Positions 1 through 64,000 of a DNA stretch of 64,000 bases are shown piece by piece. This stretch comes from Moniliella sp. 'wahieum'. Lineage: Eukaryota. Below the pieces are notes generated by a model. That model saw only the letters and a list, made by a program, of their open reading frames with translations. It was not told the DNA's origin and searched no databases. The stretch is taken from positions 806,001-870,000 of the forward strand of contig RSEE01000001.1 in the NCBI GenBank assembly GCA_003971905.1. Direction: 5' to 3'. The translations under genes and the position numbers were made by a program. Position 1 is the stretch's first letter. Every line of letters starts with the position of its first letter.

Positions 1-1140
1 AGCGACAACAAAAATGCCGAACGGTGGGATCCAAATAGGTGTACAAACGTTTCAAGATACTCGGGGGGAGTAAACGGGGATGAAAGCATATAGCTTGAGG
101 TAGAAGTCGACCAACAACTGCCGCGCCCGTGTCTGAGGGTCGGGCACACTGGCACCCACAGGGAGCTTTGAGTATCCACTCCGGGTAGAAAATTAGGAAG
201 GGACCCAGACGCCAGAGGAATTGGCTGTCATTGGAGGCACAACGGTGCGGTGGTGCCGAGTTGAGTGGGTCCGAAAAGGGTATATCGTGTTTGATCTGGT
301 CGGTCAGCTGGGACACAGCCTCAGCTGAAAAGCCCCCGCATTCGTGGAGGTGGTAGGCTCGACTGTCCCGCTGCCAAAAGGGCACCATTCAGCACTGGCG
401 GCTGGGTGGTCCCTCCCATGAGCCAGGAGAGGAATTGCTGTTGCTGCTGTGCTCCGCAGCTGGCTGAGGGGCAACGTTTGTAGTCGTGTCAAAGGTGGGC
501 TGTGCCTGATCTCCATTCATGTTCAAACGATCCAATGCAATCGAAAGGAGTGGGTTGAAGCTGGATGGGTTGGAGCCAGGCTGGGGGGAGGTCGTGTCAG
601 GGGGTTGGACGCGGAGATAGCAGGAGAAGGGTTGAGCTCAGCAGCGGAGGCGGAGGAATCCAATGCGTTTCCCTGGCTCCGGGTACCCTCCTGGGCCGGA
701 AGGCCTCCTGGAGGGCATTGATATCGTAGGATTGAAGGCTCAGGTCGACGGGCTGCTGGAACGAGCGCAGTTGGGGAACGAGCCCAGGGACACGGACATT
801 GTGCGGCAAGTTGGACAGGCTGAGCAGCTCATTGAGATGGGACTGGACGGGGCGGGATCAAAGTGCTTGCGCTTAGCACCGCGGCGAGAGGCCGTGTAGA
901 TGCACTCTTGGTCTTGCTTATGCACGTCTTGCACGGCTGCTTGCCGTCGCACTTGGACTTGCGCGCACGGCAGAAGAGGCAGGCGGCTTTGACGGGGGGG
1001 GCCGGGCGGGCGGCGGGCGGAGACGCGCTGGCACCGGAGCTGGCAGACTGCTTTTCTTCGCCTTCGAGTTTGATGCGCTTGGCAGCGGGGTTCGCTGGGC
1101 GCGGGCTGGATGCCGGCGGGAAGGAGGGGGGTGATGGCAT
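1..1140 (-). CDS. Zn(II)2Cys6 fungal transcription factor, 5' part (gene runs off the left edge)
   Basis: ATG at 1140 (MPSPPSFPP...) leads to ACLFCRARKSKCDGKQPCKTC, a Gal4-type zinc cluster. The frame shifts near 900 and the sixth Cys (QEC) lies in the adjacent frame. Confidence 0.8.
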
Positions 1141-1459
1141 GGTGATGGTGGTAGGAGCTTCGGGAGTGACTTGGTGCGGTGATGGATGGCCCAACCTGCC
1201 CAGCCCAGGGAGACAAACGTCAAGGAGCCAAGACCGGGCACAAAACTGAACGTTCAGTTCAGGTGAACGGTGAGCCGAGCGCTGACTGCTGACTGTCCGC
1301 CTCCTGCGCGGCGGAATAGGCGCTCGTCCAGTCGGGCGGAATGAGTCGGGCGAACGCCCGTGCGTATAGCTTGGGCAGCCCTGCCCCACCCCAACGCAGA
1401 AACACCAACACCTCGACGCCGGCGATGCCGCTGCACGTCTGTGCGGGAGGCCTATCACC

Positions 1460-2815
1460 TGTACTCATGTCCAGCTACACGGCTCACTACTTGTATCTGG
1501 GAACAGTCGGGCATCCCCACTCAATACAAGATACAGATTACTCGTCCTTTTGAGCCGTCTACGCGAATCTTTCAGCGGCACTGGGCAACGCTCGAGATGC
1601 GGTATGGATTGGTCCATGGATTTATCTCCTGGGTCAGCGAGGAATGGAACAAGAGCTCGACGTCCTATCTCGAGCACGTGAAGGCGAAAACCAAGGAGGA
1701 GATCGAGGAGGCTGCTATCTTGGTAGCCGAGTCAAGCCAAGCGGGAGGGGGTAGAGCTAGCACATGCCCACCTATTTGCACGCCCAGAACTTACTCAGTT
1801 CGACTTTCATTCACTCTCGCGCCAGCTGGGCGGGATTGAGCAGATATGCGCAAAGAAGTGGGGCGCAATGCGATTGTGATGAGAAAACCCCAACAGTCTG
1901 CCTTTCAATCCTGGACGACGATGGCCACAACCGCGTGCACCAACAAAAGGCGTGGTACGCACCAACTGTCTCGATGGCCCGACCGCACCAAGGTGGTTCA
2001 GGAATACTTCTCTCAACTTTCATTACAACTCTTCTCACACGTGCTGCCGAGAGACCAATAATGCGTTCATCTCCATGAATTCCCTAGTTACCCGTTGTGG
2101 ACGGCGTTGAGGCATCTTTGGGGCGCAAATGGGGACACACTCTCTCTTATTTATACTGGGATGGGTGTCCTCAATACCTCGTTCACTAAAAGTGGAAGGA
2201 AGATGCTCGGTGGTCTGCTGGACAATACAGTCAAATCAGTTTCGAGGACGTACATGACGACGTTCCAAGATAAAGGACCGACGAAGCATGATTGACCTCT
2301 TGTTGGGGCAGATGCCGAACCAGGCCTCAGTCCAGATCCTAGATTTCATCTATGTCGCAATCGAGGCCAAACTCTCGAACCCATGGCCGAGTTCTCCAGC
2401 CAAAAGCAAGTTTACGTTCCGTTGGGTCCGTTGGGAGTTGGGATATAGGAGGGAAACTGTCTGACGCCAAATCCGTTGGATCGTGGCTGCGACCATCACC
2501 CCACATTGCCTCGGGAAACTTCATGGTTGACCTGGAGGATATTGTCCAACTCCATGCCCAGCAAATGTTGATGGCTGACTCGACCCCGCGGATGAGATGG
2601 AAAAATCTGTGATTGGGCACGTTACGCGCAACGCATGGAACCGAGAAGGGCGGGTACCTATGTTGTCTTGCGTAGTGAGCAGCTTGTCGGCCCAGCTCAG
2701 TTGGTCATCGTGCGTGAGGACATTCTGGCCCATATCCGTGCTGTCGAAATGGGCACAGAAAAGACGGGACTCAAGGGAATGAGAGCGGCAACAAGAGCGG
2801 GGTGGCGGTCCGGGG
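1460..2815 (+). pseudogene. Decayed internal fragment of a synaptojanin-like (Sac1 + inositol 5-phosphatase, Inp52/53-type) gene
   Basis: Ordered motifs across shifting frames: HVQLHGS..WEQ, QITRPFE...RYG, GVVRTNCLDG-DRTKVVQ (canonical RTNCLDCLDRTNVVQ), LWGANGDTLSLIYTGMGVLNTSFTKSG, GSWDIGG...EDIVQL, YVVLRSEQLVG, KTGLKGM-SGNKSGVAVR. Many non-conservative substitutions; N-terminus and catalytic C-terminal half of the 5-phosphatase are absent. Confidence 0.8.
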
Positions 2816-3798
2816 GTCAATGTTAGTACTAGGACGCAAGAGGAAAGTAGAGTCCAACCGCACCGCCTTGGAGGCAGAAAAGCTTCAAGGCTGAAGTTTT
2901 CCGGGGTACCAGTTACCAGGCCCGCAAAGCGGTGTCGGGTCATTGAGGTCATCAAAAGCCCGAGAGGTCACCCTACGGGTCTCCCTCAGACGAGAGAGCG
3001 TCAACTACGGGGGGTTGGCATGCCATAGAGAAGTGATGGCAGCGACCACATCATCCTTCCTCTCCACTCCCACTCGACCGTCACGTTGCATGGGAATCGC
3101 GACGACGACGGGGCGCTCGACCTGGCTCTCACCCTTCATCCGATCTCCACCGTCTCGCCCGACGTACATCTCGCATGATGTCGATCGGGCAAGTGCGACA
3201 TGGGAGCATTGCAGCGAGGAGGCAGAGGCACAGTGGCTACAACTCCAACTAAGAACGGCAGGGCATGTCAACCTTCTGGTGGAGAGTGAATATGCTGCAT
3301 TCTATACCAGTACGGCTGGGTCGGGGTTGAGCTCTTCGCTGCGTGACAGGCTGTTCTCTACCCGAGAGCATACATGTACATCCTAACAATACGCAAGACG
3401 GCGCAGCAGAAAGAAAAGGGGAGGGGAGGTGGGTGGGGGGGTCGGACTGTGGTCTTCGTTTTTGGCAGCGCAACAGCAGCCACTAGTCCATCCAGGCCAC
3501 TGTACCGCCCGCATTATGGGATAACCAAGAACGAGAAGCTGGAATGAGGCCAATACGGACACGATGGGTAGGATGCAGGTTACCATTACGACAAAACTCG
3601 ATGGTAGGTCATGGGGTCCAAGGTGGTCAATGCAGCAAGCCAACGAGGGAATAAGAGGGCCAACCAGGAAACGACAAAGATTACTTGTAGGGAGGGGGCA
3701 TGGAGACAGCGGTGGGGTGCAAAGGGTGCGTGGTGAAGAGGGCGGCGAAACGGCAAGTCGGATGGGGATAGATAGCAAGGAAACGCAACGCCCGCCCG

Positions 3799-5490
3799 TC
3801 AAAGGGGGGCAGAAACAGCCGGTGCAGACGGAACCGCCTGCGCCTGGTCGTCGAGGTAGGCGCAGTACAGCGTAAGAAAGCGGACCTGTTCTGCCGTCTC
3901 GATCGCCTTGGAAGAGCGGCGTTGCGGATGGCCTGGATGGCTTGGTAGGCGGTGGCCATGTGGCCGGAAAGCGGGGGCTCCCCTTGCGACGCGGCCCGGG
4001 CATGTGCCTGCGCGAGGGGAGACAAGAGGGCTCACCGTGCCTATGCTCCTGGCAGCAGCATGGAACGAACCACAGGGGCCCCCCTCTGCTAACGGAGGCT
4101 GCGGCGGCACCAACCCCATCTTGAGCATCCAGGCCGCTGCAAACAAGCCCGCCCGACCCACCCCACCACGACAATGTGCCAGCACCGGCACACCGCGCAA
4201 CGTGTAGTCCATCACGATCATTGTCAGGGCACGGTCAAAGGCCGCTAGGTCCGGGGGCGCGTAGCCCTCCGCGAGCGGGAGACGAATGAGGTCCAAGCCA
4301 TGCGCTTCTGCCGCAGCTTCGTAATAGCCCAGCTCACACCCAAAAAGGCCAGCTCCACATCGTCCAGAAAATACCAAAGCGCCACCCCCAGCACTAGCGA
4401 TCCGCCCACGTCGCGATCAATGTCCCGACAGATCGTTCCCCGCCCGCCGACCGGCCGGTCAAGCGCACCTTTTTGCCAGGAAGAGGATAAGAGTAGGTTG
4501 CGATTTGGGGTCCCAAGGGGGGTGGGGCGCAGTGTGCCGACAGCTCCGAGGCCCGTCAAACTGGCCAGGTCCAGGGTAGGGGGAAGGCGGACGAGCGTTG
4601 GCCTTGTCGCTGCAAGTTGCTGTGACGCCTCCGTATTGATCCCACATGGGCCCGGGAGGGACCAAGGCGCCGGGGCGGCAAGGGCTTGTTTGACTGCCGC
4701 AGGCAGACGCGGAAAAGACGGCACTGGACACGGCTGGGAGAGCTCGGGAGGAACAATGGGTGCTCATACTACAATCGGGTCAATGTCAGCTCGGCTCGCG
4801 GCTCGGGCAGGAAAAACAGCAAGCAGCAACCTACCTCACCGGGTGGGTCTGGACGTCTTGACGGCCAAGCCTGGAGAGCAGCAACAGTAGCTGCGTCGGG
4901 CATGCTTGTCCTGCTGGAGCGGGCGGGACAGCCCACTTGCCTTGGCTATGGCTGACTTGTGTGCCTCCGCCAGCGTGGGCTCATACAGCTCCTCACCCTG
5001 CCCATCCCCTCCTCAGGCGGATACACGGCCATGCGCCGAGCACGGGGGGGCTTGTTACGACGGAGTGGCGATCTGACGCAGCAAGGTCGGCTGCGCGCTG
5101 CGACTCATTCGCCTGGGGCCGGGTGGTGGGGTCGATGAGACTGGCGGGGAGGTAGGCCCAGGGGGCGCCGAGTGGGCCCCATTTGAGCTGACTGTAGGCA
5201 CTGAGTGGTGTGTTGCTAGCCATCGCGCCGGCATCCAGAAGCAAGGCCGCGTCAATATGGTTGCTCGCTTGGACGGCCCGGAACGCAGTTTGGACGCGCA
5301 GGTCGCGCATGGCATAGTCCCGCTCGGCAGGGAAGTGGGCAGCTGGCTGGCCAGGAGATGCGCTGGCTGTTGCTCCGGGAGAGGAGGTGGGGGGGGTGGC
5401 CACCGAGGTTGCAACCGAGATGCCCATGGCGGGAGAGGCGGGCGATGCGGTCTGGGGTGGGGCGGGCGTGTGGACGGTGGGGGTGCTCAT
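3799..5490 (-). CDS. CX5R protein phosphatase (CDKN3-like / dual-specificity family)
   Basis: Active-site motif VLAHCRGGVGRAG, upstream NLLLSS...GRGTICRDID...LDDVELAFLG, downstream AIETAEQVRF. Probable ATG at 5490; several frameshifts. Confidence 0.8.
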
Positions 5491-5681
5491 TTGGAAGAGG
5501 CTGGCGATTTCGGACGAGGGGGGGGGGGCAGGAGTGGGGCAGCCGTGAGAATGCAGGGCTTGGGTGGTTTGGTGGCAGCGAGGCAGGAGGGAGAAGGAAG
5601 GAGAAGGTGGGGCGGCGGGGACGGTGCTCAGACCGAAGGACTGGGTCACGGGGACAAGGCGGGATGGAGGGTGATGGTGAT

Positions 5682-5734
5682 GTGATGGTGATGGTGATGG
5701 CGATGGCGATGGCGATGGCGATGGCGATGGCGAT
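5682..5734. repeat. (GTGATG)/(GCGATG)n hexamer microsatellite
   Basis: Tandem run visible directly, upstream of the phosphatase gene. Confidence 0.9.
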
Positions 5735-5943
5735 AGCAAGGGCGGGGGCGATGCTGTGCGCCAGGAGGCAAGGGTTAAGCGGCGGGGACGAGGCGGGTGG
5801 GCGTAGCGGCTAGCCGATAGTGGATGGGCACGGGAGAGAGCAGAGTCAGCGGTCAGTGCTAGTGATTTGTGCCATCCATCTCATCGGTGTGGTACGCATC
5901 ATGCATCGCTAGCCAGTTGCCGGTTGCTAGCCAGTGCGTTGCG

Positions 5944-5971
5944 ATGCATGATGCATGATGCATGATGCATG
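5944..5971. repeat. (ATGCATG)4 tandem heptamer
   Basis: Four perfect copies; a related array occurs at 61670-61695. Confidence 0.9.
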
Positions 5972-6746
5972 AGGCGTGCCAGGAGAAGTGATCTAGTGAT
6001 GCGCATGGCACGTGGCATTAGCGCGTAGCATCCACGCATCCACACGCAGCCCAGCCCCGGCTAGCCGAGCGCCGAGCGTCGAGCATCCACCCTGTCCTCT
6101 CCCAACCCTACCGGTGCGCGCGCTCCTGGCTGCTCGCTGCCCCACTGGGTGGCCACCAGCACATGCACACCGCCAGTCCAGCGTTCTGATCGCATCGCTC
6201 ACCGATGAGCTTACCCGTCACGCACCCTGCCTGTCTGCCTTTGTCCATGTCACCGATTCGCGAGGTCTAACGTTGAGTACTGAGGATTTCGTTGCTGACG
6301 TACGGCCGCGTGACGGTGTGAAGCGGTGGATATGTGCATCCGGTGCAATCGCCAATCGCCCATCCACGATCGCGCCTCGTGGATCGATGCAATCAGAGAG
6401 CATCCAGCATGCGCGGCTGCCACCCAACGTTTGACCGCTGACCGTCACGCGCCACAAGTCACCAGAGTCACTGGTTTCGTTCGCCCTCTTTCAGCACTCG
6501 CCTCGCTTGCGGTGCCCCGATGATGCAGATACGCTTGGGTGCGCAGCGCCAGTCGCAACCGCCCATCCTCCGCCCCCCTTGCAATCTCACCATGTGCTAC
6601 CTGCTGTCCCCAGACCCCATGCATCCAACAAGAGGGAAGAGGAGATCAAAACACAAAACTCAAGCGCGGTGCAGGCTGGCACGCGCGCGTACACAAGAAG
6701 TAGAACAAGCCTCAGGCGTGGGAGCGGCGGGGGCCCAGGTTAACAG

Positions 6747-7869
6747 TTAACAGTTGCAGCCAGACTGGGTGCTGTCGCTGTCGATGCGAATCGGGTCGGG
6801 GTAGTCGGCGTAGCTGGCAAAACAAAAACCAGGGCCCGGGTCAGTCTCACTCGCCCCAACAGAGAAAACAAGTAGCAAGTGCCACACCACGTACAGCTCC
6901 GTCTCGGCCTCCTGTTGCAGCGCGTTCTTGGCAATGGTTTGGAAGGCCTCGTCAATATTGATCGCCTCCTTGGCCGACGTCTCAAAGTAGGGGATGTTGC
7001 CCTTGGACTGACACCAAGACGTCGCTCGCTTCTGCGACACGGTGCGCTTGGATTCTTCACAGTCAATCTTGTTGCCAAGCACGACAAACGGGAAGTTATC
7101 CACGTCGTGCGGACTGGCCTGGATGAGGAACTCGTCACGCCAACTGTCGAGTGTCTCAAAGGACTTGGCATTGTTCACGTCGTACACCAGTACGCAGCAG
7201 TCGGCGCCTCGGTAAAAGGCAACTCCAAGCGACTGGAAGCGTTCCTGCCCGGCCGTGTCCCACAGCTGCAGAAAAGGAGTCAGCACACGCATCCCTCCCT
7301 GTTGCGCAGGTACACCCTACACACCTGCATCGTGACCGTCCGGTCGTCCACTTGACCTCGCGGGTCAAAAAGTCGGCCCCAATGGTTGCCTTGTACGCGG
7401 AGGAGAATCGGTTGTTGACATCTGGTCGACGGGAAGAGGGTCAGCGCTCAACCGTCAAGGCAGAGTAGTGCCTAGCAGCGGCATGGGTGGGATGAGGGAG
7501 GGGAACGTACATCGGTTCATAAGCGACGTCTTGCCCACGCTGGATCCACACAGCACACAGGTCAGCACCGCCGCCTGGGCCACAGTCACATGGGCCAGCA
7601 GGACAGAGGAAGGACGACGTACCCCGATCACCAAGGATCTACGGCGCAGAAACAAGGGAGGAAGGAGGCAAGGGTTAGTACGGCAGCGAACGGCGCCGGC
7701 GGATGGGCTAGCAAATGGGGCGAGGGGACATGATGACACACAATGACCTAGACACAGAGCAGCACGGTTAGTTGGGCACAGGGGGCACAGGGCACGCGAA
7801 GGCACAGAAGGCACAGACGGGAGGGGCAGGAGGACGCACCTTGAGAAGCACTTTCTTGCGGGAAGCCAT
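6747..7869 (-). CDS. YPT7: Rab7 family GTPase
   Basis: Exons encode [10 protein letters not shown] / VI / ILGD(S)G / VGKTSLMNR / [13 protein letters not shown] / [30 protein letters not shown], and a C-terminal GCNC prenylation motif. Multiple GT-AG introns. Confidence 0.97.
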
Positions 7870-8902
7870 GGCAGGCAGGTGGAGGGGCGAGAAGCGGGGG
7901 GGGGGAGGCAGGGGTGGTGGACGAAAGGCGATCGCGGCAACCCCTGTGGCCGATGTGGGTTGGGCTGGGCAGGCGGCGGGTGCGACGCAGGTGGGCGTCA
8001 GCGCTGAGGCGCCGAGGCCCAGCGGCCAATTGAACGTTCAACGTGCAATGTTCAGCCGGCGTGGGACGGAGGCACTGACGTACTGAGGCCAGAGGTTATC
8101 CGACAGGTGAGCGGCTGAGCAGAGACCTGCCTGACTAGCCTGGCTAGGGTCCTGTGGGCTACGGTCGCCTGAACGTTCAAGTGAACGTCGTCCAACCGAG
8201 TACTCGCATTGCGTAGCGTAAGCGCGGCTAATCAAAGCGGCTGCCGCGCGTGCCACCCAGGAGGCCGCTTCTGCAGCGCGCATCCCCCATCGACGCTCGC
8301 CCGCCGCGCGCTCAGCTGGCGCCTCAGCGGGCGCTCGCCTGCAACGCCCAGCCTCCCGGCGCTTCGAGCGCGCCGCGCGATACGTAATCCCGATCGGGTG
8401 CTGGCTGTCGCATGCTGCCGCTCAGCCATGCACGTGACGCTGGAGGGGTGCGGGTGGCCGTGCCGTCATGCGCTGGCCAAACACATCCCCACGCGTCTCG
8501 TCTCGTGGCTCGGGAGGGACCCTGGGCTACCTGCCCCCCACGTGGCCCCTGCATTCGATGCTTACGTGACCGGTGGAGGCACGGGGCAGCGCGCCCGTGG
8601 GGGTGCGGCCACACTGGCGCCGGGCGAGGACGGCGTGCGCGGCGGAACGAAGGCGGCGGCGGCGCGGGGGCAGTGGACGCGGCCACTGCTGCGGCAGGGC
8701 TGGGCGCGTGGGGTCGCGGGTGCCGCACGGGGCAGCGGACACCCGGCAGCGGTGCGCGGCAGAGGGCGGGAGCGGGCGCGACGCAAATTCCTCCCTCCTT
8801 CATTCCACCTCGTCCGCTCTCCGCCTCCGCCTTATTCCACCTGTCGACCCCGCGCCAGCGCCAGCGCTCTGCTCTCGACGCGTCTTGCCCTCCTTCACCA
8901 CC

Positions 8903-11900
8903 ATGAGCGACATGGACGACGCCGTTGCTGCCCAGGCTACGCCATTGCGCGTGCCCTTGCCGCTGCCGGCCAAGCCAGCACCGACGCCTCTGTCGGCCCC
9001 GACCATGCCCATGCCCATTCGCCTCCGACTGACCCGGCCGCGTCCGCGCCTCAACACGCGTCGGACCCCGCTCCCGACGCGCCCCCTGAATCGGGCGCCT
9101 CCGCCACCCCCCCTCCTCCCACGGACGTCGTCCCACTCCAACTCCACGGGCGCCGCTCTCGGTATGCCTGCCGTTCCTCAAGTTCCCGGCGCGTCGGTCC
9201 CCGAAGCGTCGACGCCGCAGTTGCCCTCGCCTTCGACCGCCATCGACCCATCGGCCGCGCCGCCGCCGCCGCCGCCTCCGGCCCCAGCTCCGGCCCCGGC
9301 GCCCGAGTCTGGCCCTGCGCCCTCCGACCCGCATTCAGCCAAGCCATCGTTCGTCCGCGTAGCCCTAGCCCCGACGACGGCGCCAACAAGCGTGCGCGCT
9401 TGGACGAAGAAGAACTGGTCAACATGCATGCCGATACGCCTCCCCCGCCCGACCTGCCCCCCGAGGCGGTGAGTACGACGGCTGCCCCTGTCACGACGGG
9501 CGCAGTATCGGAGGACATCGCGGCGCCGCATCCCGAGGGACAAGGGCTGACCCCTGCTCCCTTGGCCGATGTGTCTCAAGCCCAGAATCCCACGGTAAGT
9601 ACCACGGACACTCCGCCGCCGCCAGCGGTAGACCCGAATTTGCACGCGGCCTATGCTGCCGCGGCAAGTGCGGTTCCTGGCACGCAGCAGTACCAGGCGG
9701 CTGCTGGCCTGGCTCATTTTCACCTTGGCGCCCAAGGTCTCGCACAGCACCCGCATGCCAGTCACTTGGCCAAGGCGCGCACGACCCGGAGCAAGCGGCA
9801 GCAGTACGCGCGCGTGTCGTGCGAGGCTTGCCGAAAGAAAAAGAGCCGGTGCATTTTGCCGGCCGGTACGCACCCTACCGAGGAGCCGTTGATTGGCAAC
9901 GACCGGTGCCAGCGCTGCGTCAAGCTCAATTTGGTGTGCGTCTTGCGTACCAACGCGCGCCAACGCCAATCCACCGGACGCAAGTCGGACAAGGGACCCA
10001 CCTCCGTCGGTCTCACGCACGGTTTCCAGCCCCCTCTCGATCCCTCCCACTCGTCGAGCTCACCTACGCGCCAAAACCAAAACTTGCTGCCGCAACTGCA
10101 GTATGCAGCTGCCGCCGCCGCGGCCGATGGCCGGCACCAGCGGTCCAATTCCGTGTCCGCTGGCCGTCCCGAAGACAATGACTTGGCCTCTGAGGCTGCC
10201 AGCATGCGGCTTTTGGCCATGTTGGCCGTCAGTTCGCAAGAGGGCCCTGGTGGCGCCGAGCCGACGATCCCGCCCCCTGGGTCGCAGGACGACAACAGCT
10301 TTGCGTTTGACGCAACCATGCCGCAGCACATCTTTGATGGATCCGAGCTGTTGGCTGGCGACGCTGCCTCGACCAGCAAATGGCGGCTTGCTCAACCTCT
10401 CGACCGACGCGTCGTTTGCCAACGATGTCAACCTGAGCGATATGGACCAGGACCTGCTCAAGCGGTCCTCCGCCACATACGGCAATCCGTTCTCCCTTCT
10501 CTCGCTGGCATGCTGGAAGAAACCGTCGTTTGGGCTCAACCTCAAACCAAGCCCCCGCCTATCCCTTCCCTTACCGCAGCGACGGAGTTGTTGCAACTGA
10601 TTGATGTGGAGATGTCAGACGTGTTGCAGGAGAAGTACGTGTCCCTCCTGCTATATCAACGGGACGTTCACTGACCCTTTGAATTCCAGTCTCCGCCCGT
10701 CTTGTTGTTTTACCCACACCTCATGTCGATCGACCAGCTGCGCATGTCGCTTACGGGGGACGGATCCCCCGCCGCGACGTTGCTGCTGGCAACGCTGTAC
10801 TACATTGGCCTCACCAACCTCGTGACGGCGAAAAACCTGCTGGTAACCAAAGCCCAGGGTCACCCGCACTACTCGCGTTCCAAGACAGGTCCCGCCACCT
10901 TTGCTCCGCGCATGTCGCATCTTCAAATGCAGCTCAAGACGCTGATTCGCACCAAGGAGAAGAAGTGCTGGCCAACCCGAACCTGCACCAGAACGACGGT
11001 GGCGGCCCAGGCGCTGGAGCTGTTTGTTCTGTTACCACCCGTTGGCTTGGAGACGCATTGCGCCCATGCCGACGCCGAAAACGGGGAGCATAAGGCGCTG
11101 GGGTTAGGCCAGGATTTACTTTCGACGTCCTTGTGGATTTCGTCGCAGCTGGGCTCGGACAAGTTCTCCGCGCCGGCGTGCAGCAACCGATACTGGTCCT
11201 TGGCCACCAGCGACGCGGCGCTGGCGCGCAAGTGACCTCGGTCGACGTGCAAGACTTTTGCACCTCGACCCGTGCATATCGAACAAGCATCGGAACCGTA
11301 CCTGGTGGCTCATGCCATCAGCTGTACGTGCCGGAACATGAGATGACGGATGCGTTTCGGTGGAAGCGCGGCTTCGTCAGCTCGGCTTCCGCACCCTGTC
11401 CTTCCGTCTGGCCGTGCGCGGCCAGCTGCAGAAGGGGGAGGACGATCTACGTGACATTGTCGCGACGGAGCAAGCGACCAGTCCCAGCGAGGCGCTCACC
11501 AACGCCATCTGGGTCAAGTCGGAAGAGTACCGCCAAGCGATCCAGGACCAGTATTCGCAGTTTATCCAGCACCTTGGCACGTTCCGCGACTTGCTCACCT
11601 ACTGCTCCCGTACGTGCTTCGGTGCGTACCTTGGCCATGGTCGCCGAGCGAGACGCAGCAGGCGCAGGAACGCCTCATGCTCTCTGCCTCCTTCTCGCCT
11701 CGTTTATCGCTGCCGACTCGACGGCTGGGCTGACGAAGCGGATCGATACCAAGGTCGCCCAGGGGGACGCACCTGCGTGCGTTCGGGGCGCATGTGGAAG
11801 TGCACCGTCGGGCGATGCTGATGCGCATTTTGACGCTCGTTGTGGCCATCTCGGAAGCGGGGCGCGATCGATATTGTACCGCAACTGTTGCTCTGTTCTG

Positions 11901-12345
11901 CGGCGCTCCGCGCCGCCGTCAGCTTCACCGAAGGCATCTTTGGCCGTGTGGAATCGGGCAATGTGCTGGTAGCAACGGTGGAAGATGGTGTCCGCTGTTG
12001 GAGCAAACGGCGAACCAGTTGATTGGCGTGGGCGAGTTTAGTGGTTCGGGCCGACGCAAAATGTTCTCCTTTGGCGTGGCAGAAGGCGACGTGCGCTCGC
12101 TCGTGTCGGCGGTGATTGCCGGCTTGGCCGAGGGCCTACGACGGACGCATGTGCCGTGCTGGATTATGCGTTGATGAAGGCGGCGGATGCGCTGAGTGCC
12201 GAGCCGAAAGAAGGCGAGACGCAGGACAGTACGTCGGCGACGCAGACCTCCACTCGGCGGGAGATCTCCGACCCGGCCACTTGGCCCTCGTTCGTGCCCT
12301 CGGCAGCGGCGAGGGGAGTGGATCCCGGCTTTGGACGCGTTGTGA
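8903..12345 (+). CDS. Zn(II)2Cys6 transcription factor with proline-rich N-terminus
   Basis: SCEACRKKKSRC-x18-CQRCVKLNLVC at ~9817-9940; ATG at 8903; intron ~10635-10690; 3' end approximate because of frameshifts. Confidence 0.8.
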
Positions 12346-12998
12346 TCGAATTCGGGGATCGGTTGTTTCTTTGTTGTGCTTATGTGCCCCCCATGTCTGC
12401 TGTTGGTTTGAACCGGTTCTCTCCATTTTTTTCGTGCTTCATCTCGGGTAAGTGGTTGGTTATAGTCGGAAAGATAGATGCCCCTAGTTGGTAGGACAAA
12501 CCACCGTCAGTAGGTAGATCTGGGCCCGCGCTGGCTCGGGCAATGGCACACGACACGATATCGACTGACAGAAATCAAACAGCGTATCCTGGCGTCTGCC
12601 AGCGCTACCCCGCCGACCTGCCGGTGCCCCACATCCATCCATACCTTGAAGCTGAAGCTGAACCCTGGGGCCTGGACCATCTCCATACGAGGATGAACTG
12701 TACCTGTGTCCCACTGCGCCACGCACCGGCAGTCTTCCTCAAAGCATCCATGATGGGCTAGACTGGTAACCCATCCTACCGGTAGCGTTCTATGGTTACC
12801 ACAGGTCGGTCAGATATGTAAGGACACGCATGTTTGAACCAGGTGGATTTATGGGCTGCCCTCTCAGAACGCCTGCCGTACCGACCCGAGCGCGCAGCAC
12901 AGCGACGGAAAGCAACGTATGCGAGAGGGGAACAAAGAAACATGGGCACAGGGCAACAAACATGTGCCGTGCGCAGCGCAGTGGACGCGCCAGCCGGC

Positions 12999-13925
12999 TT
13001 ACTCGTGCATGATAGGACGGTCCTTGGCAGCCGGCGCACCGACAGCCAAGTCCTTCTTGATCGGGCAATGGCGCGGCCGGGGTGAGACCCTTGGGGCAGG
13101 TACGCGTGCAGTTAAAGATGGTTGTGGCAACGGTACAGGCTCAACGAGTTTTAAACCGCGCCCGACGCTCATCCCCATACTCGTCCCGCGAGTCGGCCAT
13201 CCAACGTAGGACTGCATCAGCACGCCGGGCCCAGGTACTCGTCCTGGTTCCACCAGTACGACATGCAAGACGTACTGCAGCACGCACACAGGATGCACTC
13301 GTACAGCCCGTCCAGCCTGCGGCGCTCCTCGGGCGATTGCAGAGAACTCGCCTGGGCAGCGGGTGGTCGTTCTTCAAGTAGGGCTCGATGGGAGCGGTAT
13401 GCTTGTAAAAGTGGGTCAGGTCGGGGACCAGTCCTTGACCACGTACATGTGCGGCAGGGTAAATTTCGTGTCCGAGTCCTTCTCGATCGGCACAGCAGGC
13501 AAGCGTGTGCGGCCGTCAATGTTCAGCGCGCAGCTGCCGCAAATACCCTCACGGCACGAGCGGCGGAAGGTGCGGGTAGGGTCCATCGTTCTTGACCTTG
13601 ATCAAGGCATCGAGAACCATGGACCGCACGTGTTGAGGGTCGATCTTGTACGTCTGGAGGTAGGGTTCTTGGACGGCTCATCGGGGTTCTGAAAACAAGC
13701 AGGACGGCGGGCGGGTCAGCAAGTGCGGCGGGACAAGGCAGAGGGGAGGAGAGGGGGGTACCCAGCGGTAGATCTTGAAATCCTTCCACTTGGGCGGCTT
13801 CTCGTCCGCGGCGGTCGCGAGCTGGGCCGGGCGGAGGTGGCGATGCGCGCACGGCGGGGGCCGAGGCGAGGCGTGCGGCACCGAGGCCGGCAGATGCGAG
13901 CGGGGCGGAGCGAGAAGAGCGACAT
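12999..13925 (-). CDS. SDH2: Succinate dehydrogenase iron-sulfur subunit (SdhB)
   Basis: [37 protein letters not shown](M)[31 protein letters not shown]; mitochondrial presequence-like N-terminus; one intron ~13690-13760. Confidence 0.97.
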
Positions 13926-14753
13926 GGACGCAGCAGCGGCAGCAACACAAGGACGACGACGGCGGAAGGGGTGGAGAGGGTGACGGGGGCGGGCAGCATA
14001 TACGTGCCATCCGCTCTGTCCGCTGCTGCCGCCGCTGTGCCTTTCTCCCGGCTCCTTCCGGCAGCGCTGAGCTCAGCCTGCTCGGCGCACACACCGGCTG
14101 GGGTGCGTCGGGCAGCCGGGGAACCCATCCACACTCGCCCCGGCCGCGCCGCCCGCCCGCAACCGGTGCCCAGCACACTGGCGCCGTGCAGCCATTACTA
14201 AGGCTCGTTTCTAATCGCCCACGCGCCTCCCACAGGCGCCGTGCCCGTGCATGAAAAGGGCCCCGCACAGACGATTCCGGCAGCGCGTCTCCCACCACGA
14301 TGCGCCCTCGCCCTGCTGCTTTCAAATCGACCGCCCCATGCCAACCCCACACAGGCCACATCACATCCCGCCGTCTGGCCAGCAGCTCCCATTCCAAACT
14401 GAACGTTGAACACGTGCTCAGCCTGAGCGATGCATGATTCCTTGGTTGCCCTTGGGCCTGACAGGACGCAGGCGCGGATAACCCTATCCCGATTTATTGC
14501 GCCAGAGCAGACAACCCTAACCCCACGCCGCAGCCCCCCGTCTGCCGTCTGGGAAGCTCCCCTTAAGGCCCGGCGACGCACACGATCCCTCCCAACCACC
14601 GTCTGCCCTCACCTCACCTCGTCTTGTCGCCATCCTCCATTCGGTAAGCGTTGGTTATCATACCCAAATGTCCAGGAGAACACCCGAGTCCTCGTCTGAC
14701 TCAGTGTACCTTCTGGGCGCCCTCTCTTTCTTTGTGTGTGCTGTGTTGCAGAA

Positions 14754-15378
14754 ATGCGCGTCTCTGTTCTGAACGACTGCCTTAACGCCATCGTCAACGC
14801 CGAGCGCCGCGGCAAGCGGCAGGTGTTGATCCGGCCCTCGTCCAAGGTCATCATCAAGTTCTTGCAAGTCATGCAGAAGCATGGTGCGTTACATTCCCCT
14901 TGTCCCCTTCCCCCACCCCAAAGTTATAACTGTTGGATCGTCAGCCTTTCTACTGGCATTCATCTTTAAGTCTTTGGGAGATCAATGTTCCCCTTGCTCC
15001 TTTCTGGTGCAAGTGCCCGCGAGCACAGTTTGGGGGTACTTTGTTACTTCGCTGTGTTCACTGGGCTACATCTCTTCTTTTCTGTGTTGAGCGCGAAACT
15101 GACTTTGTTCGTGTCCAGGCTACATTGGCGAGTTTGAGGAGGTTGACGACCACCGCAGTGGCAAGATTGTGATCCGGCTCAATGGCCGTGTGAACAAGTG
15201 CGGCGTCATCTCGCCCCGTTTCAATGTTCAGCTCGGCCAGATTGAGAACTGGGTCGAGAACCTTCTTCCTGCTCGGTCGTTTGGCTTTATTGTTCTGACC
15301 ACGTCGGCTGGGATTATGGACCACGAGGAGGCTCGCCGCAAGCATGCGGGTGGCAAGATTTTGGGCTACTTCTACTAA
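14754..15378 (+). CDS. RPS22: 40S ribosomal protein uS8 (S22/S15A)
   Basis: Exon 14754-14883 ([27 protein letters not shown]) and exon 15119-15378 (GYIGEFE...[15 protein letters not shown]...GGKILGYFY). Intron 14884-15118, plus a 5'-UTR intron 14644-14751. Confidence 0.98.
14914..15073 (+). ncRNA. SNR44: Intronic H/ACA box snoRNA, snR44-like (guide for the 18S rRNA pseudouridine equivalent to yeast U106)
   Basis: Hairpin 1 CCCAAAG(14917-14923)/CTTTGGG(14972-14978) followed by H box AGATCA (14979-14984). Hairpin 2 GCCC..GAGCACAG/CTGTGTTC..GGGC followed by ACA (15068-15070). Pocket strands TTATAACT and TTTAA are complementary to conserved 18S UUAAA-U-C-AGUUAU, 14 nt from the H box. Host gene matches yeast snR44 (RPS22B intron). 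Confidence 0.85.
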
Positions 15379-16127
15379 GGTAGTTGTCACCCTCTTTCTT
15401 GGGGGAGTGTACCTCCCAAAAATACTGCGCACGACATGTGCAAGCTTTGTCTCAATGTGGTCGGGGACGCGTCGCTGCATACCCGTTTCGACATGTGTAA
15501 TTCTACCCCATCTTAACCAACCTACCTTCGAACAAAAATTGTCATGCTTCATGTGGAAGTCTGGCCGATTTTAGTTGAAGTAGTTGCCTGCCTGCCTTGT
15601 TAGTCCTTCATCCGTACCGAGTATTAGCCACTGCAATGGTTTTGCTTTCAAGCGTCGTTCTGTTGAAGGTCCTGGGCAGCACCTCGTGCATTCATAATGC
15701 AGTGGATGGATCAATCCTGGGGTCACTACCTCGTCATTTCAGTCAGTGGCCGTTGGCATCTGTCATCGTCTGGTTTCGGGTGGTCGGGCCTACAGGGTGC
15801 CTGCAGTCACTAGTCACTAGACCCCAACCAGCCTGTTCAGGATCCGCCTCAGAGGCCAGTGGGGATCGCCGTTGGGAGGATGGGTGCATGGTGCGTGATG
15901 CCTAGGCAGAAGAAGTGGAGCTGCACGTGGTCCGCCAAGTTCTGCGGCCTTGGACCTGGGCGCCTTGCCAGTCTTTCCCCGTGAAACGTTCATCAGGTGC
16001 GACCTGCTTCCTTTTCGAGCAGCAGCCAGCCTGTGCCAGCCCATTTGTCTGTGCAAGAGCAGTACAGCGAACCCCACCACCCACCTCTCTACCTGGCCGT
16101 GGCGTTTAGCCTGCCATCTACCACGCC

Positions 16128-19100
16128 ATGGACGCCCTCGTGGACTCCGTCGCGGACCCCGCCATTGATGCTGTCCACGACGCCGATTCATCTGGCTTGC
16201 TTGCAGATTCCACGCTGCTCGCTTCTCCTGGAAGCATCCACCTTACTACTAAGCCATCCGCCCCTTCTGCTCACATCTTTCGCCGCGCATATAAGGCCTG
16301 CGACGCCTGCCGCCAGCGCAAGGTCCGCTGCGACCTAGGCAGCGGTGGAGAACCCTCTTGACCCGCCATGCCGCCGCTGCCGCCGCGAGCGTCGGAGTTG
16401 TACATTTTTACATGGTCTCGGCCGGGCACGCGGGGGGCTAGCCAGCGGCTCCGCCACCCTCTCCCGGATGGCTGGCCAATCAACGCATACCCCTCATCAG
16501 AGCGCCATTGCCCCCGTTCGTCTGCTGAACCCTATTCGATATTCCGACAGGAGGACCTTCACTTTCTCCTCTCTCGTCTTTCGCTTCGCAGCGCACAACC
16601 TCTGTTGCCCCAGCGCCTCCACCCTTGCGCCAGCTGCCCGGTAGCGAGCCTCGGCAGCGGGCCGCGTCGGATTCTGAGTCCCATCGCTCCAAGCCCCCTC
16701 GGCTCTGGATGGGTCCCGTGCCCCGTCAGCTAGTCCAACGGCTTCTGCATCGCTTGCCCTCGTATCACTTAGCAGCTCTACGGAGGCGATTCGCGTGTTG
16801 GCCGAACAGGGCACTGCATCTCCCGCTCCAAGTCCGTCGGGCGATCTTCCACACAGGGGCGATGACGATTGCCCTGTAAATGAAGATCCCAGTGGTTTCA
16901 CTTCTTGCCAAGGTGACAAGCCTCATTTGTCAGCTCCATCCAATACTCTCAAGCTCCGCACGATACGCTCGGTGCCCAGACCGACGGTACCACGACTGAC
17001 AAACTCACACATCTAGCACGAGAAGAAACAAGCATCAAGACATGCCTGGCTCCACCCGCCGGCGCTCACGATCCCTATGGTCAGTCCTCCCCGCCCATCT
17101 GAGTGATGTTGGAGATTTGGGCGCGCAGTGGTCCGTCCAAAGTGGATTGGTGACAGCCGAGCAGGCACATTATTTGGTGGGGTACTACTTTAGCCAGCTC
17201 CACGGCTTTTCTCCACTTTGCTCGGAGCGTTTCACGCGCTTTCATGTCGATCCTGAAGTCTGCACCGAGTGGTATTGGAGGAGGAGCTTCTCCTTTCCGC
17301 CATACTGGCTATCTCGTCCCGATATGCCCATACCCAGAAGCCAGGCGTGGACGCGACCGCAGGCCGAAGACTCGTTAGAAACTCACACGCCGCCCGCCCC
17401 GGCCAAACAAGCAGACGGGCAGGGGGATGATGATGGCCAAAAATCTAGTCCTCAAGCTGCTGAACCGAGGAGCCGAAGGCGCCCCCCTCTGCTCCACTGC
17501 AAGAGGCTCCCCTTGCGCCTATGAAGTCCCTTTGGGCCGGGGGCGATCCCATCACGCTACAGCAACACATTGATCTATCCAGACATGCGTATGAGTTGTC
17601 CGGACATGTCTTGACGAAGCCGTCGATGCATACGATCGGCACGATCGAGGGCCTGCTCATCCTAAGCGAGTGGGGAACATGGCAGATGCATGACGACTCG
17701 ACAGGGGGTGACGCACCCTCTGGGATCGGCAAAGGGGGCACGTCCAGTTCGCAGGAAAAGGACGTTTTGCGGCGAGCGTCCCATCGATACGACAGCATGG
17801 TTTGGCTTTTGGTCGGGTGTGCTGTTCGGCTGGCCGAGCAACTGGACCTTCCCAAGGTGGAGCATGTCAAGTGCATCCTCTACACTGAATCGTCCTCCTC
17901 CCGCCGCTCTTCCCGGCCACCGCCTACACGCAAAGAAATTGAGCGGGCAGAGAGACGGGTGCAGGTGTGGATGTCGTGCACACAGATCGAGGCCTCCCTT
18001 TCGGTCCGGTTGGGGAGGCGCTTTACCTCGGCCGGCCTGTCGCCTGAGTGGATGGAGTTGATTCGGGCTCGCACCTACCTCCTTCCCGAGGAACCTGCCC
18101 TTCATCCTCCTCCACCCCCAGCTGCTCCTGTTACCCTCAGGAGAAGGCATCCCAAGCGGAGATGGATAAGGTGATCCAGATGCGTCGTGATCTAGTACGT
18201 GGTAACATCAACTTGGCCTTTCCCGATGACTTGGTAGGCTCCGCGGCAGCCCAAGATCCCAAGCTCAACGATCAACGAAAATGGGTGGCTTGGAGGGGCC
18301 ACGCCGAGCTGGTAGCCAAGATGCGCCGGACCTATGAGCTGCTTTACGAGTCCGAGTCGCGCAGTCACAACATGATCGAGAACGACTCGTTCGAGGGCTT
18401 CTTGAGGCCCTTGCGAGCCGACCTGGACCACTGGGTACAATGGCTCGAGCCCAAAATTGGTACGTCTCTCCTGTCCTCTGTGCAATGCTTGTGTAGTGGC
18501 TAACAACTGATTTTTGATTCCAGGTTACCCCGGCGGAGGCATGCGTGCATACAACATTCGTATTCACTACCACTTTACTCGCCTGGTTTCTTTCGCATCG
18601 GACTCGACGCTTTGGTTACGCGTGCCGCCAAAGGTACACTTGATCTGCGTGATGGAACAGGGATTTCCGACCGCGCCGCCTTCCCCATGGCCAAGGAGGC
18701 CGTCGATGCCGCGCGCACGTTGGCGATCATTATTAGCGTCGACTTGGCAAGCTTGCGATGTGCCCCACCCCGAATCTTTCTCTATCTGGTGCTGTCGGTG
18801 CTGCTGTGCCTGCAAGCGGCAGAGTTGTCGGACGCTTTGATGCAGCCGCTGCAGTGCGCGTCGATTCTGCGTCACGCCATCACCGCATTGATGAACGTCT
18901 CCATCGACGGACGGCACCTATCTCGGGTGTATGCGATCCTGCTGCGCAAGGTGGGCGCGACAGTGCTTAAGCACGAGGAACGTCTGGGCCAGAACCATAC
19001 CCGCCCCCCCGTTTCCGATCCGGCTCTGGCCGAAAAGCTCAACGAGGCGCGCAGCCGTCACCATCATCATACCCACCATACCGCGATCCGCTCCAATAGC

Positions 19101-19905
19101 ACCGTTCTTCGCCCGCGCGGACACCTGCATCCTGTCCGGCGCCCCTCCAAGCGGAGCAGGAGGTCCGAGCCCGACTCCACGTCTCAAGCTGCCATGATGA
19201 TGCAACTGCCGGTACTGCCCCACGCACGGGCCGGCGACTGGTGGTGCCCGGCCGATCCCATCTGACTTTTGACTCGGCACATGTCTTCCCGCAAGGGGAG
19301 GCCCAGGCCGCTGGTGGGGTAGGTGCGCCATCCCAAACCCCGCTCCCCGCCTCGGCAGCTCCCCGTTCGGCACATCTTTTGGCCCACCTCGCAACTCCCA
19401 CCACCAACCCCGTCGGCTCCTTCATCCCAACCGCCCTCCGCTCTCTGCTTTCCCGTACGGGACGACGTTGCCGTACCAAATGATGTCGGGCGCACCCAGC
19501 TTTCTCCTGTTTTGGCCAGCAGTTCCGGCAGCGGTACGGCGACGGTGCCTCGCCTGCCTCTGCGGGCGGCCCTTCTCCGTCGGCCGGTACGGATCTGTCT
19601 CATCGCCCAACGTGTACGCTGCCGCGGACGAATTGGCCTCTATGCCACCTCCGCCCTCGTTTGCCGGGGACATTGTCCCTTCCATGCCACGGATGGAGGA
19701 CATTCTCTCTTTTTTGGCACGGTGGATGAGACATTCAATTGCCCTCGGACCCGCGTCTGCCCGAAGCGTCGGTCGTCGCCCAACAGGCCGCGGACGCGGA
19801 GTACTTCTGGGCTTGTCGGATGCTGACGCGACGCGCTTAGCCATGGTCGCTGGCGATCCCGAATTCAATCCTGGCCGCTGTTGTTCAACCTCAACCCGGC
19901 ACTGA
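16128..19905 (+). CDS. ARO80: ARO80-like Zn(II)2Cys6 transcription factor
   Basis: [38 protein letters not shown] resembles the Aro80 cluster; middle-homology region TIGTIEGLLILSEW and WLLVGCAVRLAEQL. 3' end approximate. Confidence 0.72.
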
Positions 19906-20128
19906 ACAATTAGTTGTTGCTCCTCGTGTTCACGTTCAGCACCGTTTCCCATCGCAAGTGTCCTGTTAATCGTTAATCTACCAAAACTTTCCTCACTCTA
20001 TCTGTAGCACCCGCCCACACACCGAATTTGGAGATACAGACAAGAAACGCATGTAATAGTGGAGAGTACGCAAGTGGCGGTGGGGGGTTACTCGACATCT
20101 TGCCAGCGGCCGTTGACGAGGTGCTGGC

Positions 20129-23100
20129 TTACCTTGAGGGCGGCAAAGGCCAGCCCAAGCCCTGGGCCCACTCAGGCCCAGCAGCGTACCGAGGTGTGCG
20201 CGAGATGGAGCGCGTGACCGGTTTAGGCTTTTGTCCGGCGGGGGTGTTGCGTGCCGCAGCCAAAGCGCGAGCAAGCGTAGCCTGGTCCGGCGGTGCCGAC
20301 TCAATTGCGGCCCGATCCCAAGTAACCAAGCGAGGCGCCAACGAGACGAGCCAATCCGGCTCGATCCTGGTCAAGCCTTTGAGCAACGTACGTCCATCGA
20401 CCACCTGCGTCTCTCGTCCACCACACGCATCTTGTTGGCACCCTTGACTGCCTCGGTAAAAACGATCCACTTGGGCGCCGGGTTGCGCGCCAAGTCGGAC
20501 GAGGGATGGAGGTAGAGACTCCTTGACTCCCATTGCACGGTACGGAATCCGACGAGCCAGCTGGGTCTTGCCCGCCTTGGGAGCTGCCATGCCCTCGTTC
20601 GGTACCGAGTCGGGTACCTGATCCGCCCGCACAGCGATTTGGTCGGCAAATGCTTGGGCGACCAGCTTGCGCAACGTGGTAACCTGCGCCACAGTCGCCT
20701 TGGAAAGCGAGGGCGAAAGCACATCCCGCACGACTCGGTCAGGAAGACGGTTCACGTCTCCCCCCGGAGCAAAGTGCTGCAGCACGATCCGGCCCAGTTG
20801 GGCACGGAGTTTGTGAATTTCCTCCATGGCCTTGGGACGAAGGAAGTACTCGTTGCAAAACGCGGTGGTGCCTCCTTCGTCCTCGTACGCGCCAACGGCT
20901 ACTAGAAGACGCGTCAAGTCGCTTGTGCCAGCCCCGTAGGCACGGTTGAGGGCCTGCATAGCAGATGCATAGCGCGTGCGAAGCGCCTTTCGCGCCTGCT
21001 GCTGCTGCGCCTTCTCAGACTTTAGTTCGGGAACTTCGTCTTCCTCCGAGTCTTGGTTTTCTTTTTCCTGCTCCTCCTCCGAAGCGTAAAGCCCCTCGGG
21101 ACGAACAAAGGGTCCCCCACACTGATGGCCGCAACGACAGCCAAGACATGAGGAAGAGCTATGGGAGTAGCCTTCCACAACCATCTTGGCTAGTCGGGGA
21201 GCCAAGGGAAGCTCAGCCATCGCACGCCCAGGCTCAGTGATTGTTGTCAATGCCGGCTGACCCAGCTTCGGTGGGGCGGCTTGGCTCAAAGCCCCAAGAA
21301 GAACGAGTTGCCGTTCGGCCCGCTCCAGGGCCTCATCAGGGGGGGCAGAAGGGAACGGGAAGTTGCGCACTTTGGTGATCCCCATTGCCTTCATATGGAG
21401 CACGACGGCCTCGACAGGTGTCCGCTGGATCTCGGGGGCGAGAAAAGGTCAAAGTGGTCTTCAAATACCGCAGCCGAGTAAAGGCGGTAACAGTGTCCAG
21501 GCCCGGTACGACCGGCACGACCAGACCGTTGAGCGGCAGAAGCCTTGGAAACCCAATTGATTTGTACCCTTGTACTCCCGTGTTCGGATCGTACGTCCGC
21601 TCCTTGGCGCGTCCACAGTCAACCACATAACGTACTCCCGGAATAGTCAAGGATGTCTCGGCCACGTTTGTCGCCACGACTACCAGGCGCTCCCCCTCAG
21701 GGGGAGGCTGGAAGACACGCATTTGAGCATCGGGTGCCAAGAAGAGTAGAGAGGAAGAACGTGCATCGGAGTTTCTGTCTCTTCCCTAGGATCCACCTTG
21801 GTTGGGGCATCCTCCCCGTCCTCATTCTCCTCGTCCGTGTCCAGCGCATCCGGATCATCAGGGGCGCGATCCTCCTCTTCGGCTGTAGGCAAAACAGCAG
21901 CACCATCGTCCCCCAGTGCAACCTCCTCCGCTTCGAGCTCGGTCAAATGCGCTTCGGCCGCATCCAACTCGTCTTCTTGGTCATCCGATTCATCCTCTTG
22001 ACCCGCTCGAGCCAGCCGCTGGCGAGCTGCCTTGGCCCGTTCCGCAGCGTCCGCCCTAGCTTGCCTGCGCCGCTCGATGGCCTGTTTGCCAAACTTCGCC
22101 TGCAGCTGACGGACAACCGTCACGATGTCCTGTTGACCCGTGAGGAAAACAAGGATCGCCCCAGGGGAAGACGAATGTGGATCTTAGATACCTTCTTGAC
22201 AGCTTCTCCGAGGTAATCGTGGGAAGTACGTTTGTTGAAATGAATCGCTACATCGTGTTGTCGGCCCTGTACCTCTAGAACAGGAGGGGGTCCAACCCGA
22301 GAGGGAAGAGGCTCTGGTTGGCCACAAAGTCTTGGACCCGCAGCGTGGCCGACATGATGATCAACCGTAATGGTCGCGGTGCATCCTTGGCGACCTTGCT
22401 CGCCTTCCCGTCATGTTCTTTGACAAACGCAAGCCATTGTTTCTCCCTCAGCCGTACGATCCGAGTCAAGAGACCAATGAGAATGTCAGTGTTGACGCTG
22501 CGTTCGTGAGCCTCGTCGATGACAACGACCGAGTAGCGCGAGAGCAAAAAATCGGTTGCTAGTTCACGAAGCAACACACCGTCTGTCATGAATTTGACAG
22601 CCGTCTTGTCGGATGATTTACCCTCGTAGCGGACTTGGTACCCAACCCGCTTACCGTGTTCGCCACCCAGCTCGCTCTGTACCCGGTTTGCCATGCTTAC
22701 CGCCGCCACGCGGCGAGGCTGAGTGATACCACATGCCGGGTTCTCTGTAGGGTAGGTTAATACTTGCAGCCATCAAGGAGAAATAGAGGAGAACGTACGA
22801 CTGCCAGGCGTGCCAAAGCCACGCTCGTATAGGAATTGGGGCACTTGGGTTGTCTTTCCCGATCCCGTTTCACCGCACAAGACCGTCACAGGGTTCTCAA
22901 GGATGGTCTTGACGATCGCATCCTCGTCTCCCACCACAGGGAGCTTGAGACGGGCTTCTTGCTCCGCCTCAGAACGAGGGACAAGGACTTGGCCAGAGGA
23001 AAGCGTTGCGACTCCGCATAGTGGGCCTTGCCAAAAGCAGAGAGTTTCTCTCTTGGCCTTCGGCCTCTCCCAGGGGCCGTGAGCGCGTCCGTCTTGAGCA

Positions 23101-24933
23101 AGAGTATCACCAACTCGTACCTTGAGACCCATCACTGGCTCCAGAGGACGGCCTTCCTCAGTGGGGGCGTCCTCATCAGGGCCGGCATCCTCCGGTCGGC
23201 CTGTCCCAGTGGACGCCAAGGCTTGCTGAGCCCAGGCCTTGAAGCCACTGCTGCGAGTAGGTTTGCTTTGAGGTGCCTCCTCATCTCCGTCCTCGTCTTG
23301 GTCCTCGTCATCAGATGAGGAGAAGAGCTAGACATGTTCGCTTCTTCCTCACTGGCGAATCCTTCCCAAGGAGGAGAGTCTTCGCGATCCGCATCATCGG
23401 CCTTAGGATTGCCTGCGTCCTTCTGGCTCTCTTCATCACTGGGAGCGTCGAACCCAAACTGAGTTGGGTCCATCCCCCTTCGGACTAGCTCGGCGACAAT
23501 TGCAGCATCTTGTTCGTCGTCCATCTCCTCGTCAGTCTGAGTCCCGTCGCGTTCCTCGTCTTCCTTAGATGTGACAGGTTTAAGCGTGCCCTTACCATGC
23601 TCAGCCGGCTTGGGGGTATTGTTGGACACCTCGTCGTCACTGGGCGGGTCAAAGCCAAATTGGGAAGGGTCCATGCCTCTTCGAATCAATTCGGCGAGAA
23701 TGGCAGCATCTTGTTCCTCTTCCATCTCCTCGTCCGTCTGATTACCCTGTTCCTCCTCATCAGGGAAAGGCGCAACGAGACAGCCTTGCCCTTCCCTTTG
23801 CCCTTGGCCTTACTGGAAGAAAGGCCCTTGTCGCCATCTCCATCAAGGTCCTCGGCATCGCTCGACCCACCAAAGCCAAAATCTTTGGGATTCATCCCCC
23901 TGCGCAGCAACTCGGCCACAATCGCCGCATCTTGTTCCTCGTCCATTTCATCATCCGTTTGACTTCCCTGCTCATCCTCGTCCGACGCCTGGTCCAGCTC
24001 ATCCTCTTGGGCCTTTCCTTTTCCCTTGTCTTCCACCGGGCGGGGAGAAGGAGACTTGGTAGGAGCGGGTGGTTGTTCCTCCTCAGATGAGGAAGATGCA
24101 GACGAGTCAAAGTCGCTTTCCGGTTCCGGACGGCACGTTTGGTACGTTTGCGCGGCTTTCGGCGGGGCTTCTTTACAATGGCAGCCCCGGCCAAAGCAGA
24201 ACCAACGGCATTTGGGACCGACTGGGGGGCGAGAGCAGAAGCAATGCCCGAAGCAGGAGCGGCCTGGGCATAGGCACGCGTTGCTGCTTCAATTCGAGCG
24301 CGTCGGGCAGGGTCTTCAAGCTGTTCGCCGACGGGACGATCGGCAGGCGCAATCTTCGCCTGAGGAGCAACCTGGATGACGGAGTGAACGCCCGCTACGC
24401 GAGGCGTGGCTGAATCACCGTCGTGGTCCAAATCAGCATCGAGGTCGTCGTCCACGGTGTGGTAGATGCCTGCCTGCCGAGGGGCGCCATGGGCAGCTTG
24501 AGGTTGGATTTGCGATCTTTCTCCTCCTGAAGACGAGCGGCCGCTGTGCGTACCCGTCCGGTTCCCAAGGTGGAAGACGAAACAAGTTGCGAACGGTCGA
24601 GGACGTCGGCGCTGGATTGGGCAAGGGAGGCGAGGAGGGCATTGTGCTCTTCCTTTTTCATCTGCTTGGCAACAAAGGCCTCGAAGCGCTTGCGCTTTTT
24701 GGTGCCCATCGCGGCGCCGTTGCGTTCCGAGTTTTGGGCGACCAGGTCCTGCATCAGCTCGTGGGCACGCCGTTCAGAAGCGGTCATGTTCTCCATCTTG
24801 GCCGCATGGGCCGCTGCGCGAGCAGCCTCGGCTGCGGCCTCGGCCGCGCTCCGGACGTGCGCTTCTGTTTGTGGCTGTGTCCACCGCCACTGCTGCGCGC
24901 CTTGGCGTTGTAGCGTTCGCGCTTGGGCGGCAT
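20129..24933 (-). CDS. ECM16: DEAH-box RNA helicase Dhr1/Ecm16 (DHX37), SSU processome
   Basis: N-terminus [76 protein letters not shown]2 region [27 protein letters not shown]. Confidence 0.95.
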
Positions 24934-25393
24934 GGCCAAGGGGAGGTGTGGGGGAGGAGAGCGAGCGAAGAGAGCAGCGGCGCCGCTTCTGGCGGCTGGG
25001 ACAAAAAAGTACAGCTTGCCTCAAAATTATGTTCCGCCCCGGCCATTCCGCCTGCCTGCGCGGGGGCGCTAGGGATGCGTGCGTTCGGTTTCGGAGTGCA
25101 TCGTTTCATTTCAGTCGCGTTTGCTCGGGCAGCACGCCAGAGCGCCAGGCTGCAGGGGGCGGCCGAGCGCCTGCACGCACAGGCCAGGTGCGCCAACCCT
25201 AGCGCTCCAAGCGCGGCCTGGATTGCGTCCCGCGTCCTGAGAGTCCTCAGTGGACGGATGCTGACGCGATCCCCCAGGGACGCCTGTCCAGGCTGCGCTC
25301 AGCCGGCCCACCCAGCCCGAACGCGACGCGGCCGCCCCCGCAATTCGTTTCTTCCTGCCCCCGCCACCGCCTGCCCTTTGCCCCCACCATCCC

Positions 25394-26230
25394 ATGGTCG
25401 ACGAAACCAAACTGCAGGCGCTCAAGGTCACCGAGCTCAAGGCGTTGCTGCAGGAAGCCGGGCTGCCTGTGTCAGGCAACAAGGCCGACCTGGTAACGCG
25501 CCTGATTGAGCACGAGAAGAGCAAGGAGGCTGCTGCCCCTGCTGCGCCTGCCGCCACCGCTGCCGATCCCACCCCGGCTGCGGGGGAGGAGGAGGAGGAC
25601 CTGCTGGCCTTCGATGACGCAGCGGGATCTGCTCCTGCGCAAGAGCCCAAGGCCGAGAGCACTGCAGGAACCACGGCTGCCCCGACCGAGGTGCCTGCCT
25701 CTGCCCTGCCCCGGCGAAAGCCAACCAGCCCGAGCCGAACCCGCCGCGCCCGCTCCCACCCAGGAAGAGCTGAAGGCACAAGCGTTGGCCGAGCTGGAAA
25801 AGCGGCTGAAACGGCTGCAGAAATTCGGCTCGTCGCCCGAGCAAGTGGAGGAGGTCCAGAAACAAATTACGCGGATCACCAAGTTTGGCGTTTCAAACGA
25901 CCAATTGGTCCGCCTGGGACTCAAAGAGGCACCGGTCCCCGCCAAGTCGGCCCCGCGTCGTGGACGCGAACCGCGCTCGGACGAACCCAAGCGTGGCGGG
26001 CGCCCGAATCCGGCGCCGACCAAGACGGTCAAGCCAGAAACTGTATGTCTCCCCCCGTTACCCCCACCTATGATGACGCCTCCCTCTGACCTTCCTGGAT
26101 CTGCCTGGTATAGGAGGAAGAAAAGAAAGTTCGTCTGGAGCGACAGGCCGCGGAAGAGGCGGCGCGCAAGCGCCGTGCCGAACGGTTCGGTCCCGTGGAC
26201 GACTCGAGCAAAAAGCAAAAAGTCAACTAA
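25394..26230 (+). CDS. THO1: SAP-domain RNA-binding protein Tho1/SARNP
   Basis: SAP domain LKVTELKALLQEAGLPVSGNKADLVTRL and repeated R-x-x-R/K-FG motifs (RLQKFG, RITKFG, RAERFG); intron ~26043-26113. Confidence 0.85.
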
Positions 26231-26441
26231 GCGTCAGCTAACCTATCCTGCCCAAGGTAAAATCCCCCTTCCCACAATGGTCTCGTTCGTACTCCCATTT
26301 GATCCTGCCGTGTCATTCAGCTCAAGTAGGTTACGCTCATAATCATATTCTCCTGCCCTTGGATTGCCATGGCCGAAAAGCAACACTAGACATCGAAAGG
26401 TTTGCCGATCTAATCGTCAATCACCTGAAGAGAAGGCGCAA

Positions 26442-28904
26442 TCAGTTGTGAAAACGGCGCAAGAAAGCAAAAGGCGACTTTTTCGGTTTGACAGGTTTCG
26501 GAGCGGCCACGTTAAGGTCTTGCAAAGCAGGAGCCGGGGGGCTGCCCGCAGCGGGAGACCCAAGGCTCTGGGGCCGTGGATCGGTGGGGCGGGGAACAGG
26601 GGTAGCTAAGTCGGATCCGGGTTGGGGCGAAGGAGCCATCGACGTTGGCCGCTCCGCGGGCTTGGTGAACCGGGGCGTTTCGGCACGAGAGAGGATGGCC
26701 TCTGGCGTTGCGAAGTTAGGTTCGAACTGGCAATTGAGCGGAGCAAGGTGACCGCAGCCCACATGGGTACGGTAGGGGCAATCGTCACAGTCCAGAAAGG
26801 GACGCCTCCAGCCAATCATCGTCCACATACGGAACAGTGGGAAAGAGAGTTAGCTAGGACAATTGCAGGGGGCAGCATTGTCCCAAACATGCGCGGGTTA
26901 GCGGAGCGCCCTTTCGCGGCAGCCTGTGCGACCATGTGAAGGTCATCCTGCTCGCCTCTGCGGGGCTTGCCTGCACCATTGTTAACTAAAGTAAACCGAT
27001 GCGGATGAAGGTCGAGGTCGAGAACAGGTGGGAGGACTTTGTCACCGCTGGACCGTACCGTCAACTGCGTAGGGGTACGATCCCCATCGTCTTCTCGTTC
27101 CGTGTCTGTTGTCGGAGGGGAAGGGAATGATTGGAGGATGGTATCGTTCGTGGGTGTCGGCAACTCCTCAGGATCCTCCCCCTGTGAAGGGGGTGGTGGA
27201 GGTTGGTGGAGGGGAGGGGGGGGTATTTCCGCCGAACAATTGGTGTCATCATTATCTGGGGCAGCACCGAAAATATCGGCCAGTGAACGGTGAGAGCCTT
27301 GGGGGCGGCTGGCCGAGGTACTGGAACGGACGATGGGAGCAATGGAGTATTCCCCCCTCCCGCTTCCCGACGAGGAAGAAGCGTGGCCTTGGTCGGCGAT
27401 ACCGCTTATAGATGCTTGATGTCTTATAGTGATGAGGAGTTCTCTTGCGAGGCATGCTCCGATACATCATCCAATAGGGTGCGGCCAGGAGTGGTTGCTG
27501 GAGGAGCTGCCTGAGGCTGCCACTGGTCCGCTTGGTCTAGTGGGTTTCCAACGCCTGAGGACTTGTATGTCTTTCCCGTTTTCAGAAGGTCCGATAGAAG
27601 CATTCGATCGTCCATGCCTGGGGCAGACTCGGCTTGGGCCAAGGAAGAGGGATCCGCATACAGATCCGAGTCATCAGCGAGGTCCAGCAAGTTGGAAGGT
27701 AGGTCACGCTCATTGATAAATTCTTTGATGGTATGAATCAAGGCTTCATTGGAGGCGTCATTGATCTCATCCGTTTCACCCAATTCTGGTAACTCACTAG
27801 AAGGCTGGGATGACCAAGTATCGTCCGATGGAGTGGAATCTGCGTGTCCTCGTCCTACACCCACGGTAGTCTCGTCCGCCTCTAAGGTAGGGTTGTGGGA
27901 GATGGGCTGCATGCCGTCATCGAAGGTTGGCATTGCTCGGTACTTGCGCTGATGGTGTTTCTGTCGGTGCTCAAATACCATCTTCATGGTAGAAGGGCTA
28001 AGACTCCCAACGCTAAAGAACTGGGGCTCCGTATTTGTTTGTTTTTCAGGGTAGCGACCTCTTGCTGGGTGAGTTGGAACTCCATTTGTGCCAGTCGATC
28101 AACCACATGGGGCATATCTGGCCGCTCATGAGGAGAGGCACGGGTGCATGCCAGTGCAAGTTGGAGCAAATCAGGTGGGCAATCTGGGGAGGCCAATGCC
28201 TTTACTTGGTATGGCTCAATGCTCTTGAAATGGCCCGAGCGATGGAACTCGGTGGCCATGGTGCGACAGACGATTTCGCAGAGGATCACGCCAAAACTGA
28301 ACGTGTCGGCTGGATGGCTGTAATCTTCGCCAAGCAGCAGCTCAGGGGCCATGTACGCGGAGGTGCCGAGGAAGCTGATGCGGGCCATTTCGGATGCATT
28401 GCTTGCAGCTACACGAGCAAAACCAAAGTCACAGAGCTTGGCACGGTCGTTGGTGGTGATTAGGACGTTGTCGCGCCTTAATATCGCGGTGAAGGCAGTG
28501 ATGGGTGTGAATGTAGCACAGGGCGCGTGCCACGTCGGTGGCGAGGCTGAGACGCAGACGCCAGGGGAACGGCTGGGACACATCAGCGATCCGGCCGGCG
28601 AGGGTGCCGCCAGTGATGCGTTCAGTGACAATGTAGATGTGCGAAACGGGTGGCGGGCTGCGGGTGAGGCCCATGTACTGGACAATGTTAGGATGGCGGA
28701 GGTGGCGGAGCATCTCCAGCTCGCGCTCAAAGTACTTGTCCACATCGTAGTCACTGGTGGGGACGTCCTTGAGTGCCACGGGAGTGCCAAACAGTTCGCC
28801 GCCGAGCACACTGCCAAAGGAGCCGCGGCCCAGGCGCTGGAACTCGTGGTGACCAAAGGGCGCAGTGAATGGGCAAACGGGATGTAGTCAAACAGGCCTT
28901 CCAT
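26442..28904 (-). CDS. TKL-group (LISK, LIMK/TESK-like) protein kinase with long disordered C-terminus
   Basis: VALKDV...KYFERELEML...HPNIVQYMG, HRDIK, DNVLIT...KLCDFGFAR, GTSAYMAPELLLG, DTFSFGVILCEI. Confidence 0.85.
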
Positions 28905-29913
28905 GCTGGGGGCGTAAAGGGGTGGTGGTGGCGGGAAAATCGAGATAATCGAGAAGGGTATATCCTAGGCGCAGCAGGGGCTATTGCAGCGGAGGCAAAT
29001 ATATATACGACAGAGAAAAGCGCAGTGCCGAAGCCGAAAAGCTTATAGTAGCGCCGCTGTGCATCTTAGCCCCACATTAGCCGATGAAGACAGCGGGATA
29101 AATGTCCAACTCGACGTTACGTTTCGGTCGCCAGCGCGAGGCCTCAGTGTCCTCAGGCCTCGGTGTTATAGCCAGCCGGGAGGGAACTATGTCAGTACTT
29201 AGTTACTCAGTCCAGGCCACAGGGCCCATCGGACGGAGAGCAGCCCAGCGGCGCATTTTTATTACCTCTATCTGCTCTCGCACGCCTCTCACTATTCTTA
29301 TATGTATAGTATCGCGAAAGCCACAACACCCTTGCCGTCTCTTGCATCTAATACACCACAGGCGCAAGTCCCGCGTTGCTTTGAGCTTTTTGAACGTCAA
29401 CTCTCGACGTACGTTGACGCGTTGACCCTCCTGTTGACCCCCGCTTTGACACACCCTCTCCATAAAATTGTATCCTTGGCCGCAGGCCGTATCCTACATT
29501 TCTCGACGGGAGCTCCACGAGTCGGAATACAGTGACGTATTAGTTGCGAAAGGATCTCTTTCGCCCATCCGTCGATCAGACGCGCACTGAGTGTGGTGAA
29601 GTGGATGATGCAATGATCCTGCCCCCGCTGTATCTTCTCGCGTTCGCCCCTGGGTCTTCGGCAAGGACACCCCCAAACCTTATAATAACATTAGGATGAG
29701 AGAAGCCGAGTAGAATTTGCTTTTGGTATGTACACTATAGGCCGATCGATGATCACAATCGAATATTGGGAAGAATGAAACGAGACAGTGTCTTATTAGA
29801 ACGAACGATAGGAAAAGTGAACCAGAGGTGATGATGGTGTGTGGTATGCTGCACAGACTGAAAGGTGGACGTGCGGTATAAGTAGAGAGGGACAAGGAAC
29901 GAACGATATTAGG

Positions 29914-31100
29914 CTAGTTGAAAGGTTCAGTGTCGGTCCTTGGAGGAGATGACTCTCGCCCGGCGCGTTTAATGGCTGCATCGCGAAGGAACCAAGAAAT
30001 CTGTTCGTACACCACAAACGTGACGCATGTCGAGGGCAAAACTCGGATGAAGGTGGCGGTGAGGCCCTTGTAGAAGGCGCGAACGCCGCCCTCGCGAGTA
30101 AAGGTGGTACGGACGGTGTCCAGCGCACTGGGGAATTGCTGACCGGCAGAATATTTTTGCACCGGCTGCGGACGACTTGGTAAGGATATGTAGCGAGGAT
30201 GGCCAACATTTTGCTGGAACCCGATGCGATGGTGTACTCGGTATTGCTTAGCTTGACCCCGCCTCGGACATGCGCTCCACGTTCCCGCCTTGCCGACGAA
30301 TGTGAACGGCGCTACGCCAGCGCTTGAGCGACTCGTATACGGTAAACTGAATTGCCCCATTGCTCACACCCCAAGCTCAGTCCAGCACCACGATACCATC
30401 CCCGAATACCTTCGGTATGGTAGATCGACCGCAGGCCGTCAGCCAATCCCTTGTAGACCGGTAGAACAGAGGATACCTGGGAACCTTTCCCTGGCGGTGC
30501 GTTGGAGAACATGCGTACTTTGACCACCCAGATTGGGTTTGTGAGCCAGGCGCTGAGACAGCCACTGACACTCGCTGCGAGAAGATGTTGGCTGGGGGAG
30601 AGTTTCACGTTCTCATCGCCACGAGCAATGAGGTCCTTCATTTGGGTATACCTGTATACAGTTAACCGAGTTAGTTAGCGCAAAAGACAAGGTTGGATTC
30701 ATAAAAAGGTAATTGACCTACCACAAAAAGTAGAGCCCCCAGCTGACAGAGTTGCCGACGATGTTGGTGCACACGCCGCGGTACAGGCCCAATACACCCT
30801 GGTCACGGACGATGGTGCGGAGTGAGTGGGCCATGTCGCGACCAATTCGTCCTCCCGTAGCGACATGAACCGCAGCCTGACGTATCCGCGTGCCAAGGGG
30901 AAGGGGCTGAGCAGTTGACGGTGTCCAACGAAAGAGCGGGCGGACAGGGGACGTGTCGACCTGGAATTTGACCTTATCAAGTCCAGTGGATTCATGCACA
31001 TGGTCGCCACAGCCCCGGCGCCAATGCCGGCAATGGCCTGGTCGTAGGCGTGGTCACCAAAGAAAGCGGGTGCAGTCTTTTCCTTCGGCCCCGAACCCAT
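29914..31100 (-). CDS. FLX1: Mitochondrial FAD/folate carrier (Flx1 / SLC25A32 family)
   Basis: Three carrier repeats: MNPLDL.KV, GNSVSWGLYFLW, LTNPIWVVKVRM, TYPYQVVRSR, RVLPSTCVTFVVYE; intron ~30652-30718. Confidence 0.85.
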
Positions 31101-31339
31101 TCTGAAGCCGGGGGGGGCGATGGCAGGAAAGCGCCGCCTCGGAGTCAGAAGTCACATCTCAGACGCTGCGACAACTCCGACTCGCTCCAAATTTAATGTA
31201 AGGCCGGGTCCATTCCGCCCGGCATTCCGCCTGTACCATTCCGCCCTCAGGCCTTTCTGTTCCAGCAAATTTGTGCTGGTCGCCGACATGTGCGAGTGGG
31301 CACTGACTGGTGCTGTTGAACTCGACCACCACCACCATC

Positions 31340-34300
31340 ATGTCCAAGGTCACCATCCTCAAGCGTCCCCTCCCTCCGACGACGCTCCAGGAGTGACCCT
31401 CCAGCGCTACCAGCGCAAGACAGCTCGTGGGAAGGTCTTGCGGGTCGTGCGCGAGCGCTACTTGCGTGACGATGTCGGCTGTGGTTCCCCCACTGTGCCA
31501 CTTGTACCCCCTTTCACAAGGCCCTGCGCAAGACGGTGGCCACAAGTGAGGGACGAGCCCTGACGCTACTATCTGGCACTCCATTGAGTACCAACAAGCA
31601 TCTAGCTGACGGCCAAGGCAACTACTACTTACTCATCGACACCAACATTGTCCTTCACCAAATGGACCTGCTGAGGCCATGCTACCCGCCGATGACAAAC
31701 ACCCGGCCAGACCCGCCTTCACCAACGTTATCGTCCTCCAAACTGTTTTGGACGAGGTAAGGCATCGAAGTATGCCCCTGTTCAACCGTCTGCAAGCCCT
31801 CATCCAGGAGCCCGAGCGGAACTTCTGGGTATACTGGAACCAATTCAGCGCGTACGTGCACCCCCCTTCTTATTATTTTGTTGTTACTGATACGCCCTTG
31901 ATTTGCCTAGTGCTACTGCAACCCAATCGATGACTAACGAGTCCCCCAACGACGCCAACGACCGTGCGATCCGCGTTGCAACCAAGTGGTACTCAAGCCA
32001 CCTCATGGCCATCTTCCCCCCTGCTCGGGTGGTGATGCTTTCGGATGATGGAGACAGTGTACGCAAAGCCAAGGCAGAGGGAATCCAGGCACTCAGGGTG
32101 AAGGACTACATATCGGGCTTGCCCGAAAATGTATCACAGAGGTTGACCGACCTGTTGTCGGCCCGTAATGTGGAAGAGTCGACGACGCTCCAGAAGCACA
32201 CCGTCTACTACCCTGATTATCTCGAAGCCAACGAGCTGGATGCCGGCGTCAAGTCGGGTGCGCTGTATACGGGATTCTTCAATGCTTCGACCTACAACTA
32301 CCTTGAAGCATCAGTCAATGTTCGGGATGGACCAGCCCATCCTGCTGCTCGGGCGGGAGGCAATGAACCGTGCGGTAGATGGCGACTTTGTTGCGGTTGA
32401 GCTTCTCCCTCGGAGCGAATGGCGAGCCGGGGCGGATGCGGTGTTGGATATGGACCAAGCGCTGAAGAACGACGATGCTGGTGGTGATGGGGAAGATGCG
32501 GAGGAGGGAGCGGAGGAGGCTGATGCGGAAGATATGGCTGCGGCGAAGAAGAGCAGGACGCCGAGCAGACGCGCCAGAAGGATCCGCGGAAGTCAAGCCC
32601 ACGGGCAAAGTGGTTGGCATTGTCAAGCGCAACTGGCGCTCCTATGTGGCCCATGTGGTCAACTCTTCTGTTTCGGCAAGTGCCATGTCCAGTCTGGGTC
32701 CGACTACACTCTTTGCCAGCCCTGTCGACCGCAAGATTCCTAGGGTGCGCATCCGCACCCGGCAGGCCAAGGAACTTTTGGGACAGAAGATTCTCATCAC
32801 CATTGACGACTGGCCTGTCACATCGCGCTACCCCGATGGACACTTTGTCCGAGCACTCGGTCGTGCGGAAAGCAAGGAAGCAGAGCAAGAGAGCTTGCTG
32901 CTGGAGCACGATGTGCCCTACCGCCCCTTTAGCAAAGCCATTTGGATTGTCTTCCTCCGGAAGGCGATAAGTGGGTTGTTCCAGCGAAGGACGCTGGTGG
33001 CCCGCGTTGGCGCGATCGGGTTGATGCGTGATGAGAACATTTGCTCGATTGATCCACCTGGGTGCCAAGACATTGACGATGCTCTGCACGCCAAGCGTCT
33101 CCCCAATGGCAACATTGAGGCCGGAGTGCACATTGCCGATGTCTCCTACTTTGTTCGACCTGGCACTCCCATGGACAAGGAGGCTGCGTCGCGCAGTACG
33201 ACGGTTTACTTGGTCGACAAGCGTATTGACATGCTTCCCTCTCTGTTGGGCACCAACCTTTGCTCCCTGCGCCCTCACGTGGAACGTCTCGCGTTTTCGT
33301 GTGTGTGGGAGATGACGGAAGAAGGGGAGATTGTGAATGTCCGCTTCCACAAGAGCGTGATTGCGTCCAAGGAAGCATTTACCTACGAGGATGCCCAGAG
33401 CGCAAGGATGCCAGCAAGACAGACGCCATCACCGAGTCAATTCGGCTGCTCAACCATTTGGCTATCAAACTCAAACAGAAACGTATCGAAGCCGGTGCAC
33501 TCAACCTGGCGTCGCCCGAGGTCAAGATCCACCTCGATAGCGCTGAGATGACTGGCCCGATTGACGTGGAGCGCAAGGAACTTTTGAGACCAACTCGTTG
33601 GTGGAGGAGTTTATGCTTTGGCCAACATCAGTGTTGCGCGGCGCGTGCAACAAGCCTATCCTCAAACTGCTGTGCTTCGGCGACACGGTGCCCCCCTTCG
33701 TCCAACTTTGAGATGCTGGCCAAAATCTTGAAGGTGAAGAAAGGATTTGAACTAGATGTGTCGTCGTCGCGCGCGTTGGCAGACTCGTTGGATAAGTGCA
33801 TCGACCCTTCGCTCCCTGAGTTTAACACCCTGGTCCGTATCATGGCTACGCGCTGTATGCTGTCAGCCGAGTATTTCTGCTCTGGCACTGTGGCAGCTGA
33901 TCAGTTGGCCACGGTCTGGCTACCGATATGTACACCCACTTTACGTCTCCCATTCGCGGTATCCCGACGTGCTGGCGCACCGTCAGCTGGCTTCGGCGAT
34001 TGGGTATGAGCAAGCCGACCCGCACTTGGCGTCTAAGCATGGAGTGGAGGTGATGTTGGCCAACTCGAACCGGCGGCACCGTGCGGCGCAGATGGCTGGG
34101 CGGGCGAGTGTGGAGTTTTATGTGGGACTGGCGATTGGACGGAAGAACGAATTGTTGGTGGCGGCGATGGAGTCCAAGGGTATCAAGAGCCAAGATGGGA
34201 CGACGGTGGCACTGCAGAGCAAGGCGTTCGTCATTCGTGCCTTCCGGAACGGTGTGGCGGTGTATGTGTCCGAATATGGCTTAGAGGGGTTGATCACCTT

Positions 34301-34478
34301 CGACCGCGACTGTGAGTTTGACCCAGAGAAGTTTACGGTTACCATCCCTCGCTCGCATTCGGGCTTGTCGAAGGATGTGACGCTCGCCGTGTTCGACTCG
34401 TGCTCGGTGCGTTTGGGTGTGGAGCGCGACCGCAACACCCACCGTGGTAAGGTCAAGATGGCCCTGGTCGACGAGTAG
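31340..34478 (+). CDS. DIS3: Exosome catalytic subunit Dis3/Rrp44
   Basis: KVLRVVRERYLRDD, PIN motifs IDTNIVLHQMDLL and ESPNDANDRAIR, RNB motif SIDPPGCQDIDDAL, HIADVS, YTHFTSPIR, RASVEFYVG. Confidence 0.97.
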
Positions 34479-34868
34479 ATGAGGCGGGGCGTAATGGATA
34501 AAGGCAATTTGCCCATGTACGGCGCCGGCACAGATCTTAGTATCCAGCAGTAGTTGCTATATATCAGACCCTCGCTATGATCCCATTGGGCAGCGGGGAA
34601 GGGTGTGGACTGGAAAGTGCGGAGAGGCGGTTCTACAAAACAACACGAATGGAATGCCGTGGACAGGACGGGTGTATACAATAACTGAATGTAGCTGGAA
34701 CGCTCCTCGGCTCCGCCAGGGAACCGGGTGGTATGGGGGAGCACCGAACCAGAGCCGACAAAACGACACGAAGCGTCAAGCGAAGGAATCGAGTTTGGCC
34801 ATCGGGGCCCAGATAGATCGTGGTGGTTCCCCGGTGGGATGAAGGCTGGATACCAAAACGAGTGGTTT

Positions 34869-37800
34869 CTACTCCTCACTCATGGAGGAGAGGGTGGGTG
34901 CATGCGGGACAGAAGAAGCCGAGGGCGGGGTGATCCGAGGCACGGAAGCTGACGCGGCGCGAGCCAGTTCCCTGCTCAGGTGTTGGTTGAGGCTCAAGGT
35001 GTGTTCCAATTCGTCGCGACTCTGAACCAGGTCGCGTTCCAACCCAGTCACTTGGCCTTGGAGCGCATTAACCTTCTCTCCGTCGCACCCGTCGTTTCGG
35101 TCTGAATGCGGGCGCGGTCGTGGACCTCTTTTTGTTGTGCATCATAGAAGCCATCCGACGATCCAGCTCGCGGTTCACCTCCGTCACCTCCTTGTACGCC
35201 GAGGACAGATTGGCCAGACGGGCGTGTACAGCTAACATGTCGGCGTCGGCTGGCGAAGCAGGCGTGCCAGAAGTGGAGAGTGTGCGGCGCTGGGCCAACT
35301 GCTCTGCCAAAGCCACGCTCTCTTGCTGAGTCCGGCTCACTTCCTCCCGCAATTGTCGCACCTCAGTTTCAGCGCTATGGACATAGTCCATCGCCGTTGC
35401 ATAGTCCTCCTCGAGCTGGTCCATACGATCTTGGTAGTCCTTGGACGTTTGTTCCGCTTGGCGCTCGCTCTCGTCCCTCGGGCTACAGCCTCTTCCCAAG
35501 CCGCCCGGTTCACCCCCTGGGCCAGAGATCGTTTCAGCGAAGCGATCTGAGCGTGTGCATCGGCCAACTGCGTTTGGCACTCTGTGGTAGCACGGGAGCT
35601 CTGTTCGAGACGCTGCTGCAACAGGGCAAGTTGCGCTGCTGCCCCCATCTGATCCACCTGCTCATCGGGCGGTAAGGGGATGCCCTGCTGTGCAAGGTGT
35701 TCCCGCAACAGATGGAGCTTGAGATGCGTCTGCTCCGCATCGCGGCGCGCGTCGCGTACATCCACTTGACTCTGAACCAACATCTCCTTCATCCGTGCCA
35801 CCTCCTGAACCGCAATGGCCAATTGGGCGCGAGCCACACTCAATTCCGACTGGATCCCAGACCGTTGCTTCTCCAGCTTGACATTCACTCTCGCACCAAG
35901 GTCAGCTCGTTCGTCGCTTCGTCCACTGCTGTACGCGCTACAGCATGCATGTCTTGCAACGATGTCACTTGGCCCTCGAGCGCCCGAAGTTGGTCGTCCA
36001 CCTCGGGCGGCACTTGTGTATCAACCGCCCGCTGAGCAGCCACATCGCGCGTCTGCAAGACTTGGGCCAAGCTCGTGGCACTGGCCAAACGATGCGCCGA
36101 GGCCTCGGCCTCAGCAGCAGCCAAAAGACGCTGCAAATCATCCACCTTTTCGCTGAGTGTGAGCGTCTCTTGGATCTTTTGATCCAGTTGGGACTGGAGC
36201 GTCGCCACCACTTCTTGGTTTGTTTGGGCCAAATCTCGGTGCTGGATGTAGAGACGGTAATGCTCTTCGGATCGAGCCGTGGTGGAGGTCAATGCGGCTT
36301 GAAGATGAAGCAGGCTCTCCCGTTGTGTGGATGAAGGGCATTCGCATCTTCGTTGGCCGATCGGACGCGCCCATGCTCGGCTCGCTCGCGGTCAAGGAGC
36401 GAAGTGGCGCTTACAGCGCGCTCGGTCTGCTCCCGTAACACACTTTCGGCAGTGTAGGCACGTTTTTGAAGTGAAGACAAATCTTCATACACCCATCTGG
36501 GCCGCCTCGGCCGCTACTACGCGTTTGCTTGTCTCTGCTAGCCGTTCTCGGCAGAGAGACGCAACTGAGTTTCCAACTGGTACTGCTCTTGCGTCAAGGC
36601 AAGTTGCCGCTCCATTTCGGCCTTGTCGCGCAACGCACTCGACAGCCGGGCCTCCATCCCTGCAGTCCGCTCCTGGTCCAGCTTGGACAGTTCGGACGCG
36701 TTTGCTGTCTCGTAGGCGGACAATTTGGCGCGATACCACGCTGCCTCAGCTAAGATCGCTCGGTGGGACTTCTCCGTCTCGGCTCGGAGCTCCATCTCGC
36801 GCGTGGCTTGTTCAGATATCGTGGTCTAGAGCAGGGAAGATCAGTACCTAGGAACAACAAGGAAACCGATACATACTTGAGCTTGCGCCAGCTGAGCCTT
36901 AAGTGTCAGAGGGCCTGGACGATTCGCGCCTTGTCTGAGTCGTCCGCGCCGACATTCAATTGGGCCAGTTCACGACTCGTCTCATCATCCGGCGCGTCGG
37001 TCAAGATGTCCGAGGAGATAAAGCCACGCTTCATGGCGTGGCCAATGCGTTTTGAGCCAAATCTCCCGCTTGCGGTACGCCTCCAGATCCGGATGGGGGA
37101 CAATGGGTGAGCTCTGGGTGGGCGTATCCCCGTCTCCGCGCGTCCGGGGACCAGGCTCCACCGGTCCAAGTCCTTGTGCTGGGACACAGATCCATTGGTC
37201 TGATACGACTCCACTGGCGACCCAGCCGCCCTATTGGTGGAATCCGAAGAAGGAATTCCACTCTTCAAAGGGGCGTGTGTAGGGAAAGATCGTACAGTAG
37301 CTGGGGCAGATGACATTGCAGTGCTCCGGGAGGTGTCAGCCACGGCACTGGCATTTACTGTGCCCATGGAGCCCGACCCTGGTATGGAAGTGGGGTGGGA
37401 TTGAGCTGACGAGCTTGGGGTGACAACCCTCTCCATTCGATGGCCATTTAATGCAGCCGGGGCGGAGCCGGGCAGGCTTCCAGTGGGAGGCGACACGCGA
37501 ATCATGTCGAGAGGGCTTTCGGTATGTGGGGGGTACGGTGTCCCGGACGAACTGACCAAACGCGAGGTGGAATGTGGTGGGGTGGGGGCTCGGAGGTGGG
37601 GCTGGTGGCCCTTTGAGAGGCCGTAGGTATCATCGCAGGTGTCCCGCTGGCCTCCCATTCATTGTGGCTGGGTTAGGAGGCTCAATGGGCTTCGAATCAG
37701 CTGGGTACTTAATCTTGCCCGTGTTCAAAACCGAAATAAAGGCGGGATCATTGGCTTGGCCGAAGCGTAGGCCTCCCGCCAAGAACGAGCACCTTGTCTT

Positions 37801-39199
37801 GGTATGTGGCTAGAGAGTGGCCCGAACGAGGGGAAGGCGCGGGTCCCATGTTAGAAAACATGTACCACCGGTTCGTAGAGATCTTGAAGCTGGCTAGGTC
37901 GCCCAGCTCTTTACCGTCGACGCCACGTCCGCCAAAGACGTACATAACGTCATCTACCAAGCAAGAAGCATGTCCCTCCCGCGGGAGCGGGATGTAGCCA
38001 ATGCAAGATACTTCAGTCCAAGTGTTGCTCGACACATCGTATGCCCACGTGTCCTTGTAGTGGTACTGAGAATCTGTGCCGCCGAAGATATAGATCTTGT
38101 TCTGGTATGTGACACTGGTGTGACCTGTTCGGGCAGCCGGCACAGTCGAGTTGGGCACAATGCGTTCCCACCGGGCACCCGTCTTGATAGAGTTGAGATC
38201 AAAGCTCCACAGTCATTGAACAGCTGCCAGTCTGATTGGCCACCAAATATGTAGACCTTGTTGCCTACCACTGAGATCGTATGTCGGTATCGCCCGGAGG
38301 GCAAGCATCGGGGCCAGACTCGGCACAGCTGATTCGTGTCCACTCGCGAGTGGAGAGATTGAGCAAGTACAATGCCTGATCTTGCTCATCATTTGCACTC
38401 GCCTTGGAATCTCCGCCCCAGAGGATGAGCACGTTGGAGACCAGCACAGTCGCGTGACCCATGCGGGCAGAGGGAGCAGGGCCAGCACACTGCATCAGGG
38501 TAGCCGACACGCGCCCGAGGTCGGATTTGTCGGGGAACCCAGCGGAGCCAGTGGGGGGCGGGGATAATTGAGCTGTTCGACATTGATGCTGTACAAATCG
38601 TTCTTAACGACCCCATCGGCAATGCCGCCAAACAGCAGTAGCTCTCCGGTGTGGGATGCTGTCTGGTTGACTGCCGATCCATAGCGAGGAACGGGTTGGG
38701 GCTGGAGACGTGCTCTTCTGTGTTGGGTCGAAGAAGGAGCCGGCTGAAGGAGAGGCGTCTGTGAGTCCAAGGATAGTTGGGCTGCTGCTGAGAAGGCCGA
38801 GGGTGGTGGTGCGGAAGCTTCTGTGGAAGCTGGTGTGGATGTGGATGGGGATGGGGGGCAGCGCCGTAGCCGTGTTGAAGAGGAGGCTGGCCTGGAGGCA
38901 TCGAGAGGGTTGGCCGGGAGCGGGGGCGATTGAGCCATGGCCATGGCCATGGCGTGGGCTTGCGCGTGGGCTGGGCTGCGCTTGGGCGTGGGCCTGCGCT
39001 TGGCTTGCGCTTGAAGGGCATGCCGCGGCCCTCGTCGGCACCAGCGGGGAGGCGTGGCGAGGGCCAAGGGTGGATGCGGCGGGCGGACGGCGGGGCCCGA
39101 GGGGGGCGGCGTGGGCTGGGCGAGGCGGTCGCGCTCCTTGTCTTTGTCCTTGTCCTTGTCCTTGTCCTTGTCCTTGTTGCGCTTGCCAAAGATGGCCAT
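34869..39199 (-). CDS. Kelch-repeat / coiled-coil cell-polarity protein (Kel1/Tea1 family)
   Basis: Kelch blades (LLFGG, RMGHATVLVSNVLILWGG, YIFGGTD, REGHASCLVDDVMYVFGGRG, RSGHSLA) followed by long coiled coil (EAAWYRAKLSAYE...). ATG at 39199 followed by a DK repeat. Confidence 0.9.
39137..39178 (-). repeat. (TTGTCC)n microsatellite encoding a KD dipeptide repeat in the kelch protein
   Basis: Tandem hexamer visible; translates as NKDKDKDKDKDKDKE. Confidence 0.85.
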
Positions 39200-42130
39200 G
39201 GGGGGCGGGTGGTGTTGGGGGCGCGGTGCTTCTGCGGCTGCCCATCGGCCGACTGGAGAGCGCCGCGCCACAGCCTGCCCCAGCCGGACATCCGACACAC
39301 ACAGCCCCTGCGGCCCGATCCGCGAGCGCGGTGACACTGGCGGGTGCTGCGCCTGCGGTGGGGCACTGGCACAGACGCAAGGGACAAACAGCATGTGGCC
39401 TGTGGCATGTGGCATGCGGGGGGCGCCGCAGTCGCCTGCCGCCTGTCGCCTGGCAGGCGTGGGTCCCGTGTCACATGTCACCCGCCACTGGGCAAGTCAC
39501 TCTCACGAGGCCCCCGCCCGCAGTCGGCAGGCCAAGCACGGCGCTACCACTCAACCTCGTCGCGCCCCTGGCAGCTCGGGAAATGTCACATGCGGTGTGT
39601 CTCGCGCTCATCACGCGCGGTGCTCATCGCTCGACTGTCCCCATTGACCATTGTTCTCCGCCCGAGACGCAAGCTAGCTTGACGGGCTGCTTGTCTGATG
39701 GAGAACAATCGATCTCGTTGATCGTGTCCATTTCTTCATCCACCTCATCTCCCCCTTTTCTCATTCCAGGTCTGGAAGAAACGACTGGGCGCCGTTCTGC
39801 GTTGTGGTGGAGCAGCACAACCCTACCTTTGCAGTGAGGACTCGTTTTGGTTGTGTACGGTCAACACTCGTATGGAGAGCAACGGTAATAGGCTCCGGGT
39901 GGAGAGCTGTTGAAAGTGGGTACAGCTGTCATCTCGTTCCCATTTCCGATTTCTTCGTCTCCAGCGTCTCGCTCTTTCCCTGTTTCTTCCATTTCGCACC
40001 ACGTCCTCTTGTTCTTTCTTCTTCCCAAGAACGATTGCTACATCCCTTGACCTAGTCTCTCGACTCTGGTCTCCTTCACCTTGTCCCGAGTATGACAACA
40101 GCTACATGAGGTGCTTCGACACTGACATGTTCCCCACGTGCCCTTCCCAAGGCAGGTATTATGGTACAGAGGAGGAAGAGGCTCTGTGAAGAACACAGTC
40201 AGAAAATCTTCATTGGTATAAGTTCTAGAAGGATGTGGGCATCTGATTGTTGCTGAGACCCCGTCTCTCCCAATTTTTTTCAAGTTATTCGCTCTATTAG
40301 CGTCTCCCTCTTGCTGGTTCCTCCGCTTCGCACCACGTCCTCTGCTCTTGTTTCTTCCCAACCAAAGCGAGATTGCTACATCTGGCTTATACTTCTGCCG
40401 TTGAGCAGTGCCCTTTTCATGTTCTTCAGGTGGCTAAACGTCTTGTACACAGCAACCTTGGCTAACCTTGTCGCGATACAGTTGCGCCCCCCTGTACTCC
40501 CATAAGAGGTAGTATTCTCTGGCCAGTGCCGTACTAAACAAACAGTTTTGACGCCACGGTGTAACGTAGCCATTAACCCTGAAAGGATAATCCTGCCCAT
40601 CCCCCCCGTTGATATACTATCAAGAGCACTTAAGAGGAGCTAGAGGAAGAGTACAGAGTCAGATCGGGTCAGGCGAAAATCGAACACTGGGGCGAAGAGG
40701 AAAAGATGGAGATGAAGCAGAGCACGACGTGAAGACCGAGACGGTCACAAACACAGCAGAGACGCGGTGCAGCAAACAAGAATCTTTCAGCTCCACGCTG
40801 CCCGACTTATTTTTCCGTCATGCCCCCAATTATCGCAGGCTGAAGAGTATGAAGCTGGGCTCGGCGCCGGCAAGTCGGGCAAATTCGGGGGTCAAGTTCC
40901 GCCAGAGCAATGTGTGGGCCACAGGCGTTCGCGGGGAGGTGCTGCGTTGATTGCATGTTGAGCTGTGGAGGAAAAATGAAGACAAGGAGACGCGAGCGAC
41001 AGACAGAAAATGCAGTAGGATGGGAGGGAGGAATGAGGCGGAGGTGGAGACGGTATGCAAGTCTGATCACTCAAGGCCTGAAGTCCGGGTGAGGCCTGTT
41101 GAGGCCTGTTGATGAGGTCAGGGGGTTAGTGGTTTTGTGCGTCATCATCATGATGGCAATAGCATGCCATATGCGAAAGCCAGTGGGTGAGCCGATGAGC
41201 TGGTATCTGTTGATCTTCAGGAGATATCGATTGCTGCCATGTGGGACAGGAGATGTGCATGCGATGTGGCGCGGGGCAGGGGGGACGATGTGATTTGGAT
41301 GGCCAAGAGGGGAGCCAAGTAGGGTGCCTAGCCACTGGCACCGCTCGATAGAGTCGGTAGGATGGGGCAGACGAGGGGCACGGGTAGGGCTATATGTGGG
41401 AACGACGGAGAGGAGTTGCGAGGACGAGCACTGCGCCAGGGGGGCGAAAGAGCGCAGGGCAGGCGTGCGCGTGCATCCGCGTGGATCCGCGTGCCTGCAG
41501 CTCCAACGCAGAGAACACGTGACGCGTGACGTATGCATGAGGCCTGAGTTGAGTGGCAACGGGGCAAGCACGCAGCGACGCTGTGCGGCGACGCAGAAGA
41601 GCCCCCCAGGACCGGTCGCTCGAAACCCCAAAGGCCCGCCAACACTGCGCCAGTGCGGCCCAGCCCGAGGGGCGGAACGACAAGAGAGCGGCGTTGCCGC
41701 TCTGGCGTGCAGGCGGGGGCGCAGGGAGCGCGTCGTGGCACCTCGCAGCACTTTCTGCTCTGGTCGCCCACGCCCGCACTCGCCCGCACTCGCCCGCACT
41801 CACGCCGCTGAGGCTCAGCCCGAGCACTCAGCCGCTCCGCCCCACCGCCACCTCCTCCTCCTCCACCCCGCGCCCGCCCCGTGCGAGCCAGTGTCCAGGC
41901 CGCCTCGCCGAGTGCCTGCAGCTGCCGCTGACATTGCTGACGCTGCCGACAGTGCTGCGCGTGACTACCATCATCGGCATCCGCATCTCTTGCGTCTGCC
42001 TCTTCTGCGTCTGCATCTGCGTCTGCGTCGGCTTCTGCCGCCACTGTCGCCGCCACTTCCGTCACTCGTGCTTCTCTTACCAATCGCCTCCCTTTCGCGA
42101 TGTCAGCGCCACCCGCCCCGCCATTCTATT

Positions 42131-45129
42131 ATGGTGGGCCCTTCCCCAGTCACACTCCCATCCGCATCCGCAGCCACCCTCACACCCCACCCCCACCCTC
42201 ACCCTCACTCACGTCCACTGCCTGCAGAGCAGCCGGCCGTTCCTTCCTTTTCTCCTGATGACGCATTTCTCTCGCATGACTATCTCTCCGCGGGCCCGCC
42301 TACTGGCGCCCAGCCTCGGGCGCAGTCTGCCATACCCGCTGATCACCTGGAGCTGTTTGGGCTTGGATCGGCTTCCACGCAGGGGCTCTATCCTCTAAGC
42401 GGGATCGCACCTGATACTCTGGGCCACCACGCGATTGCAGCACATGCCTTTCCAGAGCAGCCGTCTCAGGCGCAGATTCAACCCCAGCCGCCCCCTTCAC
42501 ATCCCTACGCTCCACCGGTACAACAGCAGCCCCCGCCCCAACCACAGGTTGCAAACGGCGACCCAAATTCAATGGGGTTCCTTTTCTCCTCATTACACCC
42601 GGCCACCGCATCAATCTCACCGCAGGGCCTAACTCCCTCCGATCCCGGTGTAGGACAGCCTCTACAGAGCTATCCGAATGCTTCCAGTGTGCGAAGCGAA
42701 AAGGATGCCAAGCCCAACCCGCACTTTGTCAGCAAACTATTTTATATGCTAGAAGACGCGTCTTGGAGCCACATTATCCGCTGGTCACTCAATGGTGACA
42801 GCTTCATTGTCGTGGTGCGTGCCCCGTCTTCTCCCCCTTGTATTTCATGCTGACCCTACTCTCTGCTAGAATATGAATGACTTCACCAAGCATGTACTTC
42901 CACGGCACTTCAAGCATTCAAACTTCTCAAGTTTTGTTAGGCAGCTCAACAAGTACGACTTCCACAAGATGAAAAAGGACCCTGTGATGCTTGGCAAGCT
43001 CTTTGATCACGCACGGCATGAGGCCTTTGACCAGATGTGGGAGTTTAAGCATGACTGCTTCAAGCGGGGCCGCCCAGATCTACTGGAATCCGTCAAGCGG
43101 AAAACGGCCTTGGTCAAGCGCGGACTTCGTGCGGCGGCTGAGGATGTGGAGGCGTCTCCTCCTGTTCCGCAGGGCGCTGAGGCTGCCGAGCGTGCGGCAG
43201 AGGAGTATGCTGACCTCAAGGAGCAGATCACTGGCATGCAAGCCATTCAGGATAGTTTGACCAAACACATTGGCACTCTGACCAAGCAATATCAAGGCGT
43301 GATTACCGATATGCTGAGAGTACAGCAGAACATCAAAGAGCAAGACCAGCTCATGCAACATCTTATCCGCCACGTCGCTCAGTCGTCAGGGGGCGTGGGT
43401 GCGCCCCTCCATCAAGCTCAAGCCGTCAGCCCGTCGTCGAGCGAATCTGAACCTTTCCTCGCTCCCGCCGAAGCACAGAAGCTCATTGGCTCCTACCAGG
43501 AAGTGACCCAAGCCTCGTTTGCCCAAATGTCCGACATTGCCAAGCGGGTGGCGGAAGGACTACATGCCATTCCCTCAGCACTCGAGGCCGCTGCACAGGC
43601 GACTGAGACCCCTTCTTCCTCGTCGAGCCAATCTGGGGGCAATGCCTCGTCGGCATTGGCCACCAAGTGTAAGGGCAACACTAAGATTGTCAAGCTAGAG
43701 GATGATGACTCAGGGAATGAGGAGGAAGACGCTCCTGGGAGTCGGCAGCCCAGCCCGCAAGTACTTCTTCACCCACCGCACTTCGATTCTCTGCACCAGC
43801 CCCAGTCGCTTCTGACGGTGGCCGGGGAGGAAGGATCTGAGTCGAATGCAGAGACAGCTGCATTGGCCCTGCAGCAGCTGGGCAATGGGCAGGACCTACG
43901 AGTTTTCACATTAGGCACGCTCCAACCTCTTCCATCAACAGATGAGACAGAAATCAAGGACCAGGGCGTGGGCAAGGGCAAGAGTCCGACGCCTACCTCT
44001 GATGCGCGGCAGACCCTCCCCGTGTATAGTTTGGAGGAGCTTCCAAGATCCATGCCTATGGTCGACCACAGAGAGCGGAGCCGGAAAACAAGGGTTTGGC
44101 CCCTTCAAGTGGGGCAAACACCCTCCGGGTCAGACGCTCGACCTACATTCCTGGATGGGCTGTCCCTCCAGGGGCATGGCAGAGCCACGAGAGTGATCGG
44201 GATGCCTTGGCACGTGCTCTGAGCCGCAAATTTATCCCTGTGGTGGGGGCTGCGATCGATGTGCCTCTGTCTTCGGAGGAGGTCACAGCAGCGGCGGCCA
44301 AGTTAAACTTATCCCAGTATGAACTCGTATTGATGGATGTGGTGATGCCCGAGTTGGTGGATGTATCCCCCGATTCACTCATCAAGCATTTCGATCACCG
44401 CACGCCCATCATGAGCATGACCTCGAGTGTTCGGTCCCGGACCTGCAGGAGTACATGCGTAATGGCATGAGCGACTCTCTCCCTCCTGCCTTCACCAAAA
44501 CTGGCCTGTTGGCAGCGATCGAGAAACATCTGATCCACCTCAAGACGGTGCAGAAGCTGCACCAGATTCCCGAGTCGCTCGGCTTGCCTCCCGTGGACAA
44601 TGGTCTGCTGGAGCAGGCTGTGTCCAACACTGCCAAATACGCCGCAGCCTCTCTCACCACAGACACGGAGCCAGACGAGAAGACAGTGGCAGCTGCCGTG
44701 ACGGCGCTGAACCCCAATTTTACCCCCACAATGACTTCGCTCCATCTGAGGTCCCCTCCCTCGGGTGGCAGCCAAAGCGAGGGTGAAGAAAATCCATTGG
44801 CAGGAATGGGGTTCTCGGATGGAGAATATCTCTCCATGCTTCAAAACTTGATTTCAGCAGGCTCCGTTTCCGATACGACCGACCATGGCGGTTTGAGCAT
44901 GAGCGTCGCCGGTGCGTTGGATGTTTATCCTGGCGAAGGGACGGGATTGACGTCTCGCAGAGCGTCCCATGCTCATGCCTCTCCCACGTTGGCGGACCTC
45001 ACGACCGAGCTCGATAGGGCGGACGGGCTCCCCGTCACTCAAACGGTCGCTTTCGCGCCTGGATGGCCCCGAGGAAAAGCGGCCTCGTGTTTAAGGCGGA
45101 AGCTGCAAGTGCCGAAATTGACTCGCTAG
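42131..45129 (+). CDS. SKN7: Skn7-type HSF DNA-binding domain plus response-regulator protein
   Basis: HSF domain FVSKLFYML...RHFKHSNFSSFVRQLNKYDFHK...WEF, coiled coil, LRVRRSTYIPGWAVPP, receiver YELVLMDVVMP...TPIMSMTS...IEKHLIHLK; intron ~42815-42869. Confidence 0.9.
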
Positions 45130-46628
45130 GGGTTGGTTGTGTGGAGCGTGCCCAGGTCCCTGCGGGGCCACAACCCTGTCGCCCCTCACTCACGCGAACA
45201 GGGTCGGGCACATACATGCACCGGTTATGGTTCCATGTTTGTTTTTGTTTTTACGTCCATATTTGTCGTGCACTCCTGGCCGCTGGTGGCGTGTGGCCTT
45301 TTCCTCCCGCTTGGGCTTCCAGCTCTTGTCCTCGTCTTTCCTTTGTTTTGTTTCGCTGCTTCTCTCTGCTCTGCTAGCCACCCGGGGTCCCAACTGCACC
45401 CATGCTGGGAGGCTGGGGGGGGAGGTTCTGTAATATATTTGAACAATGCGGGCTCTGCTGGGGCGATGCCCCCATCCCGTCATCCTGCCTGATAGCCATG
45501 ACACTTCTTACCCGCCCGGACGCTCCACTCCGCGGCACACCCAGCTACATAAGGCTTTACCTCCTTGGCTTCTCATGGACTCGTGTACCTCTCAGAACCA
45601 CATCCTTCATTCTCCTCTCCTACTGTAGAGGCCCTACCACAGCTCTTGCCTTTCCTTTCATGATGTCTGATGACCATGTGGCATAGAAGGCGAACTATAT
45701 TGCCTGCATTCAAGCCCCACAAAACTCGGCCAGCCTTTTGCGATCCTGCCACAGAACCCGGTTCAGGCTGGGTGTCATACCAGTGCGAGCTCTAGGGCGA
45801 TGGGTTGCGTGGGTGGACCGGGTGGATGGATTGCCCGACCCCCAAGGCCTCGCCAGTCGCGATATAACTGTCAAGGGCGCCGGTCCGATGCGATCGTGGG
45901 TGGACGTCTGCATCTCTTTGGGTGGATGTTGCTCTGCACTCATAGAACACCGCCTTGTGTTCCTCGCAAGATGCAGCGCATAAGCAAAGGGACGTCGACT
46001 CCTAAACGAAAGTGAGGTGGTTGCGGAGAGAATTGGTGCACGATACTCCAGGAGCGCCGATAGGACGAGTCCAGCGACTCACTTCGGAACGGTATAGGCG
46101 CACTTCATCGCCCTTTTTCCGGAACTACAGAGGAGCACTATAATACCACCAATGGCGAATGAGGCGGCGGCTCTGCACCAACTGAGAGGAGAGAGGAGCA
46201 ACCACATATCACGGTATCAGACCTTAATGCGAAAGACGAGGCCTGAGAGCTGGTGCTGATGGAAGGTCTCAGGTTAAACATAGCGTCTTCGCTTCAGGGA
46301 GTCTGGCACCTTGTTAAGTTGGAAAAAGCTTTCACCCTGGCCACAATCGCATTCGCAGGCTGCCTTTTGAGGCCAAATGCCGGTCAAGTCATAAACCACA
46401 TGAAAATGACAGGAATCACATGGGGGAGAGAGAAGGGAGGCGAATTAAGCACATAAAAAGCGATGACCGCCAAGGAAACACGTGCTTAACGGGCTATTGT
46501 TAAGGGTAGGAAAAAGGCTACGCAACCAACTCCCCTCTTGAAATTCTTCGAGCCCAATCGACTGAAGGAGTCATTTCTGCCCTATCTCGAGTCCCAACCA
46601 TCACGCGCTTGGCAACCGCGATGCTGTT

Positions 46629-46684
46629 GATGTGGGCATACCATGTTTACCAAGGAGATGTGGGCACACCATGTTTACCAAGGA
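46629..46684. repeat. 28-bp tandem duplication downstream of RIP1
   Basis: GATGTGGGCA(T/C)ACCATGTTTACCAAGGA occurs twice with one mismatch. Confidence 0.85.
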
Positions 46685-46715
46685 CGCCGTGAAGAGGGGG
46701 CAATCGTCGATCGCT

Positions 46716-47386
46716 CTAACCCAATAACGAGCTTGCCGTCCGCGTCGTTAAAGGAGTAGGCTGGGATTTCAAGGTTGAGCGGGGCAGGGCCCTTGCGAAT
46801 ACGGCCAGAGATGTCGTAGTGGGAACATGGCAGGGGCAGAACCATCCACCATAGTCACCAGCTTCACCAATGGGCACACACCCCAGGTGAGTGCAACACC
46901 CAGCATGACAAGCCATTCAGGGCGCTGAACGCGCTGTGAGTCAGATTCGGGGTCCCGGAGAGTGGAAACGTCGGTCGACTCGGCCTCTTTGATCTCGTCC
47001 GGAGTGCGGTGACGGACAAAGACGGGCTTTCCACGCCACTTGATCACAGCATTCTTGCCGAGCGGAATCGAGTTGAGGTCCACCTCGACCTTGGCCATAG
47101 CCAGGACATCGGCAGACGGGCTGAGCGTGGCGAGGTAGTCGTGAACCGCCGACTTTCCTCCAGCCGCGGTGAGGACACCGAGCGAGCCAATGACAAAGTA
47201 GAGCTCTGTTGGCTTGCGGGTCCTTCACCCGCCATCGTCGTAGTCGGGAACCTTGGGCGCAATAGCCTGCTGGACGTCGAGACGGTCCGCGCCGGCGCCA
47301 GAGCATCAGCGACGTACGGGCGAGGCGCAGAGCAAATGGCGAAAGAGCGCGAGGGGCCCGGAGGGACAGCGGCCAAGAGAAGCCAT
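46716..47386 (-). CDS. RIP1: Cytochrome bc1 Rieske iron-sulfur protein
   Basis: [60 protein letters not shown]. Confidence 0.97.
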
Positions 47387-47909
47387 GACGAGGGCAAGGG
47401 CAAAGCAAGACGACGTGGGGGCAAAGAAAGCGGTTGAAAACGAGAAGCACCTAGGCACATTGGAGGGGAGCGTGGCAGCTAAGCAAGGCGGTCCGGCTGG
47501 GCCCGGTTGGCTTACAATATTCCGCTGAGCCAGCACGGCGCAAGTGTTCCTCCTCTTCTTTCTAATCAGTACTCGGTACACTCAGTGTACTGACCGGTGA
47601 CCTCAGGGAAGCACCTGATCTAGGTAAACGTTCAAATTCAAAATGAATCGATTTGCACCGATCTCAACGTTCAACCTGAACGTTGCCAGCATGCTCTCAG
47701 AATCCCAGCGCCACACCGCCCAACCTCCATCTCTGAGCGTCCGGTTTGTTCGTCGACACTGTCACAACAGGTACGGCGTACTTCTCTGCCAGGGCGATTA
47801 CAAGTCACGCGTCATGGAATAATGGTGTAAACCATAGAATGTCGAATGCATGAAGCTTGAGCTGACGCCCAACCATGTTGTGATATACATCTTCGCACGA
47901 TCAGTCTCG

Positions 47910-49353
47910 TTACAGGTTATATACGGGCCAGATGCGTTGGGGAGAGATCGTCTGGCGACAAAGCGGGCACTCGGCCTTTTCGCGGGCCCAGCCCACAATG
48001 CACTCCAATCAAACAACCTGCCCGCACTCCAGCACGGCGCTCGTACTCTACTTGTGGTACCCGTCGGTCCATGCAGAGCGTGCAGCGGAGCGTCTCCTCA
48101 GCCGCTGTGCCAAGTCCTTGGCCCTCTCCTCGGCCGCCCGCTGGCCCTCTTCATCTTCCTCTGCATATGCCGTCTCGGAGAGAGGCCACAAGGCGCCACT
48201 TGGATCGGGGAAGCTCAGTGGCACCACCGGCACTGCACCCGCATCCGTATCGGGACTGTTCGCCTTTTCCTCTTCTTCTTTCTCGAGGGCAAGGAGCGTT
48301 TCGGTACCAGCGTGAGAGGGTCCCAACAGTACAGCAGCTCCATGTTGGATTGTGTACCGCTCCCCTTCAATGTTGATGAGCGTTGCGTCCCCCTGTTCAG
48401 ACGCCGGCAAAGTGTCTTCCTTCTTGGACCGCTGGAGACCTGAATGGACAGCAGCAGCGCGAAGCAGACGGGAAAGAGGAAGAGAACGAAGTGCCTTGAC
48501 GCTCAATTGAATCAGAAGGAGCACCCCCAACAGAGCGTAAGACGGCGGTCGTTCCCCCGGCCGAGGTTGCCGTCCCATGGATGCAGCCGAAAGGAAGCGC
48601 ACTCCCCAAATTCTTTGCCCCTAAGTGTAGTATTTTCCATTCAGGTAAAAGAGTGCCAGGTGGAGAGCACTCAATTGAGTCAAATGATTGTATGTTAGTC
48701 ACTGACGGTAACAGAGCCCGCAGTCGGACCAAGAGGCGAAGCAAACGATCAACGGGAACAGGTGGCGTCCCCTCAGGAAGAGATGCAATAATGGGTTGGG
48801 CATCCCGAGCGAACGAGTCGGTTGCTGGGTCGTCAGGACGAGCGGCAAGAGCAAATGCCTCCATCCGCTGGGATGGCGGAAGACGAGCAGCCCAGCGTGC
48901 CCGAGCACGGGCCAAGGCTTGAGTGCGACGCATGACCAATAGGTCAGCCCGACGCGTTAACACGCCGTACGCCCTCAGGGCCAAAAAAGGCAGTAGAGAT
49001 TGGGAAAGTGCCCACAGGGCTCGGGTACGCCAAGTTGCAGGTCGCACACCCCGTTCCACAGCCAGCGCTCCGACATACTCTTCTCCCACGCTCGAGGCTG
49101 ACAGACTGCGCACTGATGCAGGCACCCCGTCACCAGCAGTGGATAGCAACATGTAGGCGGTTGTGCCCAGTGCGGCAATCATCTCCCCGCGCCCAGGGGC
49201 AGCAAGGGCTTGAGGGCCCAAAAGGGTACGGAGTGCATCGCGCAGTGCACGGACATAGTGGGCGGCGTAGTATGCATCCTTCTCAAACGCCCGAACCACT
49301 TCGGGCTGGCTGGATGGCAAGAAGGTGAACAGGGCGCCAGGTTCAGCGGCCAT
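47910..49353 (-). CDS. PEX10: Peroxin Pex10 (RING E3 ligase)
   Basis: SSQPEVVRAFEKDAYY, SVGEEYV, HLALFYL.GKYY, SYALLGVLLLIQL, and C-terminal RING CTLCMD...ECG..DW.CI..W...KAECPLCRQ. Confidence 0.88.
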
Positions 49354-49600
49354 TGTTGGTGCTGCTGGAGAAACGGAGGCCGGAGGGGGGGGGGGGCAAC
49401 GAGGGAGGGAATGGTCGGGTTCCGGCTATCGGCCATCCAGGCCCACCGGCTTTCAGACAGGCTGGCACGGGAGCCGTCTTTGAACGGGGATGTCACGTGC
49501 GCCCACTTGGCGGAACTCGGCGGTTAGTGCGGAACGGTGCAGAACGGAGGGGTTTCACTCACCGGTACGACCCTTACCGCATAGAAACACCAAAAAGGAA

Positions 49601-49682
49601 CTCTCCGACCGGGAATCGAACCCGGGTCTCGTCCGATCGTCCACATGACAGGGACGTGTCATAGCCACTAAACTATCGGAGA
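49601..49682 (-). tRNA. tRNA-Asp(GTC) with a 10-nt intron
   Basis: Acceptor stem TCTCCGA/TCGGAGA, anticodon stem CGTCC/GGACG, loop CT-GTC-A, intron TGTGGACGAT, T-loop GTTCGATT, downstream oligo-T Pol III terminator (49592-49596). Confidence 0.97.
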
Positions 49683-50090
49683 TCTGTGTCTGCTTCCGAC
49701 TTATTAGAACTTTGCATTTCCTCAGGAGGACTGCCTCACATGGATCGGATTCTTGATGTCAATCGCTAAGCCTCTGGCTTGGATCAAGCCGGTGAAGCTC
49801 CAAGATGAAGGGAAGGGAGAGCTGTAACCATGTAACCTCTGATCGCATCTATACGCTTGTCACATATCGCTATTGGTGACCACACAGGCTAATATGATGG
49901 AACGGGGCGCTCTCGCCTCGAACAAGCACGGATAACGGGTAAGGAGCGAACGAAACAGGTGGGACAGAACACACGAGTGGACAAGCATCAATGCGTTTTG
50001 CATTGGGATATCGGTGGTAGGTGCGACTGAGTAGGGGACCAGAACCGGGGGGAGGAAAGAGACAAACAAAGAAGGTGATGGGTTACATTA

Positions 50091-51834
50091 TTAGAACGTA
50101 GTAGTAAGCTCAATGGGGTGCTCGATGCGCATCTGCGAGGCCGAGCGCGAGTTGTCCGAGTGTCCGACCGAAGGGGTTTGGCGCGACGCGCCTCCGCCCC
50201 CCGACTCGGAAAAGGCGTGCGAGGGCGGCCAGGTCTCCGCCACGGCAGATTGGGAGGAAGCCTGAGAATGGCCATAGGCCATCCCAGGCGCACCAGCGAC
50301 ATCCACATCGTGCATGGGCGAATGGGGATAAACTGGCTCGCCATAGAAGGGTACGGTTGCGGCTGCTCCTCCGATGGCGTCATGTAGCCCTCGATTGGCG
50401 TTGCATAGGCGCTGGCGCGGCTGTTGTACGTCGCAGCCGAGGCACGGCCATCGACCGCAGCTTGGTTACCAAAGGGCCGTGTTTTCGTTCCCCTGAGCTC
50501 CGGAAACAAAGTAGGTCTCGCGCTCAGCGGGGGGCGAGACGAGGGGAGCATTTGCCGGTGACAGTTCAGCCACAGGCTTCTCTTGTCCGGCGCTGAGGGC
50601 CTCATCAGGTTCACCGATACCAGCACGGGTGCCCCATGCCGTCACATGGAGAGTACAGAGTGCATACAACTTCATAATCGAAAAGTAGTAGCCAAATGCA
50701 ATGTAGGCCGGCACGTAGATAATGTCCAAGGGGCGGAACCAAAGGTGAGGAAGAAGCTTGAGCGTACGGGTGGCAGTGATCCAGACAATGTAAGACAAAA
50801 TCACATCCCACCAAGCAAGGTGGTACTCGTGCTTGGCCGTTTTGGACAAGAGGTAGAGGACTAGTGCAGGACCGGAGAGCAGAGTGAACGGGTTGATGAA
50901 CTTGTCCAGCATGGTGTAGCAGGGTAGGGGTGCCTAGTCCAGACATGACGTTCGGTAAATACAGAACGAATGTCCGAGCGCCACGTGTTGCGCGTCCAAC
51001 GCAAAACCTGCTTGAGGAAGCGCCAGTCGGGCTTCATGGTACTCAGTAGTTCCACTTCGGGGCACACTTGAATGTAGGTATTCCAGCCATGGGAAACCAT
51101 CCAGCGGTGAGGAATTGTCATCGCCCGAGTTGATAAACTTGCCCAGCCAATAATCGTTGGTGAAGCCGTGGATGAAAGCGGGGGTCCTTGAGAATAACAG
51201 TACGGTAGGCTGCTGTGCGACCCGACAGGCAGGGAACACCGCCATCAATGTGGGTTGACGAGGCAATCTCAAAGTTACGGATGGAGAGACGAAATGCGGC
51301 AAGTGTTTCCCACACCGTCATCTTGGACCGGGTGGACTTGACCCGCTGGGATGTGCCCACACCGCCGACTTGCTGGTCCTCAAAGCAGGCCAGCATCCAC
51401 TGCAACATGGTCGGGGGCCAGATGGAGTCGTCGTCGGCAAAGACAATGATGTCGGTAGTGGTGTGCTTGATGCCTTCAACCATCTGAAGGCGCTTGTTTG
51501 CCTTCGGGACGGTGATGACGCGAATCTTGGTGGGATCGACCTCGTTGGCCAACTCCTGGAGCGGGCCAACCATCTTGGTCTCGGTAACAATCAGAATCTC
51601 GGCCGGGTTGGATGGAGCCAGCTGAAGGCGGCCTCCTTGAACTCTTCGCCTGCGTCGATGGTGGGAACAATGATAGTGACATCCTCAGACGCGATGTATG
51701 TCGGTTGAGAGGGGTGGCACGGGCCGGTAGACAAAGGCAGCGGCAAGACGGATGATGTACCAGAAGTAGCGATAGAAGCCGATAATGCCAAAAGGCACGA
51801 AGACGGGAAACTTGTCGGCGGTTAGGTAAAGCAT
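50091..51834 (-). CDS. GT2 processive polysaccharide synthase, Cps1-like
   Basis: DVTIIVPTID, IVFADDDSIW, CLSGRTAAYR, NSGDD, QVLRWTRNTWRSD (QxxRW), transmembrane helices, TAWGTR. Confidence 0.85.
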
Positions 51835-52599
51835 GGCCGGGCGGGGGGACGGCGGAGGATGAGAGAAGGAGAGGGGCAAAGAGAGCGACAGGGAAAGGAG
51901 GCGAGCTCCGGTGGGACGACGCAGCCTAGCTCAGACAGGCAGCTCGTACAGGCAGCTCGTTCGACGGTGCCGGCGCGGACACAGAGGATGCCAGGGAGAA
52001 GGTGGTGGGGGTGGTTGATGCTGGCCAGGCAAAAGCCAGTGGGCAGTGGCAGCTGCGTGGCCGCGGCACTGCAGCAGACAGGCCCTGCCGTTCCCGCGCA
52101 ACTTCCAGCGTGCCACGGCTGCCGCAGACAACACTGCCCTTGTGCCCAACCCTACTCAGAGCCCGCCGACTGATCGGCGTACGAGATCCTGGCATCTAAG
52201 ATCTGAGAGCCCCCAGGGCCGCGTGTCCGAGAGAGGGGGCTGTGCTAGTGCCGCCACGAGGATCATCGATCGATCTCTAGCAGCGCCCACGGCCTCGCTC
52301 CACGCCAGTCAGCCTCGCTTTCAATATCAATCTTCACCCTCCCGTCCCACAGCCGCCCCCTGCCGTGCCCCGCCCACAAGCCCGAGCAGTGTGATGCGGG
52401 GGGGCAGTTTCTGAATTCGATTTTTTTCGGCTCACCGCGGTGCATCCTAAGGCCTAAGGCCTTAGTTTCCATGCCTGATCACCGAACCATCGGATGAATC
52501 CGTCGTCTTCGCCGCGCCGACGGCATACCGACGGCCCCGAGCCCATGTTTCCCAACTACTACTTCGACACACCGCCGTGCCTTGAGCACGTCGACGTTC

Positions 52600-54170
52600 C
52601 CCCCTCTATATACCACTCCTTTCGTAACTCCTATTCTAAATAAGTAAACAATCAGGGGCGAAGACGCTCCGCTCCCACCGTACCACCGACGCGAGGGAGA
52701 CCTTGTCGCCGGCGCCATCCCACCTTCCCTTGCCTCTACCCCTTGACGACAGGCAAAATGCGTGCCCAGCTGCGGGTATAGCATCGCGTGATGGAGGGGA
52801 GCCTATCGTGCGGACGTTTGAAAGTGCATGACAGCACCGGGTGGGGAGAATGACAGGAACTGTGGGCGAGTTCAACCACGTCCCCATGCTCGACATTACG
52901 AACGCTTTCAACGCTGTGCTTCGTCGCTCCGTCGCACATTCGCCAACACATTCTACAGTGACGCCCTCCATCTTCTTTCTTTGGGGCCATGGATCTATGA
53001 CCCCCCCCCCCGCCCAACATTTGGTTGCGTCGAGCAGGAATGAGACGGGTACCTTGTTGGCAAAAGGCCTCCGGCTCATTTTGGAGAAGTTGCAACAGAA
53101 CTGGGCCGGGACACCTCATGATGGCGTACCGAACAAGCGAGACAGGCATTATCGCCCGAGTTGCGGAGATTTTGGAAGAAGACGTCAGGCCTCGGACCCA
53201 ACCTGCGCAAGTGTGTGGAACAGGACCAGGGTCAGATGCCAGAGGATGGAGCCGCGGTCTTGTTGGCACTTGGGTGGAAGGGGAGGATTACAGCGGCACC
53301 TCTTACTGTGGCGATACAGTACTCGGACCAAGCTGCGCCATCTGTTCCGCATCAGGCAGATGGAGGACAAGCTGGATGACGTGCTGGCCGAGATTGACGT
53401 ATTCATCTGCAAGAACTTCAAACTGATTTGAGGCCATGAAATTCCCCCCGTGATACGAAGAACGATCCTTTGACATGCTCATTAGCTTGCCTTTCCAAAT
53501 GGGACGATGTGGCAATCCATGTCACTCGCATATTGCGCCCCACCCACGCGCTGCGGCCAACGAGGTCAACAACATGTCAATTACCCTTTTTGTTGCCCCC
53601 TTGGACGCACGCACAACGAAAGCATTACGATGCAGCGCAAGCGCTGTTGTCTGGGGACATGAAAGAAGAGCCGGCAGGAACGGTTAAAGAAGCTCGACGA
53701 CCCGACGGTCGCAATGCGGTCGAGCACCCCAATGCGCTCACTACATTTGGCTTTTCTCAAGCTTTCCTCAATCCCATCATGCGCGTGTCTTCGGCTCACG
53801 ATAAGCAGATTCGCATATTGGTCTCCAGCTACACAACTTGTGGCGTTGAACGCGCAGCATATGTGTAAGTGTGGTATATATGTCCTTGCTTGAACACATC
53901 ATGTGACGCGCGCGCACCCAGTCCAGGTGAAATGCTCAAGAAGACAGTGCGGGACCCCATTCTCCAGTAGCAGCTCTTGTGCTCCATACTCAACACGCAC
54001 CTCCACAATGAGCCGACTGATGTGGAGGAAGAGGATAGGACGAGTGGAGTGGAGGAAGGCGATGTCTACCGACTATCGCGGAGTGACGGGGCCTGGAACA
54101 GTCGGAGACTCAGGAATGGAGGTGGACCACACCTTGCGTCGGGACTCGGGAACACGGAACGGCGATGATC
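52600..54170 (+). mobile_element. Degenerate CRE-clade (Cnl1-like) non-LTR retrotransposon relic
   Basis: Collinear relic motifs: GIASRDGGEPIV (cf. QFGVGxxGGxEPIV), LDITNAFNAVLR (RT), LRLILEKLQ..LMMAY, LLLWRYS..KLRHLFR, LISLPFQMGRCG (cf. LISLPxRLGGLG), and MCKCG...LEHIM* as a remnant of the zinc knuckle. Stops, frameshifts and a lost YxDD motif. Confidence 0.6.
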
Positions 54171-55266
54171 GATGACTAGTGACTAGATGACTGTGCATGC
54201 TGGAGGTTGCACACGAGAGCATCGCAAAACGTCTTTGCAACGAAGGAAGAAAGTCTCTTCTGCCGTTGAAACAAGCAGAATGAGACAAAAGCCCCAAGTA
54301 CCAAGGGCAATGAGCTCTCTTTTTGTTTCCCTTTGGTTATGTCGGTTATCATATAACGCATGGATACTATGCCACCGAGACGGCGAATAACTTTTGTGGG
54401 CACACCGTCGATGACGGAAAGAGTAACTGATGAGCCTATCATTTTGGAGATGATTCTCAGCGTTCTGGACGTTCTGTATTACGTTCACCGCTCTCGGATG
54501 TCTCTCACGCCCTTCATATCCACACGCGCTCCCTCGGGTTTGGGTCCGGTGGCTGGCGCCAGAGGGTCCGGATCGACTGATCTGCTGGCGGTTTTCCTGT
54601 GGTTTCCACACGGGTTTAACGTTTAGCGCCAACAAGTAATATACACCGGATGAGAAGGTGGGTTTATAAGTCTTTCTTTGTCCCATGTCCCACAGCTTGA
54701 AATAACACTGTAAATTGTAACAGATGAATCATGATATATGATAAGACTGAGGTAGTTACATATAAGGCTAAGGGCGCTAAGGGTCGATTATCCATGGATC
54801 TTATCGATTGTCGGCCCGATTACCTCTTCGATTACCGGTTTTATTTTTATTGAAGTGCTTTAGTACTTCAGTACCTTCTGTACTCGATTACTCGTCGATA
54901 CTCAGCTACCCAGTCTTCCTCCGTAACCGGTAACTTGCGTTGAGTACGTTGAGCTGGTCCGCGGAAGAATGCTCAAGCGTTCGCCAGATACTCTCGTCGT
55001 TTCTGCGGAATCGTGGGCTGGCCATCATGCATCATGCATCACAGCACTCATTGAATATTGTGAGCTTAGAGCGCGCTCGCCTGAGCGGCCAGGGTACGGA
55101 GAGTGCGACCTGGTGTGGCTTATTAAAGTTCAATATTCAACTGAGTGAGCGCTCAGCCAGCCAGTTGCTTGATGCTGGAAGCTTGGCTGGCCCAACGCCT
55201 CAACTGGATACTGGATCGTCTAACGGCCGCAGCTCTGCCCAATAGCGACTATTGCTCCAATGTCAA

Positions 55267-55880
55267 TGTCAGCGCCATCATGCATGCAGCTGATCACGCA
55301 TCACGCATCGCGCTGTTCTATCCGACTCTCTCTATGTTCTGCCCCTAACGGGCTCCTCTCTTGGAATAGATCCATCACCTCCCTCTGTCTTCTTTTTTTC
55401 CGTAGGCCTTTGTCCTCGCATTTAACAGGTTGAGCCCACACTATCCTCTGAGTAGGCGGAGACTACACTCTCTCGTCTGCCCGCCTGAGCCCTACTTATA
55501 TTTTTTTCCCACCTACCCCCACCCCACACGGCTGAATGCCTGGTCTCCGTTCCGGAGCCGATACTGCTTTTCCACCCCTTTCCAAGAAGAAGCGTAACCC
55601 GCGCGCCGAAAGCATGTCTGCCGACGCCATTCTCCCTGTCGAAGCTACCCATGAGGAGCCCGCAGTTTCCATTCCTCTTCCAATCTCGTCGGATCCTAGC
55701 GTCGAGTCGTGGTGGGGCTGTCAGCGCCATCATGCATGCAGCTGATCACGCATCACGCATCGCGCTGTTCTATCCGACTCTCCTCTATGTTCTGCCCCTA
55801 ACGGGCTCCTCTCTTGGAATAGATCCATCACCTCCCTCTGTCTTCTTTTTTTCCGTAGGCCTTTGTCCTCGCATTTAACA
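55267..55880 (+). mobile_element. TRIM (terminal-repeat retrotransposon in miniature), non-autonomous, copia-type
   Basis: LTRs 55267-55427 and 55719-55880 (TG...CA, identical except a 1-nt indel); 5-bp TSD GTCAA (55262-55266 and 55881-55885); PBS-like GGTTGAGCCC; PPT-like GGTGGGGC; 291-bp internal region. Confidence 0.92.
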
Positions 55881-56157
55881 GTCAATCAAATCTGTTCACT
55901 CGGCGAGCGCTCAGGCGCTCAGGGCGCGCTCAGCCGATCAGATCGATCAATGCGAAATACATTCAAGGTACATATGTTGAACGTTGAACGTACCTGCTGA
56001 ACCCGTCGTAGTGAAAGCGGCTGTCTAGCTCATCAGGCTTTCATTGATTTCATTAGCGCCACGCCACTACATTGTCACGTATCACGCATCATGTACACAC
56101 GTCACGCCTCGTGTCTGACTCCCTGGTCGGAAGCGTTTGATATTTGCGGCAACTAGT

Positions 56158-56313
56158 TGTCGGCCTCGCTACTACCACAGAATGTGAGCACTGAACGTCG
56201 TATTGGACTAAGAAGCTTCTGCGACTGACTCGTCCAGAAGACTGGTGCGAGGAAGGAATGAAAGCTGACTCACGTGACTCAGGGTCCGCGCGGTCCTAGG
56301 ACGGATGTCAACA
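56158..56313 (-). repeat. 3' LTR of the copia element
   Basis: Direct repeat of 61034-61190, differing only in one short block. Confidence 0.95.
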
Positions 56314-59300
56314 CCCCCGCTGACCGGAGGGCCCAGTCATGTGGACTGGATCCATCTCCTCGACGCGGAGTTGAGCAAGATGGCTTGTCAGGGCGGGACG
56401 GCCGAGAGGCTTGGTGAGGACGTCCGCTGGGTTCCTTTCGCCGGGGATGTGTACAAGTATGGCCTCGCCCGAGTCCACGTGTTGCCGTACATTGTGGTAC
56501 CGGATCTTCAGCTCTCGGAGCTTGCCGGTGCTGCCAAATTTGTGGGCGAGATCGACGACAGACTTATTGTCGCAATACCAATGAATGGGTGTACCCTCGC
56601 CGATGGCCCCAAGCTCGATCATGATGTTCTTGACATAGTTGGCGTCAACCAGTCCATCATATCCTGCCGTATATTCGGCGGCGGCGGTACTGGTAACGCT
56701 CTTCGGCTGAAGAATGGATCGCCACGACACCGGCACACCGTACACCATCAGTAGGCATCCAGATGTGGAGCGTGCCTGGATGGGATCTCCCGCCAAGTCG
56801 GAATCTGTAACAGCGCAATGGCCGGTGCATCTGATGTTGGGGTCAACCTCAGGCCCTTTCCTCGAGTATGGTACAGGTAGCGAAGGAAGTCATCGACTGC
56901 TTGATGATGCTGCTGCGATGGGTCGGCAGCGGCTCTGCTGAGGGCCGTGATAGCGAAGAGGGAGTCAGGCCGGCCCATTCGTGCAGCCCACAGTCCCGAT
57001 CCGATCTTCCCCTGATATGCCTTGCGCAAGGCTGGGAGGGATGGGGGTTCAGGGTCGGCACGGGGCGGTATCATCCGTACGGGATGTGGGAGAGTCCGGA
57101 TCCACGGGGCTTTGATGTGGTGCTTTGCCACCACTTCTCGATGAACTTTGGTTGGCTCAGGTACAGCTCCCCACCGATCCGATCGTATTGGCATCCCAGG
57201 TGGTAGTGAAGGGGACCGTTACCACGAACATCAATGTGTGTGTTTATCTCGGCCAAACTCCTCGTACTTTTGGTGTGACTTGCATGCGAGGAGCAGATCG
57301 TCGGTGTGGACCGCCAGGAGGATCTGCTCACCCGGTGGTGCAGCGCGCACGAACAAGCAGGGCTCGGTCAAGCTTTGCGTGAAGCCGGCTTGTCACGCAG
57401 CAGGTTCCGGATGTATCGTGCCCAGTTTGCTCCGCTCTGATGTAGCCCGTATAGACTCTTCTTGAGACGCCACACGCGACCACCCGCTTCGGGGAAGTAG
57501 GGGGGTGGGCGGATGTAGACTGCTTCTTCGAGGGGGGCGTTCAGGTACGCTGCATTGACGTCCGCCGAGAAGAGGCCAAACTTATACTTCTCGGCCAGCA
57601 CGACGAGGGTCAGGATGGCAGGTGTGCGCACCGATGGTGCGAACGTCTGGCCCCAAGTCTCGGCCGATTGTTGGTGTCCGCCCGCGACAAAGCGCGCGCG
57701 GTGGCGCAGGAACCGGCCCTCGGCGTCCGTCTTTGTGGTGATGCGACATAGTCCATGAGGATTTGTGCACCCGTGGGGGTAGTAGCCTCGTAGGTGCCGT
57801 ATCGCGCGAGTGTGGCCACCGTCGGATAGCCTGCTTGACCAGGCAAAGGAGGGTGAGTCTCGAGACCCTTGAGCGTCTTGGGAGCGAGGGGTACGCCATC
57901 CTTGGTGAGCTGAACCGTGGGTGGATGGGTGCGCTGAGAGCAGTCCATGGCGGCGATTCGGGAGGTTGAACTGTGTCGGCAAACGGGGGGCGGATGTGTC
58001 AGGTAGGGGGCGGGCGATGCCGATCTCTGGTGCGGCGCAGTGGGGCGTGGCGGCTGCAGCACGAGCATGGTAGGTCGTGTCGGTGGGGTCGTCAGCGATT
58101 GGGAGTGTGTGCAGGTCGAGGGAGGTGCGGGTGGTGCGCTGGCGGAGGGGGTAGCGGCGCGGAGGGGGGGTGGTGGTGGGAGCGGGTGTCTGGGGTGTGG
58201 CGGCGGTTCGGGGCATGGGTGCTGCCGCGGCTGGCGGAGTAGGGTTAGCGTCTTTTTCACTGTCGATTTTAATTTGAGGTGATTTGGAGATGTCGGGTGG
58301 GAAGTGGTCGGGGTGGAGATGGGGGTAGATGGCGTTGCCCCATTTGTACGGTTTCGACCAGCGGTAGGTGAAGGTACCCAGGGATGGTTGGTATGTGGCG
58401 AAGAGCCATCCCTTTGATCCGCGCTGATGGTGGTATCCTACCAGCATACCTTCCTCTGCCCGCGCGCTGAGCTTGTGCTCGCGGCGTGACTCGGGCAGAT
58501 GGAGGTATGCAACGCGGCCAAAGGGTTGCATCGGTAACGAGTATGCGTGGCCTTTGTATCGCTCAAATCGCGATTTGTTGTCTTCCCCGGATGTTTTGAG
58601 TGGCATTTGGTTTTGGGTGAAGCACGCAGCGTGGAGGCTGTGTTCCCACCAGTCCGACGTCGGAAGACCTGTACCCAAGAGCAACTGCCTTGCACGAGTC
58701 GTTATGGTTCGGATGGCACGCTCAGCCACACCGTTGCTAGCACTCTGCCCCGGGATTGTCCGTTCTGACGTGATGCCTTGCTCGTCCAGAAAAGGTTGCA
58801 GTGCGCTTGTCAATTCGGGGGCGTTGTCCGTGCGCAAAGTCCGCAGCAGTCTGTCCGGGCCGTAGCGTTGCTCCCGCAATATGAGGTTCCGCAGTTCCTT
58901 CGTTGCAGCGCCCTTTGTCGGGATCGCTGTGGTGAAGACGTACCGCGTGAAGTCATCAACGGCGACGAGGGCGTATCCGTGCCCCATGCCGGTTACCCGG
59001 GGGAGGTCTACTACGTCGACGTGGAGGACCTCGAAAGGTCTTTTGGATCGGAGGCGGTCCCGGCTCGGATGGGGCGATGCTGTCGCTAGTGCCACCGCGC
59101 ATGTTGGGCAATCCCACTCTGAACGACAGAGGGAGATATGCTTGGCTGTGACGCGGAGGCCTGCGGTTTCCGATCGTGTAAGCCAGGGGAGGAGGTCGAT
59201 GGCTGCGTGGTTCCAGCGTTTGTGGGCTTTAGAGACGTGGTCCAGGGCCAGGGATGCTGCGAGGGAGTTTGGGGTTGAGGGTGGGTCGGCCGGTTTGATC

Positions 59301-59731
59301 GGTTTGGTCGCCATGGCCCGCAGGGGTGTGGGTGGCGTTCGCGGGTTGTGTAAGATCGTGAATTGATAGTCACTGCCGGTTACTTTTCGTAGGGTGGATC
59401 CTGGGTTACCAAGCCAGATACCCTTCTGGTGTGGGGCGAAGTATGATGCGATTCCGGTGTTCGACAGGTGTGCTACACTGACGAGATTTCGGCTGAAACG
59501 GGGCATGTATAGGCTGTTGGGGAGTTTTATCTCCATTTGGTGTCCTCCTAAGCATCGGATACGGATTGTGGCCGTGCCTCGTCCTTCCGCCTTTACATGT
59601 GTCCCGTTAGCAACCTCTATCTCGTCGTCGCAAGGGGTCATGGATGTGAAGACGGATTTGTCTTTCCAAATGGATGGGAATGCCCCACTGTCATATAATG
59701 CCCGGATGATTCGCATTTCGCCCCCGAGTTC
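56308..59731 (-). CDS. Copia Pol (protease, integrase, reverse transcriptase, RNase H); frameshifted in RT/RH in this assembly
   Basis: PR LYDSGA; IN HHCC (AHKRWNH...CPTC), LHVDVV, VDDFTRY, RTDNAPE, NGVAERAIR; RT ARFVAGG, ADVNAAYLNA, LKKSLYGLHQSG, VHTDD; RH TDSDLAG, STAAAEY, CDNKS, NPADVLTKPL. Confidence 0.93.
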
Positions 59732-60979
59732 CTAGTAGTCAGCTGTGCCCGCATCAACGTCAATCACTTCAGACTCGGGAGAGCTCGCTCTCTGAGCGAC
59801 GTGAGCGTTGGCTCGGCCTGGGTTGCGCGGAGGGACAACAGGTTTATTAGACGTCGCGCTGCGCCAGGGTTGGTTGGTGCGGTCTTGCCCCTTGGTCTTT
59901 GTGTCCGCGAGGTTGTCGTCGCCGGCTTTGCCCCCGCTGGAGTTTTTTCCCCCGCTGGTGGGTCGTCCCCCGCTGTCGGGTCGAGTCCAAGGCGTTCCTC
60001 CGTTGACCGGCTTGCCTCCGTTTCTCTTCCTTTCTCCACCGGGATACGTGGCGGCTGGTATGTCCATCACGGCCTGCCGTAACTTGTCTAGACTCGAGCG
60101 CTCTTCACGCTGGCGAATGCTCATGTCGCGTAAGCCGAGTAGGATCCCAGTGCGTTCCTGCTCTTCCGTAAGTGGGATGCCCGCTCGCGTCAGGCTTGCA
60201 CTGATCTCTTCCATGTAGTCGAGGTAGTCTCGACCCGATCGGTTTCCTTGGTCGGCCGAAAAGTAGCGAATGAGTAGAGGCCCTCTGTTTGCGGTAGGCG
60301 TATATCCATACCGCTGACGCAGCATGTTCAGCGTGTCCTGGGTGCATGATATTTCGTGGTGGGTGCGGATCGTCCGGAAGAGGGTTGACGGCATGGCTTC
60401 CCTAAGAAGGTTGTGCAAGCGTCTGTCGAGGTCCTCGGTGAAGTAGCGGGAGCTGCGACCATTCTGGACGACGTCGCTTGCGTGGGGGTGGGCATCTGTT
60501 ATCGCGAAGAGAAATTCGTCTTCCCAAGCGCTGTAGGCGGACGGGTCTTTGTTCAGATCAGGCCACTTGATATTCTTGGTGGGAGACTCGCGTAGTGATC
60601 TGTAAAGGTCGTACTCGGGTCGCGAGGCTGCGCCTGTAGGTGCCCCCAAAGTTGCGTTGGGTTGAGTTTCCATTTGGTGGATGTTTTGCACCACAAAATT
60701 CGTAGCCCGTCGAACCCAGTTTGTCGTGATAGACGTAGGTTCGTCCTTCCATCCAAGCCACTCGGCTCTGTCGTGTATAGCTCTGTTGATCTTCTCTTTA
60801 ACGACATCGATGTCGTTCGTCTTCTTGAACCACAGGTGCGCTTCGGCGCAAAGCATCATGAGTTCCTCGTTGTCGGTGCCAATCGGTGGCGGATCGCGAC
60901 CGGTTGGTGTCCAGTAATCGCGCTTGTTCACCATTGTGGTGTCGCTGACCGAGAGATCGGTGTTAGCGTTGGCGCCCAT
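59732..60979 (-). CDS. Copia Gag (no CCHC zinc knuckle)
   Basis: Uninterrupted ORF from ATG 60979 (MGANANTD...) with YSAWEDEF, LRQRYG, DYLDYMEEI...ILLGL and a basic/Gly-rich C-terminus, ending in TAG in frame with pol. Confidence 0.88.
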   Translation of the reverse strand: MGANANTDLSVSDTTMVNKRDYWTPTGRDPPPIGTDNEELMMLCAEAHLWFKKTNDIDVVKEKINRAIHDRAEWLGWKDEPTSITTNWVRRATNFVVQNIHQMETQPNATLGAPTGAASRPEYDLYRSLRESPTKNIKWPDLNKDPSAYSAWEDEFLFAITDAHPHASDVVQNGRSSRYFTEDLDRRLHNLLREAMPSTLFRTIRTHHEISCTQDTLNMLRQRYGYTPTANRGPLLIRYFSADQGNRSGRDYLDYMEEISASLTRAGIPLTEEQERTGILLGLRDMSIRQREERSSLDKLRQAVMDIPAATYPGGERKRNGGKPVNGGTPWTRPDSGGRPTSGGKNSSGGKAGDDNLADTKTKGQDRTNQPWRSATSNKPVVPPRNPGRANAHVAQRASSPESEVIDVDAGTADY

Positions 60980-61033
60980 GGTTGTGGGTGTAGTTTTGGC
61001 CAGCTCAGGGATGAGCAGATAAGGATGTAACTC

Positions 61034-61190
61034 TGTCGGCCTCGCTACTACCACAGAATGTGAGCACTGAACGTCGTATTGGACTAAGAAGCTTCTGCGA
61101 CTGACTCGTCCAGAAGACTGGTGCGAGCTCGGAAGAAAAAGCTGACTCACGTGACTCAGGGTCCGCGCGGTCCTAGGACGGATGTCAACA
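61034..61190 (-). repeat. 5' LTR of the copia element
   Basis: Direct repeat of 56158-56313; contains TGACTCA twice. Confidence 0.95.
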
Positions 61191-61978
61191 CTAGTAACTA
61201 GTAACTCATTGATCGGTTCGTGCGCCACCTATTTTGTTGCAGAAGGGGCGATGTGCGTGACAGGGGTGGCCGGTGGCGGGTGGCACATGTCTGTGATCCG
61301 TGTGATTCGCTCTTCGGGTTGTCGCCTCACATGGTCGTCTGTTGCGAAGTCGAAGGTCCGACACGTGGTCTGACAGGGTCTGCCCTGGTCTGCCCGTTGC
61401 CGCCTTGGAGCTTGGCTAGGCTTGGGACACGTGAATATTGAATTGAAAGACGGCTGGAAGCCTGCGCTATCTTCAAGCTTCAAGCTTCAAGTTTCAGGCC
61501 CCTCAGGAGCTTCAGGCCTCAGGCTGAGGCCCTCAGGGAAGCTCGGGAAGGCCTAAGGTGGACGAAGGCTGAGCGCTGGCTGACTCGTCAGGCTGACTGC
61601 GCTGACGCGCTAACACAGGCTGGACCCTCAGCTGATGATCGATGAGGCCTGCGGCCTGCTGATGCGCTGATGTATGATGCATGATGCATGATGCAGCTAT
61701 CTGCAACGCCACATCTGTGGCCTTCGGGACAAAATAAAGCTCAAGTAAGTACTAAGTTAGGCCTTTGGCCTTCCGCCTCGCGCTTTGCGCCTTGTGGTTT
61801 TTGCGTCAATCTGCATGGCCCAGGAGGATTCTCGGCCTCCATCGAAACCGGCACGCGCCTCAACTGCAGTGGCTTTTTTCTGCTTCGTCGCCTCCAGCCA
61901 GTTGTGATTACAGTCGTCTTGACAGGTGTCCACATCAGCCGGGCGCAGGATCTACTCTTTCTGTCACCACCATCCGTC

Positions 61979-63506
61979 ATGAGCTCGAGCGACGCATCAG
62001 CTGCTTTGGCCTCGTTAGAGCAGGCCATTCTTTCCAACCCTACGTGGCCTGCTATCCCTGGGCAGGGCAAGTGGGCTGGCCTGCCCCCGGAGCTCAGACC
62101 AATTTTTGCACAGATGGAGGAGGTCAGCTACGAAGGCTCCATTGGCTGGTGGCTTAACCTCGTCGCCATTGGCGCCATTGGGTTCGACTGGATTGTCTCT
62201 CTCCCTTCTGATATCAAGTTTGTGTTTTGGCCCGAAATCCGCCGCGTCTTTTGCCTTGACAGTACCTCCGAATCGAGGCAAAGGCGGTATCGGCTGCCTC
62301 ATCCCATCATTATCTGCCACTTTTTCTGTCGCATCCTCGTTCCCGCGTATTTTGGCGCGCTGATTAACTACTGGCGCGTTTCCACGTCGTGCGCCTCCGC
62401 CTTACGTGGGCAATTGAGCATGGTGGCCATTCTGACCATCTGTGGTCAGATGCTCTTGACGTTCCGCTCCATGGCCATTACCCGTTCACTTTCTTTCCAC
62501 CGCATTCTCTGGGCCTTCCTCTGGACCTGCAATGTGGCCATTGGTGTTATCTGGTTGTACTTTGCCTTTGACACCACCACTACCACGTACGTCCCCTCTC
62601 CATCATACATACTCTAACCGTCTCTAACTCGCGTATTCATTCAGGTTGCCGAACGTTGAGCCACTTGGCTTTAGGTTTGGTTTCCGGTGCGGCACCCCTC
62701 AATCAAAGCGGTACTTGCCCGTCTGCTTTTACTCCATCACTGTGGTCATGGATACAACGATGTATCTTTCCTCTTTGTTCGTGATTCAAACCACATTTGT
62801 ACAGCCCACTATCACAACCGCTAAGCAACGTTACCCTTTCCTTGCATCCATCCGCTCTGTGGCACGCTACACGTACTGGTGCCTGGTGGGCGTCGACAAG
62901 TCTAGTTTGACCGGAACTTCGGCGGTTGCAGCTACGTTCATTGCCGATGGCGCACGGTATCTCCTCATTGCTTGGGCGTTGGAAACTGTGGGGATTGTGT
63001 TCGCCATTCGCTTTGTCCTCACTCAGGCCCATCCAAATCAGGTCAAGATGGCATGGATGCTCCCCTTCCATGCTATTGTGTATGCCACAATCGTGCCCAA
63101 GGTACGTTCCGGCTTCCAAACTTTTTCTTTCTTGTTTTGAGATACTGATGGCCCACATTCCAACCCATAGACTGTTGTCTCTCTTAAGCGTGTGAGCTGG
63201 ATTGAGCGCATGATTGCTCGTCGGAACATGGACGAACCCTCGGAACCCTTCGAGTCGGAATCGAACGATCCGCGTCGGAACGATGGGGTTGCGATCCGAA
63301 GCGTCGTCCAGCAACATACCGACGTCCACCCCGGTGCTTTTGCCACCTACCGGCCCAACCTGGTCGAAGATATTGTTCGGCAAATCCCCAGCACCGGCGG
63401 GGAGAAAGAGAAGGACTCGCTTGACGGAAATTCTTTCCGGGCTAAGAGCGAGATGCCCTCGGAATCGGCCGAGTACCCTCCTCCCGGCCACGGCATGTTC
63501 TCCTAG
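61979..63506 (+). CDS. Multi-pass fungal membrane protein (DUF6533-like, function unknown)
   Basis: FDWIVSLPSDIKFVFW motif followed by about 6-7 hydrophobic segments; introns ~62587-62645 and from ~63102; acidic soluble tail. Confidence 0.65.
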
Positions 63507-64000
63507 ACCTCACTAGGCCCTTGTTCTGTCGGGGTGCAAACCACTGCCTTCCGTGGGTACGCCTTTTCGACGTTCACCATACCCTCTTCTTTTCTCCCTT
63601 TGCTAGGCTCCCTGCCTGTGTTGGCCCAATACGTTGCTAGTGTTACTTTTTTTGCTTGTTTGCCATTGCTCCTCTTTTGTTTCCTTCCCACCATACTAGT
63701 AGGTTGGTCCCAATTACTGTTTTCCAGCAAGAATGTATCAGAATGTGTCTCCTCTGCTTTCCTCATATCAACGCTATGACTTTTTTCTCCTGTCGTTATG
63801 CCAAAGGGTAAAGCGACAAATGCTCTTTTATTGTGCGTTTTGAGCCACGGTGGGCAGTGCTTTCGGCCAGTGAAAATCAGCGACTTCCAAAAACTGTTGA
63901 CATGCGCAAAAAAATAAGCAGGTATCTGCCGTGCAAAAGTGGATGCGGTTGAGTACTATATAGCCAGGGAGCAGCTATTCACCGCGACATGATGTCGTTC

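Follow-up and report, generated by a model that had tools for sequence, protein, structure and literature searches.

The element described here lies on the minus strand of a window of 64,000 nucleotides (the whole stretch of DNA that was analysed). Its features, including those predicted by folding, are listed below, with positions after the gag stop codon counted from +1. The labels F1 to F12 are our own names for copia families, F1 being the family of the window element.

61190 to 56158, minus strand: copia element, 5.03 kb, Ty1/copia
61034–61190, minus strand: 5′ LTR of 157 nt, TG...CA, preceded by the 5-bp target site duplication ACTAG
59735–60979, minus strand: gag open reading frame, 415 codons from the ATG at 60979, aligning at 17–27% with the gags of five sister families
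59738–59742, minus strand: CTGAC, a branch-point-like pentamer overlapping an Asp codon, relevant to a splicing explanation
59732–59734, minus strand: in-frame UAG dividing gag from pol, found in 57/57 matches and in 12 families
59723–59731, minus strand: conserved 3′ context, GAACTCGGG in the window element and G-R-V-N-N-C-G-S-G across 10 families
59711–59724, minus strand: 5′ arm (+8 to +21) of a long-range stem predicted by folding
59714–59716, minus strand: in-frame ATG, codon 6, inside the 5′ arm and without conservation in sister families
59702–59706, minus strand: 5′ strand (+26 to +30) of a predicted second short helix, partner at 59457–59453
59453–59695, minus strand: protease domain PF22936, catalytic DSG from 59692
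59433–59451, minus strand: predicted 3′ arm (+281 to +299) of the long-range stem, containing a 5-nt bulge and coding for part of ASYFAP at the protease end
56308–59731, minus strand: pol (PR-IN-RT-RNase H); in the window copy its frame is open over 787 codons and small indels then interrupt it
56158–56313, minus strand: 3′ LTR of 156 nt, with a G-rich tract before it and ACTAG after it

The Pfam domains of F1 pol follow the order PF22936 protease, rve, SH3 and RVT_2, which is the PR-IN-RT order of Ty1/copia, and the TG...CA LTRs (157 and 156 nt) flanked on both sides by ACTAG are likewise of the Ty1/copia kind; an 18-nt stretch 3′ of the LTR is common to 68 locus hits. The gag open reading frame had zero Pfam matches. 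Small indels interrupt the RT and RNase H of the window copy, which differs from five sister copies by 19–32 small indels and two to three substitutions in 5 kb, the assembly carrying about 20 small indels per copy; several sister copies have a pol that is open over 1146 codons. Two observations make a basidiomycete the probable host: the adjoining gene resembles DUF6533 clusters, which are mostly from Basidiomycota, and among named pol relatives those from Ustilago come closest (25–33% identity). This DUF6533-like gene, which contains introns, lies at 61976–63160 on the plus strand, about 800 nt from the 5′ LTR. The domain order and the neighbouring gene thus agree with an earlier note on this DNA, made from the letters alone, that had called the element a basidiomycete copia, the host being only probable.

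That note had also quoted a minus-strand junction in which one UAG sits exactly at the gag/protease boundary. The quotation is exact: TAG (59734–59732) follows the 415-codon gag, 13 in-frame codons separate it from DSG, and the ATG reported at 59716 is present. A 601-nt junction query returned 63 candidates, of which 40 were scored and 34 were identical. Sense codons in sister copies had been named as the observation that would overturn the proposal, and this test was run with a 33-nt junction pattern that allowed up to three mismatches, so that any sense codon would show. Genome-wide, all 57 matches carry TAG, and the refutation failed. A pol-side pattern gave 54 matches, every one co-located with the TAG junction matches, and one extra noisy F1 copy (L074) likewise carries TAG. 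Since no stop-less F1 copy was found among the 57 junction and 54 pol-side matches and L074, F1 must pass the stop. In two copies (L032 and L034) the full gag and the 1146-codon pol are open, with TAG as the sole interruption, so that in F1 the gag and pol frames are open and divided by one inherited in-frame stop, the layout of Tca2. The argument that indel-type errors make a substitution artefact less likely holds as well, with two to three substitutions per 5 kb between copies. The F1 stop is therefore real and inherited, neither chance nor assembly error. Reassignment of the codon in the host appears unlikely because TAG is absent from the open frames of 415 and 1146 codons.

To place the stop in a wider context, we examined 80 stretches around protease and RT hits for junctions. 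TAG-G occurs at the end of gag, upstream of protease, in 12 copia families of this genome, the other families having RT identities to F1 of 33–70%. The frame from TAG to DSG is unbroken in a copy of 9 of the 12 families; F7, F10 and F12 have one copy each, with an indel between stop and DSG. Where copies could be counted, the stop was present in 20/20 matches of F2 and in 10/10 of F9. No natively fused gag-pol family was seen among the best-scoring candidates of the assessed families, and 9 of 20 further loci gave no usable protease junction (L204, L206, L209–L211, L213, L214, L216 and L217). In RT trees (F7 and F12 being absent from both, and F5 from the tested one), eight of nine tested families cluster and the placement of F8 is not resolved; a single origin of the families with TAG-G is not rejected (p-AU 0.29), and we claim neither monophyly nor convergence. 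The gags of F8 and F12 (L107, L108 and L203) contain a CCHC zinc knuckle and the gag ends of F1–F6 do not; the junction motif is shared between the two sets despite this difference.

Proteins from other, short-read assemblies begin past the junction, P0001 at the first Met of F2 pol and P0002 just before DSG; these starts, known from protein models, are as an upstream stop would cause. Three further pol-only models start in or just before protease (P0067, from a Tilletia species, P0045 and P0050), and a stop of the same kind may lie concealed behind these models in other fungi.

Across 10 families (F7 and F10 were left out of this comparison), the junction reads UAG-GRV-NNC-GSG. Two of the 10, the close sisters F5 and F6 (87%), carry the weight of one. 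The nucleotides +1G, +6C, +7G and +9G are invariant in all 10, +2 is a purine, +8 is C or G, and −2 is A in nine. Positions +6 and +9 are codon third positions beneath changing amino acids. Elsewhere, where residues are identical, their codons agree about as often as chance would give (82/271 at fourfold sites between F1 and F2, 34/151 between F1 and F9); judged from these alignments, synonymous sites are saturated, so that +1G, +6C, +7G and +9G are conserved at the nucleotide level. The heptamer GAACTCG is exact in F1, F2, F3, F9 and F11, some pairs of which are less than 30% identical in pol. Whereas the distance from stop to DSG ranges from 13 to 55 codons, the spacing between motif and stop stays constant, and the motif therefore belongs to the stop. 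The stop itself is UAG, never UGA, and is followed by G, a Type III readthrough feature, in 12/12 families; GAA directly precedes it in five. The Type I context UAG-CAR-YYA occurs in 0/12, in line with the earlier remark that the element lacks CARYYA.

The junction motif by itself is not rare, as the pattern recurs once per F1 LTR and once in the host DNA of the window. The LTR copies (61176–61165 and 56299–56288, minus strand) lie inside a palindromic stretch, the one in the 3′ LTR being in frame four codons past the pol stop; the motif was not seen in the LTRs of other families, and its recurrence in those of F1 is probably chance. About 20 codons before the stop, an ANAH-V motif (59812–59798, minus strand), which recurs in F2, F3 and others, presumably resembles a Ty1-type protease cleavage site. 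If it were cleaved, the mature protease would begin upstream of the stop, favouring a Gag-Pol fusion.

The earlier note had pointed to UAG-G plus downstream structure and had named a local stem, CUCGGG/UCCGGG. Structure is indeed predicted, but its partner strand lies about 280 nt downstream and is not the named stem. The latter appears only in short windows, where it is no more stable than in shuffles (z +1.59 over 120 nt; +0.3 to +0.6); no stable local stem was found within short windows of F1, and we rejected CUCGGG/UCCGGG as the F1 signal, the first 120 nt after the stop being no better than shuffles. A duplex scan instead placed the partner at about 280 nt in F2 and F3, and in F1 that site came first among 101. 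There, +8 to +21 is predicted to pair with +281 to +299 (14 bp, predicted p 0.97–0.98 in 330–600 nt of context), and pairing at the homologous site is predicted for F2 (12 bp) and F3 (14 bp), in 4/4 window sizes for each of F1, F2 and F3; the two families with homologous-site pairing are 55–61% identical. Each of the three long-range stems encloses a second short helix. The stretch 59420–59740 folds at −108.9 kcal/mol (z −3.66, 0/100 shuffles as good), and the junction region ranks first in F1 against 13 windows elsewhere and in F2 and F3 against eight windows each. These predictions come from folding programs that cover pseudoknot-free structures. A partner among the integrase DNAPE codons, near +900, came out best at first in F1 but was lost in F3 and was rejected. 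Rfam gave 0 matches over 55000–61400 at E up to 1.

The consensus fold of F1–F3 has a 7-bp core with one compensatory change (G-C to A-U) at a synonymous site; F2 disrupts two of the core pairs, so covariation is thin and comes from three sequences. Partner specificity is weak (−24.1 for the F1 arm with the F2 site versus −24.6). Recoding of the 3′ site alone gave p 0.07–0.18, as part of the match is dictated by the protein, and recoding of both sites gave p 0.008–0.019. Stems that have 9 bp or more and begin no later than +9 are predicted in 10/12 families, compared with 22/182 random (12%) and 33/182 G-rich (18%) control positions, the 9-bp threshold having been set after the data were seen and the long-range stem having been found by scan. 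The 12 families amount to about seven independent structures, five of which pass; F10 and F11 fail. While the stem of F1, F2 and F3 closes a domain of about 270 nt, most other families are predicted to form a local hairpin, starting at +5 to +9 or, in F8, at +1. In the helix of F8 and F12, three pairs are changed on both sides.

Copies without the stop exist in two other families. F4 yielded six matches with TAG and two with TCG (a third TCG copy was seen separately), together with 17 matches and one noisy copy in which an 81-nt in-frame deletion spans the stop. All examined F4 copies without the stop (9/9 with the deletion and 3/3 with TCG) also lack the gag start, having lost it with about 80–90 codons through two different deletions, and two copies with AGG additionally lack 2.3 kb of pol. 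By comparison, 4/5 of the TAG copies keep the gag start, and one without it retains TAG. The pattern suggests that an F4 copy retains the stop for as long as it provides Gag, and loses it later. Two F9 copies are without both stop and hairpin and also have a 66-nt deletion in gag; copy L207, in which the stop is lost yet gag is open, is a counter-example. The F4 derivative with fused gag-pol (L045–L048, L069, L119, L120, L219 and L220) numbers at least 18 copies compared with six that carry TAG, is open through pol in L047, and is possibly a parasite that borrows Gag. A miniature, non-coding LTR element of about 614 nt also lies in the window (55267–55880, plus strand), with two 161-nt F9-like LTRs and a GTCAA duplication, and appears to be a TRIM-like derivative.

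We consider programmed readthrough of the UAG, in a Type III-like context with a 3′ stem, to be the probable explanation of these sequences and predicted folds. It is favoured because TAG-G lies at the boundary in 12 families with an invariant context and with stems beyond those of the controls, because F1 is young and abundant while carrying the stop and includes copies with both frames open, because known Type III signals combine UAG-G with structure and alphavirus stems are comparable (PMC3159437, PMC13517186), and because in the F4 copies examined the stop was lost only where the gag start was lost. We infer readthrough, the roles of motif and stem and the Gag:Pol ratio from the observed stop, its conservation and the predicted stems. 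Full-length RNA would be translated from the gag AUG; most ribosomes would end at the UAG and release Gag, and a few would insert an amino acid and go on to Gag-Pol, the rarity of the event setting a high Gag:Pol ratio. The signal would consist of UAG-GRV-NNC-GSG and a G+C-rich stem beginning 5–9 nt past the stop. A near-cognate tRNA would compete with the release factor; meanwhile the stem, after a 7-nt spacer in the window element, would slow the ribosome, yielding perhaps a few percent Gag-Pol. Against readthrough, UAG-GAA and UAG-GAC fall outside the listed Type III hexamers (UAGGGV, UAGGUA and UAGGAU), the window element having UAGGAA; UAGGGV is present in 3/12 families and UAGGAU in two single copies with broken frames.

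YAG|G is the consensus of a splice acceptor, and TAG|G fits it. The stop could thus be part of a 3′ splice site, with a minor spliced RNA joining gag to pol without the stop. A branch-point-like YTRAY 8–30 nt upstream with no AG between is found in 3/10 families (F1, F2 and F8) compared with 6.4% of background positions, the host branch-point spacing obtained from 29 candidate introns being too noisy to draw on. However, 6/10 families have no YTRAY inside 40 nt, the YTRAY of F1 and F2 overlaps an Asp codon and sits just 3 nt ahead of TAG, and an acceptor leaves the invariant +6, +7 and +9 unexplained. Nor was a retroposed spliced copy seen, 54/54 pol-side matches being at TAG junction sites, and none of the three stop-removing deletions (F4, F9) has GT...AG ends. 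Plant copia elements do splice near protease, but splicing creates a gag stop there instead of removing one (PMC5580714). We regard splicing as unlikely.

A separate start of pol, through a junction promoter, re-initiation or internal entry, is in our estimate about as unlikely as splicing. The earlier note had offered readthrough or internal initiation; the former is the best reading, and the latter, at the ATG at 59716, fits poorly. This ATG is codon 6 and lies upstream of DSG, but a Met precedes DSG in just two of the nine families with an unbroken frame (F1 and F11), and the first pol Met of F2 is codon 155, beyond the protease. The 270-nt folded domain and the LTR-recurring motif could act at the level of DNA or initiation; against this, the motif was not seen in the LTRs of other families, and a separate start would not hold gag and pol in one frame across nine families. 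A weak promoter was described within the Tca2 junction (PMC2194720), although Tca2 Pol tracked the LTR promoter.

Other forms of recoding, in which ribosomes hop or shift at the stop with help from the same stem and so produce Gag-Pol, are highly unlikely. In most families the stop is followed by runs of G, and pol is out of frame near the stop in F7 and F10; each of these two, however, is represented by one copy, and copies in this assembly carry about 20 small indels each. In nine families pol is exactly in frame, and no slippery word is common to the variable bases that precede the stop. A fixed nonsense mutation in a dead or helper-copied, non-autonomous family, or an assembly error, which the error-prone assembly, the broken RT of the window copy and the fused gag-pol copies of F4 and F9 might suggest, is scarcely credible and largely refuted, as errors are indels (two to three substitutions per 5 kb between copies), 12 families share the stop and its context, the fused copies are derived deletions, and P0001 and P0002, as protein models, start past the junction as an upstream stop would cause.

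The readthrough reading can be set beside known systems. SIRE1 and Tca2 had been cited as precedents for a stop between gag and pol; Tca2 stands, and SIRE1 does not, its stop separating pol from env (PMC2829016). Tca2 (Candida albicans, Ty1/copia) resembles the window element in having gag and pol in one frame, a single stop, no CARYYA and a predicted 3′ structure (PMC2194720, PMC3441728). It uses UGA, whereas the window element has UAG, the 10-family motif and a predicted partner strand 280–300 nt downstream. The main caution against readthrough comes from the same element, because its MuLV-like 300-nt junction gave no reporter readthrough in Saccharomyces cerevisiae; its authors proposed remote signals (PMC2194720). 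VdLTRE5 (Verticillium dahliae, Ty1/copia), from a filamentous fungus, likewise has a gag-stop-pol layout without CARYYA, but with UGA, two copies and, in the available text, no proposed signal, compared with UAG across the assessable copia families of the Moniliella genome (PMC3441728). Tj1, Tosmo1-3 and Tcry1 of fission yeasts also have an in-frame stop in a conserved context, and the Tj1 stop is reported to be essential for transposition; GAA precedes the stop in these elements as in 5/12 Moniliella families. Unlike the window copia, they are Ty3/gypsy elements with a Type II-like UGA-CU and no structure described in the portions seen (bioRxiv 10.1101/2022.12.06.519325).

Among viruses, Type III signals (gammaretrovirus gag-pol, tombusvirid replicase) share UAG-G and a short G-rich spacer, and require a 3′ structure that is sometimes long-range; in MoMLV this structure doubles as coding sequence for the protease N-terminus (PMC3159437, PMC13517186). 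The gammaretrovirus structure is a compact H-type pseudoknot 8 nt past the stop; the fungal retrotransposon described here has a 7-nt spacer, GAACUCG. Alphaviruses have an 8–12 nt spacer, a stem of 10–12 bp and a loop of 101–154 nt (PMC3159437, PMC13517186), and the 3′ stem-loops of alphaviruses and Virgaviridae resemble the predicted stem in their 7–12 nt spacer, bulged stem of 10–12 or more bp and long inner loop; Virgaviridae and the Moniliella families alike conserve G as the third base of codon +3. These viruses have UGA-CGG or UGA-CUA and a span of about 100–190 nt, compared with UAG-G and about 300 nt here (PMC3159437). Further comparison literature comprises PMC5009743, PMC5445492, PMC9603552 and bioRxiv 10.1101/2023.02.27.530227.

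A UAG gag-pol signal for a basidiomycete copia was not found in the literature searched, which was covered in part. The gag-stop-pol layout is known, with UGA in all the cases compared above; the UAG cross-family motif and the long-range stem seem to be new. Searches beyond this genome gave five pattern matches to the junction in IMG/VR, zero of them confirmed, 0 gag homologues among 3920 candidates and, in a metagenome scan, 80 loci that were kept, all distant copia (22–35% identity) with no near relative. Two of the metagenome copia (L129 and L138) carry GAA-TGA-CTA-G 58 codons ahead of the protease motif, a Type II context as in Tj1 and Tosmo, and fall outside the family groups of this genome in RT comparison.

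More tentatively, and with somewhat less than even confidence, we suggest that an old fungal copia radiation shares UAG-GRV-NNC-GSG and a stem whose 3′ partner shifted between a local position and one about 280 nt away in the protease gene, converging on the alphavirus architecture. Derivatives without gag start and stop would make a truncated Gag-Pol, borrow parental Gag and outnumber their parent (at least 18 versus 6 in F4).

How a copia element passes a stop after gag is a question that has stood since Tca2 (PMC2194720). The genome offers a natural comparative series, in which one stop and one short motif are combined with several alternative stems at RT identities down to 33%, and the motif and stems supply precise mutations for reporters. 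If readthrough is correct, short junction fragments of F1 are predicted to fail in a reporter, and a mobile 3′ partner would be a possible reason for the failure of short Tca2 reporters. For annotation, such stops do not mark pseudogenes. The copia families of this genome would then add a UAG structure-dependent signal that acts on fungal ribosomes.
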